NCBI GenBank assembly: GCA_963827685.1
Contig: CAWHBU010000001.1
Coordinates: 352,001-416,000 of the forward strand
Origin: an uncultured delta proteobacterium
GTDB taxonomy: Bacteria > Desulfobacterota > BSN033 > UBA1163
Direction of reading: 5' to 3'
DNA: 64,000 bases
Below the pieces are notes generated by a model. That model saw only the letters and a list, made by a program, of their open reading frames with translations, made no database searches and was not told where the DNA came from. Numbering within the stretch: the stretch's first letter is position 1; every line of letters begins with the position of its first letter. A program made the position numbers and the translations under genes. Positions 1 through 64,000 of this stretch are shown in pieces.

Positions 1-841
1 GGCCTCCGTTGCCAATGGAGAAGTTTACTCAATGGGGGCCCTCGATGGAAGACTTTATCTCTGCTCCTATCCTGAGGCCAGGCTGTCTGTCTATGATCCG
101 AACAAGCCGTTAAGATTTGGCGACAACGAGGATGCCAATCCGAGAGACTTAGGGCCCATGGGAGGAGAACTCTATCGACCGAGAGCGATGGTAACTGGAC
201 CTCATGGGAATGTGTATATCGGGGGTTACCCTGATTATGGACTCCTGGGTGGCGCCGTGAGTGTCTACGATCCAAAGAAAAATGAAAAAAGAGTCTATCG
301 CCACATTGTCCAGAATCAAAGCATCGCCTCTCTTGCCTATATTGATAAATTAGATCTCATTGCAGCGGGAGGTTCGATAAGGGGTGGGACTGGAACACGC
401 GCTGTTGAAAAAGAGGCAAAACTCATGCTTTGGGATCCAAAAGAGGAGAAGAAGATTTTTGAGGTCGTCCCCGTTCCTGAAGTTAAGACCATCCTGTCCC
501 TCGCGGTGACTGGTGAGGGGTTGCTTTATGGAATCACAGACAATGAAAAGGTCTTTGTCTTTGATCCAGAGAGAAGAGAAATCAGAAAGATTCTTGATCT
601 TGGATTCAAAGAACCAAGGGAAATCTCCCTCCAGCTCGGACCAGACTTAAGACTTTATGGACTGGCGAAGGAGGCCATCTTTTCCATCGATCCAAGAAAC
701 GATCAGATATCTCTTGTAACGAAACCCACTGTCGCAATTCATTCAGGGATGGCGATGCTCGGCCGAAAAATCTATTTTGGGTCAGGTGCAAATCTCTGGG
801 AATTTGAGATCCCTCTCGAGCCCAGTAAACCAGTCGAGTAA
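1..841 (+). CDS. Beta-propeller protein, 5'-truncated by the window edge
   Basis: The frame is open from base 2. Repeated blade motifs: SVYDP (twice), LWDP, VFDP, SIDP, GxDGxxY-like turns. Confidence 0.7.
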   Translation, partial: ASVANGEVYSMGALDGRLYLCSYPEARLSVYDPNKPLRFGDNEDANPRDLGPMGGELYRPRAMVTGPHGNVYIGGYPDYGLLGGAVSVYDPKKNEKRVYRHIVQNQSIASLAYIDKLDLIAAGGSIRGGTGTRAVEKEAKLMLWDPKEEKKIFEVVPVPEVKTILSLAVTGEGLLYGITDNEKVFVFDPERREIRKILDLGFKEPREISLQLGPDLRLYGLAKEAIFSIDPRNDQISLVTKPTVAIHSGMAMLGRKIYFGSGANLWEFEIPLEPSKPVE

Positions 842-1022
842 AAGTGTTTTCATCCTCTCTCCGTCTTTGGTTTGATCATAGCCCCGTCGAAATAGGAAGT
901 TCGCTCTATTTTTAGAAACGGATTTTTATACTCTGTTTACATTGAATTTCCAAAATCTAAGTATTAAATGTTATAATGACCCTGTAGCATGATGACTATT
1001 CAAGTATACGCCTGACCGTAGG

Positions 1023-2000
1023 ATGACCATGGGTAGCTATGATCTTTGCCTGACATGGAACTGGGAATACGACGCTGACTTTGTTAAGCTCCTTGACCTG
1101 GCATGCAAATCACGAGGATTATCATTGCTGCAAATAACCCCCGAAAGTCTTGAGGATATGATCCATTCCCTTGGAAATGAAGAAATTACCTTCAGGACTT
1201 TCTTTGACCGGGCGGCCGATGCAGATCCACGCTTTATTCCAATTGTTCAATGGGCCTGCGGTCATGCGGTTCATCATATCAACTCTCACGAATTAGCATG
1301 CCGGGCATGGGATAAGGTCGCTATGCATCAAGCCATCAGCATGGGTATGGACACACCCATTACCCTCATCCTCCCGTCCTATGATGAACAACCTTTGCTC
1401 CCGGAGATTGACCTCGCTTCGGTGGGTCAGAGTTTCATCATCAAACCCGCATACGGAGGGGGTGGAGACGGGGTGATCATCGAAGCTACTTCGCTGAATC
1501 AGGTGGTTGTTGCCCGGCAGGAGTTCCCCTCTCAGAGGTATTTGCTCCAGGCCCATGTCACCCCGGCTCGGCTGGGTTCCCGGATGGCGTGGTTCCGGGT
1601 CGTTTACTGTGCCGGAAAGGCGTATCCATGTTGGTGGGACAACGGCACGCATATTTATGCTCCTGTCATTTCTGACGAAGAGACTTGCTATCACCTCGGG
1701 TCGCTGCGTCGCATCACTTCTTCCATTGCCCGCATGTGTGGGCTGGAATTGTTCTCTACCGAAATCACCCTCACCCCTGAGGGTCGTTTTGTCATTGTAG
1801 ATTATGTTAATGATCCGATTGATTTACGTCTTCAATCCAAGGCGTTTGATGGTGTCCCTGATGATATTGTCCGGGATATTGCGGAATGTCTGGCCGAGCT
1901 CGTCCTGAGTCATTCCTCTCCTTCACAAAGCCAAGGCTTCATCCGATCGATTACCCCTTCCATCACCGGAAGCGCTCTGAAACTCGCTGGAACAGAATAA
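1023..2000 (+). CDS. ATP-grasp-fold protein, substrate unknown
   Basis: ATP-grasp-like motifs WDKVAMH, FIIKPAYGGGGDGV, YLLQAHV, FSTEI, VDYVND. Confidence 0.7.
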   Translation: MTMGSYDLCLTWNWEYDADFVKLLDLACKSRGLSLLQITPESLEDMIHSLGNEEITFRTFFDRAADADPRFIPIVQWACGHAVHHINSHELACRAWDKVAMHQAISMGMDTPITLILPSYDEQPLLPEIDLASVGQSFIIKPAYGGGGDGVIIEATSLNQVVVARQEFPSQRYLLQAHVTPARLGSRMAWFRVVYCAGKAYPCWWDNGTHIYAPVISDEETCYHLGSLRRITSSIARMCGLELFSTEITLTPEGRFVIVDYVNDPIDLRLQSKAFDGVPDDIVRDIAECLAELVLSHSSPSQSQGFIRSITPSITGSALKLAGTE

Positions 2001-2146
2001 AATCAGGGGCTCCGTTAAATGGAAGCGGGATTTTTATTTAATGAAAGTTCTGATAAGGCTCTGGCCGGTACTGGCCCGATGACGAGATGCGAGTTTTTCT
2101 TCGCGCCGGTACGGAGCGGCCAGGACTTCGGCCGAGCACCCTTCAA

Positions 2147-3469
2147 TTAAAAGCGGGAACCTCCGCCCCCGAAACCACTGCCATGGTTCCCCCCTTGATG
2201 GGACGTGGAAAAACCTTTGCTCCCCACCCCGGATGAACCGAAGTGCTGGCCTCCGCCTCGCGGAGGTGGGCTGAATGACCGGGTTTCACCCGTGGAGGGT
2301 CTTTGAAAGTTCATCCCGTTTAGTCCATTCATCCTGCGGTCGATAGCAGGTGATCTTCTCTGATCACCATTTCGACCGTTGAAACCTGAAGGTCTACTTC
2401 CCCTGCTATAAACTTGCCTTTCAGTACCGCGGTCAGACCTCGAGTAGGCGGAATCTCTATCATTGAGTCCTCTACCTGTTATCGGCATTGAGGGACGGTT
2501 CAAAGCCACTCGATCACGGCTACGCTCGAAGATTGACCGGGCACCCTTCCTGGCCTCCGTAGAATTAAATCCTGTCCCACGAGGTGTATCTTTGCCTCCA
2601 AAAATGCTTCCAGCTTGTCTCCTCGCGGGATCGACGGCAAAGATCCTTCCCGTCCTGTGATCCCTGATGTGATTGGTAATAACACACGCATGCCTATGTA
2701 CAAGGATCACTCTATGAAAATCACGGAGAACAAAGAACCCCGGAAAGAAAAACCCGGAGCACCAAAATGGGCTGGGGACCCAGGCGTACATGTAGTAATA
2801 ATCCAAGGGCGGGGCATAGTAGGTCACTACAGGAGGGCCTTCGGTATCGTAGTAATTATTGATCACAGATGGTTCAGCGTACTGAGGAGTTGTCGGAGAT
2901 GGACTTTCAACGTATCTGTCTGGTACTTCAGCAATGATAGGTAACTGAAGTTCCACCGCAGTCGTCCGGAATACCTTTAGAGCCTCATTCTTTCTCATCG
3001 GCAATTTTTTGGCATCTGCCGCTTCACCCACAGCTTTTTCCAATTCTCCGATGACGTCAGGAGTCACGGGATAATCGGCAATCCATCCGTTTTTGGGTGC
3101 AATACCGGCCGAAGCCAACGTGCTCTCAGCTTCTGCCTCGCTTTTGGCTTGCCCTATCTTAAGCACCTCAGCCAGTTTGATCGCAAAGTCTCCCTCACGG
3201 ATCAGGGTCTGCGCGACCGGGGGTGGTTGCGTTGCCGTCTCCCCAGACTGTGCGCCAGCTGTGATGTTTCCAGGAGGGGGTTGGGAGGGGGTTGAGGGTC
3301 CCATTTTCGGCATGCTTACTTCCTCAACCTTATTGCGATAATCACGAGGGACTTTGCTATAGTCGTCTGTAAAGTTTACTACACCTCCCTCATCAGCCCA
3401 TTTGTAAACAGTAGCCGATGCAGAGGAAGCAATAATAAGTATGCATAAAACAAAAGGAAGTTTCTTCAT
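2147..3469 (-). CDS. Secreted DUF4124-domain protein with a long Arg/Gly/Ser-rich disordered tail
   Basis: Signal peptide MKKLPFVLCILIIASSASA; VYKWADEGGVVNFTD DUF4124 signature; Pro/Tyr-rich middle; low-complexity C-terminus. Confidence 0.75.
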   Translation of the reverse strand: MKKLPFVLCILIIASSASATVYKWADEGGVVNFTDDYSKVPRDYRNKVEEVSMPKMGPSTPSQPPPGNITAGAQSGETATQPPPVAQTLIREGDFAIKLAEVLKIGQAKSEAEAESTLASAGIAPKNGWIADYPVTPDVIGELEKAVGEAADAKKLPMRKNEALKVFRTTAVELQLPIIAEVPDRYVESPSPTTPQYAEPSVINNYYDTEGPPVVTYYAPPLDYYYMYAWVPSPFWCSGFFFPGFFVLRDFHRVILVHRHACVITNHIRDHRTGRIFAVDPARRQAGSIFGGKDTPRGTGFNSTEARKGARSIFERSRDRVALNRPSMPITGRGLNDRDSAYSRSDRGTERQVYSRGSRPSGFNGRNGDQRRSPAIDRRMNGLNGMNFQRPSTGETRSFSPPPRGGGQHFGSSGVGSKGFSTSHQGGNHGSGFGGGGSRF

Positions 3470-3761
3470 CTCTTTTCCTCCATTTTAATTAAGAAATGAA
3501 CATTGACGTCCAAGAAGTGCTTTTCTTCCTTGTAAAAGTTCTTGATAACATGCTGTCTTTCCATACTTTTCCGTAATGCTTTATCTCGTTTATTGCAACC
3601 CGTTGGCCGATAGATTCTCCAATTAATTTTTTAGACGTATTATAGAGGTATTTTATTCAAAATTCCTCAAACCTCTTTCCCCATCCAGGCTTTTTCACGA
3701 TGATGCAGACAAATCGAATTATGGAGGCAAAATGGAAGGAATTACTAATCAACCTTTACTT

Positions 3762-4748
3762 CTATCTCTTGCAAGAGCTTGATTCTTGGATGATTTTCCC
3801 AAATCCTTTCAGTTTTTCCTCTTGTTCTCTCAGCAGAAGGTGAGATTCTTCGATTGAGATGGGTTTGAATCGGACTCGATTCCCAGGCTTTAGTTGGGCG
3901 ATCCTGGGTAAGTCCGTTGAGATGATCGTGGCAATCTTTGTATAACCTCCGGTGACCAACTCCGCTAAGATGATAATGGGTTTCCCGTCCCCAGGAACCT
4001 GAATCGCCCCTGAGATCAAGCCCTCTGAAATGATCGACTCCTCCACATCGGATCGTCTCTCGATCTTGGGACCTTCTAATCGAACTCCCATTCGGTCGCA
4101 TTGAGGAGTGACTTGATAGGGTGAGGAATAAAATGTTTGGGATCCTTTTTCTGTAAAGTGGTGATTCTGAGGTCCCGCAATTACCCTGAGAGGTGTTTCC
4201 TCCTCCAGAGAGGGGATCCAATCCCTTGGACATCGAAGACCCAACTTGTCAAGAGAAGCTGAGATATCAGGAGTATAAAGAATATCTCCTCGTCTCAACT
4301 TCCTACCTTCCAACCCACCAAAATTCCCTGAAAGATAGGTTGAGCAGCTCCCCATGATTTTTGGAACAACAAATCCTCCACTCACAGCCAGGTAAGCACG
4401 GCACCCTGTTTGGACCTTCTTGAAGGCGATGACATCGCCTTCTACCAGAAGATGGGTTCTCCACATCTCCAAGGGCTCCTCGTTTAATGCAGGAGAGAAA
4501 TCTCCACCCGTGATGGCAATGACAACCTCCCTCAGAGCCTTTATTTTCAAACCCATGAGTGTGGTCTCGAGGCCAGCCTCTTCTTCTCTGTTTCCAACCA
4601 ACAGGTTGCCAATTCTGAAAGAAGAGGTGTCCAGGGCTCCAGAGGGAGGGACCCCGAACTGACTGAAACCGTATCGACCCAGATCCTGAATCGTGGTTAG
4701 AATGCCAGACTCCAGGACCTCAAAGGCTGCAAGTTTCTTATCTTCCAA
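3762..4748 (-). CDS. pxpC: 5-oxoprolinase subunit C (allophanate hydrolase subunit 2 family)
   Basis: TTIQDLGR, GVPPSGALD, DRMGVRL, GAIQVPGDG, TGGY motifs; downstream of pxpA and pxpB. Start placed at TTG 4748 after a GAGG SD, because the longer ORF starts inside a repeat element. Confidence 0.9.
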   Translation of the reverse strand: MEDKKLAAFEVLESGILTTIQDLGRYGFSQFGVPPSGALDTSSFRIGNLLVGNREEEAGLETTLMGLKIKALREVVIAITGGDFSPALNEEPLEMWRTHLLVEGDVIAFKKVQTGCRAYLAVSGGFVVPKIMGSCSTYLSGNFGGLEGRKLRRGDILYTPDISASLDKLGLRCPRDWIPSLEEETPLRVIAGPQNHHFTEKGSQTFYSSPYQVTPQCDRMGVRLEGPKIERRSDVEESIISEGLISGAIQVPGDGKPIIILAELVTGGYTKIATIISTDLPRIAQLKPGNRVRFKPISIEESHLLLREQEEKLKGFGKIIQESSSCKR

Positions 4749-4786
4749 GTTTTCCTCGAATGAACCCGAATGTGGAACCGGAAAGG

Positions 4787-4952
4787 TCAAATGTCAATCC
4801 CGCCGAGGCGGGACCAAATGTCAAATGAATTATAAATGGCTCCATGTCAGAAATCTCTTCTTTAATCAACTTTGCCATTTGATCTTGGGATTTCATTTGA
4901 ACTTGATTCACCATCGGTTCATCACTTCGTACGCACTTTGACATTTGGCATT
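4787..4952. repeat. Heptamer-periodic inverted-repeat element with nested CCCGCCGAGGCGGG hairpin
   Basis: Left arm CAAATGT-CAA...CAAATGT-CAAATGA; right arm TTTGCCA-TTTGATC...TTTGACA-TTTGGCA. Confidence 0.65.
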
Positions 4953-4963
4953 ACTTCTTATCT

Positions 4964-5653
4964 CTATATTCTCCATTCCTTAAACTCCTTCTCGCTGATC
5001 GGATAGAATTGGACAAAGTCTCCCATTTGAAGCAGAGCCGGAGGATCTTTCTCGGGGTCGAACAGTTCCACCGGGGTTCGGCCGAGAATCTGCCACCCTC
5101 CCGGGCTCTCCGCAGAATAAATTCCTGTCTGTCTCTGTGCAATGGCCACAGAGCCTTTGGGAACGGATAGCCTTGGTGTTTTGAGCCGCGGGATCGCCAA
5201 TGCCTGAGGAAGTTCTCCCATGTAAGGAAATCCAGGCATAAAACCAATCATATAGATCAGATAAGGTTTGCTGCAATGGAGTTGGATCACTCCCTCGGGA
5301 GAGACCTGATGATACTTCGCCACCTCTTCCAAATCAGGACCATAGATACCACCATAAGCGACCGGGATGTGTGTCAACTTGGGCTCCGGAAGAGGAGTGT
5401 GCTGAAGCCCTTCTTCTATCCGGCTCAATCTTTTTTTTAGGTCTTCGAAGGGGAGAATCACCGGATTGTAAATGATGAGTAATGACCGGTAGGTCGGAAC
5501 GGTTTCAACGATCCCGTCCATGGCTTCAGCCTGGATGGAGAGAGCCATCCTTTTCACCTTCTCATTGATCTCGCGACTGATTTCGTCCCCGAATTCAAGG
5601 AGAAGACCACGATCACCCATCAGATAAAAATGTGTCTTAGGGTAGAGACCCAT
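4964..5653 (-). CDS. pxpB: 5-oxoprolinase subunit B (KipI / allophanate hydrolase subunit 1 family)
   Basis: GDRGLLLEFG, VPTYRSL, YGPDLEEVA, GFMPGFPY, SPGGWQILGRTP. Likely start is ATG 5653. Confidence 0.92.
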   Translation of the reverse strand: MGLYPKTHFYLMGDRGLLLEFGDEISREINEKVKRMALSIQAEAMDGIVETVPTYRSLLIIYNPVILPFEDLKKRLSRIEEGLQHTPLPEPKLTHIPVAYGGIYGPDLEEVAKYHQVSPEGVIQLHCSKPYLIYMIGFMPGFPYMGELPQALAIPRLKTPRLSVPKGSVAIAQRQTGIYSAESPGGWQILGRTPVELFDPEKDPPALLQMGDFVQFYPISEKEFKEWRI

Positions 5654-5668
5654 AATTTCTTTGAACAA

Positions 5669-5754
5669 GGATTCGAGGATTCGAGGGGTCAAGGGTTCAA
5701 GGTCAAACTCAAATTGTCACTCGACCACTTGAATCCTAGACCCCTTGACCCCTT
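5669..5754. repeat. Octamer-periodic inverted-repeat element
   Basis: GGATTCGA-GGATTCGA-GGGGTCAA-GGGTTCAA (5669-5700) faces CACTCGAC-CACTTGAA-TCCTAGAC-CCCTTGAC (5718-5749). Confidence 0.75.
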
Positions 5755-5762
5755 TATGTTCA

Positions 5763-6548
5763 TCAAACAAACCATTTCATCGGGATGACAACCACGCCAG
5801 CGTCCTTCAATTCCTGTCGAATCCTCTTCACCATTTCAACGGCGGCAGGATTATCGCCATGGACACAGAGCGTATCTGCTTGAAGCTTGATCTCTGTCCC
5901 ATCGATGGCAATCACTTTTCCCTCCAGGGCCATCTTCAGCGCCCTTTTTGCGACGATCTCATGATCGTGGATCACGGCCCCTTTCTCTCTTCGAGAGACC
6001 AAAGAACCGTCTTTGTGATAGGCTCGATCTGGAAAGGCCTCAAAGGCAATGCGGATGCCATGATGTTTTCCAATCTCGAGAAGAGGGTCCTTTTTTGAAG
6101 AGGCCAAGGCAACCAGAATGATTTCTCGATCCACCTTCGCCAGTGCTTCTGCGATAGCCTCCCATATTTTGGGATTTGCCACGGCCATATTGTAAAGGCT
6201 TCCATGTGGCTTCACATGTTGAAGTCTCAGTCCTTGCGATTGGACAAAAGCTTGAAGAGCTCCTGTTTGATAGACAACATCATCCTGAATCTCCTCAAGA
6301 GTGGCATCGATATTTCTTCTTCCAAATCCCGTGAGATCCGGAAATCCAGGATGGGCTCCCACCTCCACGCCGTATTGCTTTGCCAAAATGACTGTCTTTC
6401 GCATCACACCAGGATCCCCGGCATGGAATCCACAGGCAATGTTGGCTGAGGTGATGTGAGGGATCACCTCTTCGTCAAGTCCCAGTTTGTAAACACCAAA
6501 ACTTTCCCCAACGTCAGAGTTCATGTCTATCTGGATCTTTTTCGTCAT
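5763..6548 (-). CDS. pxpA: 5-oxoprolinase subunit A (LamB/YcsF family)
   Basis: DMNSDVGESFG, ANIACGFHAGDP, HVKPHGSLYN, TLCVHGD. Confidence 0.95.
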   Translation of the reverse strand: MTKKIQIDMNSDVGESFGVYKLGLDEEVIPHITSANIACGFHAGDPGVMRKTVILAKQYGVEVGAHPGFPDLTGFGRRNIDATLEEIQDDVVYQTGALQAFVQSQGLRLQHVKPHGSLYNMAVANPKIWEAIAEALAKVDREIILVALASSKKDPLLEIGKHHGIRIAFEAFPDRAYHKDGSLVSRREKGAVIHDHEIVAKRALKMALEGKVIAIDGTEIKLQADTLCVHGDNPAAVEMVKRIRQELKDAGVVVIPMKWFV

Positions 6549-6664
6549 ATTCCCGTCTCCTGTGGCTTTAGATTATGATATCCATAAGAAAACTCTTGAC
6601 AAATACTAATTTAAAATGGATAAATAAATCAATATCATAATAGGGCAAGGGAGGTGAGGAAAAT

Positions 6665-6736
6665 ATGTCGTGCGGCATGAAGCATCCCAAGGCGAAGAAG
6701 GCAACGAAAAAGGCCAAACCTAAGAAAAAGAAATAA
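6665..6736 (+). CDS. 23-aa lysine-rich small protein (MSCGMKHPKAKKATKKAKPKKKK)
   Basis: Strong SD GGAGGTGA upstream of ATG 6665; TAA at 6734-6736. Below the ORF-track size cutoff. Confidence 0.6.
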   Translation: MSCGMKHPKAKKATKKAKPKKKK

Positions 6737-6863
6737 GTGGAGGGATATTCAGGGGGAAAGAATTTTTTACTTGACATAGAAACGGATTTTTGTTATCCGT
6801 TTTCTCTATACCATGTTTTCGCGTGCGCTTCTTCTGAAATATCATGAAAGGAGGTGAAGGGTG

Positions 6864-7025
6864 ATGAGGAAATGGGTGAGCATTTTTTTGGCATTAGGGA
6901 TGTTGGCAGGTTTTGCTTTAGGGTGTGCAGGGATTTCGAAAGACGCAAAGGTGAAATGCCCCAAATGCGGTGCCGTCTTCACAGTGGATGAAGGCATAGC
7001 TGAAGCTCAGAAGAAAGGCTACTAA
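6864..7025 (+). CDS. 53-aa predicted lipoprotein with a single CPKC motif
   Basis: SD AAGGAGGTGA; MRKWVSIFLALGMLAGFALG-C lipoprotein signal; mature part CAGISKDAKVKCPKCGAVFTVDEGIAEAQKKGY; terminator downstream. Confidence 0.75.
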   Translation: MRKWVSIFLALGMLAGFALGCAGISKDAKVKCPKCGAVFTVDEGIAEAQKKGY

Positions 7026-7076
7026 TCCCACCCCATTAAAGAAGATTAACTATTATCCTCTGGAGGAAAGGGAGAG

Positions 7077-7115
7077 AATTAAAAAGGGAAGAGATTTGCT
7101 CTTCCCTTTTTAATT
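7077..7115. terminator. Bidirectional intrinsic terminator
   Basis: AATTAAAAAGGGAAGAG-atttg-CTCTTCCCTTTTTAATT, a perfect stem between convergent genes. Confidence 0.85.
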
Positions 7116-7147
7116 TTGTAATCACACCTTAATTTCACAACCTGATA

Positions 7148-7855
7148 CTAAATCTGAAATTCCGCAGAAGGATTTTCTCTGTTCAGGACGGCCGAAAAGA
7201 GGATACCCCTTAAATATTTTGGAATCAGCTGAGAGAGCTCGAGGATGATTTCATCGGCCCGCTCTCTTCCCACTTCACCCAACACATCAATGGGGATGAA
7301 GATATTTTTCGTTTTCTCCGTCGCTTTGTCCTTCTCACACTGACGCCATACCCAATTTCGGGTCAACACCTCTCGGTCATCACAATAGACCAGTTCTCCC
7401 TTTGGCACCGTCACCGTCTCCACGCCCCCCATTGAAGTAAAGGGCTCCCATCCCTCTGCAAACCGGAGATGAATATTTCCCTCAATGGTGTCCAGATCAT
7501 GGCCTCCCATGGGGATTAAAAATCTTAAAGAGACGCTATTATAGAGATCAACAAGGGGGTTAATCTTCGGAAACGGATCTCCTTTCAGAACCCTCCTTGC
7601 CATGGATTCAATGGAACTTTGAAATTTGCTTCCTGGAATACCCAATTTCGAGAAGGCCGTTCTCCATGGTTTGATCCTTGGATGGTCCTGGGCCTTGTCA
7701 CCGATGAAATTTTTTTTCATGTCCTCGACAGCCTGGGTGAGAAGGTCAGCAATCTCTTTGGAAGGGTGGGTATTGTCCACATTCTTAGCCACCGCCATCC
7801 CAATGGTGAGATCAGGCAGGATATCGAATAATTCCTTCTGAATAGAGAAAAACAT
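7148..7855 (-). CDS. B3/B4-domain protein (PheRS beta editing-domain related, stand-alone)
   Basis: PWRTAF, SSIESMARR, INPLVDLYNSVSL, GGHDLD, GELVYCD, RNWVWRQ. Confidence 0.85.
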   Translation of the reverse strand: MFFSIQKELFDILPDLTIGMAVAKNVDNTHPSKEIADLLTQAVEDMKKNFIGDKAQDHPRIKPWRTAFSKLGIPGSKFQSSIESMARRVLKGDPFPKINPLVDLYNSVSLRFLIPMGGHDLDTIEGNIHLRFAEGWEPFTSMGGVETVTVPKGELVYCDDREVLTRNWVWRQCEKDKATEKTKNIFIPIDVLGEVGRERADEIILELSQLIPKYLRGILFSAVLNRENPSAEFQI

Positions 7856-7980
7856 CTCTTCCTCCTTTCACCCCTCGAGGCTCGTAAAGAGAGCAGCAGG
7901 GTTTTATTCCCCCCCTAACACTCTGCCAATCAAATGTCAACCAATAGATCTATTTGCTATCAGCCATCCGCTAACCCTCC

Positions 7981-8193
7981 TTGACGAACGAGCCCATTTT
8001 CTATAGAGTGATTTCGATGGATTTAAAGCCCAACATGGTGGGTGCTTTATACCTGCTACGTACGTCCGCGATCGGCGGCTTCATCTTGAGCTTTAAGACC
8101 GGAGGCAAGATTCCCGAGGGTTTGATTGCCTTAGGCCCAGCCGCCGTCGAGGTCTTGGCAGGCTTGTTAGCTCCGTCATCGATGACAAGATAA
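7981..8193 (+). pseudogene. Degenerate small membrane-protein gene
   Basis: IFYRVI...KIPEGLIALGPAAVEVLAGLLAPS resembles a remembered family ending IPxGLIALGSAAVGALAGLLAPS; here polar residues interrupt the predicted TM helices. Confidence 0.35.
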
Positions 8194-8416
8194 ACCCTTC
8201 TAATCCTCTTCCCAAGGGGGAGAGGATCGAGGTGAGCAGGAGTCAAAGAATTTGTTGCCCCCCAATGGGTATTTTAATAAAATCACTTCAATTCCAGCCT
8301 GGGCGCTGCCTCGGGTGGGTCGTGCCCTTCAACCATCGGAAGAGAGTTAGTAGGAAGAATTGGAGAATGTCAAAAAGTTAATATTCCCTTAAGATTTCTC
8401 TTGAGAGGCATATAAA

Positions 8417-11400
8417 ATGTCCGGCCAAATTTACAATTGGAAACGATTCTGGTGCCCGAGAACAGGTAACGTTAATCTGTCCGATGGCGGATATCTATAC
8501 AATCCAGATTCAGAATGGGGACACATTTATAATCCCGATGTGGTGTCATTTGAATCCATAACGACTACTCCGTGTTTGGTACTGCTCGGTGAACCTGGAA
8601 TTGGTAAAACTTACACCATTCAAGCAGAACAAAAAACTATCTATCCAAGGATTGAAGAGAAAGGGGATCAGATTATTTGGTTGGATCTACGCTCATTTGG
8701 AAGTGAGGACAGATTGGTTCGAAATCTTTTTGAGAGCACAACCTTTATTTCCTGGGTGAAAGATAAATACCGGCTTCACCTTTTCATGGACAGTTTAGAT
8801 GAATGCCTTTTGAGAATTGATACCTTGGCAGCACTCCTAATCGATGAGTTCAAAAAATATCCTATCGAGCGACTTTACCTCCGCATCGCCTGCCGGACAG
8901 CCGATTGGCCGAACAGTTTAGAGATAGGCTTGGCTCAACTGTGGGGCAAAGATGTGGTAGGAATATATGAGTTGGTGCAGCAACGAATGGCCGTGGGAGC
9001 CCGAATCGCTGCGGTAACTATCTTTGCCAACCGGTATGCTATCTGGACAGGTATAGACCGCGGTGACGTTCCCGAGGAAGATACAACGGTCAAACAGTTG
9101 ATTGGCAAGAGCGAGAGTGTAGATGGGGATGAATTCCAAGTAAGCGAAGCTGCTGTCACGGAAACAGTGGCAACTGGGCTGTTCTCTTCTCGGGGGCCAA
9201 ATCGTCTAGGCTTTGCACATCAGACTTATGCCGAATTTCTTGCTGCCCGGTATTTAGTACAACGGCAAATGAACCTAACCCAAATGATGAGCCTTTTAAC
9301 TCATCCAGGCGATCCTGATAGAAAGTTAGTTCCTCAGCTGCATGAAGCAGCAGCCTGGTTGGCTGGAATGGTACCTGATGTATTTCGAGAAATTACACAG
9401 GTGAATCCTGACGTCTTGTTGCAAAGTGATGTAGCTACCGCCGATTCCAATGATCGAGCAGTACTGGTCAAGAATTTGTTAAACTTATATGATGAAGAGG
9501 TTTTGCTTGATTATAACATCGAAATCCGTAAACGTTACCGAAAACTTGCCCATCCCAGCCTGGCAGACCAGCTTCGACCGTACATTTGTGATAACACTAA
9601 AGGCATTATTGTACGCCGAGTGGCTATTGATATAGCCGAGGCCTGTGAACTCAAAACACTTCAGGATGATCTCGCAAATGTGGCTCTCGATAAGAGCCAG
9701 CCGCTTACGATCCGGGAAAATGCCGCATTAGCCATAAGCCAGATTGGCAGCGATGAGGTAAGAGCAAAACTGAAACCATTGGCCGTGGGTGAAACGGGCG
9801 ACGATCCCGATGATGAATTAAAGGGCTGCGGCCTTCGAGCATTATGGCCAACTCACTTGACAGCAGAAGAATTGTTCGCCTCCCTCTCCCCACCAAAGCG
9901 AGATAATCTATTCGGAGTGTACAAGTCTTTTCTTCATGATCTTACGAAGCATCTCCAACACGTTGATCTATCTATCGCGCTGAAATGGATTGGGAGGCAA
10001 AGGTCTCGGCATGAGCTGCCCGATCCATTTGAAGAAATCATGGATGCCATTATCTTGAAAGCGTGGGAGAATCTCGAATCACCGGGTGTATTAGAGAATT
10101 TTGCCGAAGCAGCTCTCTCACGATTAGAACATGATGATAAAATCGTAGGGGAACGCACAGATTCATCATTTAGAAGCATGTTGGAGAATAATAACGATAA
10201 GCGACGGCGGGTTCTGGACGTTATGTTCTCATTGCTGAATGACCCAGAAAAAGACGCGTTATTATTAGTTTATACGCCGTTGGTGTTAAACAAGGATTTA
10301 TTGTGGATGATAGAGCGCGTTAAATTATCAAAAAGTGAAAAGGTTCAGCGGGCATGGGCTCAGTTAATAACACGAACCTTTGATTTGAAGGAACCAAATC
10401 AATTTGAGGCTATTTTTGAGGCCTGCCAGGATTGTTCAATCCTCGCCGATGCATTTGCATGGCTTCTGAAACCGATTGAGTTAGATTCATCTGAAGCAAA
10501 GAAAATGAAAGCGGACTACCTAAGAAGGCAAGAATTGCAGAGAAGAGCTAAAGATTGGCCGCCTTTAGAACCACCCCCGGCAGAGAGGATAAACGATCTC
10601 TTAGATGAGTGTGAATCAGGTAACTCCGCTGCATGGTGGCGTCTGAACATGGAAATGACACTTGAACCAAATAGCCGCTATTATGGCAGTGACCACGGGT
10701 CAGATTTGACCGTTCTTCCCGGATGGAAAGTAGCAGATGTGAAAACCAGAAGAAGGATCATTGAGGCTGCCAAAAGATACGTATTTGAACAAGATCCGAA
10801 GACGAAAGAGTGGTTAGGCACAAACACCATTTATCGCCCTGCATATGCAGGTTATAGGGCACTGCGACTTCTGCTGCAAGAAGCTCCCGATTTTTTGTCT
10901 GAAATTCCCACCGATACTTGGAAGAATTGGGCACCGATTATCCTTACTTACTTTACAGCAGGCGGAGAAGGGGAGGAAGAAACTCAGCAAAAACTTGTGA
11001 ATGTCGCATATAAACATGCTCCTGAAGAGATCATTCAAACTCTGATGGTTCTGATAGATAAAGACAATACGGAGCATGGTCAAATTTACATTAGTCGCAG
11101 GGTTAAAGGATGTTGGGATGAACGTTTAGCAAATGCTCTGTGCATTAAAGCAAAGGATGATAAATTAAAGCCCGAATCTATGGCCTCTCTGCTTGGTGAT
11201 CTTCTTGACCATAAAGTCTATGAAGCCAGAAAATTTGCGGAGTCGTTAGTTCCTTCTTCACCCCCTTCCGCTGGAGACGAACGATCCAAAGCAATTATCG
11301 CGGCCCGTGTGCTCATGGTGGGTGCCGAAGATTCTGGTTGGTCCGTTGTGTGGCCTGCCGTTCAACAAGATACTGAGTTCGGACGAGAAGTAATTTCAGC

Positions 11401-12349
11401 AGTAGCAAATCGTTATGATCGAAACGCATCGAAGGTGGGGCAACAGCTTCCAGAGGACATTTTGGCAAATTTGTTTGTTTGGCTTGCTCGTCAGTATCCC
11501 TATTCAGAAGATCCCAAACATGAAGGGGCCTACTGCGTTGGGCCCAGAGAAAGCATCGCTTACTTCAGAGATGCCATCTTACAGCATCTAAAACAGTGCG
11601 GCACCCAGAAGGCATGCGAGGCAATTAAGGATATTATCTGCGAACTACCCGACCTTGGGTGGTTGAAGTGGACTCTGCTGGAGGCACAAGCAATTACACG
11701 GCGCCGTACTTGGGTACCTCCTCGCATAGAAGATATCCTTAAGATGGCGAGTAGTCAGCAATTACGCCTGGTTCAAAGCGGAGATGAACTGTTAAATGTA
11801 GTACTGGAATCACTGAAGCGACTAGAGCAGACATTTCGGGGGGAAACCCCGGCTTCAAGAGATGTTTGGGACCAGATTGCGGATAAGGTGTTTCGCCCGA
11901 TCAATGAAAACGAATTCTCAGACTACATAAAAAGACACCTCGATGAAGATCTAAGGCAAAAAGGTATTATTGTTAATCGTGAAGTTCGCATTCACCGGGG
12001 TGAGCGGACAGATATCCACGTTGATGCCGTTGTGCGCGGTGCACATGGGAATCTTTACGACTCCATAACCGTTATTATTGAAGTAAAGGGCTGTTGGAAC
12101 CCAGAACTGCATCAGGCAATGGAAAGACAGCTTCTTAACTGCTATCTGAAGGATACCCACTGCCAGCACGGTTTGTATCTTGTAGGTTGGTTTAATTGCG
12201 AACAATGGGATGACGGAGATTATAGAAAAAAGCAAGCAACAAAACTTTGTAAGGATGACGCACAAGAACAATTGAATGTCCAAGCTACCACATTATCTCG
12301 ACAAGGTAAAACGATCAAAACCTTGCTTATAAATGCGGCACTTCGCTAA
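8417..12349 (+). CDS. NACHT/STAND NTPase with helical-repeat region and C-terminal PD-(D/E)xK nuclease; probable anti-phage protein
   Basis: Walker A LLGEPGIGKT, Walker B LFMDSLDE, sensor IACRTADW, winged-helix FAHQTYAEFLAARYL, C-terminal NREV...RTDIHV...IIEVKG. Confidence 0.8.
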   Translation: MSGQIYNWKRFWCPRTGNVNLSDGGYLYNPDSEWGHIYNPDVVSFESITTTPCLVLLGEPGIGKTYTIQAEQKTIYPRIEEKGDQIIWLDLRSFGSEDRLVRNLFESTTFISWVKDKYRLHLFMDSLDECLLRIDTLAALLIDEFKKYPIERLYLRIACRTADWPNSLEIGLAQLWGKDVVGIYELVQQRMAVGARIAAVTIFANRYAIWTGIDRGDVPEEDTTVKQLIGKSESVDGDEFQVSEAAVTETVATGLFSSRGPNRLGFAHQTYAEFLAARYLVQRQMNLTQMMSLLTHPGDPDRKLVPQLHEAAAWLAGMVPDVFREITQVNPDVLLQSDVATADSNDRAVLVKNLLNLYDEEVLLDYNIEIRKRYRKLAHPSLADQLRPYICDNTKGIIVRRVAIDIAEACELKTLQDDLANVALDKSQPLTIRENAALAISQIGSDEVRAKLKPLAVGETGDDPDDELKGCGLRALWPTHLTAEELFASLSPPKRDNLFGVYKSFLHDLTKHLQHVDLSIALKWIGRQRSRHELPDPFEEIMDAIILKAWENLESPGVLENFAEAALSRLEHDDKIVGERTDSSFRSMLENNNDKRRRVLDVMFSLLNDPEKDALLLVYTPLVLNKDLLWMIERVKLSKSEKVQRAWAQLITRTFDLKEPNQFEAIFEACQDCSILADAFAWLLKPIELDSSEAKKMKADYLRRQELQRRAKDWPPLEPPPAERINDLLDECESGNSAAWWRLNMEMTLEPNSRYYGSDHGSDLTVLPGWKVADVKTRRRIIEAAKRYVFEQDPKTKEWLGTNTIYRPAYAGYRALRLLLQEAPDFLSEIPTDTWKNWAPIILTYFTAGGEGEEETQQKLVNVAYKHAPEEIIQTLMVLIDKDNTEHGQIYISRRVKGCWDERLANALCIKAKDDKLKPESMASLLGDLLDHKVYEARKFAESLVPSSPPSAGDERSKAIIAARVLMVGAEDSGWSVVWPAVQQDTEFGREVISAVANRYDRNASKVGQQLPEDILANLFVWLARQYPYSEDPKHEGAYCVGPRESIAYFRDAILQHLKQCGTQKACEAIKDIICELPDLGWLKWTLLEAQAITRRRTWVPPRIEDILKMASSQQLRLVQSGDELLNVVLESLKRLEQTFRGETPASRDVWDQIADKVFRPINENEFSDYIKRHLDEDLRQKGIIVNREVRIHRGERTDIHVDAVVRGAHGNLYDSITVIIEVKGCWNPELHQAMERQLLNCYLKDTHCQHGLYLVGWFNCEQWDDGDYRKKQATKLCKDDAQEQLNVQATTLSRQGKTIKTLLINAALR

Positions 12350-12489
12350 TCAAAGAGTGGAATGGGGTTAAATCTTTATCCTTGAATATTTATTAGTGCC
12401 CCACCCATAAAAAAGGTGGGCCTCCTGTAATTTTAGATTTCAGATTTTAAATTTCAAATTTGTTAAGAAGGGGGTTGGATTCTTCTCTC

Positions 12490-13377
12490 TCAGGTGCGGG
12501 GTGCCGGACTTTTGTTCATACTTAGAAGGACCATGCCAAAGAATATCGGCACGACGGAGAGCAATTGAAACCGCGTCGGGATATTGTGCAGGATGAGCCA
12601 GGCAAATAATAACGTTAGCGGAGGCGCAATACTGGCCAACGCATTTGACTTTGTCACGCTGATCCTATGGATCCCCTCCACCCATAAGATTTTTGAAAAT
12701 CCTAACAGCAAAAGGCCATTGATCAAGATGAGGGCAGCGGAACTCTTAAGATCCGTTATCGAAGCTCTTTCCTTAAACAAGTAGGCTAAAATCAATACGA
12801 TGGGAGTGCTTATGGAGCTGCGAACGAACAGAATCATTTCGCTGCTGACGGTTTGCCTTGCCTTTTGTTGGAAGTAGTTCCCAAAGGGCGCGATCATGGT
12901 AGCCATTAAGATTAAAAGATCGCCCAGATGAAGCTTGGTCATGTTGGGATAGAGAACGATGAACACACCGATCAGCATGAAGACGGCTCCCAGGGTATGT
13001 TTTGGGGATATGAAATCTTTGCGCCAGACATGGAAAAAAGCAAAACTGAAAAACATTTCGGTTGATACGATCAGGCTTGCATTTCCAGCGCTCGTATAGC
13101 GGAGGCCGAGGAAGACCAGGCCATAGTACAGAATGCCGAGGAAGAATGTGGCCCACAAGATGTTTTTAAAGGAGGATCGACCCATGATCTCCCCCCATCG
13201 ATGTCCGAGCGTTAACGCGCCGCTAAAAAAGAGGGCCGCAAAGAAGGTGCTCCATCCGAAAGAGATCAAAGGAGGAAGACGGTCATAGGAGAGAATGGTA
13301 ATCACCGGGAAGAGGCTCCAGAGGAGAGCCTGTAAGAGAATAAGAAATTCTCCTTGTCTTTCCCGATCGGGTTTCAT
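12490..13377 (-). CDS. DMT/EamA family transporter
   Basis: About 10 hydrophobic helices in two repeats; LRYTSAGNASLI and LGDLLIL motifs. Likely start ATG 13377 (ORF open to 13476). Confidence 0.85.
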   Translation of the reverse strand: MKPDRERQGEFLILLQALLWSLFPVITILSYDRLPPLISFGWSTFFAALFFSGALTLGHRWGEIMGRSSFKNILWATFFLGILYYGLVFLGLRYTSAGNASLIVSTEMFFSFAFFHVWRKDFISPKHTLGAVFMLIGVFIVLYPNMTKLHLGDLLILMATMIAPFGNYFQQKARQTVSSEMILFVRSSISTPIVLILAYLFKERASITDLKSSAALILINGLLLLGFSKILWVEGIHRISVTKSNALASIAPPLTLLFAWLILHNIPTRFQLLSVVPIFFGMVLLSMNKSPAPRT

Positions 13378-13741
13378 AAAGGATCCGTTGGGAGTGTTAA
13401 GCCCTCCTCCTAACAAAGAAGGAAAGTTCCCGGTGAAAGGGGACGCCCCCTGTCCTCCTTTCCGATGTAACTCCATTGTAGAACAAGCGTTAGGGAAATC
13501 GAAGAGACTGTGCCGGTGTATGGGTTATTGAATAGGGAATCATCCTAAAAAAATACTGGTGGATTCTCGCCCAAATACAGTACATCCCCCATTTACAATA
13601 TGGAGGTCTTTCTCGTAGACTGAAAATAGAGCTTCTATTCTTTTTTCGTATACCGTGCTGTTTCGATTGGAATGAGCACATAGGCCAGAAGTTAGGCCCC
13701 GAGGAGAAAAAAATAGACGTTTCAAAAGAGGAGGAGGAGAA

Positions 13742-14422
13742 ATGAGGCTTTTCAACATCCATGTGATTCCATGTCATTCGGCAAGTGACTTTCATTCGAA
13801 ATTGAAAAAAAGGATAATGCTGCACACCATCCTGGAGTCCGTCAAAATCGTTTTCATCATGGCCATCGCCGTTTTTGTCCTTCCGGAATACGTTGTGCCC
13901 CTTTCCCAAAGAAGCGCGCGAGCCGACTTTCCGGTCGGAATGGAGGAGTTTCTTCCCATCACAAAATCCGCCGACACCAACATAAAAGAAGTTCTGCATC
14001 TTGCGAATATGATCCGGTTAATTACAGAAAATCAACTTCCCGAAGCCAAAGTGTTGAGGTATGCCGGTTTGATCTCCCATGTTTCCCGGAGATATGGAGA
14101 GAACCCCCTTGAAATCATAGCGATCATCATGGCCGAAAGCAATTTCAAGGGAGATAGCATCAATAGGGAGACCGGCGATTATGGTCTCGGGCAGATCAAT
14201 TGGGAATATTGGGGCAAAGACTACGGGTTGACGCCCACACAACTTCTGGATCCGTCGATCAACATTTTTTTAACCTGCCATGTCTACAATTTTTTTGGAA
14301 AGGATTTCGGCAAATACCATCGAGGCAACGGCATCCAGTGCAATGCCTACCTTGTGAATGTAAAAGGTATTCTCTCCACGTTGAATGCCTTTATCGAATT
14401 GAACAAAGAGAATATTTCCTAA
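13742..14422 (+). CDS. Lytic transglycosylase (SLT domain) with N-terminal membrane anchor
   Basis: AIIMAESNF (catalytic Glu), DYGLGQIN, LLDPSINI; strong SD. Confidence 0.8.
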   Translation: MRLFNIHVIPCHSASDFHSKLKKRIMLHTILESVKIVFIMAIAVFVLPEYVVPLSQRSARADFPVGMEEFLPITKSADTNIKEVLHLANMIRLITENQLPEAKVLRYAGLISHVSRRYGENPLEIIAIIMAESNFKGDSINRETGDYGLGQINWEYWGKDYGLTPTQLLDPSINIFLTCHVYNFFGKDFGKYHRGNGIQCNAYLVNVKGILSTLNAFIELNKENIS

Positions 14423-14794
14423 ATAGCAGCTTCGGGGGAAGAGCACATTGAACTATTTCCCCAGAGCTTTCGTTTGTATCCGTTGAATAGGTTTAATCCT
14501 ATCGTTTTCCTCTGTCTCTCTCTGCCTCGGTCATGTTCCGATTCCTCCATTCTTTTTGCTGGGCTGGTGCTCGAAGGGATGAAGAAAGCACTGCGATATC
14601 TCGTCGCCGATTTTCGTTGACATAGCACTGCTTTTTTTGTATATCCAACTCATCCCAAGGCGAGTTCTTATCATCTCATGAAAAGGAAGTGACCTACAGA
14701 CGGAAACGATGGAAAACGGAGGCATAACCAGAATCATGTAAGAATTAGGATGCATTCTTTATCAAATCTTAACAAATAAGGAGGAAGATTATCG

Positions 14795-16582
14795 ATGAGA
14801 AAAACGGAAGCCTCTTCAGTCCGGTATTACAGGTTAAAAGTTGTTTCCATGTTTATTGCCGCGTTCATGCTCCTGGCTCCCAGCGGCTATTTTAACGCTG
14901 CCGAAGTCCTTGCCCAGGGTCGGGCGAAGGCTGTCGATTCGATGCGGCCGGATCGGGAAACCACAGAAGGTCTCGTCATCGGCGCGGTGAACAGAGCCAC
15001 CAATACCCTTTCCTGGAAGGGGATTCCCTATGCCAGGCCTCCTGTCGGCGATCTCCGCTGGAAGGCACCTCAGGAGCCCGAAAAACGTTCAACGCCCTTC
15101 AAGACGGTTACTGTTTGCGAGATATGCCCCCAGTACATCGACCATGATAATAATCCCGCCACGCCGCAGGTTATCCTGGGTAATGAAGACTGCCTTTACC
15201 TGAATATCTGGCGTCCAAAGACCAAGGCAGCCGATCTGCCCGTTTATCTCTGGATCCACGGCGGCGGAAACAGCATTCAGTGGCCGCTCCTCTCCGATAC
15301 GGATGCCTCTGTCCTCGCCAACAAGTCGAACATGGTCGTCGTGACCGTCAATTATCGCCTGGGACCGATGGGCTTCTTCAGTCATCCGGCCCTCCGTAGC
15401 GGGAAAAAGGGCGATGAGAAAAGTGATTCCGGGAATTTCGGGCTTTTGGATCTGATTCAGGCCCTATCCTGGATAAAGGCCAATATTGGGGCCTTCGGCG
15501 GCGATCCCGGAAATGTAACCATCGCCGGGGAGTCGGCGGGAGGCCAAAACGTCATTTCCCTCATCGCCTCGCCTCTGGCGAAAAGTCTTTTTCACAGGGC
15601 CATTTCTGAAAGCGGCGTTATCAGACCGGCGACGCCCGCGCAGGGAGCGGAGCATGCAAATGATGTCATCGCGAAACTCCTCGTAAGAGACGGCAGCGCC
15701 CCGGATGAAAAAACGGCAGCGGCCAAGCTGAAGGGCATGTCCCGGAAAGATATTGAAAAGTATTTAAGGTCGAAAAGCGCCCAGGCCTTCCTGGAAATGT
15801 ACCCGGAAGGCAAGTTGATAGGGATGATCAGATTTCCCAACAGCTTCGGCGACGGCGCGGTGCTCCCTGTTGATTTTTATGGGGCCTTGAAGGCTGGGAG
15901 CTACAACAAAGTACCGACCATCCTTGGAACAAATAAAGAGGAAGCGAAGCTGTTTCTCAGGTTGGATCCAAAATTTATGCCCTGGCAAGGCGACGGTTCC
16001 CTATTCAAAGACCCAGCCAAGACCGAGCTGTATGACCTGGTCGCCCAATATCAGAGCGACGGCTGGAAGGTCATGGCCGTGGACCAGTTGACAAGAATCC
16101 TAAGAACCAATGCTGATCAGCCCATGATTTATGCCTATCAATTCTTGTGGGGGGCCGGGGGGATGAAGAAAAGCGTTATGCCTTTTCCCGCTAATCTGCT
16201 GCTCGGTGCCTGCCACGCCATGGAGATCGATTTCGTTTTCGGAACGGAAGCCGTATCGCTTGGCGGTGTTGCCTTCGATGAAAAGAATCGCCCCGGCCGG
16301 GTCGCCCTGTCGAATGCAATGATGGACTATTGGGCCCAGTTCGCCCGAACGGGCAATCCCAACCGGGAGGGGTCCGGTCTGCCTGAATGGAAACCGTGGT
16401 CCAATACGCAAGGCTTTCCGAAGACCATCCTGCTGGATGCGGATTTCAACAATCTCAAAATAGAGATGTCTGCGAACGAACTTACCAATGAGGCAATTGA
16501 AAAGGCATTGAAGGCGGAACCCCGACAAACAGAAATACAACCCTTCTGGGATACCTCCCGCTACAGGACGTTAAAGAAGTAA
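14795..16582 (+). CDS. Secreted type-B carboxylesterase
   Basis: KGIPYARPPVGDLRWKAP, EDCLYLNIW, WIHGGG, GESAG, CHAMEI; signal peptide. Confidence 0.92.
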   Translation: MRKTEASSVRYYRLKVVSMFIAAFMLLAPSGYFNAAEVLAQGRAKAVDSMRPDRETTEGLVIGAVNRATNTLSWKGIPYARPPVGDLRWKAPQEPEKRSTPFKTVTVCEICPQYIDHDNNPATPQVILGNEDCLYLNIWRPKTKAADLPVYLWIHGGGNSIQWPLLSDTDASVLANKSNMVVVTVNYRLGPMGFFSHPALRSGKKGDEKSDSGNFGLLDLIQALSWIKANIGAFGGDPGNVTIAGESAGGQNVISLIASPLAKSLFHRAISESGVIRPATPAQGAEHANDVIAKLLVRDGSAPDEKTAAAKLKGMSRKDIEKYLRSKSAQAFLEMYPEGKLIGMIRFPNSFGDGAVLPVDFYGALKAGSYNKVPTILGTNKEEAKLFLRLDPKFMPWQGDGSLFKDPAKTELYDLVAQYQSDGWKVMAVDQLTRILRTNADQPMIYAYQFLWGAGGMKKSVMPFPANLLLGACHAMEIDFVFGTEAVSLGGVAFDEKNRPGRVALSNAMMDYWAQFARTGNPNREGSGLPEWKPWSNTQGFPKTILLDADFNNLKIEMSANELTNEAIEKALKAEPRQTEIQPFWDTSRYRTLKK

Positions 16583-16602
16583 GGTTAATGTCGTTTCGTA
16601 TT

Positions 16603-16641
16603 GCTTCTTTTGCCCCGCCGTGCAGCCGGGGCAAAGGAAGC
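16603..16641 (+). terminator. Hairpin after the esterase gene, probable terminator
   Basis: GCTTCTTTTGCCCCG...CGGGGCAAAGGAAGC stem. Confidence 0.55.
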
Positions 16642-17173
16642 GCCTCCGGTTTGATTTTCACAATCTGGACTTAAGATTTATCGGAGCCTTCCGCCTGTCC
16701 CGCTTATTCAAAGTTTTTTGAGCGTCGAGATATTCAGACATGAAGGCTTCTCTTAATGTGCTATAGGCAAGAAAAGAAGAATTGGTTATTTCGGTGCTTG
16801 TTCGATTTACGGTTTTGGTTCTTATGGGAGTCATTCCGCACGCCGCTGATTGAAATCATTATTAACTCTTTCAATCTGAGACCAACATCAGCAGAAAAAT
16901 AGCAGCGATCTTCAAAATTGATTTCTGCGTGCTTCCCTACTCCTCATTCGTTGAATTCACCAAAACGCAGCATCATATCTTTATGTGGACTAAACCATCA
17001 AAAACATCACTTTGGAGATTAATATTCCCTCTTGATCAGCTCAAGCTTGTCGATTGCCCGAGAGGGTGGATGAATCGGGAAGGTTATAACCGATATCTCA
17101 AGATAACGCATGCCAAAATGAAGGACCGGTTTGCTGCCAGAAGACGGTCAAAAAATAGAAAGGAGGGACCGAT

Positions 17174-17884
17174 ATAACGGAAAAATTAATCATTGCTCAC
17201 CGTGGCGCCCCAAGCTATGCAAAAGAGAATACGATCGAATCGTTTGAAAAAGCTATAGCTCTGGGAGCGGATATGATCGAGTTCGATGTGAGAAGAACGA
17301 AAGACAATGTTTTTATTGTCTATCATGACGGATTGATTCAAGGCAAGCCCGTCAACGATTTGGTCTATGAAGAGATTAGCCAAATGGCCAAGGATCAGGG
17401 ATTTGACATTCCTACGGTTGAAGAGGTTTTAAGATGGTCAAGGGGAAGGATAAAACTTGATGTCGAATTAAAGGAAGAAGACTATGAAAAAGAAATTGTA
17501 GAATTATTATCCAAGTATCTTGAAAAAGATCAATTTGTTATCACTTCATTTAATGAATCTTCTTTGAAGATCATCAAAGACAATTATCCCGGTATTCAAG
17601 TTGGTTTACTGTTAGGAAGATTCGAGGCCCCCCTATGGACAAGAATTTCGGAATTTTTCCCCATGAAAAGGTGTAAAAAAGCCCAGGCAGATTTCTTGGT
17701 GGCCCATTTGAAATTGTTAAGGTTTGGTTTCTTAGAAAGGGCCCGAAGAAGTCATAAACCAGTCTTCGTTTGGACAGTGAACGATGAAGAAATGATTCGG
17801 AAATTGCTGAATGACAGAAGCGTTTACGCCATCATCACAGATAAACCAGATTTAGCTGTTTCGCTACGGAATAAGATACTTTAG
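17174..17884 (+). CDS. Glycerophosphodiester phosphodiesterase (GDPD family)
   Basis: IIAHRGA...ENTIESF...GADMIEFDV lies in frame upstream of the tracked ATG; also VYHD, DVELK, WTVND, IITDKP. Needs an ATA start at 17174. Confidence 0.88.
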   Translation: MTEKLIIAHRGAPSYAKENTIESFEKAIALGADMIEFDVRRTKDNVFIVYHDGLIQGKPVNDLVYEEISQMAKDQGFDIPTVEEVLRWSRGRIKLDVELKEEDYEKEIVELLSKYLEKDQFVITSFNESSLKIIKDNYPGIQVGLLLGRFEAPLWTRISEFFPMKRCKKAQADFLVAHLKLLRFGFLERARRSHKPVFVWTVNDEEMIRKLLNDRSVYAIITDKPDLAVSLRNKIL

Positions 17885-18101
17885 CTTAAAGAGAAAGGCA
17901 CAATGAAAAGCGGTATTACATCTCCGGAAACACTGCCTTGGGTCAGGTGGCTTCCATTTCTCAGTCAATTTCTTCTTCAATCTTTGATCTAATAAGAACT
18001 TCGTCGCCCGTCTCTTGCTAAAGAGACTGTGTCGTAATTGTGATTTGGGATAGATTCAGTTGGGCAAGTGTTTTAAGGAAGATGAATATAGGAATTCATT
18101 C

Positions 18102-18135
18102 CCCCTCGCCCCTTTAGCAAAAGAGGGGCGAGGGG
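18102..18135 (-). terminator. GC-rich hairpin downstream of hcp
   Basis: CCCCTCGCCCCT...AGGGGCGAGGGG inverted repeat. Confidence 0.55.
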
Positions 18136-18151
18136 TGCGAGGGGTTGAGCT

Positions 18152-19783
18152 TTAGTTTCCCAATATCGCCCTTTGGTCCTGATCCGGTGTTGAGATAGGC
18201 TGGATATTGAAATTATCCACCAGCACCTTTAGCACATTCGGCGAAACAAAGGCAGGGAGGGATGGTCCGAGCCTAATATTCTTCACCCCCAGGTGGAGCA
18301 AGGTGAGAAGAATAGCCACTGCCTTCTGTTCGTACCAGGAGAGGATCAAAGAGAGAGGCAGTTCGTTGATTCCCACGTTGAAAGCCTTGGACAAGGCTAA
18401 GGCGATCTGAACAGCCGAATAGGCGTCGTTGCACTGGCCTACGTCTAAGAGCCTTGGGATGCCTCCGATATCCCCGAGGTCCTTATCGAAGAAGCGGAAC
18501 TTACCGCATGCCAGGGTAAGAACAACGCAGTCCTTAGGGACTTTTTCCACAAACTCAGTGTAATAGTTACGCCCAGCCTTAGCGCCATCACATCCTCCCA
18601 TAAGGAAGAAGTGACGGATGGCCTTCCCCTTCACCGCCTCAATGACTTTGTCTGCAACGCCTATTACGGTGTTTCTTGCAAAGCCAACCGTGACAGAGCG
18701 GCCATTCCTATCTTCTTGAAAACCCGGCATGGCCATGGCCCTGTCGATCACGGGTTTGAAATTTCTGCCCGAAATGTGTGTGACACCAGGCCATCCCACA
18801 GTGCCACTGGTGAAAATATTGCCCTTGTACGAATCCCTCGGCTTCTGGAGGCAGTTCGTGGTCATCAAGATGGCCCCAGGAAAATCGGCGAATTCCCGGT
18901 TCTGATTCTGCCAGGCCGTTCCGTAATGACCATAAAAATGGGAATATTTTTTTAAGCCTGGATAACCGTGGGCCGGAAGCATCTCTCCATGGGTATAAAC
19001 GTGAATGCCTTTGCCCTCGGTCTGTTTGAGAAGTTCCTCCAAATCCTTGAGATCATGCCCGGAGACCAGGATGGCCTTTCCTTTCTTAGCTCTGAGAGGA
19101 ACCTTTGTAGGAACAGGGTGGCCATAGGTCCCTGTATTGCCTGCGTCAAGAAGTTCCATGGCCCTTAGATTGATCTCTCCACACTTGAGAACCAGTCCCA
19201 CCCAGTCGTTCAGGCTTAAGTCTTTCCTCAGGGTCGCGGCCAATCCTTCATGGATAAAGGCGTAGACCTTATCATCTGTCTGGCCAAGGATTTGAGCATG
19301 ATCCGCATAGGCGGCTACACCCTTTATTCCAAAAATGAGAATATGCTGAAGCGAAAGGATATCAGGATCGATGGTTGGGTCCGATTTGATTCCCACCGCC
19401 TCTCCCTGTTTGACGAGTTCCTCTAAGTGGGTAGCCGGCTTGAAGGTAGCATGCCCCCCTTGAAAATCGACTTTCCCCTTGGCAGCCTTCACCTTTTCTT
19501 TAAGGTTTTCCCTTAAGGTCACACAGTGCTGGATCAATTGAACAAATCGATCCGGATCGAAATTGACGTTTGTCAGCGTAGAAAACATGGCCTTACACGT
19601 AAAATCATTGATCTCCGGATCAACCACTCTCGTCTTTCGGCCTTCCACTGCATAAAGGGACAGCCCTTTAAGGGCATAGATCAGAAGGTCCTGAAGGCTG
19701 GCCACATCCGATTCCTTGCCGCAAACCCCAAGCTTTGTGCATCCTTCCCCTTTTGCCGTCTGTTCACACTGATAACAAAACAT
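18152..19783 (-). CDS. hcp: Hybrid cluster protein (hydroxylamine reductase)
   Basis: MFCYQCEQT...GCTKLGVCGK, SGHDL, YTHGEMLPAH, MTTNC, GCDG, DVGQCND, SWYEQKA. Confidence 0.97.
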   Translation of the reverse strand: MFCYQCEQTAKGEGCTKLGVCGKESDVASLQDLLIYALKGLSLYAVEGRKTRVVDPEINDFTCKAMFSTLTNVNFDPDRFVQLIQHCVTLRENLKEKVKAAKGKVDFQGGHATFKPATHLEELVKQGEAVGIKSDPTIDPDILSLQHILIFGIKGVAAYADHAQILGQTDDKVYAFIHEGLAATLRKDLSLNDWVGLVLKCGEINLRAMELLDAGNTGTYGHPVPTKVPLRAKKGKAILVSGHDLKDLEELLKQTEGKGIHVYTHGEMLPAHGYPGLKKYSHFYGHYGTAWQNQNREFADFPGAILMTTNCLQKPRDSYKGNIFTSGTVGWPGVTHISGRNFKPVIDRAMAMPGFQEDRNGRSVTVGFARNTVIGVADKVIEAVKGKAIRHFFLMGGCDGAKAGRNYYTEFVEKVPKDCVVLTLACGKFRFFDKDLGDIGGIPRLLDVGQCNDAYSAVQIALALSKAFNVGINELPLSLILSWYEQKAVAILLTLLHLGVKNIRLGPSLPAFVSPNVLKVLVDNFNIQPISTPDQDQRAILGN

Positions 19784-19869
19784 AGTTGCTCCTCCTTTTG
19801 GATGAGATGTTATTTAATCGCCATCTCCTAAATACTTCCACATCTATCATCCTTCAGCGATCATGAATT

Positions 19870-20123
19870 GTAGCACTTTAATGCTTTGAAATGGAGTGCC
19901 ATTTGTCCCTTGGTTCCCGCCAAGGCCGGGACTTCCAAAGTTTTAGAATGCGGTCTTTCATATTTTACGCCTTTGAAACGAAGAAAGTGAGCGAAACGCT
20001 ACCATCCCGTTGGAGCCACCTGAATGAACCGGTAAAAGGTTTCCTCTCTAAAACTTTTCCAATCCCGCCCTTAGCGGGAACCGGTGTCACATGGGCCGAT
20101 TTTTCAAAGCGCTGAAGTGTTAC
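19870..20123. mobile_element. ~254-bp non-autonomous IS-derived element (MITE-like)
   Basis: Imperfect 38-bp terminal inverted repeats (19870-19907 vs 20086-20123; 26/38 identical by hand, core GCTTTGAAA); internal CCCGC..GCGGG-type hairpins; no transposase. Confidence 0.55.
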
Positions 20124-20159
20124 CCTTACCTAAAAATAATACTAAAAAATCAATTTGTG

Positions 20160-20175
20160 TTTGACTTAGGTCAAA
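20160..20175 (-). promoter_or_regulatory. CRP/FNR-family (HcpR-type) binding site upstream of hcp
   Basis: Perfect palindrome TTTGAC-TTAG-GTCAAA, with a TAnnnT element about 30 bp toward hcp on the minus strand. Confidence 0.7.
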
Positions 20176-20307
20176 AGGGTGCTTGGGGGCACACACTAAT
20201 TTTTAAACGGTGGGGCATCCATGGAGAGTTGGGATAGTCGAACAGAAAGCAGAGATCAAAAGATGGGGAAGCGTGAGTTTAAGATTAAAGGTTCTAAGAT
20301 GAAGTTT

Positions 20308-22443
20308 TTATTTTCCGATGAGGACAACGGTGCTTCTTGGATTGGCGAGGTAATGATCGGGGGGATCGATTTTTATCTCCTTGCCGACGTCAAGAAAGTC
20401 TTCCCCACTCTTAAGGCTTGTGTCAATGACCCGATACCACTTCTTGCCCTTTGTAAGCGGAGGAAGTTTGATGGATTGTAAATGAAAATCAGCGTTCAGG
20501 ATAAAGAAAAGATAATAATCGCTCCATTCGGATTTTTCTTCGCCTCCGTCGATCTGAAAGCATAAGGTCCGGAGTTCAGGGTCATCCCAGGGAGGCTTTT
20601 CAAGATCTTTTCCAAACCAGGAAAAGTCCGGGATGTGATCGGCATCCAGATCCTCTCCGATAAAGAATTTTCTTCTCTGAAGAATGGTGCATCTTTTTTC
20701 AAAGGCGATGGCCTTCTTGAAAAAAGCAAGAAGGTCCGATTTTTCGTTAACCTCCTCCCACTGAAACCAGCTGATCTCGTTGTCCTGGCAGTAGGCATTG
20801 TTATTGCCCTTCTGTGTTCTCATAAATTCATCGCCGCCGAGGATCATTGGCGTTCCGCATGAAAAAAGGAGATAACAAACATGATTTTTGATCAGTTGCT
20901 TTCTCAGGTTGATGACATTGATATCCTCGGTGTCTCCTTCGACACCGCCATTCCATGAGTCATTGTCATGGGTGCCGTCACGGTTGTCTTCAAGATTCGC
21001 CTCGTTGTGTTTGTCATTATGAGAGACCAGATCGTGGAGGGTGAACCCGTCGTGGCAGGTGATGAAATTGATGCTGTTATAGGCAGACCTTCCGTCCTCA
21101 CCGTACAGATCGGCAGAACCCGTTAATCTCCAGCCGAGATCCTTTACCTGCCCTGCATCCCCTTTGCCGTATTTCCTCATCGTATCCCTGAATTTTCCAT
21201 TCCATTCAGACCAGTCTATCGGGAAATTTCCAACCTGATAGGTCCCGATGTCCCAGGGTTCGGCAATGAGCTTGACATGGTTTAATACGGGGTCCTGTGC
21301 GATCGCATCAAAGAAGGAAGCGGATTTTTGAAAGAAGCCGTCTTCCCGGCCTAGGACCGAGGCAAGGTCGAATCGAAAGCCGTCCACATGCATTACCTCA
21401 ACCCAATAGCGAAGCGAGTCCATCACGAATCGGATGACATGGGGATTGGCGAGATTAAGACTATTCCCGCACCCTGTATAGTTCATGTAATAACGGTAGG
21501 GCTCGTGGGGAGTGCCTGACAGGCAGTAATAGGTGGGGTTATCAATCCCCTTAAAGCAGAGAGTCGGCCCGAGCTCATTTCCTTCGCCTGAGTGGTTGTA
21601 AACCACATCCAGGATGACCTCCATTCCGGCCCGATGAAGTTCGCGTACCAGGGTCTTAAATTCATTCACCTGACAGCCGGAAGACCTCTTTGTACAGTAG
21701 GACGATTCAGGTGCGAAAAAACCGATGGTATTATACCCCCAGTAATTTGTCAGTCCTTTGTTGAGCAGAATATCTTCAACATAGAATTCATGGAGGGGAA
21801 GAAACTCCACGGCATTGATTCCCAAATCCTTCAGGTAAGGTATCTTTTCAATAAAGCCCGGATAGGTCCCCGGGTTTTTGACCCCTGACGATCGGTGGGC
21901 TGTAAACCCCTTTAGATGGACTTCATAAATAATCAACTCGTGAAAGGGGATATCCGGAGGAGCGTCTCCCTGCCAGTCGAAATGATCATCCACAACAATG
22001 GACTTGGGGACGACCAAGGTATTGTCACGATTATCTTTTGAAAGATCTTTCACGGGTGAACCGGGATCATAGGCGAGCAGGAGATTATCAACATTTCTAA
22101 GCTTACCCGTAAAAGCCTTGGCATAGGGGTCGATGAGGAGCTTGTTTTCGTTGAAACGCATCCCATAGGCAGGATTGAAATCACCCTTGATTTTGTACCC
22201 GTACAGTTGTCCCGCCTTTAACCCGTGGACAAATGCATACCATATATACTTCGTACGATTTTCGAGCTTGATGATGTCCGTGGGTTCTTCATCCGGTCTG
22301 TCAAATAATAAAAGAAATACCTCGCTGGCATACTGCGAATAAATTGCGAAATTAACACCCTCTTCATATAAAGTGGCGCCGAGAGGGTGATATTTGCCCA
22401 TTGAAATTTGTCTGTTTGTTTTGTGTTCTAATTCGTATGCCAT
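20308..22443 (-). CDS. glgX: Glycogen debranching enzyme (isoamylase, GH13)
   Basis: PLGAT, LLIDPYAK, IYEVHLKGFT, NYWGYN, DVVYNH, DGFRFDLA, IAEPWD, CHDGFTL. Confidence 0.96.
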   Translation of the reverse strand: MAYELEHKTNRQISMGKYHPLGATLYEEGVNFAIYSQYASEVFLLLFDRPDEEPTDIIKLENRTKYIWYAFVHGLKAGQLYGYKIKGDFNPAYGMRFNENKLLIDPYAKAFTGKLRNVDNLLLAYDPGSPVKDLSKDNRDNTLVVPKSIVVDDHFDWQGDAPPDIPFHELIIYEVHLKGFTAHRSSGVKNPGTYPGFIEKIPYLKDLGINAVEFLPLHEFYVEDILLNKGLTNYWGYNTIGFFAPESSYCTKRSSGCQVNEFKTLVRELHRAGMEVILDVVYNHSGEGNELGPTLCFKGIDNPTYYCLSGTPHEPYRYYMNYTGCGNSLNLANPHVIRFVMDSLRYWVEVMHVDGFRFDLASVLGREDGFFQKSASFFDAIAQDPVLNHVKLIAEPWDIGTYQVGNFPIDWSEWNGKFRDTMRKYGKGDAGQVKDLGWRLTGSADLYGEDGRSAYNSINFITCHDGFTLHDLVSHNDKHNEANLEDNRDGTHDNDSWNGGVEGDTEDINVINLRKQLIKNHVCYLLFSCGTPMILGGDEFMRTQKGNNNAYCQDNEISWFQWEEVNEKSDLLAFFKKAIAFEKRCTILQRRKFFIGEDLDADHIPDFSWFGKDLEKPPWDDPELRTLCFQIDGGEEKSEWSDYYLFFILNADFHLQSIKLPPLTKGKKWYRVIDTSLKSGEDFLDVGKEIKIDPPDHYLANPRSTVVLIGK

Positions 22444-22551
22444 CTCTTAGGATTTTTCTTCTATAAACCTTAGTTCAGATGCTTCGGCCCTATGCTCAGC
22501 ATATGCAAACTGGTGAGTCTCGTCAAGTTAAAATAGGGGAAGAAAATCTGC

Positions 22552-22579
22552 TTGACAACCTAAACGGTCTTGTTATTAT
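22552..22579 (+). promoter_or_regulatory. Sigma70-type promoter
   Basis: TTGACA followed by TG-n-TATTAT at near-canonical spacing. Confidence 0.55.
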
Positions 22580-22734
22580 GGCGGAAAGTTAGGTTTTTGG
22601 TTTAATCCCATGAGACGGGGAAGAATAGAAATTTATCAAAGGAGGAGGTGAATATTGAGTTGCATTACGCCAATAGTAGTCGTGCATAGCCGCCATTCAT
22701 TTCTTGCTAAAAGTTTGTCGAAAAGGAGGAAAAC

Positions 22735-24540
22735 ATGAATCAATTTGGTTCGTCTACAGGGAAGGTGCATTGGGTCTTGGTTTTGGCCCTTTTGCTTATT
22801 TTAATCGGTGGTTTCATCGCGTATCGGACACAAACCGACAGGGGAAACATCGCCATCCGAGATGTCCGATTTATGGGGTCTAACAATACCATGATGAGCG
22901 CTTTACTCTATGTACCCAAGGGAGTAGACGCAAAAAATAAAGCCCCAGGTATTTTAGCCATCCACGGGTATATTAATTCCCGTGAGACGCAGGACGGCTT
23001 TGCCATTGAATTTGCTCGTCGAGGATATGTTGTCCTGGCCCTGGATCAAACAGGCCATGGCTATTCCGATCCCCCGGCTTTTGCCAATGGTTTTGGTGGC
23101 ATAGATGGGCTGAAATATTTACGGTCATTGGATATGGTCGACCTTGACAACATAGGGATGGAAGGACACTCCATGGGGGGTTGGGCAATAGGCATTGCCG
23201 CGGCCGTGATGAAGGACGCTTATAAGTCTTGTGTTTTTGCCGACTCCTCTACTGGAACTTATGGCTGTCCGGATGGCACCCCGACTTATCCCCGGAATAT
23301 GGGCCTCATCTTCGCCAAATATGACGAGTTTTCAGCTTTAATGTGGTTATCCCCGGTTCCCAGTAATATTGTTAAATCCGACAAACTGAAAAAGGTTTTC
23401 GATACCCAGGAGGATGTGGTGGTTGGAAAGCTATACGGGTCCATTGAAGAAGGCACAGCCCGTAAGCTGTATCAACCTTCCATGACCCACGCCCGAGTTC
23501 ATCTCTCAAAAGAGGGCATTGGAAATGCCGTTGAATGGTTTCAAATGACCTTGAAAGGGGGAAAAAACCTGCCCCCATCGAACCAGACCTGGTACTGGAA
23601 AGAGTTTTTTAACTTAGTGGCCATGGTCGGGATGGTCATCCTTCTTGTTGCGTTGGGAGGATACCTGCTTAAGACCAATTACTTTAAAGGGCTCCAAGAG
23701 GAACCGGCCCCAAAAAAATCCATGACTGGAGGAGGATGGTGGATCGGTGCGCTGATCATGGTGCTCCTTCCGCTCCCGATCTATGTGTTGGCCTGGGTCT
23801 GGCATTGGAGCAGCAAAGGAATAGCGAAAGAGTCCTTCCTATGGCCGGAGCAAATTACAACTGTCATCATGTTTTGGGCTTTTTACGTGGCCATCGTTTC
23901 ACTGATTCTTTTCTTGGTCTGGTATTTCCTGACCAAAAAGAAATCAGGAGCCACCTCGGTCAATTTGGGATTGACCTGGAAGGACGAAGGCTTGAAATGG
24001 GGTAAAATCGGTAGATCATTCCTCCTGGCCTTTGTTATCGTCTTTATTGCCCATCTCACTCTGGCCATCTCGACCTGGTTGTTTCAGACGGACTACCGTT
24101 TTTGGGTCTTTGCCATCAAGCCGCTGGATGCTCTTCATTTCGGCATCACTCTGGGCTATATTATCCCCTTTCTCTTCTATTTTATCATTCTAGGGATTGT
24201 GTTGCACGGACAGATGCGACCGGGAAAACCTGATGCGGCCATGGGTATGGGAAAAGAAACGATCATCAATATAGTTTTGTTGATCCTCGGATATTTTATT
24301 TTTCTGGCGTGGGACTATAGCTCGCTCTTTGCCGGTGGGACACTGCGGCTCGCTTCAATCCGCTCCGCCAGTCTATTTGGTATCGTTCTGTTCCAGTATA
24401 TCCCCATATTTGCTATCGTAGGGTGGGTCACAACCTATTTCTATCGAAAAACAGGCCACATCTATGTGGGCGCCTTTCTCAATACTATGCTGATTACCTG
24501 GATCATCGTGGCAGGTCAGGCGATCCACTTCAAACTCTAA
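22735..24540 (+). CDS. Alpha/beta hydrolase fused to a C-terminal multi-pass membrane domain
   Basis: N-terminal TM, IHGY, GHGYS, nucleophile GHSMG, then roughly 8 hydrophobic helices. Confidence 0.8.
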   Translation: MNQFGSSTGKVHWVLVLALLLILIGGFIAYRTQTDRGNIAIRDVRFMGSNNTMMSALLYVPKGVDAKNKAPGILAIHGYINSRETQDGFAIEFARRGYVVLALDQTGHGYSDPPAFANGFGGIDGLKYLRSLDMVDLDNIGMEGHSMGGWAIGIAAAVMKDAYKSCVFADSSTGTYGCPDGTPTYPRNMGLIFAKYDEFSALMWLSPVPSNIVKSDKLKKVFDTQEDVVVGKLYGSIEEGTARKLYQPSMTHARVHLSKEGIGNAVEWFQMTLKGGKNLPPSNQTWYWKEFFNLVAMVGMVILLVALGGYLLKTNYFKGLQEEPAPKKSMTGGGWWIGALIMVLLPLPIYVLAWVWHWSSKGIAKESFLWPEQITTVIMFWAFYVAIVSLILFLVWYFLTKKKSGATSVNLGLTWKDEGLKWGKIGRSFLLAFVIVFIAHLTLAISTWLFQTDYRFWVFAIKPLDALHFGITLGYIIPFLFYFIILGIVLHGQMRPGKPDAAMGMGKETIINIVLLILGYFIFLAWDYSSLFAGGTLRLASIRSASLFGIVLFQYIPIFAIVGWVTTYFYRKTGHIYVGAFLNTMLITWIIVAGQAIHFKL

Positions 24541-24587
24541 AGATTTTCACCTGTTTTAACAACAGGTGACGATTTATCCGGAAACTG

Positions 24588-24635
24588 GACCTCCTGGGCT
24601 GCTTAATGCTACTCCAAGCAGCTCAGGAGGTCTTT
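24588..24635 (+). terminator. Probable intrinsic terminator
   Basis: GACCTCCTGGGCTGCTT...AAGCAGCTCAGGAGGTC followed by TTT. Confidence 0.65.
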
Positions 24636-24810
24636 AACGTGACAGGTAATACCTTAATGCAAGTGAGATAGTCGTTGGACATGATGCCTTAGGGATATCC
24701 GGATTGTGTTCGAGACGGATACGATTTCTCGCTCACCCTTGACCGTGCCTCACATTCGGCCTTGATTTATTGGCAGAACCAACTTTTGCTTTGGGGAGGA
24801 ATCTATTTTT

Positions 24811-26316
24811 ATGGAAAAAGAATATATCATGGCCCTGGATCAGGGAACCACGAGTTCCCGAGCGGTGATTTTCGACCACCAGGGGAAGATTATTAGTATA
24901 GCAGCCAAGGAGTTCAGGCAGATTTTTCCCCAGCCTGGATGGGTAGAACATGACCCTATGGAAATATGGGACACGCAAATGGAAGCTGCCCAGCGGGCTC
25001 TTGATTCCGCCAACCTTTCGCCTCAACAAATCGCCGCCATCGGGGTCACCAACCAGCGGGAGACCACTTTAATCTGGGACAGGGAGAGCGGCCGGCCAGT
25101 GTATAATGCCATTGTGTGGCAGTGCCGCAGGACCGCCCCGAATTGTTCCAGAATCAAAAAGACGAAATTCGCCCAAAAGATTCGCAGGAAAACTGGATTG
25201 GTGATCGACGCCTATTTTTCAGCCACGAAGATCCAGTGGATTTTGGGCCATCAAAAAACGATCCGCCGAGCAGCGGAAAGAGGGGAGCTGGCCTTTGGCA
25301 CAGTGGATAGTTGGTTGCTGTACAATCTGACAGGGAAGAAACTCCATATCACGGATTATTCTAACGCTTCCCGCACGATGCTTTACAACATTCATAATCT
25401 TTCGTGGGATGAGGAGATCTTAGAATATTTGCATATTCCCGAACGAATCTTGCCGGCTGTCAAAGCTTCCAGTGAAATTTACGGAAGCACATCTCCCGGA
25501 GCCTTCTTAGGTATGGAGATCCCCGTCGCAGGAATCGTGGGAGATCAACAAGGAGCTCTTTTCGGCCAAACCTGCTTCCGCAAAGGCCTTTCCAAGAATA
25601 CCTATGGAACAGGTTGCTTTTTGCTGATGAATATAGGGGGAAAGCCAGTGCTTTCCAGGAAAAACCTTCTGACGACAATCGCCTGGGGGATCGGCCGGAA
25701 AATTGAATATGCTTTAGAGGGAAGCGTCTTTATCGGCGGGGCTGTAGTCCAATGGCTCCGGGACGGCCTGCGGATGATTCAGCAAGCTTCCGAAAGTGAA
25801 AGGCTGGCCAGTAGCATCCAATCCAATGATGGCGTCTATTTTGTCCCGGCCTTCGTCGGCTTGGGAGCACCCTACTGGGATATGTATGCCCGGGGAGCCA
25901 TTTTGGGAATTACCCGGGGAACGACGCCCGCTCATATTGCCCGGGCCGCCTTAGAGTCGATTGCCTATCAGACGAAGGATGTACTGGAATGCATGGAGGA
26001 GGATTCCGGAATGAAGCTGAAGGAATTGCGGGTGGATGGAGGGGCGGCCGCCAATGAGTTTTTGATGCAATTTCAAGCCGACATTCTGGGGGTTCCGGTA
26101 GTCATCCAGGAGATAACTGAGACGACCGCCTTGGGAGCCGCCTACATGGCTGGTTTGGCCGTAGGGTTTTGGAAGGATCAACAGCAAATTGCCGCCAATT
26201 ATACCGTAAAGAGGAAATTTGTTCCTCGGATGAGTTCCAAACAGAGAGAATCCCTTTACCGGAAGTGGAAGATGGCCGTTGAAAGGGCAAGGGCTTGGGA
26301 ACAAGAGAAATCGTAG
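24811..26316 (+). CDS. glpK: Glycerol kinase
   Basis: [55 protein letters not shown]. Confidence 0.97.
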
Positions 26317-26694
26317 GGCGCGAAGGAACCGAGGGTTAAGATCGAATTTTTATTCGTAAATATTTATCGGTGTGTCACCCATAGAGAAGTTGGCCCTGTC
26401 AACTAAAAACGAGGATGATGAGGTGAGGAGACGGGGTTTTGGAGAAATAGAATCTTCGTTGGAAAAGGATTTAATTTTAATACAGGGCACATCCTATTTT
26501 CAGATTTTAGCCTGCTGTTGATACCACCTGAAGGTTAAACTATTTCCAATTTGGATTTTCCCCTTTTAAATTTGTTTGACAGGATGACTATTTTGCGTAT
26601 TATGGTAATATCGTGATGGTCTTCCGATAATCATCATGATGATAGTAAAATACTCCAAGATCGATCTACGCTACCAGGAGAGGAGGAATGCCCA

Positions 26695-27069
26695 ATGAAA
26701 CGATATACTGCAAAATTTCTGTTCGGCATGGTTTTGGTCTTAACGATTGTTCTGAGTGGTTTTTCCATTTCTTCCGCCATAGATACGACTGCCGAAAAGA
26801 TTGTTACCAATAAAGATTCCTATGACGGGAAGGAGGTCTCGGTTTCGGGTACTGTTTCGAATCTAAAATTCAAAACAGCAAACGTTAAAGACGACTATAC
26901 GACATTTATACTCGTTGGTGAATCTGGGGGTCGTATCAATGTCTTTATCTGGGGAAGCCCGAAACTCCAGCCAGGGCAAAAGGTCCAAGTAACGGGCCGT
27001 TATCAAAAGGTCAGGAGATGGGCCCAGCGCAATTATTACAACGAAATAGAGGCATCGGAAGTCAAATGA
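26695..27069 (+). CDS. Small secreted OB-fold-like protein
   Basis: Signal peptide; YDGKEVSVSGTV, GQKVQVTG and NEIEA strands typical of OB folds; good SD. Confidence 0.65.
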   Translation: MKRYTAKFLFGMVLVLTIVLSGFSISSAIDTTAEKIVTNKDSYDGKEVSVSGTVSNLKFKTANVKDDYTTFILVGESGGRINVFIWGSPKLQPGQKVQVTGRYQKVRRWAQRNYYNEIEASEVK

Positions 27070-27141
27070 ATGTGAAGTGGATAGAAATTTGCAGGTTATA
27101 TTGAAAAGTAATCTGAGATGCGGCAGGTCGATGCGTGAATT

Positions 27142-27363
27142 AGGCGGTTGGAACTTCTGAAGCTTCTTCAAGAGATGGCCGCTCTGGGACATGCCCAATT
27201 CATCATTGCCACCCACTCTCCAATTCTTTTGGCTTGCCCTGGATCTGTGATTTGCAGTTTTAATCGTAGCCCATTGAAAACAATTCAATATGAGGATACA
27301 GAACATTAAAGAATTTATAAAAACTTTATGGTAAACCCCGGCAAGTACTTTCAAGGGGAATGA
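27142..27363 (+). pseudogene. C-terminal remnant of an ABC/AAA-type ATPase gene
   Basis: RRLELLKLLQEMAALGHAQFIIATHSPILLACPG...YEDTEH*RIYKNFM contains the H-loop IIATHSP, a premature TAA at 27307 and no Walker motifs. Confidence 0.7.
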
Positions 27364-27581
27364 TCGAGGTAAAACTTTAGATACAAATAAAAGAGGGCAG
27401 CAGACCCTCTGCCTTTCATTTTTCATCCAAACAATCCGGCTCCGTTCGAGAAAAGCCCTCAGAAGAGAGACGGGAATTCAACACCGCACTTCTTTAGTGA
27501 TCTGCTTGCTCATGGTGAAATCGGTCTATTATAATTAGCAATAAATGAGTTTAAAGAATAGATCCCCTATGGAAATAGACC

Positions 27582-28545
27582 ATGAATGAAGTGGCTCAGT
27601 TTCTGATTGAGCGGGGGTATATCGTCCTCTTCTCGTGGGTACTTTTTGGACAACTCGGTATCCCGATTCCCGTTGTTCCAATATTGCTCGCAGCGGGTGC
27701 ATTGGCCGGTATCGGAAAACTAAATTTTGCACTTGTTTTCAGTTCAGCCTTTCTGGCAGCGTTGTTAAGCGATCAAGTCTGGTACCAGATCGGCCTCCGC
27801 CGTGGAAGTAAAGTTTTATCTTTCCTGTGCCGCATCTCCTTGGACCCCGATTCCTGTGTTCGACGTACAAAAAGGATTTTTGCTCGCTATGGTGCTCGTT
27901 CACTCCTGGTCGCCAAGTTCTTTCCGGGAATGGCTACGCTTGCATCCCCTCTTGCAGGAATCTCCCGCATGCGTCTTCTTCACTTTCTTTGATGGTCTTG
28001 GAGCCTTTATCTGGGTGGGTATCTTCACCTTAGTCGGTTATCAGTTTGGCCACGAGATCGAAGAGCATGTCGTCGACATCCGTGGTGTGGGTCCTTGGAT
28101 AGGGTTCGTCGTTCCGATAGGCTTAGGGGCTTATATCTTCTGGAAATATATGCAGCGCCAACGGTTTCTCCATCAGTTAACCATTGCGCGAATCACTCCT
28201 GAAGAAGTGAAACGGAAACTTGATGTCGGTGAAGACATTTTAATTCTGGATCTGCGTGATGCCTTCGAATGTGAGATGGATCCTCGCACCATTCCCGGTG
28301 CCTTTCATCTCTCCGTTGAAGAGCTGGAGGAGCAACATCAGAAGATCCCCAGGGGCCGTGAGATCGTCTTGTTTTGCACCTGACCCAATGAGGCTTCAAG
28401 CGCCAGGGCGGCGCTGTTATTAAAGCAGCGGGGGATCAAACAAGTCCGCCCCCTTGCCGGAGGTCTTGGCGCCTGGGTCGAAAAAGACTTTCCTGTTGAG
28501 TTCCTAAACCTTCGGCCGTCGCCAGCGATCCTTCCACCCGAGTGA
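27582..28545 (+). CDS. DedA/VTT-rhodanese fusion, probable selenoprotein; frameshift near 27990
   Basis: DedA motifs QLGIPIP, DQVWYQIG, AKFFPG; rhodanese ILDLR, IPGA, LFCT-UGA-PNEASSARAA...PLAGGLGAW continuing in frame to TGA 28543. Confidence 0.8.
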
Positions 28546-28737
28546 TTTCAAGAAACAGGATCGCCAAGATTAAATTTATTCTCCTTCCATATATTCTGGC
28601 TGAATCACTTCGATGCGACAAAGACTTCATGGAGGTATAAAAATAGTGACACTGTTTTATCTTTTTCATTACAACTCGGAGGTTGAAATCTAAGAAGAGA
28701 CAATGATATTCTAATAGAGTTCGAACTTTTCAAAGAT

Positions 28738-29094
28738 ATGTTAGGGAGACCCGAGATGGTAACTAAAAACTTTCCCAAAGAGGTTAAGAAATTTGAAATA
28801 GAGACCTATGAAAGGCCGAAAAACTTGAAAGAGTTACGGAAAACTCATGCTCCCTTTACCGGTTCACCCCTCAAACATCCCAATGATCCTAAGAAGATCA
28901 TCTTAGTGCCAAATCCTTATGGCAGCAGTCCCTTCTATTATGAGTTCAAAAGCGATGATGTCACCTATGCGGAGCAACTTCCGAGTATTGTGAACTTAGA
29001 GGGCGAAACCGTTACCATGGTCAGATTTTGGGTGAAAAAAATGAGTGTGGGAATCCTCTGCACCCCTTTTTTAGTGGAAGAGATTAAAACTTAG
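28738..29094 (+). CDS. Hypothetical protein
   Basis: Clean ORF with normal composition (FTGSPLKHP, FYYEF); no catalytic motif recognised. Start could be ATG 28756. Confidence 0.65.
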   Translation: MLGRPEMVTKNFPKEVKKFEIETYERPKNLKELRKTHAPFTGSPLKHPNDPKKIILVPNPYGSSPFYYEFKSDDVTYAEQLPSIVNLEGETVTMVRFWVKKMSVGILCTPFLVEEIKT

Positions 29095-29233
29095 AGTGAA
29101 GCTCCCCGGCCACAGGCCGGGGCTTCCCGGGCACGCAGTGGCGAGAGGGATACGAGCAAAGGGAATATCGTTTTAATCGTGCCCCTTGACCCCGCCTATC
29201 CCGCGATAGGCGGGACGGGGCGCTTGCCGGCCA
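29095..29233. mobile_element. Non-autonomous hairpin-ended element (IS200/IS605- or REP-like)
   Basis: Left hairpin GAAGCTCCCCGGCC-ACA-GGCCGGGGCTTC; right hairpin CCCGCCTATC-CCGC-GATAGGCGGG; starts directly after a stop codon. Confidence 0.6.
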
Positions 29234-29304
29234 AAGAAGGCCTGAGATAAAGAATCGAAAGATCAAAGAGAAGAAAGGCAGATGATCAGGGAGGAGGTTT
29301 GTTT

Positions 29305-30378
29305 ATGGTGGATTCGACTTTAGAACTGTTCCGGGAACTGACTGAAGCGCCTGGCATTTCCGGCTATGAGCAAGAGGTCCGTGAGATCATTCGGAGACAT
29401 CTTCAAGACATCACGACAATAGAACAGGACCGGTTGGGCAGTATTGTATGCCGAAAGAATGGCAAAGCAGAAAAGCCAAGGGTCATGCTGGCAGGACACA
29501 TGGACGAGATTGGATTTATCGTCAAACTTGTGACCGATGAGGGCTTCATCAAATTCAGTCCCCTCGGAGGATGGTGGGGACATGTGATGCTGGCCCAGCG
29601 CGTAGTGATCAAAACCCGCAAGGGCGATGTGATCGGGCTCATCGGTTCGAAACCTCCCCATATCTTGTCAGAAGAGGAACGAAAGAAGCTTCAAGAACCA
29701 AAGGACATGTACATCGATGTGGGCGCCACCTCTTCGGCTGAGGTCAAGGAACTCGGCATCCGTCCAGGTGATCCTATCATTCCAATCTGTCCCTTCACTG
29801 TCTTAGGTACTGGCAAGACTTACCTGGCCAAGGCACTGGACGATCGAGTCGGGTGTGCCCTCTTCATTGAGGTGATTAAGGGCCTCGGCCGGGAAAAACA
29901 TCCGAATACAGTGTATGGTGTTGGCACTGTCCAGGAAGAGGTAGGCCTTCGTGGAGCACGAACAAGCTCCTGGGTGGTTGAGCCGGATGTGGGGCTGACG
30001 ATGGAGGTTGGTGTTGCGGGAGATGTTCCAGATGTTAAGAAAGACGATGCCCAGGGAAGGCTTGGAAAGGGTCCAGTGATCGTGATCCGGGATGGTAGCA
30101 TGGTCCCAAACCTAAGGCTTCGGGATCTCTTCGTCAATACGGCAGAGAAATTGAAAATTCCTTATCAATTCGATATGTTGGAACGCGGTGGGACAGACTC
30201 CGGAGCAATTCATCTTCATCGTCGTGGAGTACCCAACCTTGTCGTTGCTGTTCCTACCCGGCACATTCACAGTCATGCAGGGATCATCTACCGGGATGAC
30301 TTTGACCATGCGGTGAAGCTTGTCACCGCTGTGATCAAAAAGCTTGATGCGGACACAGTAGCGAGCCTGACCGAATAA
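29305..30378 (+). CDS. M42 family aminopeptidase
   Basis: AGHMDEIG, KALDDRVG, TVQEEVGLRGA, GGTDSG, PTRHIHS. Confidence 0.93.
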   Translation: MVDSTLELFRELTEAPGISGYEQEVREIIRRHLQDITTIEQDRLGSIVCRKNGKAEKPRVMLAGHMDEIGFIVKLVTDEGFIKFSPLGGWWGHVMLAQRVVIKTRKGDVIGLIGSKPPHILSEEERKKLQEPKDMYIDVGATSSAEVKELGIRPGDPIIPICPFTVLGTGKTYLAKALDDRVGCALFIEVIKGLGREKHPNTVYGVGTVQEEVGLRGARTSSWVVEPDVGLTMEVGVAGDVPDVKKDDAQGRLGKGPVIVIRDGSMVPNLRLRDLFVNTAEKLKIPYQFDMLERGGTDSGAIHLHRRGVPNLVVAVPTRHIHSHAGIIYRDDFDHAVKLVTAVIKKLDADTVASLTE

Positions 30379-30522
30379 AGAAGGAGGATTGAATAATTTT
30401 CCCAATCGATACGTCTAAAATAATATCTTAGAAATGAATGGTGAGGTTCCTCTGATATGAGTTGTAGAAGAAAGAGGAAAAATGTGGCAAAATTAGATAG
30501 AGAGTTAAGAAGGTGGATTGAG

Positions 30523-30816
30523 ATGAAAAAATTTATAATGATCAGTGTACTTTTGCTGACAATTTTTCTGTCAAGCGGATCGGCCTTAGCTTGGCATCGT
30601 GGCCAGTTCGGGATCTTTATTACTCCACCACCCGTATGGGTGAGTCCCCCTGGTTTTTATTACCGAGGGTACTATCCCCCACCCAGTTACTACGGGCCAG
30701 ATTACTATTACAATGAGCCTTACAGAGTCTGGGTTCCGGGCCACTGGGAAGAGAGGCGGACTCCCTATGGTCGGGAAAGGACCTGGATTCCAGGTTACTG
30801 GGAATATCGGCGATAA
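30523..30816 (+). CDS. Small secreted Pro/Tyr-rich protein with WxPGxW repeats
   Basis: Signal MKKFIMISVLLLTIFLSSGSALA; WVPGHW and WIPGYW repeats. Confidence 0.75.
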   Translation: MKKFIMISVLLLTIFLSSGSALAWHRGQFGIFITPPPVWVSPPGFYYRGYYPPPSYYGPDYYYNEPYRVWVPGHWEERRTPYGRERTWIPGYWEYRR

Positions 30817-30857
30817 ATGAACGGGATTGAGGTTAAGTCCTCAATCCCGTTCATTTA
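30814..30857. terminator. Long hairpin between convergent genes
   Basis: Perfect 19-bp stem TAAATGAACGGGATTGAGG / CCTCAATCCCGTTCATTTA with a 6-nt loop. Confidence 0.75.
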
Positions 30858-30938
30858 CTAAAGTTACATCGTTGCGTTTGTTCTATCGCCTTCCTTCAAG
30901 TTACGCCTAAGGTTGAGCAGGGTTTCAACGTATTTAAC

Positions 30939-31380
30939 TCAATCCCATTTTTTTACTTTTTCCGAAATCATCTGGGTGAGTTTTTTCTTCTGCGTATCGT
31001 TCAGATTGCTTTGGAAGCCGAGCAGCAAATCAAAGGCTTTATTAAAGCGTTGAGTCTCATCCCGAAGCATTCCCTGGAGGAGAGAGGTCATCTTTTGGAT
31101 GTCGGGATTTTCTTTCGCTGCTTCCTCCTTGATTTTTACCAAGGCTTCCTTTTTTTCTTTTGAGCCCCTCCTGGAAGTTCTTCCGGATTTCGGCCTTTAA
31201 ACCTTCCAACTTCATCTTTTGATCCTCATTAAGATCGAGCTTCCCTGCGGTCTTATCTACCTTCTTAATGAAGATCTTTTCAGCCTTTGACATCGTATCG
31301 ATTCGGGGTTTGCACCCGACAACTAATCCCCCCCAAAAAAACGCCGCCATGAAATAAATGAAATACCGATTTAATTTCAT
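30939..31380 (-). pseudogene. Helical lipoprotein (Spy/CpxP-like), split by a +1 frameshift near 31160
   Basis: Lipobox VVG-C; LDLNEDQKMKL and LNDTQKKKL motifs lie in two frames; removing one A from CAAAAG restores GLKEKKEALVKIKEE. Confidence 0.65.
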
Positions 31381-31463
31381 CTTTTTTCTCCTTTCTCTCT
31401 ATGAAAAATGGATTTGGTTATTCCCTCACGCTTTCAACTTAAGTCTAATAACTGAAGTCGGGA

Positions 31464-31562
31464 AAAGTCAACCCTACGACTCCCTTTTCTAAAGGACAGG
31501 GCCTTCAGCTGAGCTTTCGACCCGGGCCCAGGTTGAGGGCTCATGCCGAAACCCTGGGCTTG
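31464..31562. repeat. Degraded palindromic repeat element
   Basis: Nested imperfect IR TTCAGCTGAGCTTTCGACC...GGTTGAGGGCTCATGCCGAA inside CAGGG...CCCTG. Confidence 0.4.
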
Positions 31563-31665
31563 TCCACCATGCGATGGCCCGAGCCAGGCCGGTTCAGCGC
31601 AATGTAAGCCTTGGGTGCTGTTGGGGCAGTAATATGAATTTGTTAGTTTATGCGGGCTTAAGGGC

Positions 31666-32202
31666 TTAAGGATGAAGGATGGAGAAACTACGGAGCTTGC
31701 TTTCGCAACTGGGACAAAACCCCGAACCCTTGCCGTCTGTGTCCGCTAAGCTGTTTGAAAAAAACATCACGCATCGGGGGTTTCCACAATGTCCTAATCC
31801 ATAAGTATGTCCTAATTCATGAACCGCTTCGGTAAAGACCCTCTGGTGAAAAAGGTCTTGATCTTCAGGCAAATGGTAAAACGTTTGCCTCAGACGGGTG
31901 ATGGAAATAACCGCGGCTTTTGAGCTTGCTTGGCCAAAGACAAAATTTAATTCGGGAACAAATAAGTCGTGGTCCACGATACCTAAGATTTTTTCGTAAG
32001 GGGCGTACTCTTTTTGCTCCATGACGGCCTTTAGTATCACTGTCGAAAGATACTGTTTTCTTTTATGATTATAAGCATGAGCCGGTTCGGGCATTCCTCT
32101 CCCTGTGACTACCTGCCTGTTAAATACTTTGGTTAAATCATTCTTCAGCCAATTCAAGACATTTCTGTCTATCTCGCCAACCGGCACCAGGATGATCTCC
32201 AT
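31666..32202 (-). CDS. Archaemetzincin-family (M54) zinc metalloprotease
   Basis: HELGHTYGLGHC...CVM..S...FCPSC; LNFVFG. Confidence 0.92.
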   Translation of the reverse strand: MEIILVPVGEIDRNVLNWLKNDLTKVFNRQVVTGRGMPEPAHAYNHKRKQYLSTVILKAVMEQKEYAPYEKILGIVDHDLFVPELNFVFGQASSKAAVISITRLRQTFYHLPEDQDLFHQRVFTEAVHELGHTYGLGHCGNPRCVMFFSNSLADTDGKGSGFCPSCESKLRSFSILHP

Positions 32203-32293
32203 TTCTCGATTCCCTTCCTTTGCAAAGGCTCGGTGTTGAAAAGGAGACTAAGAGAAAGGATTAAGACTGGCAACATCATCTCGAATGACACCC

Positions 32294-32545
32294 TCACTCA
32301 TTCTTGATGTGAAACCATTCCACGGATTTCTCATCATAATATATTATATAAAGATTCCCATCACTTCCTTTAACCTGATAGAACCTTCTTATTTTCCTGT
32401 CGTTAGATCTTTCTCCAACCCATTGCTTCAAAATTTCAATTACCTCAATTCTTTTCCAGCGAAAAAGGATCGTCCTCGGAGTTTCCTCACCCCGATAGCC
32501 CGAATAAGCGATGACCTCAATTCTTTCTTCAGATACTTCCATCAA
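32294..32545 (-). CDS. Small conserved hypothetical protein
   Basis: YSGYRGEETPR motif; ATGA overlap with the NTPase gene. Confidence 0.7.
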   Translation of the reverse strand: MMEVSEERIEVIAYSGYRGEETPRTILFRWKRIEVIEILKQWVGERSNDRKIRRFYQVKGSDGNLYIIYYDEKSVEWFHIKNE

Positions 32546-33081
32546 CTTTCGATTTCCACTTCTTTCAAGATTTTTGAAAATAAAGAGTCCCTATTCTTTT
32601 GGGTTATCCCAAAAAACCTAATATCCTGTCTTTTCCTTATCTTTTCGATCAGTCCGCTCCCCTTCAAGGCGATAGTGGCTATCACCCATTTTTCAGAATC
32701 CAGAATTTCTTCTAAGAGTTTTTTGAATTGGTCAGAGAAACATTCCATCTTCCCGATCTCATCAATGATAATGAGACGGGTTAGGAGGTCGAAAAATGAA
32801 ATCAAGTCAAGAAAATCCTCAAATCCTTTGATGTCCACCTTGTATTGACCGACCCTGTAAGGGCTTCTGATCCCCTTATGAGAAAGGAGTCCTCTCTTTC
32901 CTTCAAGACTGATCAGCTCAAATCCTCTTCTCTCACCCCCTTCTCTTATCTCTTCCGTATAAAAACCAACCGGATGAAGACTCTTCAGCCCTTCTGAAAG
33001 TTTTTTTATCAGAGTCGTCTTGCCTACACCGGGGAGTCCTGTGATGAGGAGATTCTTTTTTACTAAACCCAATGGGATCAA
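32542..33081 (-). CDS. THEP1/NTPase_1-family nucleoside triphosphatase
   Basis: ITGLPGVGKTT, GFYTEEIR, IIIDEIGKME. Confidence 0.92.
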   Translation of the reverse strand: MIPLGLVKKNLLITGLPGVGKTTLIKKLSEGLKSLHPVGFYTEEIREGGERRGFELISLEGKRGLLSHKGIRSPYRVGQYKVDIKGFEDFLDLISFFDLLTRLIIIDEIGKMECFSDQFKKLLEEILDSEKWVIATIALKGSGLIEKIRKRQDIRFFGITQKNRDSLFSKILKEVEIES

Positions 33082-33096
33082 CCTTTCCCTTATTTA

Positions 33097-33900
33097 CTAT
33101 TTATCCTTTGCTCCTCCCTCTTCCTTCGAGACAGGAGCGTGAGAGACGGGTTCCTCTGGGGAGGAGGGTTCTGAGCTTTCTGTCACCTCTTCATACTCCG
33201 GGATGACAATCCCCCTTTCTATCATGATGCTGTAAATGACGTTCGACCGGTTGATCACATATCGCTGATCTCCAACCGGGTTGTATTTTCTTGGATTCGG
33301 CAGGACGGATGCCAGCCTGGCCGCCTCCTCAGGAGTCAGTTCAGAGGGAGGTTTCCCATAATAGTGCCTCGAAGCCGCGTCCACGCCGAATATCCCTTCT
33401 CCCCACTCCGCCACATTGAGATAAAGTTCAAGAATTCGTTTTTTGGATAGGACTTTCTCCATTCTCCAGGTGATGACGGCTTCGGAGATCTTCCTGATCA
33501 AGGACTTTTCAGGAGAAAGATAAAGATTTCTCGCCAACTGTTGGGTGATGGTACTTCCGCCGGACTTAAATTTCTTAGCTTTGAGATCCTTTTCGATGGC
33601 CTTCTGTATCGCCTCATAGTCAAAGCCTTCGTGTTTCCAAAATTTATCATCTTCTGCAATGAGGACAGCCTTGATGAGGTATGGGGATATTTTAGAAAGA
33701 GGCACCCAACTCTGATCCATCCTGTATCTTTTCTTCTTCTCTTTGTATGCCCTTTCTCGATACTCCATGAGTGCCGTCTTTTTTGGGTTCTCTTTTCTGA
33801 GTTTTGAAAGATCGGGCATCAAAAGAAGGTAGAGAAGAGAGAGAAAGCCGGCGATAAATAACGCAACAACTAGCCATTTCCAATGCCCTCTTTTGACCAT
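33097..33900 (-). CDS. mtgA: Monofunctional peptidoglycan transglycosylase
   Basis: AEDDKFWKHEGFD, GGSTITQQLARNL, RKISE, ILELYLN. Confidence 0.93.
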   Translation of the reverse strand: MVKRGHWKWLVVALFIAGFLSLLYLLLMPDLSKLRKENPKKTALMEYRERAYKEKKKRYRMDQSWVPLSKISPYLIKAVLIAEDDKFWKHEGFDYEAIQKAIEKDLKAKKFKSGGSTITQQLARNLYLSPEKSLIRKISEAVITWRMEKVLSKKRILELYLNVAEWGEGIFGVDAASRHYYGKPPSELTPEEAARLASVLPNPRKYNPVGDQRYVINRSNVIYSIMIERGIVIPEYEEVTESSEPSSPEEPVSHAPVSKEEGGAKDK

Positions 33901-33920
33901 CTAACTCTCTTTATCGATTA

Positions 33921-34042
33921 CAAATCGCCAATTCCAAATTCCAGATGGATCCTGAGTTCCAATTTCAAATCGCCGAAGCAATTTCATTTCGGATTTGGAA
34001 TTTGAGTATAGGAGTTTATTTGTTATTCGGTATTTGGTGCTT
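33921..34042. repeat. Heptamer-periodic inverted-repeat element
   Basis: CAAATCG-CCAATTC-CAAATTC...CAATTTC-AAATC faces GGATTTG-GAATTTG...GTATTTG-GTGCTT. Confidence 0.6.
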
Positions 34043-34125
34043 AACCCGGAATTCCATATGATTGCGTGGATAGAGGTTAAGAAAAATCATCAGATCTTGG
34101 CTGTTCACATATGAGAACTGGGTTA

Positions 34126-34762
34126 TTATCCTCGGACAAACGGATTGTGTCGCCTCTCGTATTGGATGGTCGAAGTGGGTGCGGATCCGTAATTATGACC
34201 GGGGAAGACCACGGTCTCACCAGGTAAGACATAGAGTTTTTGCCGGACAGACGCCTCCAGTACATCCCATGAACTCCCCGGGAAATCGGTCCTCCCCACC
34301 GAGCCCACGAAGAGGGTGTCGCCTGTAAATACCATCCCATCTGAATAGAGGGACATTCCCCCCGGGGAATGTCCCGGCGTGTGGATCACTTTCAGTTTAA
34401 CATGACCCACCTGAATGGCATCTTCCTCTTTGACCAGGATGTCGGCTTGAGGAGAGGGCGTGGCGCCGAACATCTCGAGAAGATAGGGAGGGACTCGAAC
34501 CAGAGCCTCTTGCATCCTCTTCATGGATGATGATCTTGGCTCCGGTTTTTTGCACCATCTCGGCGTTCCCCATGATATGGTCCACATGAGAATGGGTGTT
34601 GACGATATATTTAATCTTATCTAAACCATGGGATTTCGCTTCCGCGAGAAGCCTCTTGGCATCATCCGCAGGATCAATGAACAAACCTTCCCGACTTTCC
34701 TCATCTCCAATCAGATAACAGAACACTGCAAAATTACCAACCTCATATTGCTTAACAACCAT
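34126..34762 (-). pseudogene. MBL-fold hydrolase (glyoxalase II-like), split by a +1 frameshift near 34510
   Basis: THSHVDH in one frame; HTPGHSPGG, FTGDTLF and PGH in the other; removing one A at GCAAGAGG joins them. Confidence 0.8.
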
Positions 34763-34876
34763 CTTCTCCCTCCGCCTCAACGCATCTCCCATTACTATAA
34801 TTTATGGACTTCTGATCTTCAACTTTTTTTCTTGACAAATTTTTTTTGACCCCATACACTGATCACTACCGGTTAT

Positions 34877-34894
34877 ATACTAACTGTTTAGTAT
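34877..34894. promoter_or_regulatory. Probable TetR operator
   Basis: Palindrome ATACTAA-CTGT-TTAGTAT just upstream of the TetR ATG and downstream of a TTGAC element. Confidence 0.65.
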
Positions 34895-34905
34895 GGAAAA
34901 AACGA

Positions 34906-35520
34906 ATGAAAAAACTTAACAACAAAAATCTCCAGTCCCAAGAGACCGCAAACCGGATCCTCAATCAGGCGGTGAGAATATTTTTGGAAAAGGGTTATCA
35001 TGGGACTTCGATCGAGGATATTACTCGAGCAGCCAAGTTGACCAAGGGGGCTCTTTATTGGCATTTCAGAAGCAAAGAGGATCTGCTGAAAAAAATTGTC
35101 GAGGAATATGAAAAACGATTCTTGGACGGGATGATTCAAGCCGTGAATGAGGTGAAGGGAAGTATTCCTGATAAGATTGAGAAGTACTTTCGATACAATT
35201 CGGCTTTTGCTTACTACAATCGAGAATTATGCGTTTCCTTTGACACATTGGCCGCGGAACTGGTTGGAGCTCATCATGGAATAGAGGCCGAATTTAGAAG
35301 GATTTATAGAAAATATCAGAAATTTTTATCAAACTTAATTGTTCAAGGGAAAAAAGAGAAGGTTTTTAAGAGGGAAATGGATGAAGATCTCAGCGCTCTG
35401 GTCATTATCGCCTTCCATGTCGGGATCTTGCTCCAATGGTCTATGAATAAGGATGAGATTGACGGCGAGGCCTATGTGGATACGTTTAAAAAAATCATGC
35501 TCAATGGCATGATGGCGTAG
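34906..35520 (+). CDS. TetR/AcrR family transcriptional regulator
   Basis: KGYHGTSIEDITRAAKLTKGALYWHFRSKEDL helix-turn-helix. Confidence 0.93.
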   Translation: MKKLNNKNLQSQETANRILNQAVRIFLEKGYHGTSIEDITRAAKLTKGALYWHFRSKEDLLKKIVEEYEKRFLDGMIQAVNEVKGSIPDKIEKYFRYNSAFAYYNRELCVSFDTLAAELVGAHHGIEAEFRRIYRKYQKFLSNLIVQGKKEKVFKREMDEDLSALVIIAFHVGILLQWSMNKDEIDGEAYVDTFKKIMLNGMMA

Positions 35521-35535
35521 CTCAGGGAGGAAGGA

Positions 35536-36684
35536 ATGGATTTTGAACTGACGAATCGGCAAAAGCAGATCTGTCGGGCTGCTCGGGAGTTTGCGGAGGG
35601 GGAGTTTCCTGAGGTCGCTCGAGAATACGACCGCCGAGAGGAATTCCCACGAGACCTTTGGAAGAAGGCTTGCGAACTGGGCTTTATCGGCGTTTTTGTC
35701 AAGAAAGAATATGGAGGCCTCGGATTAGGCTTCCTTGAATTTGCCATGGTGATGGAAGAATTTTGGAGAGTGGATCCTGGCTGTGGGAATATTCTGCTCA
35801 CAGCATTTGGCTCTGAATTGATTCAGCTTTATGGCACCGAGGATCAGAAAAAGAAGTACCTTCCTCCTCTCACCAGGGGAGAGGCGATTATGGGGACGGC
35901 CATTACAGAGCCTGATGCAGGGAGCGATATCCTCTCCATTTTGACCGCAGCAAGAAAAGATGGGAATGACTATGTGATCAACGGATCGAAGCAATTTATT
36001 ACAAACGGAAGTATTGCCAGCCATATCGTGGTATTCTGTTTAACCGATACCGAAGCGGAATCGAGGCTCAAGAGGTTCGGAACGATCGTTGTGGAAACAG
36101 ATCGTCCGGGATTCGGGGCGATGAAGTTAACCGGAAAGCTGGGGATCAGGGCCTCTGATACGGCAGAGATCAGGTTGAGCGATGTGAGGGTTCCGAAAGA
36201 GAACCTGATCGGTGGGAAAGAGGGAGAAGGTTTTTCTCAAATTATGCAGCTCTTTAACATCAATCGTGTCATTGCTGCCTCGCAGGGCGTGGGGGTGGCC
36301 CAAGGGGCGCTGGAGAAGGCGATCAAACATGTGAAGGAGAGAAAACAGTTCGGACAACCCATTGGTGCCTTTCAAGCCGTCCAATTTAAGATTGCGGAGA
36401 TGGCGACATGGGTAGAGGCTGCAAGGGCTCTCACCTATAAAGCGGGATGGATGATTGATCACGGGAAGGTGGACCCCAAACTGATTTCGATTGCTAAATA
36501 TTTAGCTGGAGAGATTGGAGTCAAAGTGGCCAATGAGGCCCTTCAGCTCCACGGCGGATACGGGTATATCGCGGATTATGATATTGAGCGTTTCTACAGG
36601 GACGCCAAGATCGTTGAGATCTACGAAGGGACGAAGGAGATCGAAAAAAACACCATCGCCCGGGAGCTATTGGGGAGGCTATAA
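35536..36684 (+). CDS. Acyl-CoA dehydrogenase
   Basis: AITEPDAGSD, INGSKQFITNG, KLGIRASDT, RKQFG, HGGYGY, IYEGTKE. Confidence 0.95.
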   Translation: MDFELTNRQKQICRAAREFAEGEFPEVAREYDRREEFPRDLWKKACELGFIGVFVKKEYGGLGLGFLEFAMVMEEFWRVDPGCGNILLTAFGSELIQLYGTEDQKKKYLPPLTRGEAIMGTAITEPDAGSDILSILTAARKDGNDYVINGSKQFITNGSIASHIVVFCLTDTEAESRLKRFGTIVVETDRPGFGAMKLTGKLGIRASDTAEIRLSDVRVPKENLIGGKEGEGFSQIMQLFNINRVIAASQGVGVAQGALEKAIKHVKERKQFGQPIGAFQAVQFKIAEMATWVEAARALTYKAGWMIDHGKVDPKLISIAKYLAGEIGVKVANEALQLHGGYGYIADYDIERFYRDAKIVEIYEGTKEIEKNTIARELLGRL

Positions 36685-36755
36685 GAGAGTCACACCAAAT
36701 CCCAGACTGCGGCAGTGTTTGGCATTTGACATTCTTTATTAAGGAGTTTGAAAGT

Positions 36756-37901
36756 ATGGACTTTGAGCTCACGGTGGAACAGAAGGATATCAAAAAGGCG
36801 GCGCGAGAATTTGCAGAGGGAATGTTTCCAGAGGTTGCAGAAGAGTGTGACCTCCATGAAACATTTCCAAGAGCACTCTGGAAGAAGGCTTGTGACCTTG
36901 GATTCATTGGGGTCTTTATTGACGAAGCCTATGGAGGACCGGGCCTGGGTTTTCTGGAGCATGCCTTCATCGCTGAGGAGTTCGCCCGGGTGGATGCAGG
37001 CTGCGGGACTATCATCCATACGACCTTGGGTTCTGAATTTATTCTTTTGTTCGGTAGAGAAGAGCAGAAGAGGGAATATCTGCCTCTCTTACCAAAGGGA
37101 GAAGCCATCATGGGAATGGCCATCACCGAACCGGACGCCGGAAGTGATGTGGCCTCCGTTTCTACCGTGGCTCGAAGAATGAAGGATCTTTATGTGATCA
37201 GTGGGAATAAAATGTTTATTACGAATGGGAGCATTGCCGATTTCTTGGTCATCCTCTGCCTCACCAATGAAAATGAGGAAGTGAAGCCCAAACGCCATAG
37301 TGCCCTGATCGTCGAGAAAAGTCGAAAGGGATTTGAAACCAGTCAACTGAAGCGAAAATTAGGAATGCGGGCTTCGGATACGGCAGAACTCCATTTTTCA
37401 GATGTGGAGGTCCCTTTAGAGAATCTGGTAGGCGAAAAAGAAGGAGAGGGATTTCACCAGCTCATGGCTGTTTTCAATAGAACGCGAGTCACGGTGGCCT
37501 TCCAGGGGGTGGGGATTGCCCAGGGAGGATTGGAAAAGGCCATCCAATATTCAAAGCAGAGAAAACAGTTTGGAAGACCCTTAGGAAGTTTTCAAGGGAT
37601 TCAGTTCAAATTGGCCGAGATGGCAAGCTTGGTCGAAGCCGCAAGAGCCCTTTGTTATCAGGCAGGCTGGATGGTGGACCACGGAAAGATTGATCCCAAA
37701 CTGATCTCGATGGCGAAATGGTTTTCGGGGGAGGCGGCTGTTAAAGTTATCGATGAGGTGGTTCAAATCCACGGCGGGTACGGTTATCTTGGGGAGTACG
37801 GCATTGAACGGCTTTATCGAGACGCCAAACTCGTGGAGATCGTCGAAGGGACCAAGGAGATTGAAAAGTTAATCATCGCCCGAGAAATACTCGGGAGGTG
37901 A
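36756..37901 (+). CDS. Acyl-CoA dehydrogenase (tandem paralog)
   Basis: Same motifs; colinear with the upstream gene (MDFELT, LWKKAC, IARExLGR). Confidence 0.95.
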   Translation: MDFELTVEQKDIKKAAREFAEGMFPEVAEECDLHETFPRALWKKACDLGFIGVFIDEAYGGPGLGFLEHAFIAEEFARVDAGCGTIIHTTLGSEFILLFGREEQKREYLPLLPKGEAIMGMAITEPDAGSDVASVSTVARRMKDLYVISGNKMFITNGSIADFLVILCLTNENEEVKPKRHSALIVEKSRKGFETSQLKRKLGMRASDTAELHFSDVEVPLENLVGEKEGEGFHQLMAVFNRTRVTVAFQGVGIAQGGLEKAIQYSKQRKQFGRPLGSFQGIQFKLAEMASLVEAARALCYQAGWMVDHGKIDPKLISMAKWFSGEAAVKVIDEVVQIHGGYGYLGEYGIERLYRDAKLVEIVEGTKEIEKLIIAREILGR

Positions 37902-37947
37902 CGAATTCCTGTGCTGCACGGGTTAGAGGTTCCACAGAGAGGGCCTA

Positions 37948-38751
37948 ATGATTCGAAAGGAAAAGCCCGTTTTTAAAAAAATCATCTTTGAAAAAGAAGA
38001 AGGGATTGCAGTGATTCGATTCAATCGGCCTGAGGTGATGAATGCATTTGATATGGAAACGGTGGAGGAGTTGATCAAGGCAATCGGTCGTATTCGGAAT
38101 GACGATGATACGAAAGTTCTAATTATTACAGGAAGTGGGAAAGCCTTCTGCGTTGGAGTCGATATAACAACCATAAAAGGAATCCATACGGATCAAGGGA
38201 CCAAATTCCTAAAAAGGGGCCATCAGATCATCTTGAATTTAGTCACCCTTGAAAAACCCATTATTGCCGCCATTAATGGTTATGCGTTCGGAGCCGGCTG
38301 GAACCTTGCGTTGGCTTCCGACATTATCATCGCATCAGACGATGCGAAGTTTTCTCAATCTTTCGTCAAAATCGGATTAGTGTCAGATATGGGAGGGATG
38401 TATTTTTTGCCAAGATCCGTTAGTTTAAACAAGGCCAAGGAATTGATGTTTGTCGGCGAGACGATAGATGCAAAAGAAGCTGAAAGAATCGGGATGGTAA
38501 ATAGAGTGGTTCCCAAAGATGGCCTGGAAAGGGTTGCAAAGGAGTTGGCAAAAAAAATAGCTCTGGGGCCATTAGAACCCATCGGATTGATGAAAAAGAT
38601 ATTAAATCAATCTGCTTATCTCGATCTCCCCTCTTTGCTGGAATTGGAAGCTCAGGCTCAGGAAATATGTTCTCAGACAGACGATCATAAAAGAAGGATA
38701 GAGGCATTTTTGGAAAGAAGAAGAAAAACTTTAAAGAAAGTCAAAAGGTGA
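37948..38751 (+). CDS. Enoyl-CoA hydratase/isomerase family protein (PaaG-like active site)
   Basis: FNRPEVMNA, AFCVGVD, INGYAFGAGWNLALASD, GLVSDMGG. Confidence 0.9.
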   Translation: MIRKEKPVFKKIIFEKEEGIAVIRFNRPEVMNAFDMETVEELIKAIGRIRNDDDTKVLIITGSGKAFCVGVDITTIKGIHTDQGTKFLKRGHQIILNLVTLEKPIIAAINGYAFGAGWNLALASDIIIASDDAKFSQSFVKIGLVSDMGGMYFLPRSVSLNKAKELMFVGETIDAKEAERIGMVNRVVPKDGLERVAKELAKKIALGPLEPIGLMKKILNQSAYLDLPSLLELEAQAQEICSQTDDHKRRIEAFLERRRKTLKKVKR

Positions 38752-39932
38752 AAAGGATGAGAGAAGTTGTGATTGTAAGTGCCACGAGGACACCCATCGG
38801 AGACTTTGGCGGGTCATTAAAAGATGTCTCTGCAACTTCTTTGACGATGGCGGTCATTGAGTCCTCTATCCAGAGGGTTGATATCGAAAAGAGGTTAGTG
38901 GATCAGGTGATCATGGGAAACTGTTTTGAGCCCCTGGATCAGAATGTGGCGAGGATCGCCGCGGTCAAAAGCGGTCTTCCCCTTGAAACGCCTGGCTTCA
39001 CCATTGTGGTCAACTGCGCGTCCGCAATGCAGGCAATCATCTGCGGTACTCAAGCTATTCGAGACGGTGATGTGGATGCGGTCATCGCCGGCGGAGTCGA
39101 AAGCATGAGCAATGCTCCTTATATATTAACGACGACCCGTTGGGGTCAGCGTCTTCAGCATGGACAATTGATTGATATGCTATGGAGAGCCATGCAGGAG
39201 TACCCTATTGGGGCAGGGATGGGGTTGACAGCGGAGAATCTGGCAGAAAGGTATGACATTTCGAGAGAAGAACAAGATAAGTTTTCATTGTTAAGCCAAC
39301 AAAGGGCTTGTAAGGCCGTTCAAGAAGGAAGATTTAAGGACGAGATTACGCCTGTCTCGATTCCTCAGAAAAAGGGAGAGGCGAAAATTGTCGATACGGA
39401 TGAACATCCAAGACCTGATGTGACCTTGGAGAAGTTGGCTAAGTTGCCCCCCGCCTTTAAAAAAGATGGGACCGTAACAGCAGGCAATTCATCGGGGCTC
39501 AATGATGCGGCAGCCGTGACGGTTCTCATGTCTAAAGAAAAAGCGAAAGAGGTGGGGCTAATGCCACTGGCCAAAATATTGGGTTATGCGATCGTGGGTG
39601 TGGATCCATCCTATATGGGTATCGGGCCTGTTCCAGCAACCAAGAAAGTATTGAGCAAAACGGGTCTTTCTCTCAAGGATATCCAGCTTATCGAGATCAA
39701 TGAGGCTTTTGCCGCCCAGTATTTATCCTGCGAAAGAGAGTTAGGTTTCAACAGGGATATTGTCAATGTCAATGGCAGTGGGATTGCCTTGGGCCATCCT
39801 GTAGGGGCAACAGGATGTCGTCTGGTGGTGACCCTGATTCATGAGATGGCAAAGAGAAATCTAACCTTGGGCCTTGCCACCCTTTGCGTCGGAGGGGGGT
39901 TGGGCTTCGCCGTGGTCATTGAGAGGGGGTGA
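38748..39932 (+). CDS. Thiolase (acetyl-CoA C-acyltransferase)
   Basis: NCASAM, GGVESMS, NEAFAAQ, GHPVGATG, CVGGG. Confidence 0.95.
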   Translation: MKRMREVVIVSATRTPIGDFGGSLKDVSATSLTMAVIESSIQRVDIEKRLVDQVIMGNCFEPLDQNVARIAAVKSGLPLETPGFTIVVNCASAMQAIICGTQAIRDGDVDAVIAGGVESMSNAPYILTTTRWGQRLQHGQLIDMLWRAMQEYPIGAGMGLTAENLAERYDISREEQDKFSLLSQQRACKAVQEGRFKDEITPVSIPQKKGEAKIVDTDEHPRPDVTLEKLAKLPPAFKKDGTVTAGNSSGLNDAAAVTVLMSKEKAKEVGLMPLAKILGYAIVGVDPSYMGIGPVPATKKVLSKTGLSLKDIQLIEINEAFAAQYLSCERELGFNRDIVNVNGSGIALGHPVGATGCRLVVTLIHEMAKRNLTLGLATLCVGGGLGFAVVIERG

Positions 39933-40005
39933 TAGGAGCAATCTTAAAAAGGAAAGATCGCGTGATCGCTTAGCTCAGTCATTCTATTTTGAAAGGAGGC
40001 TCCGT

Positions 40006-41265
40006 ATGAAAAAAAGGGTCAAAAGAGAGGTTAATCGGCGAGAATTTATAAAAGGAATGGGCGCATTGGGGGCCGCTGTTACTTTCTCTGGGTTTCCTCG
40101 CTTAGCCCATTCTGCAGAAGAAGTAAAATTTGGTGTAGTTGAACCTTTAACCGGTCCTCTCGCTCCCCTGGGTTTGAGTGATCGAAGAGGCTATGAACAG
40201 GCAGTGGATGAGATCAACGCTGCCGGTGGAATCAAATCATTGGGGGGTGCGAAGTTAAGTATGATGCTTGGGGATAGCGAAGGAAAACCGGAGGTAGGAA
40301 TGGCAGAGACGGAAAAACAGATTCAAAAAGGTGCCGTTACCATCTTTGGAGCTTTTCAAAGTGCTGTCGTTTTCGCCACCACCCAGGTAGCTGAAAAGTT
40401 TAAAACCCCGTTCATCGTAGGGATTGGCGTGGCTGAAGCGATCACACAGCGTGGATTCAAGTATACCTTTAGACCTATTGCTACCGATGCGTGGCATATT
40501 CGGGATGAATATGAGTATTTGGCCTATATTCAGAAAAAAAAGGGGATCAAGATAAAGAATATTGGGATATATTATGACGATACCCTTTGGGGTCAATCCA
40601 GTGCAAAAGCCTGGAAAAAATTGGCAGCGGAGAAAGGGTATTCCATTGTAGCCGATCTCCCTTATCCTCACGCCACCTCAGACATGACGGGTGTGATTTC
40701 AAAACTAAAGGCCGCTAATCCCGATGTGGCCTTAACCGTTGCCTACATTTCTGACGCCATTCTCGCGACAAGAACGATGAAGGATTTTGACTTCAACACA
40801 CAGGCCATCATTGGCATGGGTGGAGGACATCAAGATAATGCCTACATTCAGGCATTAGGGAAATTGGCAGAATACGTCTCCGTGTCTGAGAACTGGGAAA
40901 ATGACCTAAAGATTCCTGGGGTGAAAGAGGCCAATGAGAATTTTCTTAAGAGGAACGGAGTGGAGATGGACTGTGTTGCCTCTATGTGCTACACGTGTGT
41001 TTATGTGCTGAAGGATGCCCTTGAGAGAGCAGGATCAACGGATCGTGAAAAAATACGGGAAGCGCTTACGAAGACCAATTTGAAGCCAGGAGAAAAAGGG
41101 AACATCCAACCTTGCGCCATTATCTTTGGCGAGGACGGGCAGAATAAAGATGCGAGAACGGTTATTGCTCAGATTCAAAATGGCAAACGTCGTTCGATTT
41201 TCCCCGAGGAGTATGCTGCCAGCAAACCCATTTGGCCGATGCCCAAGTGGAAAGATCGCAAATGA
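40006..41265 (+). CDS. HAAT (Liv-type) ABC transporter substrate-binding protein with Tat signal
   Basis: NRREFIKG twin-arginine motif; PLTGPLA, INAAGGI; SD AGGAGG before ATG 40006. Confidence 0.9.
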   Translation: MKKRVKREVNRREFIKGMGALGAAVTFSGFPRLAHSAEEVKFGVVEPLTGPLAPLGLSDRRGYEQAVDEINAAGGIKSLGGAKLSMMLGDSEGKPEVGMAETEKQIQKGAVTIFGAFQSAVVFATTQVAEKFKTPFIVGIGVAEAITQRGFKYTFRPIATDAWHIRDEYEYLAYIQKKKGIKIKNIGIYYDDTLWGQSSAKAWKKLAAEKGYSIVADLPYPHATSDMTGVISKLKAANPDVALTVAYISDAILATRTMKDFDFNTQAIIGMGGGHQDNAYIQALGKLAEYVSVSENWENDLKIPGVKEANENFLKRNGVEMDCVASMCYTCVYVLKDALERAGSTDREKIREALTKTNLKPGEKGNIQPCAIIFGEDGQNKDARTVIAQIQNGKRRSIFPEEYAASKPIWPMPKWKDRK

Positions 41266-41296
41266 CCTTATTTGACAAGCCGCAGAAAGGGTAGGG

Positions 41297-42169
41297 ATGG
41301 ATAGTAGCATTTTGCTCCAAGCCATCATCAGCGGACTTCTCATGGGGGGAGTCTATGCTTTGGTCGCAGTCAGTCTGAACCTGATCTTTGGGGTGATGAA
41401 GATCATCAATTTTGCCCATGGCGCTTTTATGATGCTTGGCATGTATTTCACTTATTGGGTTTCGATCTTTTTGGATATCCATCCCTATCTTTCACTATTC
41501 ATAAGTATGTCTGCTCTCTTCGTAATTGGCTTCCTTATCCAATATGGTCTGATCAATCGAATCATGGAAGCCCCTGAACACAATCAACTTCTTTTAACCT
41601 TAGGGATCGCCCTTTTCCTTGAGAACTTGGCTCTATTCCTATGGAGCCCGAACTATCGGATGTTACAGGTGACTACCTTAGCAGGAGCCATGCATACACA
41701 CAAGTTGATGTTCAGTACGCCTCGGATGATCGCTTTTGGGGCCGCTCTTGCCATGACCTTACTGCTCTACCTCTTCTTGACCAAAACCGATTCTGGAAAA
41801 GCAATTCGGGCTATTTCCCAGGATCGGGAGGGAGCACATGTGATTGGAATCAATATGAAGATTATATATTCCGTTGCTTTTGGAATCGGATCGGCCTGTG
41901 TCGCTGCTGCAGGCACCATGATCACCCCTTTTTTCTATATCACCCCTACGGTGGGATTGGTCTTCGTCATCACAGCATTTGTCATTGTGGTCCTGGGTGG
42001 GCTGGGAAGTTTCTGGGGAGCATTTTTTGGAGCCCTGATCGTGGGAATCGCAGAATCTTTGGGAGAAGTTCTGCTCCCGGGCTCCTTGAAGCAAGTGCCC
42101 ATCTATTCCATCTTCATCCTCACTCTTCTGCTCAGACCAAAAGGGTTGTTCGGGAAAAAGCATGTCTAA
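41297..42169 (+). CDS. livH: HAAT ABC transporter permease (LivH-like)
   Basis: INFAHGAF, GKAIRA, VVLGGLGS, RPKGLFG. Confidence 0.88.
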   Translation: MDSSILLQAIISGLLMGGVYALVAVSLNLIFGVMKIINFAHGAFMMLGMYFTYWVSIFLDIHPYLSLFISMSALFVIGFLIQYGLINRIMEAPEHNQLLLTLGIALFLENLALFLWSPNYRMLQVTTLAGAMHTHKLMFSTPRMIAFGAALAMTLLLYLFLTKTDSGKAIRAISQDREGAHVIGINMKIIYSVAFGIGSACVAAAGTMITPFFYITPTVGLVFVITAFVIVVLGGLGSFWGAFFGALIVGIAESLGEVLLPGSLKQVPIYSIFILTLLLRPKGLFGKKHV

Positions 42170-43148
42170 GAACGGAATTCCAAAGATACTTTTCTTTTGG
42201 TTCGGCCTTATTTTGATCGCCGTCATGCTGCCCTTTCTACTCCCCTCCTATTTCGTCCACGTTCTCATTATGATTCTCTTCTACGGATATTTGGGAACGA
42301 GTTGGAACATCTTGGGAGGATATGCTGGCCAATTTTCTTTCGGACACGCTGCTTTCTTTGGAATAGGCGCTTATACTTCAACATTAATTTTTGTGAATTG
42401 GGGCATTAGTCCATGGATTGGAATGGTTTTCGGTGGCCTTCTTGGAATGCTATTAGGGCTGTTGATCGGCTCTCTTTGCTTCCATTACGGGCTGAGAGGT
42501 CCTTACTTTGCCTTGGCGACGTTGGCCTTCGCTGAATTGTTGCGTTTGGTCTCTCTCAATCTGGATCTGACCGGGAAGGCGATGGGCATCCTCATTCCAC
42601 TTAAAGGGAATGCTCCCCTCTCTTTTCAGCATGAATCAAAGATTTTCTACTATTTTGTGATCTTACTGATGTTGATCGGTGCCCTTTGGGTGACGCGACG
42701 TATTGACGGAGGAAAGATCGGCGACTATCTTGCTGCCATCCGGGAGGACGAAGATTCAGCCGAGGCTATAGGGGTGAATACATTTTCATACAAACTTTTG
42801 GCGATTTTGATCAGTGGCTTTCTCACAGCCCTTGGAGGAACCTTCTATGTCCAGTATTTTCTTTACATCGACCCGGCTATCACCTTCGGTATCGACAACT
42901 CTATCGAAATTTTTTTAAGGCCCATTGTCGGAGGCATGGGGACTGTGTATGGTCCCATCGTCGGAGCATTTGTCTTAGGTCCTTTGGGCGAAGTGACACG
43001 AGGGATATTGGGTGGTTATCACGGGGTCCATCTCATGATTTACGGAGCCATTTTGGTTAGTGTTATTATTTTCCTTCCCAAAGGGATCTATGGATGGTTT
43101 ATAAGCTTAAGAAAAAGGGATAAGGACGAAAAGTTATGTCATCCTTAA
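42162..43148 (+). CDS. livM: HAAT ABC transporter permease (LivM-like)
   Basis: SFGHAAFFGIGAY, LRGPYFALATLAF, AIREDE, VGGMGT. Confidence 0.88.
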   Translation: MSKNGIPKILFFWFGLILIAVMLPFLLPSYFVHVLIMILFYGYLGTSWNILGGYAGQFSFGHAAFFGIGAYTSTLIFVNWGISPWIGMVFGGLLGMLLGLLIGSLCFHYGLRGPYFALATLAFAELLRLVSLNLDLTGKAMGILIPLKGNAPLSFQHESKIFYYFVILLMLIGALWVTRRIDGGKIGDYLAAIREDEDSAEAIGVNTFSYKLLAILISGFLTALGGTFYVQYFLYIDPAITFGIDNSIEIFLRPIVGGMGTVYGPIVGAFVLGPLGEVTRGILGGYHGVHLMIYGAILVSVIIFLPKGIYGWFISLRKRDKDEKLCHP

Positions 43149-43861
43149 AGATAGAAAATCTGTCCAAGTCATTCGGTGGTTTGACAGCGGTCAATGGCGT
43201 GACATTCCAAGTCCAAGAAGGGGAGATTCTGGGTTTAATCGGTCCAAACGGATCAGGCAAAACCACCATATTCAATCTCATTTCCGGGTTTCTCATTCCT
43301 GATAGAGGAAACATTCATTTAGGAGAGGAGAGTTTAGTAGGCCTCAAACCCCATCAGATTTGCAAGAGAGGAATTGGTAGAACATTTCAGATTGTCAAAC
43401 CCTTTTCTAATCTCAGTGTGATGAGGAATGTAAGAGCTGCGGTTTTCAATCGGGAGAGGGAGATCTCCGGGGCAAACCGTCAATCTGAGAAGTTACTTGA
43501 ATTTATGGGCCTATGGTCAAAAAGGGATGAGCCGGCCACTAGTCTGACGCTCATGGAACGAAAACGCTTAGAATTGGCGAGGAGTTTGGCCACCCAACCT
43601 AAATTTCTCCTACTGGACGAGGTGATGGCTGGTCTGACCCCGGTCGAACAACAGCAGATGATTGAGCTAGTTGAAAAGATTAGGGAGGGGGGAATCACAA
43701 TCATCGTGATTGAGCACACCATGCGAATCATCATGACCCTATCGGAACGAATAGTAGTCTTATGCTTTGGAGAAATTATTGCGCAGGGCATACCTCGAGA
43801 GGTAGCCCAAGATCCACATGTCATCAAATCCTATTTAGGGGAGAAATATAGCTTTGCTTGA
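43136..43861 (+). CDS. livG: HAAT ABC transporter ATPase (LivG-like)
   Basis: FGGLTAV, GPNGSGKTT, RTFQ, LLDEVMAG, IEH. Confidence 0.9.
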   Translation: MSSLKIENLSKSFGGLTAVNGVTFQVQEGEILGLIGPNGSGKTTIFNLISGFLIPDRGNIHLGEESLVGLKPHQICKRGIGRTFQIVKPFSNLSVMRNVRAAVFNREREISGANRQSEKLLEFMGLWSKRDEPATSLTLMERKRLELARSLATQPKFLLLDEVMAGLTPVEQQQMIELVEKIREGGITIIVIEHTMRIIMTLSERIVVLCFGEIIAQGIPREVAQDPHVIKSYLGEKYSFA

Positions 43862-44558
43862 TGTTAAACAAATTTCTGCGGGATACGGCGACATTCAAAT
43901 CCTTCATAAAATTTCCCTGAAGATCGAAAAGGGAGAGATGGTATCAGTATTAGGGGCAAACGGAGCAGGGAAGACTACTCTGCTTCTTACACTCTCTGGC
44001 ATTGTTCAGCCTACAGAGGGGGAGATTTACTTCTTAAATAGACGGATCGATTGTTTAGAACCTCACCTGATTGTTCAAAAAGGAGTGGTCCGGATCCCTG
44101 AAGGGAGAAAGATTTTCCAAGAAATGACTGTGCTCGAAAATCTTGAATTGGGAAGCTATATCAGGACGGCCAAAATACATCGGAAGGAGAACTTGGCTAA
44201 GGTCTTTACATTATTCCCTCGTCTTGGGGAAAGGAAGCACCAACTGGCAGGGACGTTAAGTGGTGGAGAACAGCAGATGTTAGCCATCGGAAGGGGATTA
44301 ATGACACTTCCGCAGATACTGATGTTGGATGAACCTTCTTTGGGGCTTGCTCCTTTGATAGTCATTGACCTCTTTGAGGTAATAAAGAAGATTAATCAAG
44401 AGGGGACCACAGTGATATTGGTGGAACAGAACATGCAACTTGCTCTGTCTACTGTTCAAAGGGGATACGTCATCGAGAATGGGAGAATTATTTTGGAAGG
44501 AGAGAGTAAAAATCTATTGAGGGAAGATCACATGAGAAAGGCTTATTTGGGGATTTAA
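43854..44558 (+). CDS. livF: HAAT ABC transporter ATPase (LivF-like)
   Basis: GANGAGKTT, PEGR, LSGGEQQM, LDEPSLGLAP, VEQN. Confidence 0.9.
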   Translation: MLDVKQISAGYGDIQILHKISLKIEKGEMVSVLGANGAGKTTLLLTLSGIVQPTEGEIYFLNRRIDCLEPHLIVQKGVVRIPEGRKIFQEMTVLENLELGSYIRTAKIHRKENLAKVFTLFPRLGERKHQLAGTLSGGEQQMLAIGRGLMTLPQILMLDEPSLGLAPLIVIDLFEVIKKINQEGTTVILVEQNMQLALSTVQRGYVIENGRIILEGESKNLLREDHMRKAYLGI

Positions 44559-44798
44559 TTGAAATCTTAGCTTAAGGTGTCGATGGAGGAGTATTTGGGT
44601 CAAATTTTAGAGAGATTAGCAAGTCGGTTTGGGGAAAATATTGCCCTAAAATCTTTGAGGGATACGGGTAATCCGACGCATCTTCTGTTGTCCTCCAAAC
44701 TGCATATTGGGTGGCAGAAAACCTGGATCAATAGGGATCTTAATAAATGGCAGCACTTATAAAACACCAAGGATAGTCATCGCTGTCCCAAATTTAAT

Positions 44799-46415
44799 AT
44801 GAAGGATGAGACGAGTCGGGTGGGTAGCAAAATGGGCTGGGAAATTGTAGAGGAAGAGTGGCCGGACTTTAAAGGTAAGATTTTTAAAAGCAGGCCGAAA
44901 AATGTCGTGGAATTCCTGGAAAATACTGTCAAAAAATATCCGGACAAAGTAGGCTTTATTGGCGGCGACTGGCGTCTAACGTTCAAGGAATTTGACGGGA
45001 TAGTTAACAGGATTGCAGCCGGACTGGAAAAATACGGAGTAAAACGGAGAGACCATGTGGCCTTACTCTTAGGTGTACAAATGGAATTCCCGTCAAGCTT
45101 TTTTGCATTGATGAAACTTGGGGCCATTGTTGTGCCGCTCAATACCCGATTCAAGGGCGAGGAACTGGCCTATGAGATAAACGATTCCGAGAGCAAGGTG
45201 TTGATCGTCGATGAGGAGTATTGGCCCTATATTGATTCTGTAAGGGGGCAACTGAAAACGATTGAGAAGATATTTTTCAATGGACCTCGTGTGCCTCAGG
45301 GAACGCTTCCTTTTTCATTGTTGAAGGAAAATAGAGAAGATGCATTTACAAGGGCAGCACTATCAGAATCGGATGATGCTACGATCATGTATACCTCGGG
45401 TACCACAGGCAAACCTAAGGGTGCCATACTTCATCAGCGGGGCTTTGTATTAACAGCCATGCTTGTGAGTGACTTTATTCAATTTGAACCTGAAGATAAG
45501 ATGATCTGTTGTATTCCCCTTTTCCATATCACAGGCCTCTCCTGCCTAATGCTTCCCCCGATTTTCAGTGGCGTAGCATCCGTCTATATGAGGCAATTTA
45601 AGACCAAGGATTTTTTGGAGATCATGGCTAAGGAAAAGGTGACGCAGTACATGGGGGTCGTTAACGTTATCTGGCTAATGGTCAATCACCCTGATTTCGA
45701 TCAATATGATTTTTCTTCTTTTCGGATGGCCCTATTCGGGGGCTCTCCTGCCACAGAAGAGATGGTCACGGGTATCTTCAATAAACTGCCGCACATTCAA
45801 ATCAGCGTGGGATACGGGCTGACGGAATCCTTCGCTATTGTAACGTCGACACCCTTTGAGGATGCCCTTCGCAAGATAAAAGCTGTCGGCAAATGCCTTC
45901 CAACAGTAGAGGCGAAGATAGTGGATAATGAAGGTCATGATCTGCCAACGGACGGGGTGGGTGAGATCGTGTTAAAAGGTGCAAAAACCTTTAAAGGATA
46001 CTGGAAGAAGCCGGAGGCCACGAGGCAAACGATTGTGGATGGCTGGCTCCATACAGGGGATATAGGCAAAATCGATGACGATGGCTTTATCTACATATTA
46101 GACCGTAAGAAAGACATGATTAACCGAGGCGGAGAAAAGGTCTATTCTCTCGAGGTGGAGAATGTCATCTCAGGACATCAGAAAGTGCTGGAAGTGGCAG
46201 CGGTGGGAGTCCCTGACCAATTTTTGGGCGAGGCAGTGAAGGTAGCAATCGTTTTAAGGCCTGGTCAAACTGCAGACGAGGAGGAGATTAAGAATTTCTG
46301 TTCTCAACACCTGGCAGATTATAAAGTTCCCAAATACGTAGAATTTTTGGATCTGCTACCCAGAAATCCAGCAGGCAAAGTCATGAAGGGAGATCTTAGA
46401 TATATTAAAGAGTAA
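44799..46415 (+). CDS. Acyl-CoA synthetase (AMP-binding family)
   Basis: YTSGTTGKPKG, GYGLTE, WLHTGD, DRKKDMI, RNPAGK. Start could be ATG 44832. Confidence 0.95.
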   Translation: MKDETSRVGSKMGWEIVEEEWPDFKGKIFKSRPKNVVEFLENTVKKYPDKVGFIGGDWRLTFKEFDGIVNRIAAGLEKYGVKRRDHVALLLGVQMEFPSSFFALMKLGAIVVPLNTRFKGEELAYEINDSESKVLIVDEEYWPYIDSVRGQLKTIEKIFFNGPRVPQGTLPFSLLKENREDAFTRAALSESDDATIMYTSGTTGKPKGAILHQRGFVLTAMLVSDFIQFEPEDKMICCIPLFHITGLSCLMLPPIFSGVASVYMRQFKTKDFLEIMAKEKVTQYMGVVNVIWLMVNHPDFDQYDFSSFRMALFGGSPATEEMVTGIFNKLPHIQISVGYGLTESFAIVTSTPFEDALRKIKAVGKCLPTVEAKIVDNEGHDLPTDGVGEIVLKGAKTFKGYWKKPEATRQTIVDGWLHTGDIGKIDDDGFIYILDRKKDMINRGGEKVYSLEVENVISGHQKVLEVAAVGVPDQFLGEAVKVAIVLRPGQTADEEEIKNFCSQHLADYKVPKYVEFLDLLPRNPAGKVMKGDLRYIKE

Positions 46416-46425
46416 GATGATGATA

Positions 46426-46461
46426 AGGATTCAAGGGGCAAAGGGCCAAGGATTCGAGTGA
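46426..46461 (+). repeat. One arm of the octamer-periodic repeat
   Basis: GGATTCAA-GGGGCAAA-GGGCCAA-GGATTCGA-GTGA, the same units as at 5669-5700. Confidence 0.55.
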
Positions 46462-46771
46462 CACGAAAGAAATGCGTGGACTACGTGAAGAATCTGCCGG
46501 AAATCGAATAAGATGTAAAAATCAGGACTTAACTTTACGTATACTGTCAAGTCAGGTGGAGCTTTCTTCCTCCTGCTGTAATAAATGATCGATGGGTTCT
46601 ATTAACAAGTGTAGATTTCAAATGGTATTGGGTGGGTAGGTATATCCGAAACAGTTCGCCTATACTCCATCGGAGCTATTTTATAAATGAACCCTTTATG
46701 GAAAATTGAGGGTTGAAAAAAGTATTCTAACAAAATAAAACTCAGGATTATTTGATAATGGAGATTCTACC

Positions 46772-47563
46772 ATTAAGCATATCACATCGAAAGATGGCAT
46801 ACCGATTGCGTATGAACGTAGCGGCAAAGGACTACCACTAGTCTTGATACACGGTGCAGCTGCTGATCATACACGTTGGACGCCGATCCTTCCGGAACTA
46901 GAAAAACATTTCACAGTTTACGCTGTAGATCGCAGAGGTCGCGGTCAGAGCGGGGATGCCGAGCCCTATACCATAGAGCGTGAATATGAGGATGTGGTTG
47001 CAGTCATTGATTCAATTCCTGGTCCAGTGAGCTTACTTGGGCATTCCTATGGTGCCATCTGCTCTTTGGAAGCTTCTCTTAAGACGTCCAATCTTCGAAA
47101 GCTCATTTTGTATGAACCTCCAATACATACTGATGTTAAAAAAAATTACCCTCCCGATGCCATAGACAGAATGAGCTCATATTTGCAGGTTGGAGAACGC
47201 GAGAAAGCCTTGCTGATTTTTCTGCAAGAGATTGTCGGGATCCCTCAGAATGAAATTAATATGCTAAGATCCCTTCCCAGTTGGTCTTCTAGGGTATCTG
47301 CGGCTCACACTCTTCCCCGCGAGGAAGCAAGTGTAGACTCCTACATTCTCAAACCTGAACAGTTTTCCCATATGGAAACACCCACTTTGTTTCTTCTTGG
47401 GGGTGACAGTCCTTCATTCTTTAGAGCTGCGATCGAAACTCTAAAAAAATCTATTCTTAATAGTAGAATTGCAATTATGTCCGGACAACGGCACGCAGCA
47501 ATGGACACTGCTCCAGAACTATTCTTAAGTGAGGTTATAGGGTTCCTGAATGAGAAAAAATGA
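46772..47563 (+). CDS. Alpha/beta hydrolase
   Basis: KHITSKDGIPIAYERSGKGLPLVLIHG upstream of the tracked start; DRRGRGQSGD, GHSYG, LYEPP. Needs an ATT start at 46772. Confidence 0.88.
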   Translation: MKHITSKDGIPIAYERSGKGLPLVLIHGAAADHTRWTPILPELEKHFTVYAVDRRGRGQSGDAEPYTIEREYEDVVAVIDSIPGPVSLLGHSYGAICSLEASLKTSNLRKLILYEPPIHTDVKKNYPPDAIDRMSSYLQVGEREKALLIFLQEIVGIPQNEINMLRSLPSWSSRVSAAHTLPREEASVDSYILKPEQFSHMETPTLFLLGGDSPSFFRAAIETLKKSILNSRIAIMSGQRHAAMDTAPELFLSEVIGFLNEKK

Positions 47564-47804
47564 TTGAGCAGTTCAACTCTCAACTTCGCATGTTTTGGAG
47601 TCGGCGGCTCGGTGCGGTGCGTCAGCGACGCCACGCTCCGCTCAAATCGAAGGCTTGATTATTGAACTGCGGTTTACGATTAAACTTTAATTGTGCTACT
47701 TATGCTATCTTATATAGCATGTGCGATCCGTCCGAGGGACGTTAGACGACTTACTGCCCCAGAATCTCTGTTGACCTTGATGAGGTAAGCCGAGTTCTTT
47801 TGGT

Positions 47805-48305
47805 GTGCCCAATGCCTGGGGCGGGATCGGAACGGTCTTAGGGGTTTTCATGGCACGGTCGACCTTGACACACTCCTCAGGGAATCCGATTTTATCAGTA
47901 TCCACACCTCTCACTTCTGAGACAGCGAATAGGTTCGGCTACGAGCAATTCAAGAAGATGAATCGCACCGCCTACTTCACCAACACGGCCAGGAGAGGAT
48001 GTGTAGACTAGGCAGGGTTGATTCGAGCCCTGCTAAAGGGAAGGCTCATCCCCCGAGTAGGGATCGACGTAACGGTTGACGAACCTATGCCCCCGGATAA
48101 TGAGCTACTCGCAATAAAGAATGTTGTGCTTACCGGCCATAGTGCCTGATATTCGGTCAAGTCAGAGACAGACCTCTACCAGAGACCGATGACCCAGGTG
48201 GTCCAGGTCCTCCGGGGGGAATTACCTGTCTACACGGTCAACACCGATGTGAAGATGAAGTGGATGACGCGGTGGGGCAAGAAGGTGTACGGAGGCACCA
48301 AATGA
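47805..48305 (+). pseudogene. C-terminal remnant of a D-2-hydroxyacid dehydrogenase
   Basis: VDLDTLLRESDFISIHT /frameshift/ LTSET...FTNTARRGCVD*...IDVTVDEP...NVVLTGHSA*YS; stops at 48009 and 48147. Confidence 0.8.
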
Positions 48306-49171
48306 AAATTGGTCGCTTCTCAAGCAACGGGACCGATTTTGTCGGGGCTGTATTCGGAGAGAAAGTCTTCAACCTTTCCGAAGCTGCATCACGGACCAGG
48401 GAACCCGTGTTATCGGACCTTAGCTCGATTCTCAGACAAGAACGATTCGATGTCACTCACTTTGCTGAGCTTTACAACCGGGAGAGGGACCGTCAGGAAT
48501 GCTGGCATCGCCTTGAGAATCTTTCCTTTCTTCCGCTTCTTCGGCCCGGAAAGATCATCTGTCTCGGCCTCAACTATGTGGAACATGCCCGCGAAGGAAA
48601 TGTGCCCATCCCGGAGGAACCCATCTACTTTGAGAAAGCGGTAAGCTCGATCATCGCCCATGATCAGCCGGTCATATACCCGCCCCATCTGGGGAGGATT
48701 GACCCGGAGATCGAGCTGGCCTTTGTCATAGGCAAGCGTGCCCGTGGTATGATGGAGGCTGAGGCAAGAGCCTACATAGCCGGTTACACGATTCTCAACG
48801 ACGTGACGGCCCGGGATCTTCAACGAAAGGACATTGGGAATCGTCATCCCTGGTACCGTTCAAAGAGCCTCGATACCTTTTGTCCTGTCGGCCCCTGGAT
48901 GGTTACGGCGGATGAGATCGATCCGCAGGAGGCCCTGATGATTCAGCTGCGTGTCAACGGGGAAGTGAGACAAAACTCCTCGACCCAATATCTTGTTTTC
49001 AATGTGCCTATTCTCCTCTGCAGGATTTCGGAGCTTATTACACTGGAGCCGGGAGACATCGTCTCCACAGGGACACCGGAGGGGATTGCGCCTGTCTACC
49101 CCGGGGACGTCATGGAGGCTGAGATCGAGAAAATAGGCATCCTGAGAAATCCCGTAAAAGGGATCGGATAG
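48302..49171 (+). CDS. Fumarylacetoacetate hydrolase family protein
   Basis: KIICLGLNYVEH, DPEIEL, NDVTARD, KSLDTFCPVGP, GDIVSTGTPEG. Confidence 0.93.
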   Translation: MKIGRFSSNGTDFVGAVFGEKVFNLSEAASRTREPVLSDLSSILRQERFDVTHFAELYNRERDRQECWHRLENLSFLPLLRPGKIICLGLNYVEHAREGNVPIPEEPIYFEKAVSSIIAHDQPVIYPPHLGRIDPEIELAFVIGKRARGMMEAEARAYIAGYTILNDVTARDLQRKDIGNRHPWYRSKSLDTFCPVGPWMVTADEIDPQEALMIQLRVNGEVRQNSSTQYLVFNVPILLCRISELITLEPGDIVSTGTPEGIAPVYPGDVMEAEIEKIGILRNPVKGIG

Positions 49172-49174
49172 TGT

Positions 49175-49373
49175 CAGGTGGTGATCCGGTTAGGTTTGAC
49201 AGAACAGGTCATCGCCGCCAATCCGGCTGTTGAAGGAAAATTCAGGTCACGTGTTCCCCACGGAAGGTTCGGCGAAGGGGAGGAAGTTGGGAAACCGTTG
49301 TCTGGTTTTGCCCGGACAGAGCCTCGTTTGTTACAGGGCATACATGGTGATAGACGGCGGCGCTTTGGCATGA
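49175..49373 (+). pseudogene. C-terminal remnant of a short-chain dehydrogenase (SDR)
   Basis: Joined across two frameshifts it reads GVIR..LTEQVIAANP...RVPHGRFGEGEEVG / ETVVWFCPDRASFVTGHT / MVIDGGALA*. Confidence 0.7.
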
Positions 49374-49498
49374 GAACAAATTAAGGAGAAAGAATCCCGC
49401 CCTGTAGGAGGGGTCCGTTATTTGACAATCCCCCGCCGATCATTTAGTGAAAAAAGAGATTTTCCTTGGTTTAGGAAGATGAGGGGGAGACTGAACTC

Positions 49499-50164
49499 AT
49501 GAAACTTGATAGAGACCTCTATGCCTACCTCTGGCAAAGTGCTTATGAAAATAACTGCAACACTTATTTGATCCGTGGAGAGGTAACGGTTCTCATCGAT
49601 CCTGGTCATTCCCGCCATATTCCCAAACTCTTTCACCAGATGGAAGGAGATGGGGTTTCTCCAGAAGAGGTCGATCTGATCATCGTGACCCATTCTCATC
49701 CAGACCATTTTGAAGGCCTCGAGACCTTTAAGGATATGCCGGTCAAGATTGCGATGAACCACGAGGAAGAGCGCTACCTTATGGAGAATGGGAAACTCCT
49801 CTTTGACATGATGGGGCAAGCGATGCCTGAATTTCGAATCGATTTCTACCTGAAGGAAGGGGAACTCTATTTGGGTAAGGAGACCTTTCATATCTACCGG
49901 ACCCCGGGTCACTCCCCTGGCTCCCTTTCGATCCATTGGCCTGAGAGGATGGTCCTCTTCACGGGCGATCTTGTTTTTCATGGGGGCATTGGGAGAACAG
50001 ACTTTCTGGGGGGCAACTCCGAATTAATAAAGGATAGTATTGAAAGAATGTCCCGTTTGGATACGGAGCTTTTGCTTCCTGGCCATGGAGAGATGGTGGT
50101 GGGGAAGGAGGGAGTGCTTCAGAACTTTGAGTTGATACGACAGAGCTTTTATGCTTATTTATGA
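49499..50164 (+). CDS. MBL-fold metallo-hydrolase
   Basis: LIDPG, THSHPDH, TPGHSPGS, FTGD, PGHG. Confidence 0.92.
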   Translation: MKLDRDLYAYLWQSAYENNCNTYLIRGEVTVLIDPGHSRHIPKLFHQMEGDGVSPEEVDLIIVTHSHPDHFEGLETFKDMPVKIAMNHEEERYLMENGKLLFDMMGQAMPEFRIDFYLKEGELYLGKETFHIYRTPGHSPGSLSIHWPERMVLFTGDLVFHGGIGRTDFLGGNSELIKDSIERMSRLDTELLLPGHGEMVVGKEGVLQNFELIRQSFYAYL

Positions 50165-50701
50165 ACCCCTCAATTGTTCTTTGATTTCCTCTAATTTTAT
50201 CTTGTAAGAGTGATTTAATTTCTCATTTTCTTTTTTCCAGAGTTCGCTCCCTTCGAGTTTCGGCTCCACCGCACTCCCGTGGATCCTTTCTTTCCGCAGG
50301 CCCTCTATCAATTGGAGCCTCGCCTTCTCTTTGACCTTTTCCTTTTCTCCTTGGTATTGGGAATGGAGGTAGCGAAGTTTTTGTTTTACCTTGTGAATAT
50401 TTCTTTGCTCCAATGATTCAATCCCTTTGAGGATCCTTTCCTCTTCATCGTCCAGAGAGAGGGCATCGACCCATTGAGAGAGAAGAATTTCTTTCACGGT
50501 GGTCGCTGTTTTCTTCTCCATTCGCTCGATCTGCTTCAGAATTTGATTCAATGGGAGAAGTCCGTCACGGTACCGGTGAAAGAGGCTGGTTGCTTTCTGC
50601 ATGACCTCCTTTTGCTTCATCTCTTCTTTTTCCTTCTCGGAGATGGCAAACTTTTTTGTTCTCTCCATCGCCAATTCTAAGGTGGATTTAATCTCTCCCA
50701 T
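50159..50701 (-). CDS. Conserved helical hypothetical protein
   Basis: N-terminal MGEIKSTLELAMERT motif and GSAVEP; charged helical composition. Confidence 0.75.
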   Translation of the reverse strand: MGEIKSTLELAMERTKKFAISEKEKEEMKQKEVMQKATSLFHRYRDGLLPLNQILKQIERMEKKTATTVKEILLSQWVDALSLDDEEERILKGIESLEQRNIHKVKQKLRYLHSQYQGEKEKVKEKARLQLIEGLRKERIHGSAVEPKLEGSELWKKENEKLNHSYKIKLEEIKEQLRGS

Positions 50702-50722
50702 GGATCAACCCTTCTTCCAGAC

Positions 50723-50760
50723 GAAAGAGAGACCCCAGTTATTTCTGGGGTCTCTCTTTC
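50723..50760 (-). terminator. Terminator of the cold-shock gene
   Basis: GAAAGAGAGACCCCAG-ttattt-CTGGGGTCTCTCTTTC perfect stem. Confidence 0.8.
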
Positions 50761-50782
50761 ATTTATCCTAACGAGTTTCCGC

Positions 50783-50986
50783 TTATGCTAGAACCGTCAC
50801 GTCCGTCGCCTGGGGACCTTTTGGACCTTCTGAGATCTCGAATTCCACCTCATCGCCTTCGTAAAGGGTTTTGAATCCGTCCTTCTTGATGGCCGAGAAG
50901 TGAACGAATACATCGCCCCCATCCTCTCTGGAAATGAATCCGTAGCCCTTCTTCTCGTTAAACCATTTGACACGACCTTTGGCCAC
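50783..50986 (-). CDS. Cold-shock protein (CspA family)
   Basis: [29 protein letters not shown]; SD GGAGGTGA before a GTG start. Confidence 0.96.
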
Positions 50987-51018
50987 TACAACTCACCTCC
51001 TCTCTTTTCTGAACTGGT

Positions 51019-51122
51019 GTAAGTTGTAATAGCCTTTGGTCCTTGCTAAAAAGCCACAAAAGTATGAACTCAAACTTTTGTGGCTTTTTTTACGATCCAA
51101 ACAACTACTCCTTACAACTTAC
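51019..51122 (-). promoter_or_regulatory. Structured 5' leader of the cold-shock gene
   Basis: Outer 11-bp IR (51019-51029 / 51112-51122) enclosing a 16-bp hairpin (51048-51063 / 51074-51089). Confidence 0.65.
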
Positions 51123-51343
51123 TGTGGCTAAATTATGTGAAAATCTTTTTCAAAAGTCAAGTCTTTTTTCAGAGAGCCCTGAGAAATGACTAAGTCCTCT
51201 CTTGATCACGCAGATTTCAAAAATGGTTAAGAAAAATTTAGGGATTTCTCGAGTTTTCCGAAAATCTCTTTTAATCTGAAGGAATGGATTTACGGAATGA
51301 AACCGTTGAGGCATAATACGTTGAAGAAAAGGACCAAGAAGAT

Positions 51344-51881
51344 ATGTTTTTTAAGACTTGTTTTTGCTGGATCATTCTATGGACACTTTTTCTCCCCATT
51401 CCCTATTCCTTTTCAGGAGAAATTTATCGTTGGACGGATGAAAAGGGAACGGTCCATTTAACCGACGATAAATCCAAGGTTCCTGAACGATATGCTGATC
51501 AGGCGGAGAGAATAGAGATCCAGAAAGAAACTTTGGAAGAGGTTGAGAAAACCGGACAACCGGAGGAAAGGCCTGACCGCGTGAAGGATTATTTAGAGAA
51601 GATTGAGAAGAAGATAGAGACGAAGAAAAGCATGGAGAAAAAGATTTCTGAGTTGGAGGAAGATTTGAGATTGTCCGAGGAGAGCTTAAAAAAAATTCAG
51701 GAATATGAAAGAGGAATACCTCTATTATCAGCCATTTAGGGACCCGAACACGGGGAAATGGGTTCTTGTCGCTTCGCCCTTTCATGAAGAGGAGAGGAGG
51801 TTAAAGGCCAAGATTGATGCCATCCGAGCTGAAATAAAGTCGATTCAAGAGAAGCTTTCGAAATTAATGAGGAGCTTATGA
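51344..51881 (+). pseudogene. Secreted DUF4124 + coiled-coil protein, frameshift near 51710
   Basis: IYRWTDEKGTVHLTD; after YE the coiled coil continues in another frame (EEYLYYQPFRDPNTGKW...KLMRSL*) to TGA 51879. Confidence 0.65.
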
Positions 51882-51928
51882 AAAACTATAATTTATTGAA
51901 ATTAAAACGGAAACCTAATATTTTTTTC

Positions 51929-51973
51929 TTGACACTATAAACATATTGTATTATATTGTATTTCAAATTGTAT
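51929..51973 (+). promoter_or_regulatory. Sigma70 promoter overlapped by direct repeats
   Basis: TTGACA-17-TATATT; ATATTGTATT twice in tandem (51943-51962) plus a third ATTGTAT at 51967. Confidence 0.65.
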
Positions 51974-51986
51974 AGAGGGGGTTTCT

Positions 51987-52169
51987 TTGGCACAGAAAAA
52001 GGTTGCCCGTACCATTTACATTAAAGACGAACAAATGGAGGCCTTAAAGAGGTTATCTGAGAAGACCAAAGTCCCTCAGTCCGTCTATGTTAGGGAGGCT
52101 TTGGATATGCTCTTGGAAAAATATTCTGAACAACTGAAATTCGAATTTAAAGAGTATTTCAAAGGATAA
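51987..52169 (+). CDS. Ribbon-helix-helix DNA-binding protein, CdbA-like
   Basis: KKVARTIYI strand followed by two helices (EQMEALKRLSEKTKVP, YVREALDMLLEKY); matches the remembered Myxococcus CdbA pattern KK.STTIYI..EQ...LK.L...TKVP...Y.R...D..LEKY. Confidence 0.8.
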   Translation: MAQKKVARTIYIKDEQMEALKRLSEKTKVPQSVYVREALDMLLEKYSEQLKFEFKEYFKG

Positions 52170-52209
52170 CCTCTTTGAAAGCATCTCAGGGCTGGAATGG
52201 AAAGGTAAC

Positions 52210-52962
52210 GTGGATCGTTTCCGATTAAGTTACTTAAAATCAACAGAATTTGAAAGATTGGAGTTTGATGAATCTTTTTCATACAATGATGCCAGAAAAA
52301 CGACAAATCCCCCCTCTCTTTCTCCAGAATTCAATATGCCGGAGACTCTTTCCTCCGAAGCCATTCTAAAACAGGCGAAGGCTGATCTGAAGAATTCCGA
52401 TTCGAAGATAAGAATCTTGGCGATAAAATACTATTTGGAAAAATCTTATCCCTCCATTCCCCTGTCTCTTCTTCAGGAAATTTTATCTGATCGAGACCCG
52501 GATGTCAGAGCCGAAGCGCTCCGTTGCCTTATTAAATTTAGAAGCCCTATCGTTTCCCCTTTATTAAGAAAATATCTTAAGGATAGCGATCCAAGGGTCA
52601 GGATCGCTGTCCTCCGAGGAATGCTCCAATATCAAGAAAAAGTCGACCTAAACATCCTTCTTCAATCTTTGAGCGATGAATCTCCTTGGGTGAGACGGAA
52701 AGTGGCTACCGTATTAGGGTGGACACAAAGAGAGGGGGCCTTACCCATCCTGATAGAATTGTCAAAGGATCAGGACCCAAAGGTAAGAAGGGCAGCTCTT
52801 TTTTCTCTGGTCACCCTTTATCCTGATGAGAGTGAGGATCGTTTGATGGAGGCCATGACCGATTCCGATCCGGGTCTTCGAAAATGGGCGAAAACGACTT
52901 TAGAAAAAATAGCGGCTGGACCGTTGAAAAGAAAAACGGCTTCTCTTACAAAACGAGGTTGA
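52210..52962 (+). CDS. HEAT-repeat protein, in the position of PomY
   Basis: Repeats LSDRDPDVRAEAL, LKDSDPRVRIAVL, LSDESPWVRRKVA, SKDQDPKVRRAAL, MTDSDPGLRKWA. Confidence 0.85.
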   Translation: MDRFRLSYLKSTEFERLEFDESFSYNDARKTTNPPSLSPEFNMPETLSSEAILKQAKADLKNSDSKIRILAIKYYLEKSYPSIPLSLLQEILSDRDPDVRAEALRCLIKFRSPIVSPLLRKYLKDSDPRVRIAVLRGMLQYQEKVDLNILLQSLSDESPWVRRKVATVLGWTQREGALPILIELSKDQDPKVRRAALFSLVTLYPDESEDRLMEAMTDSDPGLRKWAKTTLEKIAAGPLKRKTASLTKRG

Positions 52963-52979
52963 GGACGAAAAAAGGATCC

Positions 52980-53990
52980 ATGGTGACACGCTCATTACCC
53001 CTTATTCAAAGGGCTCAGATTCTCGGAGACGTCATCTACTCGCCGATGGCCTTTGCCAAGCTCCTCGGGATTTCTAAGCACGATCTCCTTGAGAAAGAGG
53101 CGAAAGGAATCCTTCCCCCTGCAAAGAGGGATTCCAATCAGGAACGCTATTATAAGCCAGAGGATGTCAGCAAGTATCGCGCCTACCTGGGACTTCCTTC
53201 CCCCCTCCCATCCATCCGCAAACAGCTCTTTCTCAACTTTAAAGGGGGAACAGGGAAGAGCACGATCTCCGCTTCTTATGGTTTTCGCCTTGCCCAGATG
53301 GGAGCCCGGACATTACTGATCGATTTAGATCCACAAGGCCATCTCACACAATGCCTAGGCCTCAACAGCCAACAGTTCCCCAAAACCCTGTTCCATGCCC
53401 TGATCGAGAAGGAAGAGATGGAAAAGGTCATCGTCAAGACGGATCTCCCCACATTGGATATAATCCCCTCGAACCTGAACCTCTCACCCGTAGAGCTCTC
53501 GCTCTTTTCCATGAATTCAAGAGAGTTCCGATTAAGGAGGCTGATCAGTTCTGTGGAGAAAAACTACGAACTGATTGTGATGGACGCCTCCCCCAGCATC
53601 GGGCTCTTAAACCTGAATGCGATCCTCGCCTCCAACGATCTCATCATCCCCGTCTTGGCCGATTTTCTTTCCTACCATGGGCTCAAGATTCTTTTCGAGA
53701 CCCTCTCCACGATCGAAGAGGATTTTTCATTTGTTTTTGAGAATATCTTCATCTTCCTGAACCGCTACAATGAGTCTCATCGAATCTGCAAACGTTCGAA
53801 GAAGGCGCTGGAGACCCACTATGACAAATACCTCCTCAGCACCGTGATCCGTCAAGATACCAAGATCGCAGAGGCAACGAGTCAAGGAAGCCCGATCTTC
53901 CTGTTCGCCCAATCGTCAAAGGGCGCGGCGGATATCCAGAGCCTGATCGATGAAATATTAGAACCGAAAGGAGCTGATCATGTCAGATGA
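52980..53990 (+). CDS. pomZ: ParA/MinD-family ATPase with N-terminal MerR-like HTH; PomZ-like
   Basis: Deviant Walker A in RKQLFLNFKGGTGKS; IDLDPQGH; PVLADFLSYHGLKILFET; SSKGAADIQ. These segments match Myxococcus PomZ as remembered. Confidence 0.8.
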   Translation: MVTRSLPLIQRAQILGDVIYSPMAFAKLLGISKHDLLEKEAKGILPPAKRDSNQERYYKPEDVSKYRAYLGLPSPLPSIRKQLFLNFKGGTGKSTISASYGFRLAQMGARTLLIDLDPQGHLTQCLGLNSQQFPKTLFHALIEKEEMEKVIVKTDLPTLDIIPSNLNLSPVELSLFSMNSREFRLRRLISSVEKNYELIVMDASPSIGLLNLNAILASNDLIIPVLADFLSYHGLKILFETLSTIEEDFSFVFENIFIFLNRYNESHRICKRSKKALETHYDKYLLSTVIRQDTKIAEATSQGSPIFLFAQSSKGAADIQSLIDEILEPKGADHVR

Positions 53991-54312
53991 ATTCACGAAC
54001 AACGTGGCACAAAAATTCCCCAACACACTGAATAAAGAGCCGATTGAAAGGCCTTGGGATGTTGCGGAAGCCCGTCCCCTCTCTCCTTTGAAGAAACTTG
54101 TGGAAGAATCCAAAAAGGATGATTTGACCGAACGGATCGATACGCTTTATTCTGAGCTTCGTTCCTCTTTGACGGTGCGGTCTGCGCTGGAATTCGATCT
54201 GAAGAAGGCCAATCGAATTCTTGAAGAGGTGAACCGGGTCAAAGCAGAAGTCGAAAAGATTGTCGAGATGTTGAGGGTGATGGATGGATACATGAAAGAA
54301 CGAATCAAGTAA
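53980..54312 (+). CDS. Short coiled-coil protein with a PomX-like N-terminal peptide
   Basis: N-terminus FTNNVAQKFP; heptad-rich C-terminal half; overlaps the end of the ParA gene. Confidence 0.7.
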   Translation: MSDEFTNNVAQKFPNTLNKEPIERPWDVAEARPLSPLKKLVEESKKDDLTERIDTLYSELRSSLTVRSALEFDLKKANRILEEVNRVKAEVEKIVEMLRVMDGYMKERIK

Positions 54313-54386
54313 TCCCCTTCCCTCCCTTTCCCGGAGACGGGGAAAGAAGGAATGAGGGAGGGTCGAATGGCTGAGGAGGGTATAGG

Positions 54387-55202
54387 ATGAAACCAAGAAG
54401 TCAGGTGATGACGGCCGATGGATTCGATACGAATGTTGCCGAAAAGATGCCGAAGATTAGAAAGCTGGAAGAACCCCTTCCCTCACCCCTGGAAATGGAA
54501 CCCCAGTTACTGGAAGAAGATTATCACGAGCCTGTACCAGAAATGAGAATTCCGGAGAAGCAGGTAGAGAGGAAGATGATCTTCGAATCTCCAAAGAAAG
54601 GGATCGAGACCGAACAGAGTCTGGACGTCCTGAAACTGATCGAAGACCTTCATGCTCAGCTCCTTGCCTCGGCCCAGACCAAGAGGGCTCTGGAGATGGA
54701 CCTGGCTTCTTACAAGAAGAGCATCCATCAATTGGCCCAAGATAATCAAGAATTACGTCGCCAGTGGGAAGCCCTGAGCAGAGAGCATCAGAGGCTCAAA
54801 GAGTTGCAGTCCGAATCGATCTATCTTCAAGAGGAGAATGCAGACGCCTTGGAGCGAATCAAAGAATTTCAACAGGAATTGAGAGAGATGAGGGAAGCCT
54901 TGGCCAAAGCCACTCAGGAAAGAGAGGAAGCCTTCGATCGAATTCGTGATCTGGAATCCCAGATGGAACAGAACGAGGTGGTTAAAATCAAAGGAAAGTT
55001 AAAGGAGAGAGAAGCCTCCGTTTTCTCTGAGGAGAACCGGGAACTCCAATCCAAACTGGAGGAGGCCCTCACCCAGAATAGGGATCTGGAGAAAAAGTAC
55101 GAAACCTTGAAAAAATCCTTTAATGAAGTGAGAGAATCTCTCACCTTTTTAAGGGATTCCTGCAAAGTAAATTACTACAACCTATCGGAGACCCCTGAAT
55201 AA
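54387..55202 (+). CDS. Long coiled-coil protein, PomX-like
   Basis: N-terminus FDTNVAEKMPKIRKL, then a Pro/Glu-rich linker and a long uninterrupted coiled coil. Confidence 0.75.
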   Translation: MKPRSQVMTADGFDTNVAEKMPKIRKLEEPLPSPLEMEPQLLEEDYHEPVPEMRIPEKQVERKMIFESPKKGIETEQSLDVLKLIEDLHAQLLASAQTKRALEMDLASYKKSIHQLAQDNQELRRQWEALSREHQRLKELQSESIYLQEENADALERIKEFQQELREMREALAKATQEREEAFDRIRDLESQMEQNEVVKIKGKLKEREASVFSEENRELQSKLEEALTQNRDLEKKYETLKKSFNEVRESLTFLRDSCKVNYYNLSETPE

Positions 55203-55330
55203 AATCGAAAATTCTTGACATCCTCCAGTAATTAAAGTATAAAGTAATTATTTATTCGTTTGCTCGCCGTTTTTTATCCCCTCTCGGTACCTGTTCCACA
55301 CAGAAGGGAATATTTCAAAGGAGAGCCGTT

Positions 55331-57019
55331 TTGAAAATTCGATTGATCGATCCAGCCTATGAGCACCCTTACATCAGCCACTCGCAAAAGGTAATTAAGA
55401 ACATCTGGTTTGCCCGCCTCACGCTGACCGCGTTGGCTGCACTCACCCCCTCGAATATCGAAGTGAATATCACGGATGAGAATGTCGAGCCCATTGACTT
55501 TGAAGAGGAGGTGGATCTGGTCGGTGTGACCGGAATGGTGATGCATGCTCCAAGGGCTTACGAGATCGCACAGAGGTTTCGTCAGAGAGAGATCCCGGTC
55601 GTCATGGGCGGACCTCATGCCTCAAGCCTTCCCCTCGAAGCCAAGCAGCATGTGGATGCGGTGGTCATCGGTGAAGCGGAGAATGTCTGGGGAGGATTGA
55701 TTGAAGATTTTAAGAAGGGATGCCTCAAACCTTTCTATCAGGCGGAGTCCTTCTGCTCGATGGAAAGACTCCCCTTTCCGAGGCTTGATCTCCTTCATAA
55801 AGATGCCTACATGACAATCAACTGTGTCCAAACGACCCGGGGTTGTCCTCACCAATGTGATTTTTGTCATGTCACGCATTTTTTTGGAAAGACTTATCGC
55901 TGTCGGCCGGTGGATGAAGTGATTGAAGAGGTGAAGCGGTTAGAAGGGGATTTTCTTGTTTTCATCGATGACAATATCGCTGGAAACCCCCGCTATGCCA
56001 AAGAGCTCTTTACCCGATTGAAGCCCCTCAAAAAGAAATGGGCCAGCCAGGCCAGTATGACCCTGACCCGGGACCCCGAACTCCTGAGACTTGCTGCGGA
56101 GAGCGGATGTGTCTCTTTGTTCATCGGGGTCGAATCCCTCTCTTCGGAAAACTTGAAGGATGTGAATAAAAGCTTTAATCAAGTCCACCAATTTGAGGAA
56201 GCCATGAAAGCCGTTCACGACCACGACATCTTGATCGTGGCCGGGTTCATTTTTGGATTGGATCATGATGATGAAGGGGTCTTTGAAAGGACGCTTCGAT
56301 TTTGTGAACGGAATCGAATTGAATTGCCCAGTTTCTTCATTCTCACCCCCTTACCCGGGACGGCTTTATTCCAAAGGATGGAGTCAGAGGGCAGGCTCCT
56401 GCATAAAGATTGGAGTCAATATAATGGAGCCACAGTTGTTTTCAAGCCGAGATTGATGACCGAAGAGACGCTTCAGCGCGGATTTAATTGGGCATGCAAA
56501 GAGGGATATTCCTGGGGTTCCATCTTTAAAAGGGTTTGCCATCCCCAACAACGATTCGTCACTCGAGTCCTTTCGAATATCGCCTACCGAAGCATTGCGC
56601 AGAGGACACCGGAGGGTTATCTTCCAAGCCTTTCACGAATTTTGCAGAGGATGAATGATACCATCCCTCTCCACAATACTCGGGACTTGATTCAGCGGGT
56701 GGGGGAGAAAATTGCCGAGAGGAAACTTCGGATTGGTCAAAAAGCCGCCGATACGCTCAAACTCTATTCTATTTATAACGAGCGGGTTAGAACCCTGTTC
56801 GTCAGACTCGAGGGATCGATGGATCGGGAGGGAGCGAAAGAGTTGGTAGAGAGGCTTAAAGGAGTTTTACATGTAAAGATCCAGAAAGTCATCCTTGACT
56901 TCAAAGATGTTGGAGCTTTTTCCTCAGAGGCGATCTCCCTGCTCTCCAGAAAAGGTCTTCTTCAGACAGAAGAAGGAAAACTCTGGATCGCTGTGAACCC
57001 ACCGGGCATCCTTGGTTAG
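55331..57019 (+). CDS. B12-binding radical SAM protein with C-terminal STAS-like domain
   Basis: VVMGGPHAS, RGCPHQCDFC, FIDDN, IGVES, LTPLPGT; tail VRLEGSMD...VILDFKDVGAFSSEAISLL. Confidence 0.88.
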   Translation: MKIRLIDPAYEHPYISHSQKVIKNIWFARLTLTALAALTPSNIEVNITDENVEPIDFEEEVDLVGVTGMVMHAPRAYEIAQRFRQREIPVVMGGPHASSLPLEAKQHVDAVVIGEAENVWGGLIEDFKKGCLKPFYQAESFCSMERLPFPRLDLLHKDAYMTINCVQTTRGCPHQCDFCHVTHFFGKTYRCRPVDEVIEEVKRLEGDFLVFIDDNIAGNPRYAKELFTRLKPLKKKWASQASMTLTRDPELLRLAAESGCVSLFIGVESLSSENLKDVNKSFNQVHQFEEAMKAVHDHDILIVAGFIFGLDHDDEGVFERTLRFCERNRIELPSFFILTPLPGTALFQRMESEGRLLHKDWSQYNGATVVFKPRLMTEETLQRGFNWACKEGYSWGSIFKRVCHPQQRFVTRVLSNIAYRSIAQRTPEGYLPSLSRILQRMNDTIPLHNTRDLIQRVGEKIAERKLRIGQKAADTLKLYSIYNERVRTLFVRLEGSMDREGAKELVERLKGVLHVKIQKVILDFKDVGAFSSEAISLLSRKGLLQTEEGKLWIAVNPPGILG

Positions 57020-57060
57020 TTTTCCTCCCTGCCTGTTGACAAACAAAAAAGAAGAACTCT

Positions 57061-57252
57061 TTATCTTGAAAACCGGCGAGCTGCTCTCTGTCTTCTCCTC
57101 CTCGCCTCCTGCTGTTTTCTTTTCTTTTTCACGGAAGGTTTCTCGTAGGACCTTCTTTTCTTCAATTCCTTCAAGATCCCATCCCTGGCGAGTTGGCGCT
57201 TCAACGTTTTGATCGCATTCTCGATCTGGTTGTCTTGAACTTTAACTTCCAA
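57061..57252 (-). CDS. rpsU: 30S ribosomal protein S21
   Basis: IENAIKTLKR...GILKELKKRRSYEKPSVKK; TTG start after a GAGGAG SD. Confidence 0.93.
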   Translation of the reverse strand: MEVKVQDNQIENAIKTLKRQLARDGILKELKKRRSYEKPSVKKKRKQQEARRRRQRAARRFSR

Positions 57253-57389
57253 CGACCTCTCCTCTACCCCGTTAGAAAACCACACTTTTAACGCGTGGAC
57301 GAGCCATATTCAGAATTGGAATACCTTTGATAAAAGACAATGTTAAAACCCTGTCATTTCTAACGGGGTTTCCTTTCTGTAAATCGGGT

Positions 57390-57683
57390 TTACCTGTTCC
57401 TATCTCTTCTGCCTTTGAACTCGCCACCCTTTTTTTTCTGAGGTCTGGCCTCGCTCACGATCAAGGTCCGTTCCATAAAGGTCTTCCCATTGACGAGGGA
57501 GATTGCCTTCTCCGCCTCTGCCTCGGAGGTCATCTCCACAAAACCAAATCCTCTGGACCTCCCTGAATACGAATCGGTGACGATTTTGACGGACTGGACT
57601 GCTCCTGCTTCAGAGAAGAGTTTCTTCAGATCTTCTTCTGAAGCTCCGAAGGAGAGATTTCCGATGTACAGTTTCACGTTCAT
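57390..57683 (-). CDS. RRM (RNP-1) RNA-binding protein
   Basis: RNP2 LYIGNL, RNP1 RGFGFVEM, VSEARP. Confidence 0.95.
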   Translation of the reverse strand: MNVKLYIGNLSFGASEEDLKKLFSEAGAVQSVKIVTDSYSGRSRGFGFVEMTSEAEAEKAISLVNGKTFMERTLIVSEARPQKKKGGEFKGRRDRNR

Positions 57684-57903
57684 TTTTTCTCCTCCATCAA
57701 TGCTAAAACCTCCAGAACTTTCTTGAGAACTCCTGGGGGTTCCTGAAAACTTCTTACAAAGTTCAGTTATTTGTATTTATGGACTAAATTTCAGCATCTG
57801 TCAAGCTAAATTCTGAGTGTAACAAAAATTTGACATTTAAATTGAGTTCATATATATCACTCATATATAATATATAGTATACAGTAGTATATTGGGACAC
57901 ACT

Positions 57904-57921
57904 TTGTGAAAGATTTATCAG
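57904..57921. promoter_or_regulatory. Possible Rex (NADH-sensing repressor) box upstream of nfnAB
   Basis: TTGTGAA-AGAT-TTATCAG versus consensus TTGTGAA-n4-TTCACAA; the right half is degenerate. Confidence 0.3.
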
Positions 57922-57936
57922 AAAGGAGGGGGAAAA

Positions 57937-58770
57937 TTGCACAAGATTACCTATAAAAGAGAGATGGCTGAGAAAACGGTGTGCCATTTTAAGGTAGAGG
58001 CACCCCGAATTGCGCGGAAGGCAAAGCCAGGACAGTTTGTTGTATTAAAAGCTAACGAAACGGGCGAGAGAATTCCTTTGACCATGGGAGGGACCGATCC
58101 GGCTACAGGGATGATCGACCTGATCTTTCAAGTTGTTGGAAAGTCCACGGCTCTCCTAAGAACCCTCAACGTAGGCGATTCCATCCAGGATATCATCGGG
58201 CCACTGGGAAAACCGACCCATATTGAAAATATTGGAACGGTGATCTGTGTGGGAGGTGGAACAGGCGTTGCCGTGATGTACCCGATCACCAAAGCTTACA
58301 AAGAGGCAGGGAACAACGTGATCGCTATCATTGGTGCTCGAACAAAAGACCTCCTGATCTTAGAAGATGAAATGAAAGCAGCCAGTCACGATCTGAGGGT
58401 GACGACGGATGACGGGAGTTATGGTCATCACGGATTTGTGACCGATGTCCTCCGCAAAATTTTGGATGAACAGAAAGATGTGAAATTGATCGTGGGGATT
58501 GGCCCTGTGCCGATGATGAAGTTTTTATGCAAATTGACAAAGGAATATGGGGTCAAGACGATGGTAAGTTTGAATCCCATCATGGTGGATGCAACTGGAA
58601 TGTGCGGGGCCTGCCGGGTCACGGTGGGAGGCAAGACGAAATTTTGCTGTGTGGATGGCCCGGAATTTGATGGTCATGAAGTCGACTATGATGAGTTGGT
58701 AAAACGGCAAAGGGCCTATCTCACAGAGGAGAAGGTGTCCATGGAACAATTTACGACAGCAGGAAAATAA
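57937..58770 (+). CDS. nfnA: NfnA/SudB small subunit of electron-bifurcating transhydrogenase
   Basis: KPGQF, GERIPLT, GPLG, GGGTG, MVDATGMCGACRV...CVDGPEFD. Confidence 0.88.
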   Translation: MHKITYKREMAEKTVCHFKVEAPRIARKAKPGQFVVLKANETGERIPLTMGGTDPATGMIDLIFQVVGKSTALLRTLNVGDSIQDIIGPLGKPTHIENIGTVICVGGGTGVAVMYPITKAYKEAGNNVIAIIGARTKDLLILEDEMKAASHDLRVTTDDGSYGHHGFVTDVLRKILDEQKDVKLIVGIGPVPMMKFLCKLTKEYGVKTMVSLNPIMVDATGMCGACRVTVGGKTKFCCVDGPEFDGHEVDYDELVKRQRAYLTEEKVSMEQFTTAGK

Positions 58771-58781
58771 GGGGGTTTGAG

Positions 58782-60194
58782 ATGGCAGAGAAAGAAGAAA
58801 AAGAGAAAAAACAAAAAGTCCCAAGGCAGAAAATGCCTGAGCAGGAACCCAAAGTGAGGGCGAGGAATTTTGATGAGGTTCCTTTTGGATACACACCCGA
58901 ATTGGCGCAGTTGGAAGCGAGTCGCTGTCTTCAATGCAAGAAACCGAAATGTATTGAGGGATGTCCGGTGGAAGTCGAGATCCCGGCTTTTGTTAAACTT
59001 ATTTCGGACGGTGATTTTGCCGGGGCAGCGCGGAAATTGAAATTACGAAACAGTCTCCCTGCCGTTTGCGGCCGCGTCTGTCCTCAAGAGGACCAGTGCG
59101 AAAAGGTTTGCATCGTTGGAAAAAAGGATCAACCGGTTGCTGTCGGCAGATTGGAGCGATTTGCTGCGGATTGGGAGAGAACGAAAGGAGAAGTCACCAT
59201 TCCTGAAAAAGCTCCTGCCACAGGGAAGAAAGTGGCGGTCGTGGGATCTGGACCAGCAGGTTTGACCCTGGCAGGGGATCTTATTCTTAAAGGACATGAG
59301 GTCACGATTTTTGAAGCCCTCCATAAAACCGGAGGCGTTCTGATCTACGGAATTCCGGAATTCCGTCTTCCCAAGGCGATTGTCCAGGCAGAGGTCAACT
59401 ATTTGGAGAAATTGGGTGTCAAGGTAGAGTGTAACTGCGTCATCGGAAGGATCGAGACCGTTGATGAGCTCCTGAAGGAATATAATGCTGTATTCTTGGG
59501 TTTGGGCGCAGGTCTTCCCCAGTTTTTGAATGTCCCCGGAGAGAACTATTGCGGCATCTATTCAGCCAATGAATATCTCACCCGGTCCAATTTGATGAAG
59601 GCATACCTCTTTCCTAAATATGATACGCCGATTGCCCGGGGGAAAAATGTGGCGGTCTTTGGAGCAGGGAATGTGGCCATGGATTCAGCGAGAACCGCCC
59701 TCCGATTAGGGGCGGATACCGTTCGGATCATCTACCGCCGATCGAGGGATGAGATGCCGGCTCGTATCGAAGAGGTTCACCATGCAGAAGAAGAGGGCGT
59801 TCAATTCTATCTTCTCACGGCTCCTACAAAATTTTTGGGAGACGATAATGGTTGGGTAACCGGCGTGGAATGCCTCCGGATGGAATTGGGAGAGCCTGAC
59901 GAGTCAGGAAGACGCAGGCCGGTTCCCATCAAGGGTTCAGAATTTCAATTGGAGTGCGATCTGGCAGTGGTGGCCATTGGCGCAGGCGCCAACCCACTTC
60001 TTCCTACACAGACACCGGGTCTGGAGCTGAATAAGAGAGGTTATATCGTGGCTGACCTTGAAACCGGAAAGACCACGAAACCCCGAGTTTGGGCAGGAGG
60101 AGATATCGTGACCGGTTCAGCCACTGTTATTCTTGCGATGGGTGCAGGAAGGAAGGCGGCCAATTCGATTCACGAGTATTTGATGGGTAAGTAG
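58782..60194 (+). CDS. nfnB: NfnB/SudA large subunit (GltD-like)
   Basis: RCLQCKKPKCIEGCP, CGRVCPQEDQCE, GSGPAG, GAGNVAMD, GGDIVTG; adjacent to nfnA with no gltB nearby. Confidence 0.88.
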   Translation: MAEKEEKEKKQKVPRQKMPEQEPKVRARNFDEVPFGYTPELAQLEASRCLQCKKPKCIEGCPVEVEIPAFVKLISDGDFAGAARKLKLRNSLPAVCGRVCPQEDQCEKVCIVGKKDQPVAVGRLERFAADWERTKGEVTIPEKAPATGKKVAVVGSGPAGLTLAGDLILKGHEVTIFEALHKTGGVLIYGIPEFRLPKAIVQAEVNYLEKLGVKVECNCVIGRIETVDELLKEYNAVFLGLGAGLPQFLNVPGENYCGIYSANEYLTRSNLMKAYLFPKYDTPIARGKNVAVFGAGNVAMDSARTALRLGADTVRIIYRRSRDEMPARIEEVHHAEEEGVQFYLLTAPTKFLGDDNGWVTGVECLRMELGEPDESGRRRPVPIKGSEFQLECDLAVVAIGAGANPLLPTQTPGLELNKRGYIVADLETGKTTKPRVWAGGDIVTGSATVILAMGAGRKAANSIHEYLMGK

Positions 60195-60258
60195 CGTCGG
60201 CATTTACTGCTGACGGAATCTATTCGCCCCCAATAAATGGGGGCGCTACAATGAACGG

Positions 60259-60290
60259 AAGGGCAGAGCCATCTGGTTCTGCCCTTTTTC
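60259..60290 (+). terminator. Intrinsic terminator after nfnAB
   Basis: AAGGGCAGAGCCA-tc-TGGTTCTGCCCTTTTT; a second hairpin lies at about 60225-60246. Confidence 0.75.
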
Positions 60291-60419
60291 ATTCCATAAA
60301 TTTATGCAGAGATCTTTCCATTTTTCTTGATCATATAAAGGTGGACATACTTTCGGGGGGAGAAATCAAGGCTTCTTCTGTAAATGATCTCGTGAAAGAT
60401 TGACATCTTTTGGGAGTTT

Positions 60420-60854
60420 ATGAAGATCTTGGTAGATGCAGATGCCTGTCCCAGATCCGTTTTGCAGATCTGCATGAGACTTGGACGAAAATACGATATC
60501 CCTGTCTGGACGGTGGCCAGTTTCAATCACGATATAGAGGCGGATCATCATTTCGTAGTGGGAGACGATTCTCAGGAAGCGGATATGAAGATCATGAATC
60601 TAACCGAGGCAGGAGATGTAGTCGTAACAGGGGATTGGGGATTGGCAGCGATCGTGCTGGGGAAGGGAGCGAAATGTGCGAGCCCCATGGGCAGGGAGTT
60701 TCATCCGGAAAAGATTGGGTTCTTATTGGAGGAGCGCGAGGTCAAGGCGAAAATCCGCCGGGGAGGTGGTAGAACAAAAGGGCCGAAGAAGAGAACATTG
60801 GCAGATGATCAGCGATTCGAGATTCGTTTGGAAAAGATTCTTTTGGGAGAGTGA
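60420..60854 (+). CDS. YaiI/YqxD (DUF188) family protein
   Basis: [35 protein letters not shown]. Confidence 0.92.
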
Positions 60855-61255
60855 AGGCGATACTTTATCTTTCAGGCACGTGGACGCTCCCTTTCGGTAC
60901 GCATGCCAACATTCTGCGGCAGCTTGTGTGTCCCCACTTTCCTCAACAGGTTGAAATAACTTGGGTTGAAAATTCGGTGATGTCGGCAGAATTTTCAGGG
61001 TAACTATTTTGTCACGTCGGGTATCCGGTATGGAGTCGAACCCTCAAAACATCCTCCTCGCCCTCGCCACCTTTACCTTCCAGATGCCCGACCGCGACTC
61101 CGATTCCCCTATTCCTTCTCCCTCGACTGTTAAGTTGTCTTGGAACCTACATTCCATCCTTGTGTGAAAAGAGAGCACGGTTCCATAAAAACTGACCTTG
61201 AAAAAAAAGTGTTTTCCTTTTACGTTAAGGGTACAAATTTTAGGAGGATAATACT

Positions 61256-62788
61256 ATGGAAAAGTTTCCTTGGTGGAATGAAGCACAGATTGAACTTGCT
61301 GAGGATGCCAAGAAGTTTACCGACGAGGTTTTAATTCCTATTGGCGAGCGCGATGCCCTGAAGAAAGTTTTTAGTTGGGAGGGTGTGAAGCAGATGGCTT
61401 CCAAAGGCTGGTTCGGCGCACTGATTCCGAAAAAATACGGCGGCCATGCTGAAGAGTGGGGCGTCACGGGTGCCGCCATCATCCTTGAAGAGACGTCGCG
61501 TGCTGCGGAACTCGGCGGTCCTCTCGGAACCACGATGTACGGCAGCGCCACCCAGATCGTCCACAACGGCAACGAGGAGCAAAAACAGAAGTGGCTGCCC
61601 AGGATAGGGAAGGGCGAGCTTGTCGGCTGCATTACCATGACTGAACCGTATGCCGGTTCCGATGTCGCCGCCATAGAATCAACCGCTGTCCGCGAGGGTG
61701 ATTTCTATATCATCAACGGGAGAAAACGCTACCAGACTGTTGCCGCCGCCGCAGACCTGTACATGTGCTATTTCCTGACAAGCTCGAGGCCGGAAGACAA
61801 AATGGCGTACACTCACCTCAGCGCTTTCGTGGTGGAGAAGGGAACCCCCGGTTTCCACACTGAGAAAGTGAATGATACGATGGGCTATGACGGTCTTTAC
61901 AATTGCTATTTGAGTTTTGATAACGCCAGAGTTCCTGTTTTCAACCGCCTGGGAGAGGAAGGCCAAGGCTGGAGGATCATGATGGGCGGCCTCAATGTCG
62001 AGAGGATTCTCAATGCCGCCCCGACGCTTGGGCCCATGCGCGAGTGCATCCGCTACACCCAGCAGCATCTGGAAAGGCGCGTGCAGTTCGGTCGGCCCAC
62101 AGGCGACATCGCCACCAACCAGTTCAAGCTGGCGGACATGATCTGGAAGCTTTATCTCAGCAGATTGGTCGTATACTACGGTGCTTACTGTGCCGACCTT
62201 GGCCGTGACGTGCCGGTGGAGGCAGCCATCTCCAAGATGTTCGCCAGCGATTCCGCCATGGAAACGGCTATCGAGGCAGTGCAGTGTATGGGCGGTAACG
62301 GCATCATGAAGATCTACCCGGTGGAACGGATCATGCGTGATGCCAAGCACGGGCAGATAGCTGCCGGAACTTCAGAGATCCTCAAGCTGCTCATCTACCG
62401 CCAGGGCGTGAGGGAGATGAAGGCCGACCTTAAGGTTCCGCAAAGAGCGATCGATCCTGATCTCAAGTTACCTTTGCCGGTCGGCAAACCGCTACCGAAG
62501 AAGCCAGGCAAGAGTGAGGAGGACGTGTTCAAAGTACTTGCCGAGAATTACAGGGTGAACCCCGGCCTGCACATGACGATGGAGGACATCAAGGAATGGC
62601 TCGATATTTCGGACGCAGACCTGGTGAAATTCCTGGAGAGTCTTGAGAAGCAAGGCTTTGCCGGTCTCTACCGCACCCGCAAGGGCATTTCTCTTGTCAG
62701 GGTGACTTACACGGGCCTTCAAAAGGCCCACCCGCCCGAGTATTACCGTTACATCCCAGCTTGGGCCGATCCCAAAGACGTGTTTTAA
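61256..62788 (+). CDS. Acyl-CoA dehydrogenase with C-terminal winged-helix-like extension
   Basis: MTEPYAGSD, RVQFG, MGGNG, IAAGTSE, then about 120 extra residues. Confidence 0.9.
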   Translation: MEKFPWWNEAQIELAEDAKKFTDEVLIPIGERDALKKVFSWEGVKQMASKGWFGALIPKKYGGHAEEWGVTGAAIILEETSRAAELGGPLGTTMYGSATQIVHNGNEEQKQKWLPRIGKGELVGCITMTEPYAGSDVAAIESTAVREGDFYIINGRKRYQTVAAAADLYMCYFLTSSRPEDKMAYTHLSAFVVEKGTPGFHTEKVNDTMGYDGLYNCYLSFDNARVPVFNRLGEEGQGWRIMMGGLNVERILNAAPTLGPMRECIRYTQQHLERRVQFGRPTGDIATNQFKLADMIWKLYLSRLVVYYGAYCADLGRDVPVEAAISKMFASDSAMETAIEAVQCMGGNGIMKIYPVERIMRDAKHGQIAAGTSEILKLLIYRQGVREMKADLKVPQRAIDPDLKLPLPVGKPLPKKPGKSEEDVFKVLAENYRVNPGLHMTMEDIKEWLDISDADLVKFLESLEKQGFAGLYRTRKGISLVRVTYTGLQKAHPPEYYRYIPAWADPKDVF

Positions 62789-62800
62789 TCTCAGTAACCT

Positions 62801-62829
62801 CGCTCCTCGCAGCAGAGCTGCGAGGAGCA
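62801..62829. repeat. REP-like or terminator hairpin
   Basis: GCTCCTCGCAGC-AGA-GCTGCGAGGAGC perfect stem. Confidence 0.55.
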
Positions 62830-63022
62830 GTGAGTACAATTCTATTGTGACGGCTTGGTCTTGAGATGTGAATTAGGAAGTGGAATTGGAGTCATCCTTC
62901 ATCCATAATAGGTTCATCCGTTCACAATCCTCAATCGTCACTTTTAAGCGTTTAGTAAAAATAAACTACGACTGATATGAATTTCCCCGTTGATCATTGA
63001 TTGAAATTGAGAGGGGTAGAGT

Positions 63023-63964
63023 ATGGGCTATTTAAGTGTCTGTGTCATGGGTGTGGGTGGTGTGGGAGGTTATTTCGGAGGGAAATTAGCCCATACCTTC
63101 TCTTCAAATCCTGAGTCTCCTGTCAATATCTTTTTTGTGGCCCGTGGAAAGCAACTTGAGGCAATCAAACAAAATGGACTTGTCCTTAAATCTCCTGAGT
63201 TCGGAAGTATCCGTTGTAGACCAAAGCTCGCTACGGAGAGAATCAGTGATCTTCCCCCCATTGACCTCTTTTTTATTTGTGTGAAAGGATATGACCTCAC
63301 GGAGGTTGCCGCTTCCATTAAAGATTACATCAAGGAGAAGACTATTATTTTGCCTCTTTTGAATGGCGCAGACGTTCGGGAAAGACTTCGCACTAAAGTT
63401 AAGACGGGAATCATTCTTCCTGCCTGTGTCTACATCTCTGTCCATATCGAAGAACCAGGGGTCGTCGCCCATATTGGAAAACCAGGGAAAATGATCTTTG
63501 GGAAAGATCCGGATCATCCTGATTACATCCCTCATGAAATATTCAGGGTTTTTGAAAAATCCTCAATTGATTATGAGTGGAAGGATGATGCCAATCCGGC
63601 CATCTGGGAGAAGTATCTATTCATCGCCAGTTTCGGCCTGGTCTCGGCTCGGTATCATCGAACTCTCGGAGAAATTTTGGAGGAGCCCTTGCTGAGAGAA
63701 GAGGTGATCGGAATTATGAATGAAGTTCATTCCATTGCTTTGAAGAAGAATATTAGACTGCCTGACGGAATTGTAGATCTTTCTCTCAAGAATGCAGCCA
63801 TGTTTCCCCACGACACACAAACCTCATTACAGAGAGATATCCAACAGAAGAAAGGTAAAAGTGAGCTGGAGCTTTTCGGTGGTACGATTATCGATCTCGG
63901 GAAAAAATTGGGCATCCCCACGCCAACGACAAGAAAAATATATCTTGAATTGGAAGGAGTCTAA
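63023..63964 (+). CDS. panE: 2-dehydropantoate 2-reductase (ketopantoate reductase family)
   Basis: GVGGVGGYFG, ARG, CVKGY, LLNG, IWEK, TSLQRD, SELE. Confidence 0.88.
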   Translation: MGYLSVCVMGVGGVGGYFGGKLAHTFSSNPESPVNIFFVARGKQLEAIKQNGLVLKSPEFGSIRCRPKLATERISDLPPIDLFFICVKGYDLTEVAASIKDYIKEKTIILPLLNGADVRERLRTKVKTGIILPACVYISVHIEEPGVVAHIGKPGKMIFGKDPDHPDYIPHEIFRVFEKSSIDYEWKDDANPAIWEKYLFIASFGLVSARYHRTLGEILEEPLLREEVIGIMNEVHSIALKKNIRLPDGIVDLSLKNAAMFPHDTQTSLQRDIQQKKGKSELELFGGTIIDLGKKLGIPTPTTRKIYLELEGV

Positions 63965-64000
63965 CCCCCGCAATATCCATACACCTCAAAAGCCTCTCGC

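Follow-up and report, generated by a model that had tools for sequence, protein, structure and literature searches.

Organization and conservation of the operon

The window, a stretch of 64,000 nucleotides (C1:352001-416000) from a Thermodesulfobacteriota MAG, carries five co-oriented open reading frames on its + strand, and the ORF listing agrees in this with the initial annotation. They encode a 60-aa RHH protein (51987..52169), a 250-aa HEAT-repeat protein (52210..52962), a ParA-type ATPase (52980..53990), and two coiled-coil proteins, CC1 of 110 aa (53980..54312) and CC2 of 271 aa (54387..55202). A sigma-70-like promoter, TTGACA-17-TATATT (51929..51957, + strand), which matches the consensus at 11 of 12 positions, serves the operon, and its TTGACA box and the sequence downstream are shared, 5' of the RHH gene, by nearly all of 41 orthologous loci. 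The ATPase gene and CC1 overlap by 11 nt, while gaps of 40 nt and 74 nt follow the RHH gene and separate CC1 from CC2, respectively. None of the listed RNA runs contains the stretch.

Searches with blastp located the genes in 46 related loci of other MAGs, always in identical order: RHH in 41, HEAT in 45, ParA in 45, CC1 in 43, and CC2 in 43, with missing genes mostly attributable to contig ends. RHH went undetected in four of the 46 loci despite upstream DNA, and CC1 is missing from L060. Within the family, 24 of 25 genomes contain the ATPase, which was unmatched at E 1e-60 in a near-complete member (G126, 98%). Two further families of the phylum hold operon variants without a visible RHH gene, and a contig-edge fragment from a fourth (f6) comprises the ATPase 3' end, CC1, and CC2. 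The operon is thus conserved and chromosomal in uncultured Thermodesulfobacteriota MAGs, which are labelled Syntrophaceae or deltaproteobacteria.

Since the same order is kept across the 46 related loci, the gene arrangement is not due to chance. It is very unlikely that the five genes are chance neighbours rather than one functional system; the 74-nt and 40-nt gaps could permit separate regulation, but the order is retained in 41-45 of the 46 loci across genera, the core triad reappears in Myxococcota and further families, the reading frames of ATPase and CC1 overlap, and a peptide motif described below is specific to the two downstream genes.

The order HEAT-ATPase-coiled coil is that of PomY-PomZ-PomX, the system of Myxococcus xanthus that positions the division site on the nucleoid. 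This correspondence, proposed in the initial annotation, was borne out in a comparison set of 80 pom loci fetched from metagenomes, in which 53 ORFs directly downstream of pomZ begin with the PomX peptide. The host, however, is an anaerobic Thermodesulfobacteriota MAG, not a myxobacterium. A myxobacterial contig, an unconserved gene order, and an ATPase grouping with ordinary Soj or plasmid ParA had each been named beforehand as findings that would contradict a Pom-type reading, and none of the three was encountered.

The PomZ-like ATPase

The ATPase ORF opens at 52884 and could encode 368 aa, but orthologue ORF lengths and the alignment indicate that translation likely starts at M33 (52980), giving a protein of 336 aa. 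It matches the ParA-type AAA_31/CbiA families of Pfam (E 4e-45) and has a Walker A motif (KGGTGKS) as well as a residue equivalent to the DNA-binding Lys268. Alignment with a myxobacterial PomZ orthologue (P0227) gives 49% identity over 296 residues (E 9e-109), and the PomZ signatures named in the initial annotation, RKQLFLNFKGGTGK, PVL.DFLS.HGLK.LFET, and SKGA.DIQ, are all visible in it. In a search of 1.84 billion cluster representatives, the top matches reach 42-53% identity and 250-310 bits, compared with about 140-160 bits for generic ParA/Soj. One top match, P0003, belongs to the PomZ family: all 119 of its listed relatives possess 19-25 of the 25 residues that section 13 of a preprint (10.1101/2025.12.01.691545) lists for PomZ, with residue numbering as in M. 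xanthus in 94, shifted by one in 12, and shifted by 2-22 in 13. The named relatives are assigned to Myxococcales, Myxococcaceae, Archangium, or Anaeromyxobacter, with one exception labelled only Deltaproteobacteria.

A tree of 72 rows places the ATPase and PomZ in one clade (SH-aLRT 92) and sets apart 27 rows, namely 26 generic ParA/Soj sequences and one top representative, with a branch support of 100; as a quick search supported by SH-aLRT only, it gives the same clade and no strict sister relation. Additionally, of the 22 PomZ pocket residues that are non-universal, the ATPase retains 11, against 4 of 22 in the genome's own Soj and 2-6 of 22 in 10 generic ParA proteins. Database search, pairwise alignment, tree, and pocket residues therefore all group the protein with PomZ and away from Soj and plasmid ParA, and its sequence very probably makes it a true PomZ relative by homology.

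The two proteins also have an N-terminal extension in common, which in the window ATPase holds a complete MerR-type winged helix-turn-helix (53028..53189, + strand), as indicated by Pfam, the structural model, and Foldseek. Residues 53-96 match MerR_1 weakly, just below the cut-off (E 3.7e-4), and the AF2 model of residues 1-85 has a pLDDT of 74.6. Of the 38 PDB matches listed by Foldseek for this N-terminus, 37 are DNA-binding domains of the MerR type, among which HiNmlR (E 1.3e-3) ranks first and SoxR, BmrR, RacA, and BldC come next; the exception is a TniQ-Cascade entry at rank 40. In myxobacterial PomZ the domain is shortened, the alignment showing a gap of about 16 residues at this position. 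An N-terminal DNA-binding domain is likewise found in type Ia ParA and in RepA of repABC plasmids, and partition_RepA is indeed the best NCBIfam match; yet its 106 bits fall far under the family cut-off of 348, and the ATPase differs further from RepA in its PomZ clade, its chromosomal setting, and the absence of a ParB or RepB partner gene.

Coiled-coil proteins sharing the PomX peptide

CC1 and CC2 have only weak coiled-coil family matches in Pfam, but heptad periodicity far above that of shuffled sequences supports coiled coils at residues 47-110 of CC1 and 110-270 of CC2. Both proteins carry the N-terminal ATPase-activating motif of PomX, F-x-x-N-V-x4-P, the activating peptide having been published in PMC7993993. 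In an N-terminal comparison of 28 PomX proteins encoded in pom loci, the columns that never vary are M1, F5, N8, V9, and P14, and all five are present in CC1 in the same register. Across 43 orthologues the CC1 N-terminus, MSDEFTNNVAQKFPNT, hardly varies; a conserved motif, R-P-W-D-V, and the short coiled coil come after it. In CC2, residues 12-23 form the conserved motif G-F-D-x-N-V-A-E-K-M-P-K, which retains the F-x2-N-V-x4-P spacing of PomX and continues with K-I-R-K, whereas in Desulfomonilia-type loci CC2 homologues have the peptide at the extreme N-terminus. The motif regex matched only four of the genome's 30,873 open segments, two of which are the starts of CC1 and CC2.

The initial annotation had regarded the two proteins as PomX paralogs. 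The shared peptide upholds part of this claim, but significant similarity to PomX outside the peptide was not found, either with family HMMs in the pom loci (E 0.037 for CC1; 0.0011 and 0.083 for CC2) or with hhalign (probabilities of 6.7% and 2.8%). With its peptide motif, Glu/Pro-rich linker, and long coiled coil, CC2 is the architectural counterpart of PomX, which is built from peptide, disordered linker, and coiled coil, although Pom has one peptide-bearing coiled-coil protein and the window two. The basic pair K13 and R15, essential in PomX, has no counterpart in CC1, where these positions are F13 and N15; in parallel with this less basic peptide, the acidic PomZ pocket residues E248, E256, and E275 are replaced by K, K, and Q in the window ATPase.

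Complex prediction for two ATPase chains with ATP, Mg, and CC2(1-45) gave a score of 0.43, weakly supporting an interaction, while the best of three controls scored 0.01. Contacts agreed by at least 60% between runs, and partner pLDDT was at least 49. Of 80 solved complexes, 58 pass the mark applied, as do 2 of 110 mismatched pairs, and passing scores of 0.60 or below include 7 of the 80 solved complexes and both passing mismatched pairs; these benchmark counts hold roughly here, where author-made alignments were used and small molecules were included.

The HEAT-repeat protein

The HEAT-repeat protein (HEAT_2, E 9e-44) begins with a conserved peptide, D-R-F-R-L-x-Y-L-K-S, which a variable linker joins to six HEAT repeats; the D[PS]x[VIL]R motif occurs six times in it, at intervals of about 31 residues. 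Six repeats also make up the HEAT region of PomY, and in pom loci the window protein matches the ORF ending just upstream of pomZ. Its earlier identification as PomY holds for this position upstream of the ATPase but not for reciprocal best hits, which fail within this genome: PomY prefers a different HEAT protein (2.9e-7) to that of the window (3.7e-6). The equivalence with PomY is consequently only positional. The description of a HEAT-only counterpart, by comparison, proved accurate, as the protein lacks both the N-terminal coiled coil of PomY and the disordered C-terminal region in which PomY has an activating alpha5 helix and a globular domain. According to PMC10307791, this N-terminal coiled coil is required and sufficient for condensate formation, and the condensate is linked to FtsZ recruitment.

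The RHH gene and its promoter repeats

The RHH protein matches Pfam RHH_3 (E 6e-18) and is 75-98% identical in 41 of the 46 loci; its AF2 model (pLDDT 81.9) has RHH repressors and antitoxins as Foldseek neighbours. Three direct repeats, (C/T)A(T/A)ATTGTAT, spaced by 10 and 12 nt, lie over the -10 box (51942..51973, + strand) and form a proposed RHH operator. The first two copies are kept across genera, and 41 loci, from genera sharing only 46-60% identity in their HEAT proteins, retain both promoter and repeats. In the 5.23-Mb genome, the tandem ATTGTAT-N3-ATTGT[AG]T has a single match, the one at the operon promoter. From this sequence pattern, the RHH protein most likely represses its own promoter through the conserved TATTGTAT repeats. 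CopG, Arc, omega of pSM19035, and ParG of TP228 are similarly small RHH proteins heading their own operons, and the promoters of such autorepressors and partition adaptors are likewise covered by short direct repeats, set roughly one helical turn apart. The fold search lists CopG and ParD among its closest matches, but a toxin gene and a plasmid context are absent here, and operator binding is a prediction.

The initial annotation had likened this protein to CdbA, the RHH nucleoid-associated c-di-GMP receptor of M. xanthus. Both are small and adopt the ribbon-helix-helix fold, but the comparison is not supported: similarity to the CdbA chains 6SBW/6SBX was undetected at E values up to 10 with single sequence or profile, and in the fold search CdbA ranked 14th (E 0.69, 17% identity), behind ParD, ORF56, and CopG. 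CdbA is reported at many genomic sites, whereas the window protein has a single candidate site, the tandem overlapping the promoter. Moreover, the CdbA gene (MXAN_4361) lies far from the pom genes (pomY, MXAN_0634), judged by locus-tag numbers, and the RHH HMM yielded 0 matches in the 80 pom loci. The Desulfomonilia-type loci showed no RHH ORF in ORF lists covering about 1.5 kb on each side. By this distribution, the RHH gene, which heads the window operon unlike that of Pom, is specific to this operon's family and an extra relative to Pom.

ATPases of the ParF type are activated by RHH partners that have basic N-terminal tails, and the operator repeats of these partners also serve as centromeres. 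The operon could accordingly be read as a chromosomal type-Ib-like partition cassette, in which the RHH protein is a centromere-binding ATPase partner like ParG or omega, the TATTGTAT repeats are a small centromere, and the system moves or anchors its own chromosomal locus. We consider this quite unlikely. An RHH gene and direct repeats do head an operon with a ParA-type ATPase, and RHH, at 75-98% identity, is as well conserved as the ATPase, but its distribution does not support a role as ATPase partner: it went undetected in four family loci with upstream DNA, in the Desulfomonilia-type ORF lists (about 1.5 kb on each side), and, by HMM, in the 80 pom loci, all of which nevertheless have the ATPase, the HEAT protein, and a coiled coil with the peptide. 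The ATPase falls in the PomZ clade rather than the small ParF type, and the operon is surrounded by conserved housekeeping genes of the chromosome, with mobile-element genes absent. A canonical Soj-ParB pair is already present elsewhere in the genome, where three ParB family matches were found (C4:378165, C1:104182, and C4:212572); none falls in the window, in agreement with the parB-free neighbourhood noted earlier.

Proposed function and cargo

The operon probably encodes a chromosomal positioning system of the Pom type, which shares its descent with PomY-PomZ-PomX of M. xanthus. By homology to Pom, the ATP-bound ATPase dimer would bind the nucleoid, and CC2 would polymerise into a scaffold, like PomX, whose N-terminal peptide docks on the dimer and triggers ATP hydrolysis, so that ATPase flux carries the assembly toward mid-nucleoid. 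CC1, in which a short coiled coil bears the same peptide, may be a second docking or activating partner, and the HEAT protein would join the scaffold as the HEAT domain of PomY does. Repression by the RHH protein at the repeats over the -10 box would probably hold the component dose steady. If so, the Pom system is not confined to myxobacteria, and this stripped-down relative in an uncultured anaerobic bacterium would offer a simpler version for studying how the place of cell division is marked.

The division site, with its FtsZ ring, is the most likely cargo, a role that homology to Pom makes somewhat likelier than even. The only characterised members of the ATPase clade position the Z ring, and the genome, 94.5% complete, contains FtsZ, whereas a check for minCDE found neither MinC nor MinE, and MinD not above the cut-off. 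M. xanthus is likewise reported to lack MinCDE. It is possible, though less likely, that the same Pom-derived machinery serves a cargo other than the division ring, such as another cytoplasmic assembly with the HEAT protein as its adaptor, or only spaces the scaffold itself on the nucleoid. Missing from the HEAT protein is the PomY coiled coil tied, in PMC10307791, to condensates and FtsZ recruitment, and ParA/MinD ATPases position many kinds of cargo, as stated in PMC11407121. Division genes are likewise absent nearby, the flanks holding csp, S21, an RRM protein, nfnAB, and a radical-SAM gene; against a different cargo, no candidate cargo gene conserved beside the module was found, the downstream radical-SAM gene being missing from many of the related loci.

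As for a division role, MinD is absent from the 20 genomes with the ATPase, which says little because it is rare phylum-wide (30 of 401 sampled genomes). MinD and this ATPase are both missing from about 350 of the 401, a point in favour of a different cargo, and other division-site systems must therefore exist in the phylum.

Operon structure and a PomZ-family ATPase

The operon is very probably homologous to PomXYZ, the system that positions the division site in Myxococcus xanthus. Behind a strong sigma-70-like promoter (51929-51957), it encodes on the forward strand an RHH protein (51987-52169, 60 aa; Pfam RHH_3, E 6e-18), a HEAT protein (52210-52962, 250 aa; Pfam HEAT_2, E 9e-44), a PomZ-like ATPase (52884-53990, 368-aa open reading frame (ORF); Pfam AAA_31/CbiA, E 4e-45) and two coiled-coil proteins, CC1 (53980-54312, 110 aa) and CC2 (54387-55202, 271 aa). 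The heptad periodicity of CC1 residues 47-110 and CC2 residues 110-270 lies far above that of shuffled controls, and the ATPase stop and the CC1 start overlap by 11 nt. The ORFs of ATPase orthologues are mostly 336 or 343 aa long, and these lengths, together with the alignment, support a probable start of the ATPase at M33 (52980).

The ATPase carries a deviant Walker A motif, KGGTGKS, and counterparts of PomZ residues G62, K66 and D90, the Walker A and catalytic positions that give PomZ mutants their names. D90 appears in PMC7993993. According to section 13 of the preprint 10.1101/2025.12.01.691545, 22 PomZ residues contact the PomX peptide or the PomY alpha5 helix or bind DNA, and the PomX and PomY contact residues are kept in PomZ, not in ParA or MinD. 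These 22 residues plus G62, K66 and D90 (Walker A and catalytic) formed a 25-residue test set, and PomZ orthologues were recognised by the residues and numbering in that section rather than by direct use of the M. xanthus sequence.

Searching 1.84 billion representatives with the 336-aa ATPase by HMMER returned top matches of 42-53% identity and 250-310 bits; a PomZ-family representative scores 299 bits, and generic ParA/Soj proteins score about 140-160 bits. In NCBIfam, no curated family covers the ATPase, the best being partition_RepA at 106 bits against a cut-off of 348. One top match, P0003 (312 aa), has 19 of the 25 PomZ residues at exact M. xanthus numbering, and all 119 of its listed relatives have 19-25 of them, two reaching 25. 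Numbering follows the M. xanthus register in 94 of these relatives and is shifted by one residue in 12 and by 2-22 in 13. Where a name is given, it is Myxococcales, Myxococcaceae, Myxococcota, Archangium or Anaeromyxobacter, with a single exception that is called just Deltaproteobacteria. The residue counts and the myxobacterial names therefore identify these proteins as PomZ orthologues.

The initial annotation had proposed that the ParA protein is a relative of PomZ, and the comparisons bear this out: the ATPase is 49% identical to the PomZ orthologue P0227 over 296 residues (E 9e-109), and the PomZ motifs that the annotation had named are all visible in this alignment. Among the 22 non-universal pocket residues, alignment finds 11 kept in the window's ATPase, 12-13 in Desulfomonilia-type proteins, 17-22 in myxobacterial PomZ, 4 in the genome's own Soj and 2-6 in ten generic ParA proteins; the differing positions in the window's ATPase are mostly conservative changes. 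The counterpart of Lys268, which serves non-specific DNA binding in PomZ, is also kept.

A maximum-likelihood tree of 72 rows (quick search, unrooted, long branches flagged) placed the ATPase, as the annotation had expected, in one clade with myxobacterial PomZ (SH-aLRT 92). This clade contains the window's family, two other Thermodesulfobacteriota groups, myxobacterial PomZ and a few metagenomic representatives, one bearing the name Candidatus Riflebacteria, the sole name among the clusters of the ten top representatives. Outside it lie 27 rows, comprising 26 generic ParA/Soj proteins and one top representative, with a branch support of 100. From this tree, the ATPase and PomZ share a clade; a strict sister relation does not follow. 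Judged by these sequence comparisons, the window's ATPase belongs to the PomZ family.

N-terminal MerR-type domain of the ATPase

Pfam reports a weak MerR_1 match at residues 53-96 of the ATPase ORF. The N-terminal extension of the protein aligns with the N-terminus of PomZ through the pattern Y-x-P-x3-A-x-L-L-G, with about 16 additional residues in its interior and about 23 at its start. The predicted fold of residues 1-85 is strand-strand-helix-helix-strand-strand-helix (pLDDT 74.6), and 37 of the 38 rows listed by Foldseek against the PDB are MerR-type winged-HTH proteins, the exception being TniQ-Cascade at rank 40. HiNmlR ranks first (E 1.3e-3), followed by SkgA, SoxR, BmrR, RacA, BldC, MtaN and CueR. 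Most MerR rows have a probability near 1, although no E-value falls below 0.001. Relative to this domain, the N-terminus of PomZ is missing about 16 residues in the region of the wing; the domain is thus complete in the Thermodesulfobacteriota form and eroded in myxobacteria.

CC1 and CC2 carry a PomX-type N-terminal peptide

The sequence of the PomX activating peptide, given in the Methods of PMC7993993, was used to recognise PomX in 80 loci that a scan of JGI metagenome contigs with the PomZ orthologue P0227 had retrieved. In these loci, 53 same-strand ORFs directly 3' of pomZ start with M-K-K-[AS]-F-[DE]-x-N-V, which identifies them as genuine pom loci arranged pomY-pomZ-pomX. Alignment of 28 PomX proteins gave M1, F5, N8, V9 and P14 as the invariant N-terminal columns.

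CC1 and CC2 had been described as two PomX paralogs; the N-terminal peptide motif of PomX was indeed found in both, but HMM and hhalign comparisons gave no significant similarity of the coiled coils to PomX. CC1 starts with M-S-D-E-F-T-N-N-V-A-Q-K-F-P, matching all five invariant PomX positions in the same register, and this stretch is almost invariant among 43 orthologues. CC2 reads G-F-D-T-N-V-A-E-K-M-P-K-I-R-K from residue 12, with the F-N-V-P spacing of PomX from residue 13 and basic residues thereafter. Its Desulfomonilia-type homologues start with M-K-D-G-F-D-K-S-V-A-E-K-M-P-K and match M1, K2, F5, D6, V9 and P14. Across the 30,873 open segments of the genome, a regular expression for the motif matched four places, two of which are the starts of CC1 and CC2; the other two have no plausible start nearby. 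In PomX, K13 and R15 are essential for ATPase activation (PMC7993993); CC1 has no counterpart of either, its residues being F13 and N15 with K12 adjacent, and CC2 has a lysine two residues before the proline and K-I-R-K after it.

Ahead of its heptad region, CC2 has a Glu/Pro-rich stretch (residues 27-78), thus sharing the linker and C-terminal coiled-coil build of PomX, and by analogy it may form a scaffold. Searched against the pom loci, the CC1 family HMM reached an E of 0.037, for an opposite-strand ORF, and the CC2 family HMM reached 0.0011 and 0.083, only in two deep-branching loci. Against the PomX profile, the two proteins gave non-significant hhalign probabilities, 6.7% and 2.8%. These weak alignments are co-linear, with the same two motifs, coiled-coil start and middle, so a remote homology of the coiled coils to PomX is possible. 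In the ESM Atlas, CC2 retrieved its own Thermodesulfobacteriota clusters and then generic eukaryotic coiled coils only. CC1 and CC2 appear PomX-like at their N-termini and are at most candidate members of the PomX family.

Three pocket residues of PomZ, E248, E256 and E275, are K, K and Q in the window's ATPase, and the window peptide is less basic than that of PomX; the two differences would fit co-variation of peptide and pocket. A complex of two ATPase chains with two ATP, two Mg and CC2 residues 1-45 was predicted with a score of 0.43, the best of three controls scoring 0.01; runs gave 0.43, 0.43 and 0.52, with contact agreement of at least 60% and partner pLDDT of at least 49. In calibration, 58 of 80 solved complexes pass the mark for such scores, as do 2 of 110 mismatched pairs. 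Scores up to 0.60, where the ATPase-CC2 value of 0.43 falls, comprise only 7 of the 80 solved complexes and both passing mismatches, and the calibration is only rough for this pair, which used custom alignments and included small molecules. The prediction weakly suggests that the N-terminus of CC2 binds the ATP-bound ATPase dimer.

The HEAT protein compared with PomY

Six D[PS]x[VIL]R motifs spaced about 31 residues apart mark six repeats in the HEAT protein; the HEAT domain of PomY has six to seven. By phmmer, the protein matches the ORF ending just 5' of pomZ in the pom loci (best 12 of 61 matches, E about 1e-10 to 1e-14), and the HEAT family HMM matches the same ORF at about 1e-14 to 1e-16 (best 8 of 64). 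At its start, this ORF has the conserved N-terminus and the coiled coil of PomY. The proposed equivalence of the order HEAT-ATPase-coiled coil with PomY-PomZ-PomX is borne out by the same order in the metagenome pom loci. Identity of the HEAT protein with PomY by reciprocal best hit failed, as the PomY of metagenome locus L077 slightly prefers another HEAT protein of the genome (2.9e-7 versus 3.7e-6).

The HEAT protein has only about 55 residues before the repeats, with no heptad signal there, and ends about 15 residues past the last repeat. It lacks both the N-terminal coiled coil of PomY (residues 5-106) and the disordered C-terminal part that bears the alpha5 activating helix and a globular domain. 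As described in PMC10307791, the coiled coil of PomY is required and sufficient for condensate formation, and only condensate-forming PomY variants co-localise with constrictions. Since the HEAT protein is without this coiled coil, the FtsZ-recruiting step is not simply transferable to the window's system. These comparisons make the HEAT protein a counterpart of PomY in position and fold class only.

The RHH protein and its upstream repeats

The RHH protein had been likened to CdbA, an RHH protein of M. xanthus, and this likeness was not upheld. Neither its sequence nor a 16-row profile matched 6SBW or 6SBX, the PDB codes given for CdbA/CdbB in the CdbA paper, at E up to 10, and no similarity to any PDB chain was found with the single sequence or the profile. 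Foldseek with the RHH model (pLDDT 81.9) returned only RHH proteins as neighbours, all with E above 0.1; ParD, ORF56, YiiF and CopG came first, and CdbA ranked 14th (E 0.69, 17% identity). The RHH HMM had no match in the 80 pom loci. The link to CdbA is rejected on these sequence, profile and fold searches.

Three direct repeats of the form (C/T)A(T/A)ATTGTAT lie upstream of the TTG start of the RHH gene and extend over the -10 box. Nearly all of 41 orthologous loci, from genera with HEAT proteins of only 46-60% identity, keep the TTGACA box and the first two of these repeats, and the tandem repeat occurs once in the 5.23-Mb genome. The repeat is the likely site of the RHH protein, which is more likely than not the autorepressor of the operon and would act locally there rather than as a nucleoid-wide protein. 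CdbA is a c-di-GMP-binding protein that acts at many sites of the chromosome, and the single copy of the likely RHH site is an indirect contrast to this. As a minor alternative to autorepression from this single conserved site, the RHH protein could be a third partner of the ATPase, like ParG or omega.

Conservation and distribution of the module

A pattern scan with one genome per species yielded 46 related loci, none from a myxobacterium, consistent with the non-myxobacterial host claimed in the initial annotation. They are uncultured MAGs, whose labels read Thermodesulfobacteriota, Syntrophaceae, delta proteobacterium or Deltaproteobacteria except for two Syntrophorhabdus sp. and one unclassified bacterium. 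The expected conservation of gene order was also found: blastp detected the RHH protein in 41 of the 46 loci, the HEAT protein and the ATPase in 45 each, and CC1 and CC2 in 43 each, always in the same order. Most missing genes correspond to contig ends; the RHH gene was undetected despite upstream DNA in four loci (L034, L054, L057 and L061), and CC1 was absent from L060 by blastp. Identities to the window's proteins are 75-94% for the ATPase, 75-98% for RHH, 65-94% for CC1, 46-90% for HEAT and 51-87% for CC2. None of the family members found has an annotation more specific than "AAA family ATPase", "ParA family protein" or "hypothetical protein".

In the coded genome set, the ATPase was found at E <= 1e-150 in 24 of the 25 genomes of the window's family, the exception being 70% complete, and in none of 13 genomes from two sister families of the same class. 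A sample of 401 genomes from the phylum gave 20 with an ATPase match at E <= 1e-60. These include the window's genome and 10 of the 11 sampled from its family, one genome each of two other families (f6, ATPase identity 66%; f10, 68%) and six genomes of a further family (f45, 56-60%), whose close relatives carry NCBI names of Desulfomonilia. The f45 loci and the f10 locus L158 have the order HEAT protein (218-234 aa), ATPase (319-344 aa) and peptide-bearing coiled coil (238-276 aa), and no RHH ORF is evident within 1.5 kb on either side. The f6 locus L165, a contig-edge fragment, retains only the 3' end of the ATPase gene, a 106-aa CC1 homologue and a CC2 homologue in a 294-aa ORF.

The f45 loci with downstream DNA encode an extra small coiled-coil protein of 77-82 aa, located 3' of the CC2 homologue (L160:3310-3552, L162:3306-3545, and on the reverse strand L159:174-422 and L164:383-616). 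It starts with M-D-[PS]-[DEN]-T-[SK]-K-K-V, is without the activating peptide and may correspond to the coiled-coil portion of CC1.

A MerR-ParA protein of genome G400 (family f59, 39% identity), the last of the 20 matches, was rejected as Pom-like, having neither a HEAT gene nor a peptide-bearing neighbour. In its locus (L166, G400:C250:10586-14536), the MerR-domain ParA is followed by a 125-aa protein starting with M-S-K-N-K-P-D-Y-T-K-F-M-K-R-P; this may be a further orphan ParA, paired with a basic N-terminal peptide of its own.

Metagenome loci L137-L146 form a deep-branching, high-GC pom-like set whose ATPases are 58-66% identical to P0227. Six of them give the top scores of all pom loci against the window's ATPase (339-352 bits), and in two the downstream ORF has G-F-D-[AT]-N-V, which resembles the CC2 motif. 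These loci may bridge the myxobacterial and Thermodesulfobacteriota forms.

Cellular function and proposed mechanism

The genome (8% contamination) encodes FtsZ, and at 94.5% completeness it yielded no MinC, no MinE and no MinD above the cut-off. A canonical Soj-ParB pair lies on another contig than the operon. MinD occurs in 30 of the 401 phylum genomes and in none of the 20 with the ATPase; because MinD is so rare, this absence carries little weight, and mutual exclusion of ATPase and MinD across the phylum is uninformative at such a base rate. The GC skew of the operon's contig was too weak to place the locus relative to origin or terminus. A flux of nucleoid-bound ATPase, activated by peptides, is the probable mechanism of the system, and the division site is slightly favoured as its cargo.

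A further reading, rather doubtful when all its features are taken together, is that the operon encodes a minimal Pom machine near the ancestral form, without a PomY condensate. Two paralogous coiled-coil proteins would each deliver a PomX-type peptide to the ATPase, so that the "two activators" logic of Myxococcus would be achieved by a different route, with CC1 in place of the activating helix of PomY. The charges of peptide and pocket would have changed together, E248K, E256K and E275Q accompanying the less basic peptide. Through the intact MerR-type domain, the ATPase would gain a second grip on DNA, one that might be sequence-specific, and a dedicated RHH autorepressor would fix the dose such that one cluster forms per cell. 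On this reading, the marking of division sites by nucleoid-surfing ParA clusters would be ancient and shared by several phyla, not an invention of myxobacteria.

PomXYZ is placed in myxobacteria in PMC7993993, section 5 of 10.1101/2025.12.01.691545 describes the Pom system as conserved in Myxobacteria, and Gemmatimonadota seem to be without PomZ according to PMC11271474. Among the papers covered, a full-text literature search that included PomZ in Desulfobacterota returned no placement of PomXYZ outside myxobacteria. If the homology to Pom is real, a simpler module in anaerobic Thermodesulfobacteriota would make Pom older and more widespread than described. It would also suggest how lineages without MinCDE divide at the right place. 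The module would further provide a natural experiment on the essential parts of Pom: it does without the condensate-forming coiled coil and the activating tail that PomY has, and it carries the activating peptide twice.

Genomic neighbourhood

The remaining genes of the window are ordinary chromosomal ones, encoding beta-oxidation enzymes, a branched-chain amino-acid ABC transporter, a hybrid-cluster protein, glycerol kinase and NfnAB-like proteins, and no mobile-element genes were seen in the window. An origin of the operon from a plasmid or mobile element is rejected because its flanking genes are conserved housekeeping and metabolic genes.

Two window proteins contain DUF4124 (51344-51739, forward strand; 2147-3469, reverse strand). 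The smaller, at 51344-51739, has a helical tail rich in lysine and glutamate and is encoded just ahead of the operon; its gene occupies this place in only 3 of the 46 related loci and is thus probably outside the module. Directly 3' of CC2, the forward-strand gene at 55331-57019 encodes a B12-binding radical-SAM protein whose C-terminus weakly matches STAS (E 2.4e-4, narrowly short of the Pfam cut-off); found there in 28 of the 46 loci, it is a variable neighbour. A large unexplained protein is encoded by a 1310-aa ORF at 8417-12349 (forward strand), with no Pfam family at E <= 1e-6. The reverse-strand gene at 50159-50701 encodes a protein of 180 aa that is rich in lysine and glutamate and matches nothing in Pfam or NCBIfam, and it adjoins a cold-shock gene in an arrangement kept in 25 of the 46 related loci.

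Follow-up and report, generated by a model that had tools for sequence, protein, structure and literature searches.

A slimmed-down PomXYZ-type gene set outside the myxobacteria with two apparent PomX-like paralogs that divide peptide features

The locus analyzed here lies within a 64,000-nucleotide stretch of DNA (hereafter the window; positions 352,001 to 416,000 of contig CAWHBU010000001.1) from an uncultured sediment and soil bacterium of the Thermodesulfobacteriota, a lineage outside the myxobacteria. It encodes an ATPase of the ParA/MinD type followed by two proteins that carry closely similar N-terminal peptides. In the main texts of the open papers searched, PomXYZ, which positions the division site in Myxococcus xanthus, is described only in myxobacteria, and no report of the system in Desulfobacterota was found there.

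The operon appears to be a slimmed-down PomXYZ-type gene set, with proteins of 250, 336, 110 and 271 aa (Table 1). A duplication seems to have given it two forms of PomX, a long one that serves as scaffold and a short one that is highly conserved. The gene order, HEAT protein, ATPase and PomX-like protein, is the pomY-pomZ-pomX order of Myxococcus xanthus. Between the promoter-like site and position 55128 the + strand contains no terminator-like site. The ribbon-helix-helix (RHH) gene immediately precedes the HEAT gene in each of the seven loci compared from f1, the family of the window; no such gene was seen in the loci compared from G062 and f43.

Table 1 Features of the operon, in window coordinates
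Feature	Coordinates	Strand	Basis or remark
Promoter-like site, TTGACA, 17 nt, TATATT (11/12)	51929..51957	+	Consensus scan only; precedes first operon gene
RHH protein, 60 aa, operon gene 1	51987..52169	+	Pfam RHH_3, E 6.1e-18
HEAT-repeat protein, 250 aa, PomY-like; HEAT domain plus N-terminal conserved peptide	52210..52962	+	Pfam HEAT_2, E 9.1e-44
PomZ ortholog, ParA/MinD ATPase; N-terminal extension weakly MerR-type-HTH-like	52980..53990	+	Starts of relatives, reciprocal best hit, tree
Short PomX-like paralog, 110 aa	53980..54312	+	Start overlaps ATPase stop by 11 nt
N-terminal peptide of short copy, residues 5-14, F-T-N-N-V-A-Q-K-F-P, then N-T-L-N-K	53992..54021	+	
RPWDV motif of short copy, residues 24-28	54049..54063	+	In 120/120 close representatives
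Spacer, 74 nt: purine/pyrimidine stem-loop at about 54314-54362 and GAGGAGG ribosome-binding site of long gene	54313..54386	+	
Long PomX-like protein, 271 aa, PomX counterpart	54387..55202	+	hhalign vs PomX profile
N-terminal peptide of long copy, residues 13-26, F-D-T-N-V-A-E-K-M-P-K-I-R-K, basic after Pro	54423..54464	+	
Coiled-coil domain of long copy, residues 73-263, modelled as a single unbroken helix	54603..55175	+	AF2, pLDDT >90

The start of the ATPase was set from relatives that begin M-x-T-x-S-L-P-L-I-Q. The protein is 49% identical to M. xanthus PomZ over its full length, including the N-terminal extension (309 columns, E 4e-108), and the two proteins are reciprocal best hits (316 vs 127 bits and 318 vs 143 bits). 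In the phylogenetic tree the ATPase falls within a PomZ clade (support 100/99) that stands apart from the Soj-like ParA proteins of both genomes, and the MinD model scores it at 39 bits against a cut-off of 212.9. Three landmarks, the deviant Walker A sequence (KGGTGK), D-L-D and the residue opposite the DNA-binding Lys of PomZ, also a Lys, are identical in the pairwise alignment and invariant in all 28 alignment rows. Note that this Lys was placed by alignment with PomZ and not by the numbering of the published mutants. Judged by these comparisons, the ATPase is a true PomZ ortholog rather than a Soj/ParA or MinD protein.

The gene upstream of pomZ in both organisms encodes a protein with HEAT repeats, and here this protein contains a HEAT domain related to PomY residues 221-428. 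Its best M. xanthus match falls inside PomY (E 9.4e-7), and the best match of the PomY HEAT region in the genome is window positions 52390-52908 (E 1.6e-6; next best 1.7e-3); these reciprocal scores are weak and HEAT repeats are generic, so that the PomY assignment leans partly on gene order. According to a 2025 preprint, PomY is about 682-697 aa long and has a coiled coil (residues 5-106), a mostly disordered region and a globular end, which have self-interaction and ATPase-activating functions, the activating region (residues 496-682) lying outside the HEAT domain. In contrast, HEAT repeats occupy residues 58-235 of the 250-residue protein, which lacks the disordered region and globular end and has no room for either the N-terminal coiled coil or the activating C-terminal region, both of which are absent. 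It is PomY-like and not a full PomY. Since the missing regions are those through which, according to the preprint, PomY affects PomZ and condenses, the cargo of the system need not be the division ring.

The long copy has the layout of PomX. As with pomX, its gene follows pomZ, which is itself preceded by the pomY-like gene, and its N-terminal peptide has F, N, V and P at the same spacing, followed by basic residues. Again as in PomX, a disordered, acidic and Pro-rich linker leads to a C-terminal coiled coil; the model predicts 72 disordered residues that bear the peptide and then a single 190-residue helix. Homology to the PomX C-terminal coiled-coil domain (residues 214-404) was detected by profile, hhalign placing long-copy residues 69-253 on PomX 202-390 in order (93.6%, E 2e-7, 172 columns). 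A composition artefact was considered as the source of this match, but the long-copy profile gave only 4.8% with the PomY profile and two single-sequence controls gave 1.2% and 0.1%. A single PomX sequence gave a weak match of 15.7% in which the order was lost, and BLASTP of the long copy against PomX gave E 0.006. Pfam and NCBIfam returned only sub-threshold coiled-coil matches for both copies. The long copy differs from PomX in length (271 vs 404 aa), in the position of the peptide Phe (residue 13 vs residue 5) and in the basic residues that precede the peptide Pro, which lie at P-2 in the long copy and at P-1 and P-3 in PomX. The PomX-like reading given in the preliminary description is upheld by the PomZ orthology, the reciprocal HEAT/PomY match, the gene order and the in-order match to the PomX C-terminal domain; the disordered peptide-bearing N terminus, the long helix and the retained basic residues identify the long copy as the PomX counterpart.

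The proposal that the two PomX-like genes arose by duplication was also sustained, since BLASTP (25% identity, 131 columns, E 2e-4 in a single comparison) and profile-profile alignment (hhalign, 94.2%, E 1.1e-7, short residues 3-92 on long 10-121) agree. Both reading frames had been placed correctly, and the residue pairs from which duplication was first argued are exactly those that BLASTP aligns (short 5-18 with long 13-26 and short 52-74 with long 84-106). The pattern F..NVA.K.P occurs twice in the 10,457,192 six-frame residues of the whole 5.23-Mb genome, once in each copy. Here a 110-aa paralog lies between pomZ and the long copy; none was seen between pomZ and pomX in any of the 18 myxobacterial loci where PomX could be recognised.

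The peptide core, F with N/S at +3, V/I at +4 and P at +9, was found in 18/18 PomX, 21/21 long and 14/15 short sequences. The PomX peptide given in the preliminary description matches residues 5-17 of the sequence published in an eLife 2021 paper, which reports K13 and R15 (P-1 and P+1, respectively) to be essential for ATPase activation by PomX. All 18 myxobacterial PomX proteins follow the pattern F-[DE]-x-N-[VI]-x-x-x-x-P-[RK]-x-[RK], which the long copy fits, whereas the short copy has only the core and no basic residues after the Pro (0/15). At P+1 the wider alignments have a basic residue in 18/18 myxobacterial PomX and 19/21 long sequences vs 0/15 short ones, where the residue is Asn in all 15, in agreement with the earlier claim that basic residues downstream of the Pro survive in the long copy alone. 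The closest cluster representatives give the same picture, with K/R at P+1 in 119/120 and at P+3 in 120/120 for the long copy and Asn at P+1 in 118/120 for the short copy. One basic position, P-2, is common to the non-myxobacterial copies (K/R in 21/21 long and 14/15 short), and P-1 is Met in 21/21 long copies and Phe in the short copy, leaving PomX K13 with no counterpart in either. There are exceptions to this division. The long copy of G058 also lacks a basic P+1, and the sole PomX-like protein of G062, with the sequence M-P-T-V-G-S-K, has the spacing of the short copy and is basic at neither P+1 nor P+3. In view of these two proteins the residues may not decide activation in this clade, and the G062 protein makes it unsafe to call the short copy unable to activate. 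The suggestion in the preliminary description that the short copy may cap filaments or compete is weakened by the G062 protein and by the basic P-2 that the short copy retains.

The short copy is conserved nearly as strongly as the ATPase, with a mean column identity of 78%. Relatives of the short copy are 65-85% identical to the window protein vs 49-73% for the long copy, and the value for the short copy is the higher in 13 of the 13 loci that hold both, a pattern that points to strong constraint. The best-conserved part is the N-terminal 28 residues, where F5, V9, A10, Q11, F13, P14, N15, T16, P25, W26, D27 and V28 are invariant (14/14). The AF2 model predicts a helix at residues 3-12, disorder at 17-35 and helices at 36-63 and 66-109. 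The overlap of the ATPase stop and short-copy start recurs in relatives. The short copy was found in 47 of the 55 genomes of the order, is older than the split of two families and has been deleted in one genome, G036, where the ATPase and long copy are intact and the short gene is a 34-codon remnant, so the gene can be lost. Its match to the PomX coiled-coil domain covers only about 45 residues (15.5%). Relationship of the short copy to PomY was rejected by profile comparison (0.2%), as was the candidacy of the 77-80 aa gene that follows the PomX-like gene in f43 as a relative of the short copy (2.1%).

A motif beyond the core peptide sets the copies further apart. Besides the short copy, [KR]PW[DN]V is found in f43, in its single-copy long proteins, and in P0258 and P0259, indicating that RPWDV is ancestral; it is absent from the f1 long copy in the alignment. 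The short copy has therefore kept a feature that the long copy lost, a split of features between the copies and not the simple decay of one. The paralogs seem to have one docking peptide in common, with its other features divided between them. The preliminary description had further suggested that the hairpin between the two genes sets their ratio. This did not hold: the fold of 54300-54400 (-31.8 kcal/mol) is not significant, 44 of 200 dinucleotide shuffles being at least as stable (z -0.70), and among 15 related loci the spacer ranges from 36 to 101 nt (stop codon through start codon) with no conserved stem.

We favor, at slightly better than even chances, a nucleoid-based positioning system of the PomXYZ type in which the long copy is the activator and scaffold and the short copy is a second, weak or null partner of the ATPase. 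In such a system the HEAT-only PomY-like protein, the PomZ ortholog and the duplicated PomX would act together on the nucleoid, the 190-residue coiled coil of the long copy building the scaffold. The long-copy peptide, F-D-x-N-V-A-E-K-M-P-K-x-R-K, would dock on the ATP-bound PomZ-like dimer and stimulate its ATPase, by analogy with the PomX peptide in Myxococcus. The short copy would be a truncated paralog that keeps the docking core, the ancestral RPWDV and the first coiled-coil segment, having lost the Arg15 counterpart. Co-produced with the ATPase through the overlapping stop and start codons, it would bind the same ATPase site and activate weakly or not at all. By joining the long scaffold through the homologous helix, it could adjust the duration of ATPase-mediated tethering of the complex to the nucleoid. 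Prediction of a complex of the ATPase dimer with ATP, Mg and short-copy residues 1-45 gave a score of 0.00 (mark 0.32), which does not bear on binding either way. Should it act in cell division, the locus would be a candidate for the system that sets the division site where Min genes were not found: MinC, MinE and a bona fide MinD were not found in this genome (94.5% complete), and M. xanthus is not known to have Min either.

More doubtfully, the paralogs may be a natural separation of docking (the F-x-x-N-V-A-x-K-x-P core plus RPWDV) from activation (the basic residues that follow the Pro). The short copy, co-produced with the ATPase, would then serve as the second ATPase regulator that the PomY C-terminal region provides in Myxococcus. 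Were this true, dual regulation of one ParA-type ATPase would have arisen on two occasions along separate paths, and a PomY reduced to its HEAT domain would suffice. A rather unlikely alternative has both copies as true activators, the long one acting through its basic patch and the short one through RPWDV and the P-2 Lys, such that a second activator derived from PomX replaces the PomY C-terminal region; the preprint names PomX and that region as the two activators of Myxococcus. The lack of the region (PomY 496-682) from the HEAT protein accords with this alternative, as do the basic P-2 of both copies, the conservation of the short copy at nearly the level of the ATPase and the G062 protein, which should be the activator of that organism despite its missing P+1 and P+3 basic residues. 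However, f8 and f43, lineages with a single copy and no short paralog, likewise encode HEAT-only proteins (218-234 aa), which shows that such a system can do without a second protein bearing the peptide, and the counterpart of Arg15, essential in PomX according to the eLife paper, is present in none of the 15 short copies.

It is distinctly less probable that the short copy acts on the scaffold rather than on the ATPase, by capping, nucleating or limiting long-copy filaments or by linking them to the HEAT protein, its N-terminal peptide being either a relic or a contact for some other partner. The coiled coil does begin with the homologous segment (short 48-92, long 80-121) and the 66-109 helix of the short copy is modelled with high confidence, but 12 invariant positions in the N-terminal 28 residues are unlike a relic, and it is the ATPase gene rather than the long gene with which the short gene is coupled. 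A plasmid-type DNA partition operon, with the RHH protein as a ParG-like centromere binder, a ParA with an N-terminal HTH and coiled-coil accessory proteins, is scarcely credible. Although the RHH gene is first in the operon and the best NCBIfam match of the ATPase is the plasmid partition protein RepA, the RepA score of 106.5 bits is far under the family cut-off of 348 and the reciprocal best hit of the ATPase is PomZ. Moreover, the locus is chromosomal and occurs across the family (ATPase gene in 48 of the 54 other f1 genomes), and the RHH gene was not seen in the loci compared from G062 and f43.

For the favored PomXYZ-type reading, the locus extends the Pom gene trio to another phylum, where the PomZ-like ATPases form a sister clade and the set is small enough for rebuilding in vitro. 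In the paralog pair nature has already varied the activating peptide, both in the Arg15 counterpart and in RPWDV, each present in one copy and absent from the other, so that docking and activating residues become directly testable; the genome with the deleted short copy and the single-copy lineages are natural controls. MinE, ParB/Spo0J, SopB and McdB, partner proteins that activate ParA/MinD ATPases, follow the same logic of a short N-terminal peptide with essential basic residues ahead of a multimerising domain. None of these is known to occur as a paralog pair with one peptide beside the ATPase. In the 2025 preprint, the PomX peptide is modelled at a MinE-like site.

Five genes, all on the + strand at 51987-55202, form a tight unit that follows a promoter-like site and has no + strand terminator-like site upstream of 55128. 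The names under which close homologs are recorded assign the uncultured organism to Thermodesulfobacteriota. In the window, as in all seven loci of the same family (f1) that were compared, the ribbon-helix-helix gene comes first in the operon; its product may act in regulation or as an adaptor that binds DNA. The radical SAM/STAS gene that lies 3' of the operon likewise follows the long gene in loci L050, L056, L057 and L059, although not in L053 and L054, and is probably a neighbour rather than a part of the system.

Features of the operon and its flanks (window coordinates)
Feature	Coordinates	Strand	Remarks
Promoter-like site	51929-51957	+	11/12 positions match
Ribbon-helix-helix protein (RHH_3), 60 aa	51987-52169	+	heads operon
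HEAT-repeat protein, 250 aa	52210-52962	+	
N-terminal basic peptide of HEAT protein	52210-52245		
ParA/MinD ATPase with N-terminal extension	52980-53990	+	
N-terminal extension of ATPase	52980-53200		
Short copy, 110 aa	53980-54312	+	ATG overlaps ATPase stop, 11 nt
Long copy, 271 aa	54387-55202	+	GAGGAGG ribosome-binding site within preceding 74-nt spacer
B12-binding radical SAM enzyme, C-terminal STAS domain	55331-57019		3' of long gene

For comparison the Myxococcus xanthus locus, which has the gene order pomY, pomZ, pomX, was located in a publicly available genome through the pomX primer sequence given in eLife 2021. The window ATPase shares 49% identity with PomZ across 309 columns, N-terminal extension included (E 4e-108), and the two are reciprocal best matches (316 vs 127 bits and 318 vs 143 bits). 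In a tree the PomZ-like clade (100/99) was separate from the Soj-like ParA proteins of both genomes, and within it the Thermodesulfobacteriota (81/92) and Myxococcota (93/77) proteins were sisters, neither nested in the other. The ATPase extension, which aligns to the PomZ N-terminus, gave a weak MerR-type helix-turn-helix match below the cut-off (E 3.7e-4). The HEAT protein and the PomY HEAT region are also reciprocal best matches, but neither score is strong (E 9.4e-7 in one direction, 1.6e-6 in the other). A profile of the long copy matched a profile of 18 myxobacterial PomX proteins (93.6%, E 2e-7); the 172 aligned columns keep their order and run from where the coiled coil begins as far as the C-terminus, whereas the control match to a profile of PomY, also a coiled-coil protein, reached only 4.8%. 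As the match to a single PomX sequence was 15.7% with order not kept and BLASTP gave E 0.006, the coiled-coil evidence for kinship with PomX is supportive rather than decisive alone. The AlphaFold2 model gives the long copy the architecture of PomX, with 72 disordered residues followed by a single helix (73-263). PomZ orthology, PomY HEAT reciprocity, the shared gene order and the PomX profile match together support the PomX-like assignment made in the preliminary description. No description of PomXYZ outside myxobacteria was present in the literature searched.

The four N-terminal and downstream strings aligned in the preliminary description are present in the two open reading frames and pair up (BLASTP, single comparison: 25% over 131 columns, E 2e-4). 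A profile built from 14 short homologs matched one built from 21 long homologs with 94.2% probability (E 1.1e-7), residues 3-92 of the short copy aligning on 10-121 of the long. In the six-frame genome translation (10,457,192 residues) the motif F..NVA.K.P has just two occurrences, one in each copy. The two genes are therefore paralogs, which supports the proposed duplication. The short protein is a truncated copy consisting of the N-terminal peptide, the linker and the first ~45 coiled-coil residues, followed by a C-terminal helix of its own; its AlphaFold2 model has a short N-terminal helix, a disordered linker and two helices. Both this paralogy and the match of the two peptides to that of PomX are new. 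Short copies are 65-85% identical to their window counterpart and long copies 49-73%, the short being higher in all 13 loci that have both; the short-copy values are close to the 78-87% of the ATPase among f1 sequences.

The PomX peptide is printed in eLife 2021, the available text of which states that activation requires K13 and R15. In the available part of a 2025 preprint the modelled peptide occupies a MinE-like site with both residues towards PomZ. All peptides were compared gap-free, anchored on the Phe and numbered from the Pro (P), so that K13 is P-1 and R15 is P+1. PomX proteins (18/18) read F-[DE]-x-N-[VI]-[SP]-[RK]-x-[KR]-P-[RK]-x-[RK], with basic residues at P-3, P-1, P+1 and P+3. 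Long copies (n=21) read F-[DE]-x-[SNI]-[VI]-A-x-[KR]-M-P, with basic residues at P-2 in 21, P+1 in 19, P+3 in 17 and P+4 in 18. Short copies (n=15) read F-T-N-N-V-A-Q-K-F-P-N-T and are basic at P-2 in 14 and P+5 in 13, and at P+1 and P+3 in none. The long copy has thus retained the R15 counterpart and the short copy has lost it, which agrees with the earlier statement that only the long copy keeps basic residues after the Pro. The K13 position is conserved in neither, the basic residue sitting one place earlier in both. For each protein these patterns hardly vary across its 120 closest cluster representatives.

Ten residues past the Pro the short copy carries R-P-W-D-V (120/120 close representatives), a motif not noted in the preliminary description and missing from the f1 long copy. 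[KR]PW[DN]V and basic residues together follow the peptide in the single-copy long proteins of f43, a different family within the phylum (three genomes), and in the distant long proteins P0258 and P0259, retrieved with the short-copy profile. Hence the ancestor likely held peptide, basic patch and RPWDV within one protein, and after duplication the patch likely stayed with the long copy and RPWDV with the short. This division, like the natural loss variants described below, is new.

The short copy is present in 47 of the 55 genomes of the order, which is the single family f1. At E 1e-60 or better the ATPase was found in 49 of the 68 genomes of the class, all f1 (48 of the 54 other f1 genomes, 0/8 and 0/5 in the other two families), and in 14 of 301 genomes of the phylum sample, which added families f4, f8 and f43. 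In G054, G016 and G007 one of the two genes is missing solely through a contig end. Genome G036 has naturally lost the short paralog: all that is left of it is a 34-codon reading frame starting M-S-D-E-F-T (L043, 4421-4525), flanked by ATPase and long genes that are both intact, and the rest of this genome (about 96% complete) yielded no short copy. The f4 genome G058 has both copies; the f8 genome G062 has a single 238-aa protein with M-P-T-V-G-S-K after the core. A quick ATPase tree, (f43,((f8,f4),f1)) with SH-aLRT support of 87-99, suggests, on thin sampling, that duplication predates the f1/f4 split and was followed by loss in G062. In f43 a gene for a 77-80 aa helical protein follows the single PomX-like gene with a few bases of overlap (L045, 5256-5498; L047, oriented 4731-4964); considered as a short-copy relative, it lacks the N-terminal peptide and is unrelated. 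The short-copy family is small, with just 19 clusters among 1.84 billion representatives at a threshold of E 0.001. Of the 201 Myxococcota genomes sampled, 89 have PomZ (G542 included); a recognisable PomX directly follows pomZ in 17 of the 20 regions retrieved and in M. xanthus (L012), with no second PomX between pomZ and pomX in any of these, and in the other three regions (L077, L079 and L081) the PomX pattern matched nothing.

The hairpin proposed to set the ratio of the two genes was not upheld. The region folds, yet 44 of 200 dinucleotide shuffles fold at least as well, and the spacer varies in length with no common stem among 15 loci. Its constant feature is the strong ribosome-binding site ahead of the long gene.

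By homology with PomXYZ, the ATP-bound ATPase dimer would sit on the nucleoid, and the coiled coil of the long copy would build a scaffold; the long-copy peptide would dock where the two ATPase subunits meet and set off hydrolysis. The short copy, presumably co-produced with the ATPase via the overlapping stop and start, retains the docking core and RPWDV and lacks the R15 counterpart; it probably binds the same dimer with weak or no activation and, seated on the scaffold through the shared helix, would set the duration of the tether. Alternatively, the short copy may be a second activator, since the PomY-like protein here is HEAT-only and lacks the activating region of PomY as given in the available text. 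Two observations also counsel caution about weak activation: the basic residues of the sole G062 copy are spaced as in the short type, and the short copy retains an invariant Lys at P-2. A role in division-site placement is plausible, as the window's genome (94.5% complete, 8% contamination) yielded neither MinC nor MinE, nor any MinD that passes the family cut-off.

In all eight f1 loci compared (the window, L043, L050, L053, L054, L056, L057 and L059) the HEAT protein has a basic, conserved N-terminal peptide, [DES]-x-F-R-L-[ILVS]-Y-L-K-S, which is absent from its counterparts in G062 and f43. A linker of roughly 50 residues comes after this peptide, which could be the third in the system to target the ATPase.
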